IMG/VR virus record: IMGVR_UViG_3300039382_000253
Span: 1-9,142 of that record
Length of the DNA stretch: 9,142 bases
Source: a virus
Lineage: Duplodnaviria > Heunggongvirae > Uroviricota > Caudoviricetes
Direction: 5' to 3' (one strand)
In this document: piece after piece, positions 1-9,142 of the stretch
Numbering within the stretch: position 1 is the first letter of the stretch
How the letters are laid out: each line of letters starts with the position of its first letter
The notes under the pieces: generated by a model
Seen by the model: the letters and a program-made list of their open reading frames with translations, nothing else
Told to the model about the DNA's origin: nothing
The model's database searches: none
Made by a program: the position numbers and the translations under genes

Positions 1-886
<886 letters not shown>

Positions 887-915
<29 letters not shown>

Positions 916-1165
916 GGTTACCTCTGCTTTTTGAACGCATGTCACGTAACTTCTTAATGTGTTCTGCCGTTTCGATCTCTTCTGCTATCCGATCTGCATC
1001 AGCTTTATTCACAGGTTCAAAGTCATGATTAAAGCGGAACATGCTGGCGATACATGTTCTGCCTTTTCGGATGTAGTGAACTTTGTTGTGGGTAGAACGC
1101 AGGATTTTGCAGGGAGTGCCGTGGTGGTCGACGTACCAGGTGTTAGGAAAAATGATTCTGAACAT
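887..1165 (-). CDS. Hypothetical 92-aa protein in the exo-xis region (Ea8.5 position), possible Cys/His metal-binding motif
   Basis: ATG at 1165..1163 preceded by GAGGTG about 6 nt upstream. Contains C19, H26, H30, C38 (TPCKILRSTHNKVHYIRKGRTC). Size and position next to xis resemble lambda Ea8.5 (93 aa), but I cannot confirm homology from memory. Confidence 0.5.
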
Positions 1166-1212
1166 TTTTACACCTCAGTTGGACGATGTTGAAATTTGCT
1201 GCTTTGAGGCCA

Positions 1213-1431
1213 TCACAGTCCCCATTGTTTGTTCTTAAGTTCGATCTCCTCCTGGCAACTTGCACAAGTCCGACAACCCTGAACAGCCAGGCGTCTTCGC
1301 TCATCTATCGGATCGCCACACTCACAACAATGAGTTGCGGATACAGTCTGGTAGTTCTGACGACGCATTTTTATTGCTGTATTGCGCTGTAATTCTTCGA
1401 TTTCTGATGCTGAATCAATGATGTCTGCCAT
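1213..1431 (-). CDS. TraR/DksA-family C4 zinc-finger protein (lambda Orf73-like)
   Basis: 72 aa with CCECGDPIDERRRLAVQGCRTCASC, a CxxC-(17)-CxxC zinc finger typical of TraR/DksA C4-type proteins. ATG at 1431..1429 with a GGAAG-like SD. Confidence 0.7.
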   Translation of the reverse strand: MADIIDSASEIEELQRNTAIKMRRQNYQTVSATHCCECGDPIDERRRLAVQGCRTCASCQEEIELKNKQWGL

Positions 1432-1484
1432 CTTCCATTAATCCCTGAATTGTTGGTTAATACGCTTGAGGATGAATGCGAACA

Positions 1485-1507
1485 ATAAAAAAGGAGCCTG
1501 TAGCTCC
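1485..1507 (-). terminator. Weak candidate intrinsic terminator for leftward transcription
   Basis: On the minus strand, GGAGC-TACAG-GCTCC (plus 1493-1507) is followed by TTTTTTATTG. The stem is only 5 bp, so this is weak. It overlaps a possible 29-aa ORF (see findings). Confidence 0.3.
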
Positions 1508-1529
1508 CTGATGATTTTGCTTTTCATGT

Positions 1530-1811
1530 TCACCGTTCCTTAAAGACGCCGTTTAACATGCCGATCGCCAGGCTTAAATGAGTCGGTGTGAATCCCATCA
1601 GCGTTACCGTTTCGCGGTGCTTCTTAAGTACGCTACGGCAAATGTCATCGACGTTTTTATCCGGAAACTGCTGTCTGGCTTTTTTGATTTCAGAATTAGC
1701 CTGACGGGCAATGCTGCGAAGGGCGTTTTCCTGCTGAGGTGTCATTGAACAAGTCCCATATCGGCAAGCATAAGCACACAGAATATGAAGCCCGCTGCCA
1801 GAAAAATGCAT
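1530..1811 (-). CDS. Hypothetical small protein of the exo-xis region; start uncertain
   Basis: Open frame 1530..1844 on the minus strand, but the codon at 1844 is TTG. In-frame ATGs are at 1811..1809 (93 aa) and 1745..1743 (71 aa); neither has a strong SD. No recognisable motif. Confidence 0.4.
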   Translation of the reverse strand: MHFSGSGLHILCAYACRYGTCSMTPQQENALRSIARQANSEIKKARQQFPDKNVDDICRSVLKKHRETVTLMGFTPTHLSLAIGMLNGVFKER

Positions 1812-1821
1812 TCCGTGGTTG

Positions 1822-2379
1822 TCATGCAGCCTCCCGACGGGCAAGAATCCTTGAGCCGAACGCCATCAACTCTCCACGATCAACGGTCGTAAAGTGGCAG
1901 TGTGTACGGGGGTATGGGTGCCAGATAATGAGCATCGAGCCTTTATTATTTCCACTGACGGGTTTCTCAGTGAGTGGGTTAATAAATGCCAGTCGTCCTG
2001 CCGTGATGAATCTGACCTCACTGGCGGTTTGTATCGCTTCATGAAACCATCCGACAGATGTGTCAGCAGGCAATAACATTACACATCCCACACTACTGAA
2101 TTTGTTTTCAGTGGCTGCCTTTTTCACAAAAGGGGAAATATTGCTGTATGGTGGATTCAACCAGACATAACCAGAGGCATATCCCATTGCTTCAGGCCAT
2201 GAAGTGGTTAATGTGTTCTGCTCCTGTGAGATAAAAAGCCGACATAGTCGGTTTTTTTCGCTGGCGGCAGCATCAAGTTGAAAAACGAACTCTGCATTAA
2301 GCGCAGCAAAAATCTCTGGTGGTGTGCGCCAGCTGTCGCGATGTTCGGCAGGAGTATTGCTTCCGGTGAAATCAGTCAT
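1822..2379 (-). CDS. Phage Dam-family DNA N6-adenine methyltransferase (orphan)
   Basis: 185 aa containing WLNPPYSN, the (D/N)PPY catalytic motif IV of N6-adenine methyltransferases. ATG at 2379..2377 with a GGGGG SD about 5 nt upstream. No adjacent restriction endonuclease ORF. Confidence 0.75.
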   Translation of the reverse strand: MTDFTGSNTPAEHRDSWRTPPEIFAALNAEFVFQLDAAASEKNRLCRLFISQEQNTLTTSWPEAMGYASGYVWLNPPYSNISPFVKKAATENKFSSVGCVMLLPADTSVGWFHEAIQTASEVRFITAGRLAFINPLTEKPVSGNNKGSMLIIWHPYPRTHCHFTTVDRGELMAFGSRILARREAA

Positions 2380-2533
2380 ACAGCCCCCGTTTATTATTTA
2401 TCGCCTCAGCCAGCCGCTGTGCTTTCAGTGGATTTCTGATAACAGAAAGGCCGGGAAATACCCAGCCTCGCTTTGTAACGGAGTAGATGAAAGTGATCGC
2501 GCCTACCCGGATATTATCGTGAGGATGCTTCAT
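2372..2533 (-). CDS. Small 53-aa ORF immediately downstream of exo (lambda orf60a position)
   Basis: Hand-translated as [53 protein letters not shown]. Its ATG (2533..2531) overlaps the exo stop as ATGA, and its stop overlaps the Dam start (TATGACTGA). Not in the supplied ORF track, presumably because it is below the length cut-off. Confidence 0.45.
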
Positions 2534-3210
2534 CGCCATTGCTCCCCAAATACAAAACCAATTTCAGCCAGTGCCACGTCCATTTTTTCGATGAACTCCG
2601 GCACCATCTCGTCAAAATTCGCCATGTACTTTTCATTCCGCTCAATCACGACATAATGCAGGCCTTCACGCTTCATACGCGGGTCATAGTTGGCAAAGTA
2701 CCAGGCATCTTTTCGCGTCACCCACATGCTGTACTGCACCTGGGCCATGTAAGCCGATTTTATGGCCTCGAAACCACCGAGCCGGAACTTCATGAAATCC
2801 CGGGAGGTAAACGGGCATTTCAGTTCAAGGCCGTTGCCGTCACTGCATAAACCATCGGGAGAGCAGGCGGTGCGCATACTTTCGTCGCGATAGATGATCG
2901 GGGATTCAGTAACATTCACGCCGGAAGTGAATTCAAACAGGGTTCTGGCGTCGTTCTCGTACTGTTTTCCCCAGGCCAGCGCCTTAGCATTAACTTCCGG
3001 AGCCACACCGGTGCAAACCTCAGCCAGCAGGGTGTGGAAGTAGGACATTTTCATGTCAGGCCACTTCTTTCCTGAGCGGGGCTTTGCTATCACGTTGTGA
3101 ACTTCTGAAGCGGTGATGACGCCGAGCCGTAATTTGTGCCATGCATCATCCCCCTGTTCGACAGCTCTCACGTCGATCCCGGTACGCTGCAGGATAATGT
3201 CCGGTGTCAT
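2530..3210 (-). CDS. exo: Lambda-type 5'-3' exonuclease (Red alpha)
   Basis: 226 aa, [50 protein letters not shown]..., matches lambda Exo as recalled over essentially the full length. Start overlaps the bet stop (ATGA). Confidence 0.95.
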
Positions 3211-3992
3211 GCTGCCACCTTCTGCTCAGTGGCTTTCTGTTTCAGGAATCCAAGAGCTTTCACTGCTTCGGCCTGTGTCAGTTCTGACGATGCGCGAATG
3301 TCGCGGCGAAATATCTGGGAACAGAGCGGCAATAAGTCGTCATCCCATGTTTTATCCAGGGCGATCAGCAGAGTGTTAATCTCCTGCATGGTTTCATCGT
3401 TAACCGGAGTGATGTCGCGTTCTGGCTGACGTTCTGCAGTGTATGCAGTATTTTCGACAATGCGCTCGGCTTCATCCTTGTCATAGATACCAGCAAATCC
3501 GAAGGCCAGACGGGCACACTGAATCATGGCTTTATGCCGTAACATCCGTTTGGGATGCGACTGCCACGGCCCCGTGATTTCTCTGCCTTCGCGAGTTTTG
3601 AATGGTTCGCGGCGGCATTCATCCATCCATTCGGTAACGCAGATCGGATGATTACGGTCCTTGCGGTAAATCCGGCATGTACAGGATTCATTGTCCTGCT
3701 CAAAGTCCATGCCATCAAACTGCTGGTTTTCATTGATGATGCGGGACCAGCCATCAACGCCCACCACCGGAACGATGCCGTTCTGCTTATCAGGGAAGGC
3801 GTAAATTTCTTTCGTCCACGGATTAAGGCCGTACTGGTTGGCGACGATCAACAATGCGATGAACTGCGCATCGCTGGCATCACCTTTAAATGCCGTCTGG
3901 CGAAGAGTGGTGATCAGTTCCTGTGGGTCGACAGAATCCATGCCGACACGTTCAGCCAGCTTCCCTGCCAGCGTTGCGAGTGCTGTACTCAT
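3207..3992 (-). CDS. bet: Lambda Bet single-strand annealing protein (Red beta)
   Basis: 261 aa, [66 protein letters not shown]..., matches lambda Bet as recalled. Confidence 0.95.
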
Positions 3993-3997
3993 CCGTT

Positions 3998-4294
3998 TTA
4001 TACCTCTGAATCAATATCAACCTGGTGGTGAGCAATGGTTTCAACCATGTACTGGATGTGTTCTGCCATGCGCTCCTGAAACTCAACATCGTCATCAAAC
4101 GCACGGGTAATGGCTTTTTTGCTGGCCCCGTGGCGTTGCAAATGATCGATGCATAGCGATTCAAACAGGTGCTGGGGCAGGCCTTTTTCCATGTCGTCTG
4201 CCAGTTCTGCCTCTTTCTCTTCACGGGCGATCTGCTGGTAGTGACGCGCCCAGCTCTGAGCCTCAAGACGATCCTGAATGTAATAAGCGTTCAT
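3998..4294 (-). CDS. gam: Gam (GamS form), RecBCD inhibitor
   Basis: 98 aa, [60 protein letters not shown]..., matches lambda GamS. Upstream DNA is lambda-like but has a stop in the GamL frame and no in-frame ATG, so only the short form is encoded. Confidence 0.9.
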
Positions 4295-4369
4295 GGCTGA
4301 CCTCCTGAAAATGGCTGTGAAAATATCGCCCGCGAAATGCCAGGCTGATTAGGAAAACAGGAAAGGGGA

Positions 4370-4660
4370 TTAGTGATTCAGGCCGTTACCGCGTCCGTCG
4401 AGAAAAACTTCCACGAGCAAATCACGGGTATAAGTGCGCTCGATGCCGCGATGCAGATAAAGCCGTCCGCGTAAATTAGCTGATGCAGTCCAGGTACCAT
4501 CTTTGTGTTTGACCAGCATTCCTGGCATGACCGCACCTCGATTAACGGTCTGCGTTCCATAATGTTGATGAACCATAAAAACTCCTGCCCGTAAGCTGGG
4601 CTGCTGAACATATAGAGACTTCTGCGCGTATTCAGGCGGTGGATGGCCGCCGGTTGTCAT
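4370..4660 (-). CDS. Hypothetical protein in the kil position, not homologous to lambda Kil; start uncertain (4660 gives 96 aa, 4576 gives 68 aa)
   Basis: Shares lambda kil's frame and stop codon (TAA inside TCACTAA) but its C-terminus (...[14 protein letters not shown]) is unlike lambda's (...WILILKLRSSKSIH, back-translated from recalled lambda DNA). The ATG at 4576..4574 has AGGAG 5 nt upstream; the ATG at 4660 has GAGG about 10 nt upstream. A second long frame overlaps it, so coding status is not certain. Confidence 0.4.
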
Positions 4661-4825
4661 AACTAAGCCGCCTCGTTGAAGCGACTAAGGTATGAAATGT
4701 TGAGTTAATTTCAGCTGGTCACACCGACGTTCACGCGTCCGTTTCACCCCTCGCACTCCCCGAAGCCTGCTGAAATTCAAACTGCGGATCTAAGCGGTCA
4801 TCGCAACGGTGAATCAGGTAGTTGC

Positions 4826-4900
4826 CGTATCGTTGTGTTGTTGCGATGAACTTATTTAAAACTATAGTTGTTTTATCGTCAACAACAAAAGTTGTTTTAT
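4826..4900 (-). promoter_or_regulatory. Putative oL/pL: operator-like repeats with a leftward promoter
   Basis: Palindrome AACAACAAAAGTTGTT at 4881-4896; 10-mer GTTGTTTTAT repeated at 4867-4876 and 4891-4900; GTTGTGTTGTTG at 4832-4843. Minus-strand -35 TTGACG (plus 4877-4882) with TTTAAA/TTAAAT 16-17 bp downstream. Half-sites resemble the oR sites. Confidence 0.4.
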
Positions 4901-5023
4901 TGGTTGCTTTAGATATAACTGGTTGTATTTAGGATGGATTTATTTTGTGACTTGAATCGCATAGCGATAACTGAAGCGAGGTTATGGTGGTTTTTTTAAC
5001 GGTGTGTGTGATGAGGGGAGGGC

Positions 5024-5050
5024 AAAAGAAAACCCGGCACGGTGACCGGG
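5024..5050 (-). terminator. Candidate rho-independent terminator downstream of the repressor gene
   Basis: On the minus strand, CCCGG-tcaccgtg-CCGGG followed by TTTTCTTTT, about 120 bp past the repressor stop. The stem is only 5 bp but all G/C. Confidence 0.4.
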
Positions 5051-5171
5051 ATTCTTACGCCGTTAGGTAAAGATATTATTGCGGTGGCTTAATATTACTA
5101 CCTAGAGCAAAGATAGGAATTAGTTCTTTACTGAATGAGCACAATGCCCAGTTGATAATTTTTAATTGGTA

Positions 5172-5861
5172 CTACCCATGCTTCCTATATGTCTGCGGCA
5201 TGCTCCCAATAACCTTACCGAAGATGAACACCCGGTTCATCTCGTCTTTCTCGATCGGGTCCCACGGTGAGTAGCTTTTGTTATCAGAGATGACCAGCAG
5301 CTTATCCTTCATCATTTGCAGGCGCTTTACATGGGCTGTGTCGTCGTACAGAAACGCATAGATACCATCACCGTCGAAAGATTTAACTGTGATATCAACG
5401 AACAGCAGATCACCTGGTTCGATCGTTCCTGACATGCTGTCACCACGCACGTTAATGATGCGGATATTTTCCGCCTTCCTACCATCGAACATGTGACGAG
5501 CATCGTCAAACGAGTACTCAACCGAGCGTAGAACTTCTACAAACTCACGGTTGATGACTCCCGGCCCAGCACTGACTTCTATATCAAGAACGTCAATCTT
5601 GAAGTATTTGGAATGGCTGACAGTTGATTGTATTGGTTGCACTGTACTGTCTGACATATTTCCAACGCCAGAAGATAACCATTCTGCGCGCACACCCAAA
5701 GCGTTCGCGATCTCCACGATTTTAGTTGTTTGATTAGCTTTCCCTGTTTCGATTTTCTGAATAGCAGCCTGGCTAACCCCGACCAAATCCCCAAGCGCCT
5801 TTTGTGTAAGGCCTCGCGCTAATCTGGCTTCTTTAAGTCTTTCTGAGAGTGTTGTTTTCAT
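5172..5861 (-). CDS. cI: CI-like prophage repressor (N-terminal HTH, C-terminal S24/LexA-like autopeptidase domain)
   Basis: HTH in LTQKALGDLVGVSQAAIQKIETG; Ala-Gly in the linker (VSAGPG); Ser in VRGDSMSG and Lys in HVKRL as the S24 catalytic dyad. Preferred start is the ATG at 5861..5859 (229 aa) with no SD, consistent with a leaderless pRM transcript. The open frame extends to 5927 but would run through the operators. Confidence 0.85.
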   Translation of the reverse strand: MKTTLSERLKEARLARGLTQKALGDLVGVSQAAIQKIETGKANQTTKIVEIANALGVRAEWLSSGVGNMSDSTVQPIQSTVSHSKYFKIDVLDIEVSAGPGVINREFVEVLRSVEYSFDDARHMFDGRKAENIRIINVRGDSMSGTIEPGDLLFVDITVKSFDGDGIYAFLYDDTAHVKRLQMMKDKLLVISDNKSYSPWDPIEKDEMNRVFIFGKVIGSMPQTYRKHG

Positions 5862-5965
5862 AGTCCAAATGTACAACCAAGGTTTTATTCCATCAAACGA
5901 AAATGGTTGTTGACTAAAAACAACCATGGTTTTAATCTTGATTCAAATTAACCACGGAGGTTGTT
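5862..5965. promoter_or_regulatory. oR-like switch region: three operator-like sites with divergent pR (rightward) and pRM (leftward)
   Basis: Sites ACAACCAAGGTTTT (5873-5886), AAAATGGTTGTT (5900-5911, reverse orientation AACAACCATTTT) and AACAACCATGGTTTT (5919-5933). pR: -35 TTGACT 5910-5915, 17-bp spacer, -10 TAATCT 5933-5938. pRM on the minus strand: -35 TTGATG (plus 5891-5896), 17-bp spacer, -10 TACATT (plus 5868-5873), 6 nt before the repressor ATG. Confidence 0.55.
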
Positions 5966-6196
5966 ATGAACCCAGCTATCAAAACAGCGATCAATATCGT
6001 TGGTTCACAAAAGAAACTGGGCGCTGCTTGCGAAGTTTCACAGCAGGCCGTCTATAAGTGGCTTCACAACAAAGCAAAGGTATCCCCTGAACATGTCGGC
6101 AGCATTGTTACGGCTACTGGTGGAGTAGTGAAGGCATACCAGATTCGCCCGGATCTTCCGAAGTTGTTTCCACACACCGAAAAGAACGCAGCTTAA
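5966..6196 (+). CDS. Cro-like small HTH regulator (YdaS-like family)
   Basis: 76 aa; GGAGG SD at 5956-5960; HTH in GSQKKLGAACEVSQQAVYKWLHN; first gene downstream of pR. The ATGG-V motif and overall pattern resemble Rac YdaS as I recall it. Confidence 0.75.
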   Translation: MNPAIKTAINIVGSQKKLGAACEVSQQAVYKWLHNKAKVSPEHVGSIVTATGGVVKAYQIRPDLPKLFPHTEKNAA

Positions 6197-6208
6197 ATTT
6201 CCATTTCA

Positions 6209-6221
6209 CGCTCTTTAACAA
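6209..6221 (+). promoter_or_regulatory. boxA-like element (CGCTCTTTAACAA) in the cro-cII intergenic region
   Basis: 12 of 13 positions match the rrn boxA consensus TGCTCTTTAACAA and it resembles lambda nut boxA (CGCTCTTA). It sits where nutR lies in lambda. No convincing boxB hairpin follows. Confidence 0.4.
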
Positions 6222-6264
6222 TAAGCAATCAACTTAACAGTCAATTCAAACTAAAGGAGCAATT

Positions 6265-6804
6265 ATGCAACCACTTACATACCAACAGACTAGCGGATTT
6301 AGCCCGACTGCGGTGATAAATCGTTCTCAAACAAAACAGGTGCCAGGCCACGAAAAAATCCGTGATGCCGTCCGCGCCTGGTCGGCTGTAGATAATCAGG
6401 ATGTCGTTGCCACACTCATTGTGAATGAGTATCGGGAGCAGGGCGGCGGCACCATCGATTTCCCTGATGATGTCAGCCGTGCACGCCAGAAGCTGTTCCG
6501 CTTCCTCGATAACAAATTCGATTCTGAAAAATACCGAAATAACGTGCGTGAACTGACCCCGGCAATTCTGGCGGTACTACCGCTGGAATATCGCGGTTAC
6601 CTGGTTGAGCAGGATAGCTTCATGGCTAGGTTGGCTGAAATGGAAAAGGAACTCAGTGAGGCAAAACAGGCTGTCATTCTCAACGCACCACGCCACCAGA
6701 AACTGAAGGAAATTAGTGAAGGTATTGTGTCGATGTTTCGTGTGGACCCAGATCTGGCTGGTCCATTGATGGCGATGGTTACTACCATGCTGGGGGCGAT
6801 ATGA
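6265..6804 (+). CDS. 179-aa protein in the cII position, possibly a YdaT-like regulator
   Basis: AAGGAG SD at 6254-6259, 5 nt before the ATG. No similarity to lambda CII. C-terminal region (LAEMEKELSEAKQAVILNAP...) looks like an amphipathic helix or coiled coil. Family assignment is tentative and from memory only. Confidence 0.55.
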   Translation: MQPLTYQQTSGFSPTAVINRSQTKQVPGHEKIRDAVRAWSAVDNQDVVATLIVNEYREQGGGTIDFPDDVSRARQKLFRFLDNKFDSEKYRNNVRELTPAILAVLPLEYRGYLVEQDSFMARLAEMEKELSEAKQAVILNAPRHQKLKEISEGIVSMFRVDPDLAGPLMAMVTTMLGAI

Positions 6805-6890
6805 CAGGTTCAGAAATGGCGAAAGCCGGTCTGCTGGAACAGAACCGACTTTCAGGTGCAAATCGTAACACACTCATTGCGGGAGGAATT

Positions 6891-7820
6891 ATGGCAAACA
6901 CTGCTGAGATATTCAATTTTCCAGTGCCGGATGCGGCACAAAAGGAGCCGCGCGTGGCAGATCTCGATGATGGTTATACGCGCATTGCAAATGAGTTGCT
7001 GGAAGCTGTGATGCTGGCCGGATTAACACAGCACCAGCTTCTGGTCTTTCTGGCTGTCATGCGCAAAACATATGGCTTTAATAAAAAACTGGATTGGGTT
7101 AGCAACGAGCAACTTTCCGAATTAACCGGGATATTGCCGCACAAGTGTTCTGCTGCAAAAAGTGTTCTGGTAAAGCGTGGGATTTTTATTCAGAGCGGGC
7201 GGAATACCGGCATTAATAATGTGGTCAGTGAATGGTCAACATTACCCGAATCAGGTAAGAAAAATAAAGTTTACCTGAAAGAGGTAAATTTACCTGAATC
7301 AGGTAAAAAAAGTTTACCCAAATCAGGTAAAGGCGTTTACCCGAATCAGGTAAACACAAAAGACAAACTAACAAAAGACAATATAAAACCTTTTTCGTCC
7401 GAGAATTCTGGCGAATCCTCTGACCAACCAGAAAACGATCTTCCTGTGGTGAAACCGGATGCTGCAATTCAGAGCGGCAGCAAGTGGGGGACAGCAGAAG
7501 ACCTGACCGCCGCAGAGTGGATGTTTGACATGGTGAAGACCATCGCGCCATCAGCCAGAAAACCGAATTTTGCAGGGTGGGCTAACGATATCCGCCTGAT
7601 GCGTGAACGTGACGGACGTAACCACCGCGACATGTGCGTGCTGTTCCGCTGGGCATGCCAGGACAACTTCTGGTCCGGTAACGTGCTAAGTCCGGCCAAA
7701 CTCCGCGACAAGTGGACCCAGCTCGAAATCAACCGAAACAAGCAACAGGCTGGCGTGACAGCCGGCAAACCAAAACTCGACCTGACGAACACTGACTGGA
7801 TTTACGGGGTGGAGCTATGA
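6891..7820 (+). CDS. O: Replication initiator O (lambda O-like), containing the origin iterons
   Basis: Preferred start ATG 6891 with GGGAGGAA SD, giving MANTAEIFNF (lambda O begins MTNTAKILNF). VADLDDGYTRIANELLEA and LTQHQLLVFLAVMRKTYGFNKK match the lambda O N-terminal domain. The open frame extends upstream to 6801. Stop overlaps the P start (ATGA). Confidence 0.85.
   Translation: MANTAEIFNFPVPDAAQKEPRVADLDDGYTRIANELLEAVMLAGLTQHQLLVFLAVMRKTYGFNKKLDWVSNEQLSELTGILPHKCSAAKSVLVKRGIFIQSGRNTGINNVVSEWSTLPESGKKNKVYLKEVNLPESGKKSLPKSGKGVYPNQVNTKDKLTKDNIKPFSSENSGESSDQPENDLPVVKPDAAIQSGSKWGTAEDLTAAEWMFDMVKTIAPSARKPNFAGWANDIRLMRERDGRNHRDMCVLFRWACQDNFWSGNVLSPAKLRDKWTQLEINRNKQQAGVTAGKPKLDLTNTDWIYGVEL
7241..7395. 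repeat. Origin of replication: five 17-bp palindromic iterons followed by an A/T-rich stretch, inside O
   Basis: TTACC(C/T)(G/A)AA(T/G)(C/A)AGGTAA-type iterons at 7241-7257, 7270-7286 (variant TTACCTGAAAGAGGTAA), 7289-7305, 7313-7329 and 7336-7352, then A/T-rich 7353-7395. Same architecture as ori-lambda. Confidence 0.75.
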
Positions 7821-8518
7821 AAAACATCGCCGCACAGATGGTTAACTTTGACTGTGAGCAGATGCGCCGGATCGCCAACAACATGCCGGAACAGTACGAC
7901 GAAAAGCCACAGGTACAGCAGGTAGCGCAGATCATCAACGGTGTGTTAAGCCAGTTACTGGCAACTTTCCCGGCGAGCCTGGCTAACCGTGACCAGAATG
8001 AACTGAACGAAATCCGCCGCCAGTGGGTTCTGGCTTTCCGGGAAAACGGGATCACCACAATGGAACAGGTTAACGCTGGAATGCGCGTAGCCCGTCGGCA
8101 GAATCGACCATTCCTGCCATCACCCGGGCAGTTTGTCGCCTGGTGCCGGGAAGAAGCATCTGTTAACGCCGGGCTGCCAAACGTCAGCGAGCTGGTTGAT
8201 ATGGTTTACGAGTATTGCCGGAAGCGTGGCCTGTATCCGGATGCAGAGTCTTATCCGTGGAAATCGAACGCGCATTACTGGTTGGTTACCAACTTGTACC
8301 AGAACATGCGGGCCAATGCGCTGACTGACGCGGAATTACGGCGCAAGGCTGCCGATGAACTGACCTGTATGACAGCGCGAATTAACCGTGGTGAGACGAT
8401 ACCTGAACCAGTAAAACAACTTCCTGTTATGGGCGGTAGACCTCTAAATCGTGCACAGGCTCTGGCGAAGATCGCAGAAATTAAAGCTAAATTCGGACTG
8501 AAAGGAGCAAGTGTATGA
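7817..8518 (+). CDS. P: Replication protein P (DnaB helicase loader)
   Basis: 233 aa, MKNIAAQMVNFDCEQMRRIANNMPEQYDEKPQVQQVAQIINGV..., near-identical to lambda P as recalled. Confidence 0.95.
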   Translation: MKNIAAQMVNFDCEQMRRIANNMPEQYDEKPQVQQVAQIINGVLSQLLATFPASLANRDQNELNEIRRQWVLAFRENGITTMEQVNAGMRVARRQNRPFLPSPGQFVAWCREEASVNAGLPNVSELVDMVYEYCRKRGLYPDAESYPWKSNAHYWLVTNLYQNMRANALTDAELRRKAADELTCMTARINRGETIPEPVKQLPVMGGRPLNRAQALAKIAEIKAKFGLKGASV

Positions 8519-8817
8519 CGGGCAAAGAGGCAATTATTCATTACCTGGGGACGCATAAGAGCTTCTGTGCACAGGACGTTGCCGCGGTAACAGGCGCAAC
8601 CGTAACCAGCATAAATCAGGCTGCGGCTAAAATGGCGCGGGCAGGAATCCTGGTCGTTGATGGTAAGGTCTGGCGAACGGTGTATTACCGGTTCGCTACC
8701 AGAGAAGAACGGGAAGGAAAGGTGAGCACGAATCTGATTTTTAAGGAGTGTCGCCAGAGTGTCGCGATGAAACGGGTATTGAGGGTATATAAAAGAACAT
8801 CAATGGGAACACAATGA
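8515..8817 (+). CDS. ren: Ren protein
   Basis: 100 aa, MTGKEAIIHYLGTHKSFCAQDVAAVTGATVTSINQAAAKMARAGILVVDGKVWRTVYYRFATREEREGK..., matches lambda Ren as recalled. ATGA overlap with the P stop. Confidence 0.9.
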   Translation: MTGKEAIIHYLGTHKSFCAQDVAAVTGATVTSINQAAAKMARAGILVVDGKVWRTVYYRFATREEREGKVSTNLIFKECRQSVAMKRVLRVYKRTSMGTQ

Positions 8818-8834
8818 TGAAACAGGTGAGTTGA

Positions 8835-8869
8835 GTTCAAACTGTAGTACAATTCTCTCCAGTTTGAAC
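8835..8869 (+). promoter_or_regulatory. Perfect 10-bp inverted repeat between ren and emrE
   Basis: GTTCAAACTG (8835-8844), 15-nt loop, CAGTTTGAAC (8860-8869), ending 15 nt before the emrE ATG. No T-tract follows, so it is not a canonical terminator. Confidence 0.4.
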
Positions 8870-8884
8870 AGGAAAGAATATGCT

Positions 8885-9142
8885 ATGAACCCTTATATTT
8901 ATCTTGGTGGTGCAATACTTGCAGAGGTCATTGGTACAACCTTAATGAAGTTTTCAGAAGGTTTTACACGGTTATGGCCATCTGTTGGTACAATTATTTG
9001 TTATTGTGCATCATTCTGGTTATTAGCTCAGACGCTGGCTTATATTCCTACAGGGATTGCTTATGCTATCTGGTCAGGAGTCGGTATTGTCCTGATTAGT
9101 TTACTGTCATGGGGATTTTTCGGCCAACGGCTGGACCTGCCA
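8885..9142 (+). CDS. emrE: Small multidrug resistance efflux protein EmrE (SMR family), 3'-truncated by the window edge
   Basis: Hand translation from ATG 8885 gives MNPYIYLGGAILAEVIGTTLMKFSEGFTRLWPSVGTIICYCASFWLLAQTLAYIPTGIAYAIWSGVGIVLISLLSWGFFGQRLDLP, matching E. coli EmrE as recalled. AGGAAAG SD upstream. Same ren-emrE adjacency as in the K-12 DLP12 prophage. Confidence 0.9.
   Translation, partial: MNPYIYLGGAILAEVIGTTLMKFSEGFTRLWPSVGTIICYCASFWLLAQTLAYIPTGIAYAIWSGVGIVLISLLSWGFFGQRLDLP

Follow-up and report, generated by a model that had tools for sequence, protein, structure and literature searches.

The window analyzed here, that is, the whole stretch of 9,142 nucleotides from virus record IMGVR_UViG_3300039382_000253, carries a phage N6-adenine DNA methyltransferase gene within a series of leftward genes. 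Over positions 756-9142, the identity to an E. coli ST2747 prophage was 100%; this prophage lies at the DLP12 position and shows the order tRNA-Arg (argU), intD, the window genes, and then emrE and ybcK, with ren before emrE. On the minus strand, the leftward order is cI-like repressor, kil, gam, bet, exo, the orf60a homologue and the methyltransferase gene, followed downstream by a 27-codon ORF, an orf61-like ORF, a TraR/DksA zinc-finger ORF, a DUF4222 ORF and an HTH excisionase-like ORF. The repressor, cro-like, O, P, exo, bet and gam genes are all intact ORFs in the window, and no int gene was found within its 9.1 kb. The features at and around the locus are as follows:

1-755, the end of an ISEc31-like element of the IS3 family, adjoining the xis remnant
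751-945, minus strand, HTH excisionase-like (xis-like) remnant
887-1165, minus strand, DUF4222 ORF
1213-1431, minus strand, TraR/DksA zinc-finger ORF, at the orf73 position
1530-1745, minus strand, orf61-like ORF of 71 aa (phrog_303)
1742-1825, minus strand, unannotated hydrophobic ORF of 27 codons, MTTTECIFLAAGFIFCVLMLADMGLVQ, with ATGA joins on both sides
1822-2379, minus strand, coding sequence of the orphan phage N6-adenine DNA methyltransferase, 185 aa, matching PF05869 and TIGR01712
2372-2533, minus strand, orf60a homologue (DUF1317), whose stop overlaps the methyltransferase start and whose start forms ATGA with the exo stop
2530-3210, minus strand, lambda-type exonuclease gene (exo), the upstream gene of the operon
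5172-5861/5927, minus strand, cI-like S24 repressor gene

The preliminary description had placed the gene in the exo-xis region with no endonuclease beside it, and both statements were borne out. The exo gene and the xis-like ORF flank the gene on its two sides; no restriction endonuclease occurred among the neighbors in the 9.1-kb window, all of which have other identities; and PADLOC, with eight genes tested, detected no restriction or defense protein among them. Because no neighbor is a restriction endonuclease or a known defense protein, we concluded that the methyltransferase gene is an orphan, without a cognate endonuclease.

The ORF was found intact on exactly the positions and strand proposed for it, running from an ATG start to a TGA stop over 185 codons. 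Its product matched the Pfam profile PF05869 "Dam" with an E value of 2.3e-56 (190.5 bits against a cutoff of 28.1), residues 6-177 of the protein covering positions 1-168 of the 169 in the profile. Against TIGR01712, the NCBIfam equivalog for phage N-6-adenine-methyltransferase, the product scored 165.6 bits, with a curated cutoff of 97.05; the PHROG family phrog_111 (DNA methyltransferase) was matched at E 1.5e-77, and the best PADLOC model for the ORF was 'oMTase, orphan methyltransferase'. PF05869 was the sole Pfam match, and the same search gave no match to PF02086, the alpha-class family of the E. coli and T4 Dam enzymes. These matches, which go far beyond chance and agree with the N6-adenine methyltransferase first proposed, demonstrated that the product is a member of the small phage T1/HP1/VT2 'Dam' family, PF05869/TIGR01712.

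Two segments of the gene encode conserved motif residues:

2146-2157, minus strand, codons of the catalytic motif IV NPPY (residues 75-78), invariant in alignments with the VT2, T1, HP1 and Phi93 Dam proteins
2260-2283, minus strand, codons of FQLDAAAS (residues 33-40), covering the first beta-strand and the conserved Asp

The NPPY motif was thus present as had been claimed, and in M.Phi93DAM, a characterized relative, NPPY was noted as the sole recognizable motif (PMC4190342). Across the window protein and four characterized enzymes (VT2, T1, HP1 and Phi93 Dam), 22 columns were invariant, a number defined on an alignment that includes the window protein, so that their retention there is by construction: D15, W17, T19, P20, L35, D36, N43, L57, W61, N75-Y78, M101, L102, F112, E121, I125, R129, F132, N144 and K146. 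At the level of sequence, the catalytic motif is intact. L35 and D36 were invariant in five of the five aligned sequences, a strand was modeled at residues 33-36, and FQLDAAAS may represent the AdoMet-binding, motif I-like segment. Because a sequence search of the PDB gave no relative (the best match was an unrelated CutA protein at E 0.28), the fold was judged on a predicted model. The AlphaFold model, built on 50 homologues, had a pLDDT of 84.8 and a pTM of 0.82; R129, F132, N144 and K146 sit in its least confidently modeled segment. The nearest solved structures were all N6-adenine methyltransferases, matched in the catalytic core only, and 145 of the 185 residues aligned to the catalytic domains of these larger enzymes. 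The model points to a fold of the AdoMet-dependent N6-adenine methyltransferase type, with the conserved Asp (LDAAAS, residues 35-40) preceding NPPY and with no separate target-recognition domain, features for which the family is already known. We know of no solved structure for any member of PF05869, and how a bare catalytic core of 140-185 aa could read GATC is a structural question for the whole family and not for this locus.

The position of the gene was clarified by comparison with lambda. In blastn alignments, window positions 1236-1825 matched lambda 30418-31008 at 95.8% and positions 2377-4376 matched lambda 31194-33193 at 97.8%; between the two matches, 551 nt of the window stand in place of 185 nt of lambda:

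1826-2376, minus strand, segment without lambda homology, replacing lambda 31009-31193 (the orf63 body), as defined by the blastn breakpoints and the junction sequences

Lambda-identical sequence extends through the ATG that orf63 has in common with the methyltransferase gene, and it begins again at the ATGA of the stop/start junction; the swap preserved the stop/start overlap as well as the ribosome-binding context, in which GGGGG precedes the ATG by 4 nt. The two genes therefore have in common their position, start codon, ribosome-binding context and ATGA junction with the downstream ORF, but lambda orf63 (DUF1382) encodes a 63-aa protein with no homology to the methyltransferase. These results indicated that the methyltransferase gene replaces orf63 gene-for-gene at exact ORF boundaries. 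From the lambda exo-xis set (orf60a-orf63-orf61-orf73), the window retains orf60a and the orf61-like ORF, and a zinc-finger ORF takes the place of orf73; orf63 is absent from the set, with the methyltransferase gene in its place. A high degree of conservation across lambda and the Stx phages has been described for these four ORFs (PMC3824215). The locus is a case of clean lambdoid mosaicism at exact gene boundaries, and it demonstrates that the 'highly conserved' orf63 can be replaced.

The reading frames around the swap are tightly packed. The methyltransferase ATG (2377-2379) and the orf60a stop (2372-2374) lie in an overlap of 8 nt (ATGACTGA). The second ATG of orf60a, at 2533, forms ATGA with the exo stop and is annotated as the start in RefSeq and in PhiR30_1; it is most likely the true start. 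Further downstream, the methyltransferase stop and the start of the 27-codon ORF are joined as ATGA, as are the stop of the 27-codon ORF and the start of the orf61-like ORF. The peptide of the 27-codon ORF is identical in lambda and matched no PHROG family, and a GGGAGG lies 6 nt upstream of its ATG, within the 3' end of the methyltransferase gene. The overlapping start and stop codons proposed initially for the methyltransferase gene were thus found with orf60a, but the gene itself does not overlap exo. Translational coupling through these overlaps is plausible from the arrangement of the codons.

The arrangement of the gene with its flanks occurred in 244 of 5426 complete E. coli genomes (query window 1700-2500, coverage of at least 80%), in which it is annotated as 'phage N-6-adenine-methyltransferase', 'DUF1317 family protein' and 'hypothetical protein'. 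In the ST2747 prophage the identical protein is WP_000129285.1, with the RefSeq name 'phage N-6-adenine-methyltransferase', and an identical protein is encoded by the isolated Escherichia phage PhiR30_1, the only one of 50,697 phage records with this arrangement. The other 246 flank-matching phage records had a different arrangement, with orf63 in the slot where it was inspected (lambda, O276, 434 and Stx2 II). The protein cluster at 90% identity comprises 537 member sequences under the NCBI name 'phage N-6-adenine-methyltransferase'. Because the same name is used in RefSeq, in the genomes and for the 537-member cluster, the gene is already known and correctly named; it is an ordinary member of a well-populated, experimentally anchored family. 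Literature searches on an exo-xis methyltransferase, PhiR30_1, WP_000129285 and PF05869 gave nothing on this gene, and no experiments on this protein or on a relative of more than 50% identity were found in the searchable literature. The subfamily of the window protein is less than 50% identical to any tested enzyme.

A match to the PF05869 family was detected by tblastn in 2063 phage records. The closest phage relatives were those of the Enterobacter phages ENT1 and BHUENT (75% identity), CobraSix (73%) and Erwinia phages (62-68%). In CobraSix, the domain makes up the C-terminal portion of a fusion protein of 637 aa that also contains a C5-cytosine methyltransferase (PF00145 + PF05869), and the fusion gene lies between exo/RecT and the zinc-finger, excisionase and integrase genes, that is, in the same slot. 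Such a fusion fits a role in protective methylation. In other enterobacterial prophages, metagenomic and genomic relatives of 71-80% identity had a recombination module (ExoX-like or YqaJ-RecT) on one side and xis/int on the other; in lineage L015/L016 the gene directly follows an intact DUF1317 ORF, and in lineage L017 it follows frameshifted DUF1317 remnants. The position between recombination and integrase genes is thus conserved in the 71-80% relatives. Other relatives were found in the nin region, at 68% (Erwinia phage 49), 54% (mEp044) and 47% identity (the Stx-phage/434 gene). Because relatives occupy the exo-xis-type slot in some phages and the nin region in others, we concluded that the gene is a mobile accessory cassette of temperate-phage early operons. 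Against four relatives, dN was 0.14-0.27 with synonymous sites saturated; dN/dS was 0.10-0.16 in the two comparisons for which the ratio is given, dS being saturated in most pairs. These values indicated that the gene is under purifying selection for a functional protein.

Transcription of the gene was addressed through three further features:

4867-4886, minus strand, operator-like 20-mer with TTGACG, upstream of kil
5906-5925, plus strand, related copy of the operator-like 20-mer, between the cI-like and cro-like genes
2437-2469, minus strand, tL3-like intrinsic terminator inside orf60a, a hairpin with a 9-bp stem (6 GC pairs) and a T-rich tail

The operator-like 20-mer, which contains a TTGAC(G/T) hexamer, had two matches against 0.05 expected by chance. 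The copy at 4867-4886 is probably oL/pL of the leftward early operon, and the two copies fit a pair of oL/pL and oR/pR; the methyltransferase gene would then lie ~2.5 kb into the leftward operon. No consensus leftward promoter was returned by the promoter scan, the putative pL being assigned from the operator-like repeat only. The tL3-like hairpin lies ~70 nt upstream of the methyltransferase ATG, and phage O276 has an annotated 'tL3 Rho-independent transcription terminator' at the equivalent place. In lambda, read-through of tL3 requires N. We detected no N-like antiterminator ORF between the putative pL and kil or, more widely, between kil and cI; neither of the two extra genes that PhiR30_1 carries in its kil-cI interval is N, one encoding a DUF6932 protein and the other an unknown protein, and an Rfam scan of the whole window returned no RNA family, put-like antiterminator included, at E <= 0.1. 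Because of the tL3-like terminator upstream and the missing N-like ORF between kil and cI, expression is doubtful in the present prophage, which is disrupted by an IS and occupies the DLP12 position, one that is usually defective.

Taken together, we proposed that the gene encodes a functional orphan AdoMet-dependent N6-adenine methyltransferase of GATC type, carried as a leftward-operon cassette in the orf63 slot and serving an anti-restriction role, and we consider this explanation likely. The gene would be a cassette in the pL-type leftward early operon of a lambdoid phage or prophage, where it would be transcribed together with kil, gam, bet, exo and orf60a after prophage induction or infection and translated, probably, in a chain of overlapping start and stop codons. 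The enzyme's likely role would be the full methylation of replicating phage DNA, which could protect it against nucleases that cut unmethylated GATC (DpnII/MboI type), and this protection would be relevant in hosts without Dam or where the host Dam cannot keep up. In a lysogen, the methyltransferase should be silent. Among the observations against the proposal are that E. coli hosts own a Dam, which makes a GATC enzyme look redundant, and that, with the tL3-like terminator, no N-like ORF and an int side replaced by an IS, the gene may never be expressed here.

The latter observation leads to the most serious competing view, in which the gene in this genome is carried along silently: a relic in a defective prophage, intact yet not expressed, that does nothing for the cell at present. 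We regard this as a substantial possibility, although one that falls somewhat short of being probable. The DLP12 position, the ISEc31-like IS3 element abutting the xis remnant, the absence of int from the window, the intrinsic terminator just upstream and the missing N-like ORF between kil and cI all agree with it, and lysogens typically do not express the methyltransferases of their prophages (PMC5778455; PMC4659465). However, the ORF is intact, its protein is identical to that of an isolated phage, PhiR30_1, and the repressor, cro-like, O, P, exo, bet and gam ORFs are intact as well. Moreover, this view concerns expression in one host and is compatible with the biochemical assignment.

As to that assignment, the preliminary description held that target specificity cannot be read from the sequence, which appears too pessimistic, as GATC is inferable from members 39-47% identical to the window protein. 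Identity was 46.6% with VT2-Sakai orf32 (M.EcoVT2Dam), 44.5% with T1 Dam, 39% with HP1 Dam and 39% with Phi93_04 (M.Phi93DAM), the last two each being about 39-40% identical, and the VT2, T1 and HP1 Dam proteins were 33-38% identical in pairwise comparison. HP1 Dam reportedly has GATC specificity, as Piekarowicz and Bujnicki are said to have found in 1999. M.EcoVT2Dam is stated to target GATC (PMC6602927), and M.EcoT1Dam is described as GATC-modifying (PMC4996451). M.Btr190III, 35% identical to M.EcoT1Dam, was cloned and shown to methylate GATC with substantial off-target methylation (PMC4996451), and for M.Phi93DAM, GATC methylation was detected by SMRT sequencing and DpnI/DpnII digestion, the enzyme protecting against DpnII (PMC4190342). 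Because the window protein is 39-47% identical to four GATC members, three of which are just 33-38% identical to each other, the parsimonious prediction is that it methylates the adenine of GATC, which we hold to be quite probable; this is a specific and cheaply checkable prediction for the protein. The DNA of the window carried no signal either way, with 32 GATC sites observed against 36-45 expected, and the counts of 4-mer palindromes showed no informative bias.

That the enzyme is active on adenine but has a relaxed specificity, or one other than GATC, and gives the broad anti-restriction cover that M.EcoGII or Hia5 may give, is an unlikely reading in our judgment. Because M.Btr190III methylates off-target, specificity in the family can be relaxed; the window protein consists of essentially a catalytic core and lacks a distinct domain for target recognition, with 145 of the 185 residues aligned to larger enzymes within their catalytic domains; in a Dam+ host, a further enzyme for GATC would seem superfluous; and prophage methyltransferases have often been described as promiscuous (PMC4659465). 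However, VT2 Dam, T1 Dam, M.Phi93DAM and M.Btr190III all have GATC as their primary motif despite identities of 33-38% among those compared, and every invariant column of the characterized members is kept in the window protein, within the limits set by the definition of these columns. The known nonspecific enzymes belong to other classes, M.EcoGII to the beta and Hia5 to the alpha class. Kinship with M.EcoGII and M.EcoGI (beta class) or with Hia5 (alpha class) was rejected on these grounds of class, and kinship with M.EcoGIX (SAY) was rejected as well, this being a plasmid-borne, single-strand-specific enzyme.

We also considered whether orf63 and the methyltransferase gene might be functional alternatives that tune lysogeny and induction through the GATC methylation of host or phage DNA, or whether the subfamily might have relaxed or different specificity with a wide protection from restriction, a composite view that we find improbable. 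If the functional-alternatives reading were true, the enzyme would steer phage development through SeqA sequestration, mismatch repair and replication initiation. A related and slightly weaker proposal is that the protein is mainly a regulator in the slot of orf63, hyper-methylation of GATC in the DNA of phage or host altering SeqA binding, mismatch repair, replication timing or the choice between lysis and lysogeny. The precise replacement of orf63 is compatible with such a role, and ORFs of the exo-xis region including orf63 were reported to influence lysogenization and prophage induction (PMC3824215). However, an exchange at a mosaic boundary does not mean that the two genes do the same job, and the slot is not specific, because relatives sit in the nin region and next to the terminase genes of Lactococcus phage Phi93; the cytosine-methyltransferase fusion of CobraSix also fits protection better. 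We rate this proposal as decidedly improbable. Methylation of RNA or of another substrate, in place of DNA, is barely credible for this protein.

With the functional GATC-type orphan methyltransferase as the preferred reading, we concluded that the initial observation was real and its interpretation correct, and that its novelty is low. Small orphan Dam-type phage methyltransferases are common, and the locus matters little beyond its correct annotation; what is added here are the boundaries of the orf63 cassette, the conserved position of the subfamily, the GATC prediction and the tL3-like terminator upstream.

Among the known enzymes, M.EcoVT2Dam (VT2-Sakai orf32) resembles the window protein in its PF05869 membership, its length (175 against 185 aa), its NPPY motif, its orphan status and its origin in a lambdoid E. 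coli phage, and the 46.6% identity extends over 178 residues; this gene type is also found in 933W-like Stx phages and phage 434. However, its gene is found in the rightward nin region, flanked by homologues of ninB and ninE, and not in the leftward exo-xis region, where orf63 fills the slot in VT2-Sakai, in 933W-like Stx phages and in phage 434. At about 47% identity, M.EcoVT2Dam is placed by sequence comparison in a different subfamily. The family was founded on T1 Dam (M.EcoT1Dam), which has the invariant residues in common with the window protein and is 44.5% identical over the core, but which is 237 aa long, being extended by 45 residues at the N terminus and carrying 14 inserted residues ahead of the conserved GR(L/I)xF segment; its gene adjoins helicase and resolvase genes in a virulent siphophage. 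HP1 Dam (orf13 of Haemophilus phage HP1) belongs to the same family, its gene following rep in a P2-like phage, as does M.Phi93DAM of Lactococcus phage Phi93, a protein of 140 aa encoded between terminase genes. In contrast, the Dam enzymes of E. coli and T4 (PF02086, alpha class) were only 9-10% identical to the window protein, with no relationship at the sequence level, and the similarity to E. coli Dam was confined to 108 core residues at 9% identity. E. coli Dam has 278 aa, the window protein being ~90 residues shorter, and the order of the motifs is different: the PF02086 enzymes carry DPPY in the C-terminal half, after the target-recognition domain, whereas NPPY begins here at residue 75 of 185, close to the N-terminal third. 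The cellular and T4 enzymes are thus analogues of the window protein and not its orthologues.

The window represents the DLP12-position prophage (argU/intD ... ren, emrE, ybcK) in a far less decayed state and retains kil, gam, bet, exo, the repressor gene, the cro-like and YdaT-like genes, O, P and ren. The left arm of this version of the prophage, its integrase included, shared 98.3% identity with PhiR30_1, an isolated phage. The left end of the window consists of part of an IS element:

1-755, plus strand: end of an IS3-family element, junction near 756

This segment showed 99.6% identity to ISEc31 transposase copies and adjoins an excisionase-like remnant, whereas the otherwise identical prophage of E. 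coli ST2747 carries intD at the junction point. A comparable layout, with an IS beside DUF4222, was observed in only one complete E. coli genome, at just 92.8% identity.

Downstream of the methyltransferase gene, two short ORFs were compared with their lambda counterparts:

1742-1825, minus strand: unannotated hydrophobic ORF of 27 codons (MTTTECIFLAAGFIFCVLMLADMGLVQ)
1530-1745, minus strand: orf61-like ORF (lambda counterpart at 3158-3343 of the lambda locus)

The 27-codon ORF is joined by ATGA overlaps at both ends, with the methyltransferase stop and with the start of the orf61-like ORF, and its region was at least 95% identical across all 179 phage records. The predicted peptide matched no PHROG family. 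In lambda the predicted peptide has the identical sequence; the single nucleotide that differs here between the window and lambda is silent in the frame of this ORF and changes an amino acid (Y/H) in that of the overlapping orf61. The orf61 region itself contains a run of seven A in lambda and O276, compared with six in the window, PhiR30_1, phage 434, Stx2 II and E. coli ST2747. With six A, the orf61 ORF reads on to ...KKARQQFPDKNVDD...GVFKER, giving 71 aa counted from MTPQQ, or 93 aa if an upstream ATG is taken as the start, whereas the annotated lambda orf61 comprises 61 aa; from this comparison, the annotated lambda orf61 looks like a frameshift allele. The orf61-like ORF is annotated as 'cell division protein ZapA' in Stx2 II and as 'putative membrane protein' in phage 434.

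The Dam domain also occurs in a natural fusion in Enterobacter phage CobraSix:

2133-4046 of the CobraSix locus: 637-aa fusion protein, PF00145 plus PF05869

Here a Dam domain (PF05869) with 73% identity to the window methyltransferase is attached to a C5-cytosine methyltransferase (PF00145), and the genes of both proteins lie in the exo-xis slot. The same domain pair was found in several database proteins (P0050, P0060, P0068, P0069, P0072 and P0087).

In the immunity region, the following features were recorded:

4867-4886, minus strand, and 5906-5925, plus strand: two copies of an operator-like 20-mer (GTTGTTGAC...AAAACAAC)
6265-6804, plus strand: cII-position ORF, 179 aa

The 20-mer, in which outward-facing TTGAC(G/T) hexamers are embedded, gave two matches against 0.05 expected by chance, and its copies probably serve as the operators oL and oR in the window's immunity type. 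No N-type antiterminator ORF was found between the putative pL and kil (4577-5171). At the matching place, PhiR30_1 differs by two extra genes (5577-6931 of its locus), one for a DUF6932 protein, the other for a product of 310 aa without a Pfam match; this pair beside the repressor gene may form a cassette with an accessory or defence role. The product of the cII-position ORF is not a lambda-type CII but carries a YdaT_toxin domain (PF06254, E 8.5e-30), a domain likewise present in the immunity region of the Rac prophage.

Follow-up and report, generated by a model that had tools for sequence, protein, structure and literature searches.

We find that the gene in the kil position of this early region, directly upstream of gam, very probably encodes a 68-residue cell-division inhibitor of the KilR family, as the first gene of the pL operon and a non-homologous functional analogue of lambda Kil. 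For this gene we establish family membership, coding frame, start codon, mosaic junction and operon position. The window (the whole 9,142-nucleotide stretch that was analysed) is the early region of a lambdoid prophage. Over the stretch that was tested, its identity both to the E. coli phage PhiR34_1 (PV340559) and to prophages of many E. coli chromosomes is 99.9-100%. Judged by its sequence, the kil-position protein is a KilR-family prophage cell-division inhibitor that is already known and named in RefSeq, where WP_000233576.1, an identical protein in the 68-residue form, is called "phage encoded cell division inhibitor protein". The finding is thus an ordinary one, because the gene is already annotated and because, of 5426 complete E. 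coli genomes, 1986 (more than one-third) cover at least 80% of the kil-to-cI stretch (4295-5171).

The open reading frame (ORF) runs for 96 codons on the minus strand (4370-4660), and an internal methionine, Met29, gives the 68-residue version. Both versions were searched and both match the KilR family; the shorter one is the conserved gene. Against PHROG 294 ("Kil protein for bacterial septation inhibition"), the full ORF gives E 1.2e-38 and the 68-residue form E 1.3e-37, and Rac KilR falls in the same group (E 7.5e-35). BLASTP aligns the product with Rac KilR at 36% identity over 61 residues (E 3e-12), with Met29 opposite KilR Met1, and with phi80 Kil at 41% identity (E 5e-16). A profile-profile comparison of the family with Rac KilR by hhalign returns a probability of 97.4%. 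The preliminary description had recognised no family here and proposed a candidate for an uncharacterised function. These clear matches to a characterised family overturn both statements, as the RefSeq name is already that of a division inhibitor and the family has been characterised through Rac KilR. The preliminary picture of a basic product rich in His, Arg and Gly is borne out (pI 10.0 for the 96-residue form; 6 His, 8 Arg and 12 Gly).

Within the family, the protein stands somewhat apart from Rac KilR. The NCBIfam model NF008465 ("FtsZ inhibitor protein") is matched with E 1.8e-17 over positions 1-70 of 73, with scores of 63.1 bits for the 68-residue form and 61.9 for the 96-residue form; Rac KilR scores 159.1, and the curated cutoff is 92. 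Because the score lies below that cutoff, we place the protein in a distinct subfamily of the KilR family, outside the narrow Rac-KilR subfamily model. PF27398 is carried by 98%-identical proteins in precomputed annotations (NCBI name "cell division inhibitor protein"); this entry is newer than our local copy of Pfam-A, in which the 96-residue ORF has no match. The family is small: a search of 1.8 billion representatives gave 66 clusters (50% identity) with E<=1e-3, and the named matches come from enterobacterial phages and prophages. A PDB sequence search with the family profile found nothing. The AlphaFold2 (AF2) model predicts a small six-stranded beta-barrel, with strands at residues 8-59 and a mean pLDDT of 84.8; the tails are modelled less confidently (mean pLDDT 65 for residues 1-10 and 67 for residues 61-68). 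This predicted fold agrees with the one that has been described for Rac KilR from AF3 (PMC12482147).

Lambda homology ends within the last codons of the gene. The preliminary description had placed this limit at the shared stop codon, at about 4375, and blastn of the window against lambda 31000-38500 agrees, giving a single match (2377-4376 to lambda 31194-33193, 97.8% identity). This block reaches 4376 and lambda kil spans 33187-33330, so that only the last 7 nt of the ORF, T CAC TAA, lie within the homology: its stop codon, the His codon before it and a single further base. When 4295-5171 was used as a megablast query, phages with a lambda-type Kil matched only 4295-4376 (query 1-82). The product itself is unrelated to lambda Kil, as had been claimed: BLASTP returns no alignment at E<=100, the hhalign profile-profile probability is 0.1%, and lambda Kil belongs to PHROGs 3924, 2461 and 2055, not 294. 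P22 Kil was also considered as a relative and rejected, since BLASTP finds it unrelated both to the 68-residue protein and to lambda Kil.

The same junction had been read as the trace of a replaced gene. An unrelated gene does meet lambda DNA at the stop codon, but the junction is neutral as to direction. On the present comparisons, lambda Kil and the KilR-type genes are best regarded as non-homologous alternatives for one slot, not as an original and its replacement, because other phages also place the KilR-type gene beside recombination genes (adjoining gam-bet-exo in the Salmonella phage SEN34, and one gene further upstream of gamL-bet-exo in the Klebsiella phage Mulock) and because the SEN34 kil-gam homology to the window (~71%) continues through the junction. 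Furthermore, phages with unrelated operator regions (55/90 mismatches) keep the leader-plus-kilR module (4370-4845) at 95-99% conservation. The locus is a documented case in which non-homologous cassettes, lambda Kil and KilR-type genes, are interchangeable at a single mosaic junction.

The KilR-type gene appears to open the pL operon. Leftward firing of pL from ~4853-4935 is suggested because inverted repeats of the cI-cro operator and promoter sequences (5873-5938) lie there. The operator repeats have the form AAAACAAC-N4-GTTGTTTT, with half-sites common to oL and oR, and the promoter cores of the two are near-identical, TTGTTGAC(G/T)A(T/A)AAAACAAC(T/C)AT(A/G)GTTTTAA. Note that a consensus promoter scanner did not flag pL, which we assigned by inspection. 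Along the minus strand, cI, terminator, oL/pL, leader, kilR-like gene, gam, bet and exo follow one another, so placed that a leader of ~270 nt would be followed by the KilR-type gene as the first of the operon. Between cI and this gene (4661-5171) there is no N-like antiterminator gene, cIII or rex gene, and this 510-bp stretch holds no ORF of more than 36 codons and no conserved one. Rac, phi80, HK225, SEN34 and Mulock have comparable arrangements upstream of gam or other recombination genes, and the earlier view that this pL-proximal slot holds a host-takeover function stands. Homology to phages of other immunity types ends at the terminator downstream of the repressor gene. The predicted fold of the leader RNA is no more stable than that of shuffled sequence (z = -0.07), Rfam gives nothing relevant across the whole window and no leader match, and the leader has no DNA similarity to the Rac kilR leader or the KilS sRNA.

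Table. Features of the window discussed in the text (positions are those of the window; strand as given)
Feature	Position	Strand	Basis or remark
exo	2530-3210	-	gene layout
bet	3207-3992	-	gene layout
gam	3998-4294	-	gene layout
Lambda-homologous gam-kil spacer and last 7 nt of the ORF; junction 4376/4377	4295..4376	.	blastn, megablast
KilR-family cell-division-inhibitor gene, 68 aa	4370..4576, stop codon included	-	homology, substitution pattern, RefSeq
Overlapping 77-codon ORF, not a gene	4378..4611	-	stops in relatives; CDS in GenBank PV340559 (PhiR34_1)
28-codon in-frame extension making the 96-aa ORF	4577..4660	-	outside the conserved protein
Shine-Dalgarno AGGAG, 5 nt 5' of the Met29 ATG (4576-4574)	4582..4586	-	sequence reading
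Conserved 63-nt block, GAGG and mini-ORF start MT(T/I)GGHPP(P/T)	4635..4697	-	TTTCATACCTTAGTCGCTTCAACGAGGCGGCTTAGTT then ATG ACA ACC GGC GGC CAT CCA CCG CC
Distal pL leader (5' UTR), no conserved ORF	4698..4845	-	95-99% conserved among phages with wholly different oL/pL
Inferred oL/pL	4853..4935	-	inverted copies of oR/pR sequences at 5873-5938
Putative pL elements: -35 TTGACG, -10 TTAAAT or TAAATA	4882-4877, 4859-4853	-	by eye and alignment to pR
Intrinsic terminator downstream of the cI-like repressor gene	5033..5050	-	terminator scan; CCCGGTCACCGTGCCGGG then TTTTCTTTTG
cI-like S24 repressor	5172-5927	-	gene layout
cro	5966-6196	+	gene layout; followed by a cII/YdaT-like gene, O, P and ren

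Sequence comparisons point to the 68-residue version, starting at Met29, as the true, conserved functional gene. We place the start there because the upstream extension is not conserved, AGGAG is suitably positioned, the homologues begin at the equivalent residue and the RefSeq model (WP_000233576.1) has coordinates matching 4370-4576. That the 96-residue ORF is instead the true product, with a KilR domain and a functional proline-rich N-terminal extension, we regard as very improbable, even though this frame is open in the window and several close relatives, GAGG precedes its ATG at 4660 by 10 nt, the extension (84 nt) hardly varies from one E. coli copy to another and GenBank annotates 96 residues in PhiR5_1. 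The first 28 residues are kept only among near-identical E. coli copies and give way to unrelated sequence in other clades, which nonetheless retain the MVHQHYGTQ... start and, at the same place, a Shine-Dalgarno-like purine run. The upstream ORF is separated from the kilR-type ORF by in-frame stops in HK225 and thrown out of frame by 1-nt indels in PhiR30_1 and Turner, where the 68-residue ORF stays intact; in SEN34 and Mulock, different genes occupy the place of the extension. Rac KilR, phi80 Kil and NF008465 all begin at the Met29 equivalent, the homologues in HK225, SEN34, Mulock and 4C10 are each annotated at 207 nt, and Met29 has the better Shine-Dalgarno sequence (5-nt spacing). The first nine codons of the extension are, moreover, the head of a separate conserved mini-ORF (MTTGGHPPP...). 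A minor 96-residue isoform in this particular phage is possible. The same comparisons settle the frame. KilR is the coding frame because substitutions against the 207-nt homologues of HK225, SEN34 and Mulock fall mostly at its third codon positions (36-42 of 53-59) and change codons synonymously more often than not (28-32 synonymous to 10-14 non-synonymous, ~2-3 to 1), and because the overlapping 77-codon frame (4378-4611) gains one to four stops in these relatives and has stops in 98.6%-identical copies as well. The PhiR34_1 record annotates that frame as a hypothetical protein; by the substitutions and stops this annotation is wrong, and it is almost certain that neither this frame is the gene nor the region non-coding, a possibility raised by the preliminary description. 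The 77-residue product has no family match above threshold: its sole match, Pfam PHD_P300 (E 0.075), scores 13.4 bits where the cutoff is 27, and we take it as noise. The gene model is thereby corrected to 68 residues, not 96, and the overlapping frame of PV340559 is ruled out.

A different doubt concerns function: the protein could be a diverged member of the KilR fold with another target or role, such as superinfection exclusion, an effect on MreB only or some other part in host takeover. The named Kil proteins are just 36-41% identical to it, its score is under the NCBIfam curated cutoff, and it has a conserved tail of its own subfamily, LDGxGxGL(S/N)H. Furthermore, our literature search found no experiments on this KilR subfamily and no paper citing WP_000233576. 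We still consider such a departure decidedly unlikely, given that homology is full-length with no added domains, that slot and operon are the same as for the Rac and phi80 kil genes, and that models of anti-phage defence systems (PADLOC-DB, E<=1) match no part of it. The unrelated lambda Kil in the same slot also targets FtsZ, which fits selection for division arrest in the lytic programme.

Returning to a KilR-type division inhibitor, Rac KilR provides the functional template, as the only family member that has been studied experimentally, and it has been studied well (PMC12482147, PMC5793797). According to the literature, it blocks Z-rings and, at high dose, also affects MreB, and overexpression of FtsZ relieves its toxicity. 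This toxicity is ZipA-independent, whereas lambda Kil needs ZipA, and published papers describe Rac KilR as unrelated to lambda Kil. By homology, we infer FtsZ as the target and filamentation as the phenotype of the window protein. Note that identity to Rac KilR is just 36%, a caveat for this transfer of function. The element is an N-less lambdoid prophage essentially identical to PhiR34_1, in which the cI-like repressor keeps pL off in the lysogen. On induction, the KilR-type gene would be transcribed together with gam-bet-exo, and its protein would bind FtsZ and block Z-ring assembly, so that the host filaments; it may also disturb MreB. The gene would have reached its slot by mosaic recombination, with a junction in its last codon and stop codon.

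The C-terminal tail may modify this activity. After the last strand (VFL), the window protein has 9 residues (DGRGNGLNH) and Rac KilR has 12 (GRDGLPVKAESW). The subfamily motif at this end can be written LDGxGxGL(S/N)H or LDGxGNGL(S/N)H, with G61, G63 and L66 at least 90% conserved, and phi80 Kil (LDGHGNPLTH) and the window protein have LDGxGNxLxH in common. The 12 residues of the Rac KilR tail are essential, and it is through its length that the tail acts (PMC12482147). Removal of three tail residues retains toxicity and filamentation and abolishes the MreB-type rounding of cells (PMC12482147). By analogy, the tail that is shorter by three residues may be relevant to MreB inhibition, and the range of targets could differ from that of Rac KilR. 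The subfamily may, with low confidence, be mainly a division inhibitor, as judged from tail length. This matters because, among the KilR-type variants of E. coli, the commonest one differs in its tail, exactly where Rac KilR separates its FtsZ and MreB effects.

Upstream of the gene, the 63-nt block recurs as an independently conserved unit in phi80, HK225, Enterobacter phages and the Klebsiella phage KO-TP1. A free-standing ORF of 21 codons that ends ...IETLNKCVEVLY* begins with it in both phi80 and HK225, and in phi80 the block comes after N and an intrinsic terminator. The mini-ORF of the window diverges after codon 9, runs in frame into kilR and carries a poly-proline stall motif; the mini-ORF peptides have no PHROG match. 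Its role could be that of a leader peptide or of a boundary sequence for recombination, and it may couple translation (perhaps dependent on EF-P) to Rho-dependent termination or to translation of kil. If so, this coupling would meter the expression of a toxic gene in a pL operon that has no N. A combined proposal, in which the short tail gives a pure FtsZ block without an effect on MreB, as the Rac truncation lacking three C-terminal residues would predict, and the mini-ORF is a leader-peptide element that meters kil, is unlikely to hold in full.

Compared with known systems, the closest studied likeness is to Rac KilR of E. coli K-12 (b1352), through full-length homology, a size of ~70 residues, a predicted all-beta barrel with flexible termini, and a place in a leftward early operon upstream of recombination genes. 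In Rac, however, sieB, ydaF and ydaG lie upstream of kilR and recET lies downstream, whereas the window gene is the first after pL and sits beside a lambda-type gam-bet-exo. The Kil protein of phi80 (PHI80_42, annotated "FtsZ inhibitor protein Kil", a function apparently assigned by annotation) is alike in length (69 residues against 68) and in its tail motif, and the phi80 pL operon contains the MTTGGHPP... block too. It differs in that phi80 kil is downstream of N, tL1 and two small ORFs, and the window gene directly follows pL. Lambda Kil (47 residues) has the same slot directly upstream of gam in the pL operon, DNA past its stop codon that is 97.8% identical, and the same outcome of FtsZ block and filamentation, which for the window protein is predicted by homology to KilR. 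Lambda Kil is itself a predicted helix-turn-helix peptide with no sequence relationship to the window protein, and the window locus has none of the cIII, ea10, ral, sieB and N genes of lambda.

Several minor observations concern the neighbouring early genes. A perfect boxA-like CGCTCTTTA lies at 6209-6217 on the plus strand, 13 nt after the cro stop, where lambda has nutR. Its position alone is suggestive; no boxB hairpin is evident near it and the window has no N gene. No boxA was found in the pL leader, and the six matches window-wide (at most one mismatch) compare with 6.1 that chance alone would give. For the gene in the cII position (6265-6804, plus strand), the PhiR34_1 record has "activator protein cII" and RefSeq PGAP has "toxin YdaT domain-containing protein", and this difference in naming suggests that the immunity region is closer to the racR/ydaS/ydaT type of Rac than to lambda cII. 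Downstream of the repressor gene, the slot in the rexAB position (~5051-5171) is empty in the window. Relatives carry cargo there: a GevT/GevA toxin-antitoxin pair in PhiR47_2, HipA/HipD in PhiR5_1, an apparently related two-gene cassette (compare GevT/GevA) in Lambda_4C10, and other ORFs in PhiR30_1 and Perceval (loci L002, 3839-5214; L007; L015-L017). The rexAB position thus has the look of a hot spot where toxin-antitoxin or defence cargo collects.

The kil-position gene is also inconsistently annotated among GenBank phage records. PhiR34_1 has the wrong overlapping frame, Turner has a frameshift-hybrid ORF, PhiR30_1 has the upstream ORF labelled "Kil", and versions of 96, 128 and 139 residues occur elsewhere, that of PhiR5_1 having 96 (L001, 4508-4741; L014, 384-665; L015, 1748-1954; L002, 3076-3462; L016, 1576-1995). 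RefSeq and the records of HK225, SEN34, Mulock and 4C10 use the 68-residue model.

Follow-up and report, generated by a model that had tools for sequence, protein, structure and literature searches.

A conserved pL leader RNA in the N/put slot of an N-less lambdoid prophage: a candidate for N-independent antitermination

A 100-nt element in the leader of the pL transcript of an N-less lambdoid prophage is a good candidate for a new read-through RNA, because it is conserved, structured and located in the exact slot that is otherwise taken by N or put. On comparative grounds, the probability that the element (4802–4703) is an N-independent, cis-acting antitermination determinant was judged to be about even. 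It was identified in the window, i.e., the whole analyzed stretch of viral DNA (9,142 nt), within the region between the cI-type repressor gene and kil. This region forms the left-hand edge of the immunity region in an N-less lambdoid prophage of the DLP12/PhiR34_1 type; PhiR34_1 is a plaque-forming phage with 99–100% identity to the window. On the minus strand, leftwards from cI, a cargo scar, a terminator, OL together with pL, and a 271-nt leader running into kil-gam-bet-exo follow each other. The features are:

5172–5864, minus strand: cI-type repressor gene (HTH and S24 peptidase), right bound of the region (Pfam Peptidase_S24, 1.2e-18; HTH_3, 5.4e-13; annotated as cI in PhiR34_1).
5051–5171, minus strand: scar (120 bp) left by deletion of a gevT/gevA (gevTA) cassette at the variable slot for cargo that lies downstream of cI (comparison with the related locus L002).
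5023–5050, minus strand: intrinsic terminator of the cI/pRM transcript (t_imm analogue), made up of CCCGGTCACCGTGCCGGG and the subsequent TTTTCTTTTG (terminator scan).
4857–4896, no strand assigned: OL operators, AACAACAAAAGTTGTT at 4881–4896 (perfect) and TAAAACTATAGTTGTT at 4857–4872 (pattern search).
4854–4882, minus strand: pL promoter, −35 TTGACG (4882–4877), 17-nt spacer, −10 TTAAAT (4859–4854), start at about A4847 (read from the sequence).
4799–4848, minus strand: 5'-terminal hairpin of the pL transcript, 4848–4840 pairing with 4807–4799 (RNAalifold, 38 variants: nine pairs, changes only to G-U wobbles).
4703–4802, minus strand: conserved leader element, 100 nt, candidate N-independent antitermination RNA (covariance model R2, 129 bits).
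4577–4694, minus strand: conserved structured 'post-tL1' module, with homology to HK639 and to the phi80 segment that directly follows gene N and tL1A.
4370–4576, minus strand: kil (68 aa), first real gene of the pL operon (PHROG 294, 1.2e-38; 68-aa annotations in HK225, mEp237, KO-TP1, and 4A7).

The preliminary description had reported about 510 bp without a convincing open reading frame. This was borne out, and the span without a credible gene is even longer. Kil starts in the window at ATG 4576 behind AGGAG, not at ATG 4660, and the protein has 68 aa in HK639 as well as in the four phages named above (69 aa in phi80); the non-coding span is therefore 4577–5171. The distance of about 200 nt from pL to the ORF at the kil position was correct with respect to ATG 4660, but this codon is not the kil start, and the largely untranslated leader extends over approximately 271 nt down to kil. 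The 96-aa ORF at this position was rejected: it joins kil in frame to a conserved mini-ORF, a fusion confined to the window lineage. Only two ORFs of at least 30 aa were found in the stretch, both with a TTG start (31 aa, 4685–4780, minus strand; 36 aa, 4822–4932, plus strand), and neither had a match in Pfam or PHROGs. Two further candidates were discarded, namely a 28-codon plus-strand ORF (4985–5071), which is interrupted by 1–2 nt indels in relatives, and a plus-strand promoter-like site (4841–4868), for which the promoter count was below the shuffle expectation.

Half of the 510 bp is ordinary and is accounted for by the scar of the cargo deletion, the terminator of the repressor operon, and the operators with the promoter. 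Positions 5021–5130 of the window correspond to 3722–3831 of L002 (94%) and positions 5127–5200 to 5208–5281 (96%); 1376 bp are therefore absent from the window. The deletion junction is TTTA at 5127–5130, and a decayed 3' remnant of gevA with an internal stop is left at 5055–5130. At least eight cargo sizes were observed at this slot among relatives. The terminator-like hairpin described earlier at 5024–5050 is real and lies on the minus strand, with a stem at 5050–5033 followed by the TTTTCTTTTG tract; the terminator (5023–5050) marks the edge of a conserved block in 80 related loci.

The operator-like repeats were also confirmed. The pattern AACAAC-N4-GTTGTT was matched 11 times compared to 5.05 expected matches, a count reached in 3 of 200 shuffles, and the matches are concentrated at 4857–4899 and 5872–5965. 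As in a lambdoid OL/pL region, the operators overlap a sigma-70 promoter directed away from cI and recur at OR, and a repressor-operon terminator is present. No stretch varies more among relatives than OL (diversity 0.30–0.37), as immunity specificity would predict. The position of pL is supported by three unrelated promoter/operator cassettes in relatives, in which the −10 hexamer occupies the same alignment columns at the same distance to the conserved leader. The 5' sequence of the transcript, CAUCGCAACAAC, is similar to the leader start of phi80 and HK639, and the 7-bp inverted repeat previously noted at 4801–4846 turned out to be longer than claimed, with 9 bp (4848–4840 with 4807–4799).

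An N protein is typically encoded by the first gene after pL and comprises about 100 aa, with an N-terminal arginine-rich motif and NusA- and RNA polymerase-binding regions. As stated in the preliminary description, no N-sized gene fits into the leader, where only a 20-codon Arg-rich ORF follows pL. No N-like protein was detected in the pL operon of the window using Pfam and PHROGs, and its ORFs all belong to other families (Xis, DUF4222, TraR/DksA, Dam, DUF1317, Exo, Bet, Gam, and Kil). An N homolog elsewhere in the prophage had been considered; none is annotated in the complete genome of PhiR34_1. The pL leader (4577–4850) contained neither a boxA match with up to three mismatches nor a boxB. 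The strong boxA-like element announced for the pR side, on the other strand, is an exact 13/13 match:

6209–6221, plus strand: consensus boxA CGCTCTTTAACAA on the pR transcript, located between cro and the cII-like gene and lacking a boxB hairpin (exact match).

This is the only boxA match with fewer than three mismatches in the window. It is specific to one immunity cassette (in the 4A7-type cassette, another motif together with a hairpin is found there) and is absent from sister phages with the same pL leader element. With regard to rrn-type boxA/Nus antitermination, the window thus carries the exact boxA (consensus YGCUCUUUAACAA) on the pR transcript and none on the pL leader. The element shares with nutL and N of lambda and phi80 the slot after the common 5' leader of the pL transcript, and the likeness includes the boxA on the pR transcript and an Arg-rich motif that happens to be encoded in the subtype found in the window (type W). 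In contrast, the pL leader of the window lacks the N gene, boxA, and boxB, the Arg-rich ORF has 20 codons and is not conserved, and the tL1A terminator, which follows N in phi80, is missing.

A second class of known systems is formed by put. These RNAs act in cis on RNA polymerase via the zinc-binding domain of beta' and suppress pausing and termination without protein factors. Those of HK022 and HK639 are known as cis-acting polymerase-utilisation antiterminator RNAs (PMC9378689). A covariance model (R1) built from 30 put sequences, with the consensus GUCGAACGGCGCGAC..CAUGCGUCGG..GGCGGG..CGGCAAU, recovered putL of HK639 (91 bits), putL of HK022 (89 bits), and putR of HK022 (43 bits). The best scores in the window did not exceed 5.2 bits (E >1), with none in the leader, and nothing was found in PhiR34_1 or in the loci of the second, L-type, subtype of the element. 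Like the element, put lies just downstream of pL in lambdoid phages without an N gene, measures ~70–100 nt, folds into two stem-loops, occupies the same slot between identical flanks, and has intrinsic terminators behind it that the polymerase needs to pass. In the HK639 record, putL alone is annotated, a single pL-side copy as in the case of the element, whereas HK022 carries a further copy (putR) on its pR side, which has no counterpart in the window phage. A putR-like second copy of the element was found neither in the pR operon nor in the complete PhiR34_1 genome or the other loci, and each phage carries one copy. Element and put share no similarity in sequence or by covariance model; the stems, the loops, and the conserved G-rich linker are all different.

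The EAR element of the Bacillus eps operon, one of the processive antiterminator RNAs, is likewise a structured RNA embedded in a leader, for which long-distance terminator resistance of the polymerase has been proposed. It stems from a different phylum and differs in sequence. No Rfam family matched the window: searches of Rfam 15 with the whole window and with 4560–5180 yielded sub-threshold noise only, with a best score of 17.8 bits against a threshold of 53.5 bits (E ≥0.7). No description of the element or of the downstream module was found in the literature by sequence or by topic.

The element contains two hairpins. In H2, 4787–4778 pairs with 4769–4760 around a loop at 4777–4770; a G-rich linker (4759–4742) leads to H3, in which 4741–4736 pairs with 4729–4724. 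Positions 4714–4707 are complementary to the H2 loop. A comparison across related prophages had been suggested, and it revealed a conserved leader with compensatory pairs in both H2 and H3. In the alignment, 95.5% of cells were paired, compared to ≤44% in controls with slid partners, and three pairs showed double compensatory changes, with both sides altered and still paired. As the element is known in only two diverged subtypes (W and L), these changes amount to approximately one evolutionary event per helix. The segment containing UUCG, which had attracted attention earlier, is not a tetraloop; it forms the 3' arm of a covariation-supported hairpin. Thermodynamic folding was no better than that of shuffled sequence (z −0.4 to −1.3), and folding energy was therefore left out of the evidence; two mutually exclusive folds compete. 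An apparent U/C-A/G covariation within the W subtype (4763 with 4742; 4742 with 4697) was rejected, as it reflects two linked haplotypes and not pairing.

The element is present, unannotated, in 2198 of 5426 complete E. coli genomes. In the phage collection, the W leader was found by tblastn and blastn only in a close group of 16 phages, while the L subtype occurs in 15 viral contigs. Nucleotide diversity within the element was 0.029, compared to 0.072 at third codon positions of kil and 0.065 in the kil-gam spacer. An alternative idea is that the leader is an inert relic, left when a deletion took out most of an N gene along with tL1A, and that it was kept only because of its location in a mosaic block that is young and recombines frequently. 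Behind pL, the first ORF is indeed Arg-rich and contains the lambda-N-like motif KRTRERR, ACCAGCUGAAAUU is similar to the 3' half of the phi80 tL1A stem (ACCAGCGGCUUUUU), and within-group diversity is low throughout the block. The Arg-rich ORF, however, was matched by no N family, and the element was retained in the L subtype, which is ~20% diverged and linked to at least eight different immunity cassettes and to different downstream genes. Moreover, the substitutions in its helices are compensatory and its diversity is 2.5-fold below that of neutral-like sites of the same block. We consider the relic improbable.

A conserved, structured, and unannotated sequence in a prophage might also give rise to a separate stable small RNA acting in trans. 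Against this speak the lack of a terminator or 3'-end signal after the element (the next hairpins have no U tracts), the lack of a promoter of its own besides pL, and the lack of an Rfam match; furthermore, the element is always found in sense orientation in the pL leader slot. A trans-acting RNA is thus very improbable.

Between the element and kil lies the 'post-tL1' module. It consists of CAUACC, a hairpin P1 (4689–4663) with basal CAUA/UAUG pairing, a mini-ORF starting at AUG 4660, the segments P2 (4651–4635) and P3 (4601–4587), and a Shine-Dalgarno sequence (4586–4582). Seven pairs of P1 showed compensatory changes among 32 variants. The module is widely shared, and its core was invariant in 196 of 203 copies.

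The preliminary description had also offered a micro-protein encoded in the leader, and two reading frames come into question, the MTTGGHPPP mini-ORF at AUG 4660 and the following one:

4685–4747, minus strand: possible 20-codon Arg-rich micro-ORF with GUG start, VKRTRERRCDQLKLTQHFIP, overlapping H3 (Shine-Dalgarno GGAG 8 nt upstream).

Either could act as a mini-N or as a regulatory leader peptide. The Arg-rich frame was attractive as a mini-N at first: in addition to the GGAG 8 nt before GUG 4747, AUG is present at 4747 in six variants, and neither of the two most frequent polymorphisms of the element alters the amino acid in this frame, with a diversity of 0.015, 0.021, and 0.057 at the three codon positions. 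For the mini-ORF, the start was invariant in 196 of 203 copies, and the rare variants found (ACC to ACT, GGC to GGT) leave the amino acid unchanged. The frame ending in EVLY is kept in several linker variants. The mini-N reading was dropped because the L subtype carries GUG UAA, which destroys the Arg-rich ORF, while the H3 hairpin at the same place is kept. Its stop is polymorphic among functional phages (TAG in 28 variants, CAG in 50), and the codon-position signal comes from five common sites only and is not significant. Lambda N has parts that bind NusA and RNA polymerase beyond its arginine-rich motif, and the 20-aa motif comes without them. Neither Pfam nor PHROGs gave a match, and tblastn matches were confined to the close group. 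The mini-ORF varies in length and C-terminus, and the conserved GCGCAGAAGUC motif occurs in three different reading frames. A functional micro-protein is accordingly disfavoured and highly improbable, and the Arg-rich micro-ORF is probably not the functional entity, judging from these comparisons.

A role in antitermination is suggested by the slot itself. After the shared first ~50 nt of the phi80/HK639 pL transcript, boxA/nut follows in 57 loci, put in 41, the element in 13, and other sequences in 23, most of which carry a variant boxA-like motif. Put and the element have a common junction (CGAAGTGGAG) and a common 3' flank (ACGATTTACCAGCAGCTCTTTGCGAGGGGCTGACGG), and between these the element takes the place of put in HK639. 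In two loci (L338 and L339), promoter and operators are those of phi80, but the element stands in the position of nutL-N. A second context was seen in five loci, with put 114 nt upstream of the module ATG, which is the place of the element in the window. Counted from the pL start, the element extends from ~45 to ~145 nt. In a mosaic genome, a common position counts as circumstantial evidence.

The need for read-through was examined in detail in two L-type phages. Between pL and kil/gam/recT, L195 contains two strong intrinsic terminators; in L334, one precedes the module. Neither locus was found to have a device of the N type or a put RNA. In the window, the first clear barrier to pL transcripts is located further downstream:

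1491–1509, minus strand: strong intrinsic terminator within the pL operon, preceding the TraR-like, DUF4222, and xis genes (found by terminator scan; 8-bp stem with TTTTATTGTT behind it).

No strong intrinsic terminator was found between pL and kil-exo in the window lineage, and the window phage may therefore not need antitermination for kil-exo. This would suit a plain N-less leader without antitermination, from which pL transcription simply reaches kil-gam-bet-exo because the N-tL1A cassette is absent. The element and the module would then serve mRNA stability, translation control of the toxic kil, or Rho attenuation silencing kil in lysogens. The leader is long and largely untranslated, with C/G ratios (2.6 at 4850–4811 and 2.0–2.2 at 4720–4671) typical of Rho loading sites, and the kil gene of the rac prophage is reportedly silenced by Rho (Cardinale et al. 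2008). In N-less prophages of Silvania, Enterobacter, and Kluyvera, kil is driven from pL via a leader of ~77 nt without the element. A plain leader, however, leaves unexplained the precise swap with put and nutL-N between identical flanks. Nor does it account for how L-type phages express these genes, for instance L195, in which two strong terminators precede kil, gam, and recT. It was judged rather unlikely.

The earlier suggestion of N-independent, possibly RNA-based antitermination has gained comparative support from the exchange with put and nutL-N and from the compensatory pairs, while the activity itself is something we infer. In the proposed mechanism, the element, on emerging from RNA polymerase started at pL, would act in cis and render transcription resistant to terminators. 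It may work alone, like the put RNA of HK022, or as a loading site for a factor, and would replace the nutL-N system. The barriers to be read through would be the terminator at 1509–1491, or tL1-type terminators in sister phages. Whether by loss or from the outset, this lineage is without the N gene and tL1A, and the element is therefore joined directly to the conserved structured module preceding the first delayed-early gene, here kil.

Going further, we tentatively propose, at somewhat less than even probability, that the element represents a new class of cis-acting processive antiterminator RNA, a functional analogue of HK022 put unrelated in sequence and fold. The H2 loop and 4714–4707 could form a switch or a pseudoknot. 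At least three interchangeable cassettes for early antitermination (N/nut, put, and the element) would then exist in lambdoid phages, the third of them in prophages of ~40% of sequenced E. coli genomes.

Even if the element proved inactive, the local annotation is corrected, with kil starting at ATG 4576, a scar at 5051–5171, a repressor-operon terminator, and a second, widely conserved structured leader module. Very few systems of RNA-only processive antitermination are known, with put as the paradigm, and lambdoid phages without N have been assumed by authors encountering them to be phages that 'may use put' (PMC12315714). The element is a concrete, very common, and unannotated RNA in the put/nutL-N slot that is not put, and delayed-early expression in N-less lambdoid phages has become testable with simple reporter constructs. 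If active, it would be a second, independent way for a nascent RNA to reprogram RNA polymerase, useful for structural work and as a compact part for synthetic biology, and it would change prophage annotation in thousands of E. coli genomes.

The window represents the early region of a DLP12/PhiR34_1-type lambdoid prophage and, in the region studied, shows 99–100% identity to the plaque-forming phage PhiR34_1. Its features are listed below.

Features of the window (coordinates, strand, description)
2530-3210, minus, exo
3207-3992, minus, bet
3998-4294, minus, gam
start ATG 4576, minus, kil
4847-4577, minus, pL leader, 271 nt
4857-4872, second OL operator
4881-4896, OL operator, perfect palindrome AACAACAAAAGTTGTT
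5050-5023, minus, repressor-operon terminator, hairpin and T-run
5171-5051, minus, deletion scar, two-part match to PhiR47_2
5172-5864, minus, repressor gene, HTH and S24 peptidase
5966-6196, plus, cro, YdaS family
6265-6804, plus, cII-like YdaT gene
plus strand, O, P, ren and emrE

Two differences from PhiR34_1 were observed. An IS3-family transposase gene (3' part, 1-755) directly adjoins the prophage at its xis end, where it stands in place of 1248 bp with int; this copy of the prophage may have lost the ability to excise. A Dam-type DNA adenine methyltransferase gene (1822-2379, minus strand), where the otherwise near-identical phage has 185 bp instead, is a mosaic difference inside the pL operon.

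The stretch 4661-5171 had been described as lacking a convincing ORF, and indeed no ORF of ≥60 aa was found there; those of ≥30 aa all have TTG starts and match no family. The gene-free span is longer than first noted, as kil starts at ATG 4576 behind AGGAG. Kil comprises 68 aa in HK225, mEp237, KO-TP1, 4A7, and HK639, and 69 aa in phi80. ATG 4660 was rejected as the kil start. This codon opens a conserved mini-ORF (MTTGGHPPP, with a polyproline run), which only in the window lineage is in frame with kil, resulting in a misleading joint ORF of 96 aa. Its first 23 nt are the same in 196 of 203 copies, while its size varies (most frequently 16 and 21 aa), with occasional fusion to the following gene.

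Roughly half of the stretch singled out earlier is unremarkable: scar, terminator, operators, and promoter. Positions 5021-5130 and 5127-5200 match PhiR47_2 at sites 1376 bp apart, and the interval absent from the window holds gevT and gevA, an annotated toxin-antitoxin pair. Thus, a 1376-bp deletion took out gevT and the greater part of gevA, leaving 5051-5171 as its scar, with a 4-bp junction (TTTA, 5127-5130) and a leftover gevA 3' end containing an internal stop. In 80 related loci, the interval from the cI stop to the terminator ("rexAB slot") carries cargo that comes in at least eight sizes; the slot of the window is empty. The hairpin noted as terminator-like (5050-5023) is a good minus-strand terminator, and the operator-like repeats reach significance, with clusters at OL and OR. 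Both OL operators overlap pL (TTGACG-17-TTAAAT). Relatives differ most in the OL/pL region (diversity 0.30–0.37), and this variation ends sharply at ~4845. Three unrelated promoter/operator cassettes have their -10 hexamer in identical alignment columns, which places the pL start near A4847. The 7-bp inverted repeat of the preliminary description is real but longer, being a 9-bp stem at the extreme 5' end of the transcript.

The leader contains a conserved RNA of 100 nt (4802-4703, minus strand; hereafter the element) with two hairpins, H2 and H3. Among 78 variants, the element showed a diversity of 0.029, near that of the first and second codon positions of kil (0.017–0.020) and well under the values of 0.072 for third positions and 0.065 for the kil-gam spacer. 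Besides the form of the window lineage (W subtype), a diverged form (L subtype) was found in 15 viral contigs, one by a profile search of all loci compared and 14 by a pattern scan. In these 15, the pL transcript opens with ~50 nt common to phi80 and HK639, followed by the element. Most L-type phages have ~500 nt without a convincing ORF after it (10358-10866 in contig L334, and sister loci), starting with AAUUUGAAUAAAAAAAUUAGAGGAGAAACUCAAAUGAAGCACUAA.

The two subtypes align without gaps across the 100 nt. In H2 (4787-4778/4769-4760), nine of ten pairs are kept in both, despite three adjacent substitutions in each arm (A-U to C-G, G-C to A-U, and U-G to C-G). The base of H3 (4741-4736/4729-4724) is kept as well, with an A-U to G-C change. 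Overall, 95.5% of cells are paired, compared to ≤44% with the partners slid, and no shuffle equalled the observed covariation score. This covariation is essentially a single divergence event, and folding energies were no better than those of shuffled sequence. A long-range helix of the H2 loop with 4714-4707 competes with H2, which could be a switch, a pseudoknot, or nothing.

A peptide was considered as the conserved entity. In the W subtype, a 20-codon arginine-rich ORF (VKRTRERRCDQLK...) reminiscent of the N arginine-rich motif starts at GUG 4747, behind a GGAG at suitable spacing; six variants have AUG at this position, and the two most frequent polymorphisms are synonymous. The L subtype, however, reads GUG UAA, and its arginine codons are replaced by a different hairpin with the structure retained. 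The stop codon is polymorphic in functional phages, and homologues were absent beyond the close group. The RNA rather than the peptide is therefore taken as the conserved entity.

Known antitermination systems were searched for. No N-like protein is encoded among the pL-operon proteins of the window, and the complete 44.6-kb PhiR34_1 record annotates Q and no N. The pL leader has no boxA with up to three mismatches allowed. A covariance model built from 30 sequences of put, the N-independent antiterminator RNA, recovered HK639 putL (91 bits) and HK022 putL and putR (89 and 43 bits), and found no match in the window, the entire PhiR34_1 genome, or sister loci; nor did Rfam 15 return anything. 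The boxA claimed for the pR side was recovered as an exact consensus match (6209-6221) between cro and the cII-like gene, without boxB. At this position, sister phages of another immunity type (L003/L017-type loci) have UUGUUUAAC and then a hairpin, GCCGCCUAAACUGCGGC, similar to the phi80 tL1A stem but lacking a U tract. The element itself has no pR-side copy; likewise, the HK639 record annotates only putL.

Downstream lies a second structured segment (4694-4577, minus strand; the module), without an Rfam entry and present in >200 viral contigs, with phi80, HK639, HK225, and KO-TP1 among its carriers. Positions 4697-4635 are homologous to the phi80 segment 3' of gene N and terminator tL1A and, in the put phage HK639, to a stretch flanked by annotated terminators. 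The module consists of CAUACC, hairpin P1, the nearly invariant UUAUGACAACCGGCGGCCAUCCACCGCC including P2, a variable linker with GCGCAGAAGUC, the small hairpin P3, and a Shine-Dalgarno sequence ahead of the next gene. At least seven different P1 sequences all pair, with compensatory changes in seven pairs. Most phages have an intrinsic terminator directly 5' of the module (tL1A in phi80); the window has none immediately upstream.

The common 5' leader is followed by one of three things: boxA/nut in 57 loci, along with 23 classed as "other" that mostly have a variant boxA-like motif; put in 41; and the element in 13. Upstream junction CGAAGTGGAG and downstream flank ACGATTTACCAGCAGCTCTTTGCGAGGGGCTGACGG are common to put and the element. 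In two contigs with the phi80 promoter and operators, the element replaces phi80 nutL and N; in five loci of a second context, put lies 114 nt 5' of the module ATG, the place of the element in the window. In viral contigs L269 and L286, the 5' half of put is fused straight to the boxA consensus (..CATGCGTCGGAACCGCTCTTTAACAATC..), which looks like a put/nut hybrid. In its right operon, HK639 also has an annotated "M3-like RNA" (3911-3970 of its record, L398) 3' of the cII-like gene, without counterpart in the window.

In the L-type contig L195, the repressor-operon terminator, pL, and the element are followed by an HNH endonuclease gene, a 91-aa ORF, an intrinsic terminator (7627-7611), two more small ORFs, a second intrinsic terminator (6734-6717), the module, two small ORFs, kil, gam, and recT. 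L334 shares this design to the end of the locus, with one terminator before the module position. Delayed-early expression in both must require terminator read-through. None of the intervening ORFs belongs to the PHROG family of phi80 N, put is absent, and the element, in the put slot, is the sole conserved candidate. For the window lineage, pL transcription first meets a strong barrier at an intrinsic terminator inside the operon (1509-1491, minus strand; AGGGAGCTACAGGCTCCTT then TTTTATTGTT) that precedes the TraR-like, DUF4222, and xis genes.

A plain regulatory leader without antitermination stays a serious rival, given the single copy absent from the pR side, C-rich tracts compatible with Rho loading, and N-less Silvania, Enterobacter, and Kluyvera prophages that reach kil via a ~77-nt leader without the element. 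In the latter (L010, L011, and L013), pL lies only ~77 nt 5' of kil, and the leader retains the conserved 5' start CAUCGACAAC, a 5' hairpin, and the P3/Shine-Dalgarno part of the module.

Antitermination is our best guess for the role of the element. The N-independent, RNA-based mechanism proposed earlier is supported in part: N, put, and a boxA in the pL leader are missing and a structured RNA occupies the put/nutL-N slot, while read-through is what we infer. The chances that the element confers it appear about even, and those of a self-sufficient, put-like mode of action somewhat lower. No RefSeq annotation lies beneath the element in the 2198 of 5426 complete E. coli genomes that carry it. 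It is a previously undescribed, extremely common structured RNA that trades places with put and with nutL-N across the lambdoid mosaic.

Follow-up and report, generated by a model that had tools for sequence, protein, structure and literature searches.

A very common type of Escherichia coli prophage possesses neither N and its nut sites nor put RNA, but carries a boxA of the host type at the position of nutR. We encountered this boxA downstream of cro in 9,142 nt of phage DNA (the whole stretch is called the window in the following), which by its gene content is the early region of a DLP12/Bievrevirus-like lambdoid prophage without N. The identity, position and conservation of the motif, its descent from nutR and the loss of boxB, N and nutL are observations from the sequences compared below. 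Since a 12-nt deletion left only the 3′ arm of the hairpin that formerly followed it, the boxA of the window represents the surviving half of a decaying nutR. We consider the chances about even that this orphan boxA would still load NusB/S10 and partly shield the pR transcription unit from Rho. The lambda N protein with its nut sites is the textbook system of processive antitermination, with the put RNA of phage HK022 as the known protein-free alternative; our literature searches turned up no description of a boxA orphaned in this way in a lambdoid phage without N.

Gene content of the window and its closest phage relative

From position 2377 on, the window is 99% identical to phage PhiR34_1, for which a complete genome of 44.6 kb is available and E. 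coli K-12 is the recorded host; the environmental isolate IdasGreatGrand is also close to the window. PhiR34_1 continues with emrE-ybcK-ybcL-ybcM-ybcN-ninE-ybcO-rusA-ylcG-Q-nmpC, and because of this gene order from emrE through Q-nmpC we regard it as a functional DLP12-like phage. The arrangement of cro, spacer and ydaT-type gene is found in ~1,500 of 5,426 complete E. coli genomes (~28%). At its left end (1–755), the window harbors a fragment of an IS3-family transposase (OrfB-like) in place of the int end, which PhiR34_1 possesses at this site, and the homology to PhiR34_1 picks up again at position 756 after the transposase fragment. The prophage in the window is probably defective for excision. 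A mosaic replacement is apparent at 1826–2376, a segment not common to PhiR34_1, where an ORF of 185 aa (1822–2379, minus strand) replaces the orf63 region of the latter.

The genes exo, bet and gam are located at 2530–4294 on the minus strand. The kil profile phrog_294 aligns with an ORF of 96 aa (4370–4660) only from about residue 20, and the likelier kil start is an ATG at ~4579 (minus strand) that is equipped with a strong AGGAG Shine-Dalgarno sequence. Upstream of this start, a segment encoding 'MTTGGHPPP' and a hairpin at the ribosome-binding site (CUUAGUCGCUUCAACGAGGCGGCUUAG) are conserved in many otherwise different prophages including HK225. A pL-like promoter was read from the sequence at 4882–4854 on the minus strand (TTGACG 4882–4877, 17 nt, TTAAAT 4859–4854). 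The gene of a cI-type repressor with HTH and S24 peptidase domains (5172–5861, minus strand) was assigned as an ORF with a family match and is followed on its 3′ side by a terminator (5050–5033, minus strand). The pR-like promoter (5910–5938, plus strand; TTGACT 5910–5915, 17 nt, TAATCT 5933–5938) overlaps the operators and mirrors the pL promoter and its operators (inverted repeats I1 and I2); the same pR promoter and operators are also present in three of the relatives discussed below (L114, L115 and L118). This promoter is predicted to transcribe cro together with the boxA.

The cro gene (5966–6196, plus strand, stop codon TAA at 6194–6196) encodes an HTH protein of the YdaS family with 76 aa that is annotated as Cro in PhiR34_1, and 120 homologues of this product carry PF15943. 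A spacer of 68 nt (6197–6264, plus strand) separates the cro stop codon from the ATG of a cII-like gene of the YdaT family (6265–6804, plus strand, or 6255–6804 counted from the Shine-Dalgarno sequence AGGAG at 6255–6259). Its product of 179 aa matches PF06254 at 8.5e-30 as well as phrog_163, 'CII-like transcriptional activator', and the mosaic junction with 4A7-type phages falls exactly on its ATG. In the window, the distance between Shine-Dalgarno sequence and ATG of this gene is 1 nt shorter, with one T missing at 6259/6260 (AGGAG-CAATT versus AGGAGTCAATT); the T-less allele is rare (4 of 138 IMG/VR hits from two overlapping scans) and most copies keep the T. The genes O, P and ren follow the cII-like gene on the plus strand. 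O contains five iteron-like repeats TTACC(C/T)GAATCAGGTAA at 7242–7358, which likely constitute the replication origin, and an Rfam scan of the whole window at a permissive E-value returned as its sole match rliD (E = 0.69), a chance match on these iterons.

A consensus boxA in the spacer between cro and the cII-like gene

The element is an exact 13-mer, CGCTCTTTAACAA, at 6209–6221 on the plus strand, the core of which (GCTCTTTAACA, 6210–6220) fits GYTCTTTAANA, the experimentally derived consensus of functional boxA sites (PMC5725501). The cro stop codon lies 12 nt upstream and the ATG of the cII-like gene 44 nt downstream of the element, which is on the cro strand, ~265 nt into the predicted pR transcript. 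An earlier note on this DNA had described a near-consensus boxA downstream of cro that sits at the nutR position and matches the rrn consensus better than the lambda nut boxA does. Both the position (12 nt after the cro stop codon here, 8 nt in lambda) and the ranking hold, with 12 of 13 nucleotides identical to the rrn boxA TGCTCTTTAACAA, against 9 of 13 for the boxA of lambda nutR (CGCTCTTACACAT). The window holds one exact copy of CGCTCTTTAACAA, and the three other hits obtained at ≤3 mismatches correspond to the chance expectation. On both strands of the complete PhiR34_1 genome, the boxA of the window is the single match to the boxA consensus. By our own calculation, the 68-nt spacer, with its base composition rich in C and poor in G (15 C, 6 G), would contain GYTCTTTAANA by chance with p ~3e-4. 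Judged by sequence, the element is an authentic boxA, that is, the RNA site bound by the heterodimer of NusB and S10 (NusE).

The same note had missed a boxB, a boxA on the pL side and an N gene, and these three absences were confirmed, for N with the reservation of a putative arginine-rich ORF in the pL leader that is described below. The region of 111 nt round the boxA folds at −5.9 kcal/mol (z = +0.39), which is no better than shuffled sequence, and a hairpin scan of the 48 nt after the boxA came out empty, unlike in every relative examined. Near pL, no boxA was found within 1 mismatch; N is not among the ORFs of the window, and no N ORF exists between pL and kil. The search of the full prophage that had been recommended there yielded neither an N-like protein nor a second boxA in the complete 44.6-kb genome of PhiR34_1, which is also devoid of an annotated N. 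A pairing of the boxA (GCUCUUU) with the Shine-Dalgarno region of the cII-like gene was considered as well and rejected, given its low stability (−5.9 kcal/mol) and its lack of conservation among relatives.

Descent of the boxA from nutR

For a comparison with related prophages, we aligned Cro homologues and retrieved 27 loci of various Enterobacterales species along with the nearest relatives by exact-protein look-up, which gave 33 usable loci; a boxA was called in these relatives at ≤1 mismatch in GCTCTTTAA. Conservation of the motif in related prophages, on which the earlier note had staked its reading, was indeed found, as 24 of the 33 diverged cro-homologue loci possess a boxA 7–24 nt after the cro stop codon. 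A stem-loop is present 3′ of the boxA in all of these boxA-bearing loci (24/33) except the window. Among the relatives, the boxA is the most conserved block of the post-cro spacer, GCTCTTTAA being invariant amid diverged flanks.

The distant relatives, the Cro proteins of which are 63–79% identical to that of the window, derive from Pantoea, Erwinia, Photorhabdus, Xenorhabdus, Providencia, Arsenophonus, Rouxiella and others. On the left side of cI, they harbor a second boxA-boxB site (nutL) and after it an arginine-rich ORF; three of these ORFs match phrog_271, the PHROG family 'anti-termination protein N-like'. Since the N-like ORFs match the N family of PHROG, the motif in the distant relatives is a canonical nutR boxA, and the hairpins after their cro genes presumably resemble the boxB elements of lambda and P22.

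The closest relatives (L114–L118) are uncharacterised prophages with Cro proteins 80–84% identical to that of the window and the same operators. In these, the boxA is followed by a spacer of 18–19 nt and a hairpin GGCUGA-(GAAA/GGAA/AUUA)-UCAGCC, with diverged flanks and a next gene that is either of the YdaT type (L114) or of the lambda-CII type (L115–L118). The distance from the boxA to the next start codon ranges from ~44 to >100 nt in relatives, and the gap from the cro stop codon is short and fixed. Neither an N protein nor a consensus boxA was found on the pL side of L114–L118 by ORF inspection and a PHROG scan of ~3.5 kb. That boxA and hairpin are kept in these N-less prophages despite diverged flanks suggests N-independent selection on the site. 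The spacer between boxA and hairpin of the closest relatives had no match in phage records. On the evidence of these alignments, the boxA of the window is a descendant of a nutR that accompanies cro genes of this family.

In HK639 and in sister phages of the 4A7/Bievrevirus type, which have another immunity type and are without N, cro is separated from the same cII-like gene by only 30 nt, in which no boxA is present. In cro modules without boxA (phage 4A7, L003 in our set, at 4960–4985, and L006–L008), a small hairpin extends across the cro stop codon, either GCCGCC-TAATCT-GCGGC or GCCGCCTGACCGGCGGC, and a hairpin at this location recurs across immunity types.

Loss of the hairpin by a 12-nt deletion

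The boxA of the window is followed by TAAGCAATCAAC (6222–6233, plus strand), which according to our alignments A3 and A4 is homologous to the 18–19-nt spacer that separates boxA and hairpin in the relatives. The adjoining TTAACAGTC (6234–6242, plus strand) is the scar of a deletion, with 12 nt (TTAACAGACTGA) missing in comparison to AR13438-type copies. In the AR13438-type allele, which is carried by ~87 complete E. coli genomes, the 12 extra nt create a hairpin GACUG-AUUAA-CAGUC, of which only the 3′ arm CAGTC (6238–6242) is left in the window, and the deletion lies between TTAACAG direct repeats. The AR13438-type hairpin aligns with the hairpin of the relatives, and in this E. coli form G-C has been replaced by A-U in a compensatory change; likewise, the 3′ arm CAGTC of the window aligns with the 3′ arm of the L114–L118 hairpin. 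Compared with its counterparts, the hairpin kept by the ~87 E. coli genomes is a degenerate one. The deleted allele is present in ~1,428 complete E. coli genomes and in all the sequenced phages, and is ~16 times commoner than the hairpin form. Viable phages with this module carry the hairpin-less form, together with no N and no second boxA. The loci compared form a series of nut-site decay that leads from a complete nutR with N via boxA and hairpin without N to boxA alone.

The copies compared within E. coli comprise ~1,500 genomes and 138 IMG/VR hits from two overlapping scans and are nearly identical. A substitution within the boxA (CGCTCTTTGACAA) occurs as one haplotype in 2 of the 138 IMG/VR hits, a rate no lower than that of the flanking spacer. 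Since the copies are almost invariant across the 138 hits, a test for selection on the boxA is powerless on this sample.

Possible function of the solitary boxA

A retained activity of the boxA in antitermination could be envisaged as follows. The nascent pR RNA would present the consensus boxA in an unstructured context, to which NusB/S10 would bind. Together with NusA, NusG and SuhB, the heterodimer would assemble into a complex of the rrn type that stays attached to RNA polymerase, and this complex would partly protect the ~8.7-kb unit from pR to Q from Rho-dependent termination with no phage protein needed. At CRISPR arrays and rrn operons, a boxA by itself suffices for recruitment of the Nus/SuhB complex and for a block of Rho (PMC7665894), and boxB matters little for rrn antitermination (reviewed in PMC12360218). 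A simple scan found no strong intrinsic terminator on the plus strand between cro and Q, and hence any barrier in this interval is more likely Rho-dependent. The pR-to-Q unit contains moron genes and untranslated gaps. Against a function speaks that the genes between cro and ren are closely spaced and that translation probably shields them from Rho. Moreover, the conserved unit in the closest relatives consists of boxA and hairpin, and the loss of the hairpin may have inactivated the site.

It is possible, if less than probable, that the boxA is a pure relic of nutR, non-functional and too young to have decayed, and that early transcription needs no boxA. The lack of strong terminators, the translational coupling of the genes, or the pL leader or other devices would then suffice. 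Because the ~1,500 E. coli copies and the 138 IMG/VR hits are nearly identical, the intact consensus may be no more than a sign of young age, and conservation within E. coli is uninformative in this respect. The boxA substitution and changes at flanking sites are equally infrequent, and the hairpin partner was deleted without evident cost, given that the deleted form is the far commoner one and occurs in viable phages. Furthermore, 4A7 and HK639 manage with their 30 nt and no boxA in front of the same cII-like gene. A mere remnant is harder to reconcile with the boxA core being invariant in diverged N-less relatives, the flanking spacer of which has changed extensively, and binding of NusB/S10 is to be expected for any nascent transcript with a consensus boxA, irrespective of where that boxA came from (PMC7665894, PMC5725501). 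If inert, the site would be a dated example of the erosion of a regulatory site after modular exchange.

With a start codon 44 nt downstream, a boxA can also repress rather than protect, as in suhB. Applied to the window, NusB/S10 at the boxA would lower translation of the cII-like gene and promote Rho polarity on the cII-like gene, O and P, by which the decision between lysis and lysogeny would be tuned to host Nus factor levels and growth rate. We judge such a negative role unlikely. The suhB boxA does work in this manner (PMC5725501; review PMC12360218), the boxA studied here lies inside the 50-nt range used to predict such regulators (PMC5725501), as 44 nt lie between the end of its 11-mer (6220) and the ATG (6265), and the spacer is C-rich and G-poor, as rut sites are. 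However, the boxA in relatives is tied to cro and not to the next gene, both the distance to the start codon and the type of this gene being variable, and the ancestral role of the site is antitermination.

Should the orphan boxA instead be active as a host-type antiterminator, which is the reading we prefer, phages of this type would use the host rRNA antitermination complex directly, and their development would be linked to Nus/SuhB levels and growth rate.

The pL leader and the search for a phage partner

The pL leader of the window spans ~185 nt (4661–4847, minus strand) and occupies the slot that is taken by putL in L114 and HK639. Neither a boxA, a boxB nor N was found in it, and a second boxA-boxB site (nutL) was not detected in this leader either. 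It is 95–100% conserved in 16 phages of different immunity types and opens with a 10-bp stem UCAUCGCAAC...GUUGCGAUGA. RNA folding of the leader gave z = −0.77, and the pairs predicted by RNAalifold and in the MFE structure received no support from the SNPs of 29 haplotypes. No similarity to put was found in the pL leader or after cro by BLAST with HK022 putL/putR and L114 putL, or by nhmmer with a profile of related leaders. The same searches do recover the putL of L114, which is 82% identical to HK022 putL over 68 nt. An alignment of put with 'type iii' leaders yielded no usable consensus.

Within the leader, a putative arginine-rich ORF of 31 codons with a TTG start (MNFSRLRGVRGVKRTRERRCDQLKLTQHFIP; 4685–4780, minus strand) is located at the N position. 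Its KRTRERR segment presumably resembles the arginine-rich RNA-binding motifs of lambda and P22 N. Searches with Pfam, PHROG and tblastn returned no family match for this ORF and no homologue outside the same 16 phages.

The earlier note had suggested a NusB/NusE-dependent signal with a partner yet to be discovered. The first part stands insofar as the element is a NusB/NusE site by sequence, but the partner was lost rather than hidden elsewhere in the prophage. That the boxA acts with an unrecognised phage partner, either the 31-codon ORF as a minimal N-like peptide or the pL leader as a put-like RNA, is in our view quite improbable. The ORF is the only intergenic arginine-rich one in the whole phage and sits exactly at the N position; its three commonest SNPs are synonymous, and the change from TTG to GTG in two haplotypes keeps the start. 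On the other hand, it possesses no Shine-Dalgarno sequence, and its stop codon is polymorphic (TAG/CAG), with CAG in 18 of 29 haplotypes, from where the frame continues into the kil-leader ORF. Its substitutions are spread evenly over the codon positions (9, 5 and 5 by our own event count), it matches no family, and no hairpin for an arginine-rich peptide is left on the pR side. As regards a leader RNA, the conservation across immunity types and the replacement of putL of L114/HK639 would fit, but no put similarity was seen in the leader, its fold is without SNP support, and known put RNAs act in cis only.

Several leaders of the relatives are of note in their own right. In L114 (Logan contig ERR1015440; the nearest Cro relative, 84% identical), the same pL promoter as in the window is followed by a putL of the HK639/HK022 type at ~1470–1350 (minus strand), and the boxA-hairpin site is present after cro; a put element and a boxA-hairpin site thus coexist in one N-less phage. 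The putL of HK639 (L240 in our set) was taken from the GenBank annotation, where it is described as a putL-like antiterminator RNA in the pL leader, and lies at 9313–9188 (minus strand). Long untranslated pL leaders on the minus strand are found in L115 (1370–1130), L117, L116, L008, L006 and L118. Leaders of the L115 type begin with a 5′ hairpin GCUGAGCGAAGUUAGC that is similar to the post-cro hairpin, followed by a hairpin directly before a near-boxA, UGCUUUUUAACAA. This order of hairpin and boxA is rrn-like, and a GC-rich segment reminiscent of put comes next. No N was found in the phages with such leaders, which may represent an undescribed leader type.

A reason for the retention of the motif at the DNA level on the other strand, be it a pRE-like promoter or a binding site of the cII-like protein, is highly improbable: prophages of the YdaT type do possess a YdaT-activated pRE and an operator at the ydaS-ydaT junction, as known for YdaT in CP-933P (PMC8630535, PMC9986795), and by our own reading the reverse strand across the boxA contains TTGATT, 18 nt, TGAAAT, but the TTGATTN6AATCAA repeat is absent, the motif is also part of nutR in N-encoding relatives, where it is duplicated at nutL, and we reject this explanation because the motif is conserved before YdaT-type and lambda-CII-type genes alike. 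The operator of CP-933P is not transferable to the window, since its cII-like protein has no detectable PDB relative.

The preferred reading of a host-type antiterminator can be extended, with more reservation, to the proposal that N-less lambdoid phages of this kind (~28% of complete E. coli genomes) use the rrn-type machinery of the host via a solitary consensus boxA after cro to carry pR transcription to Q. Lambdoid phages would then have a third mode of early antitermination in addition to N/nut and put RNA. Linked to this, the pL leader with its 31-codon ORF would be a new cis- or trans-acting device that replaces putL. We regard this combined picture as tentative.

Comparison with known antitermination sites

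The site in the window agrees with lambda nutR in the strand, the boxA core and the short distance to the cro stop codon (12 nt here, 8 nt in lambda), and differs from it in that lambda possesses the boxB hairpin, N and nutL, all three of which the window is without. In addition, the gap between cro and the cII-type gene is 68 nt in the window and 118 nt in lambda, which leaves little room for a Rho terminator of the tR1 type. Sites of the rrn type have the order boxB-boxA-boxC, whereas the boxA of the window is flanked by unstructured, A/T/C-rich sequence with no boxB hairpin upstream, and a GU-rich element of the rrn boxC kind is absent after it.

HK022 and HK639 are N-less lambdoid phages like that of the window, and L114 shares its pL promoter and operators with the latter. 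The window, however, has no detectable put homologue on either side and no Rfam match to put. Put RNAs are ~70-nt structures of two stems that bind the zinc-binding domain of beta′ (PMC9378689), whereas a boxA is a single-stranded protein-binding site of 11–13 nt.

With the class of boxA sites as a whole, the element shares the match to the consensus, the location on the strand predicted to be transcribed, in RNA predicted to be single-stranded, and the conservation relative to its flanks, and it would be expected to bind NusB/S10. The boxA elements of rrn leaders and spacers, of CRISPR leaders in Salmonella and Vibrio and of the suhB 5′UTR are solitary, as in the window, and a consensus boxA acts without a phage protein via NusB/E, NusA, NusG and SuhB (PMC7665894, PMC5725501, PMC12360218). 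The rrn and CRISPR elements precede long untranslated RNAs and the suhB boxA precedes one regulated gene, whereas the boxA of the window lies inside a translated phage operon. As at suhB, it is located ≤50 nt upstream of a start codon, and repression at this site would be by analogy. The sites of L114–L118, the closest N-less relatives, agree with that of the window in the boxA and its distance from cro, and the spacers are homologous; they kept the hairpin of the GNRA type, the 5′ arm of which was lost in the window.
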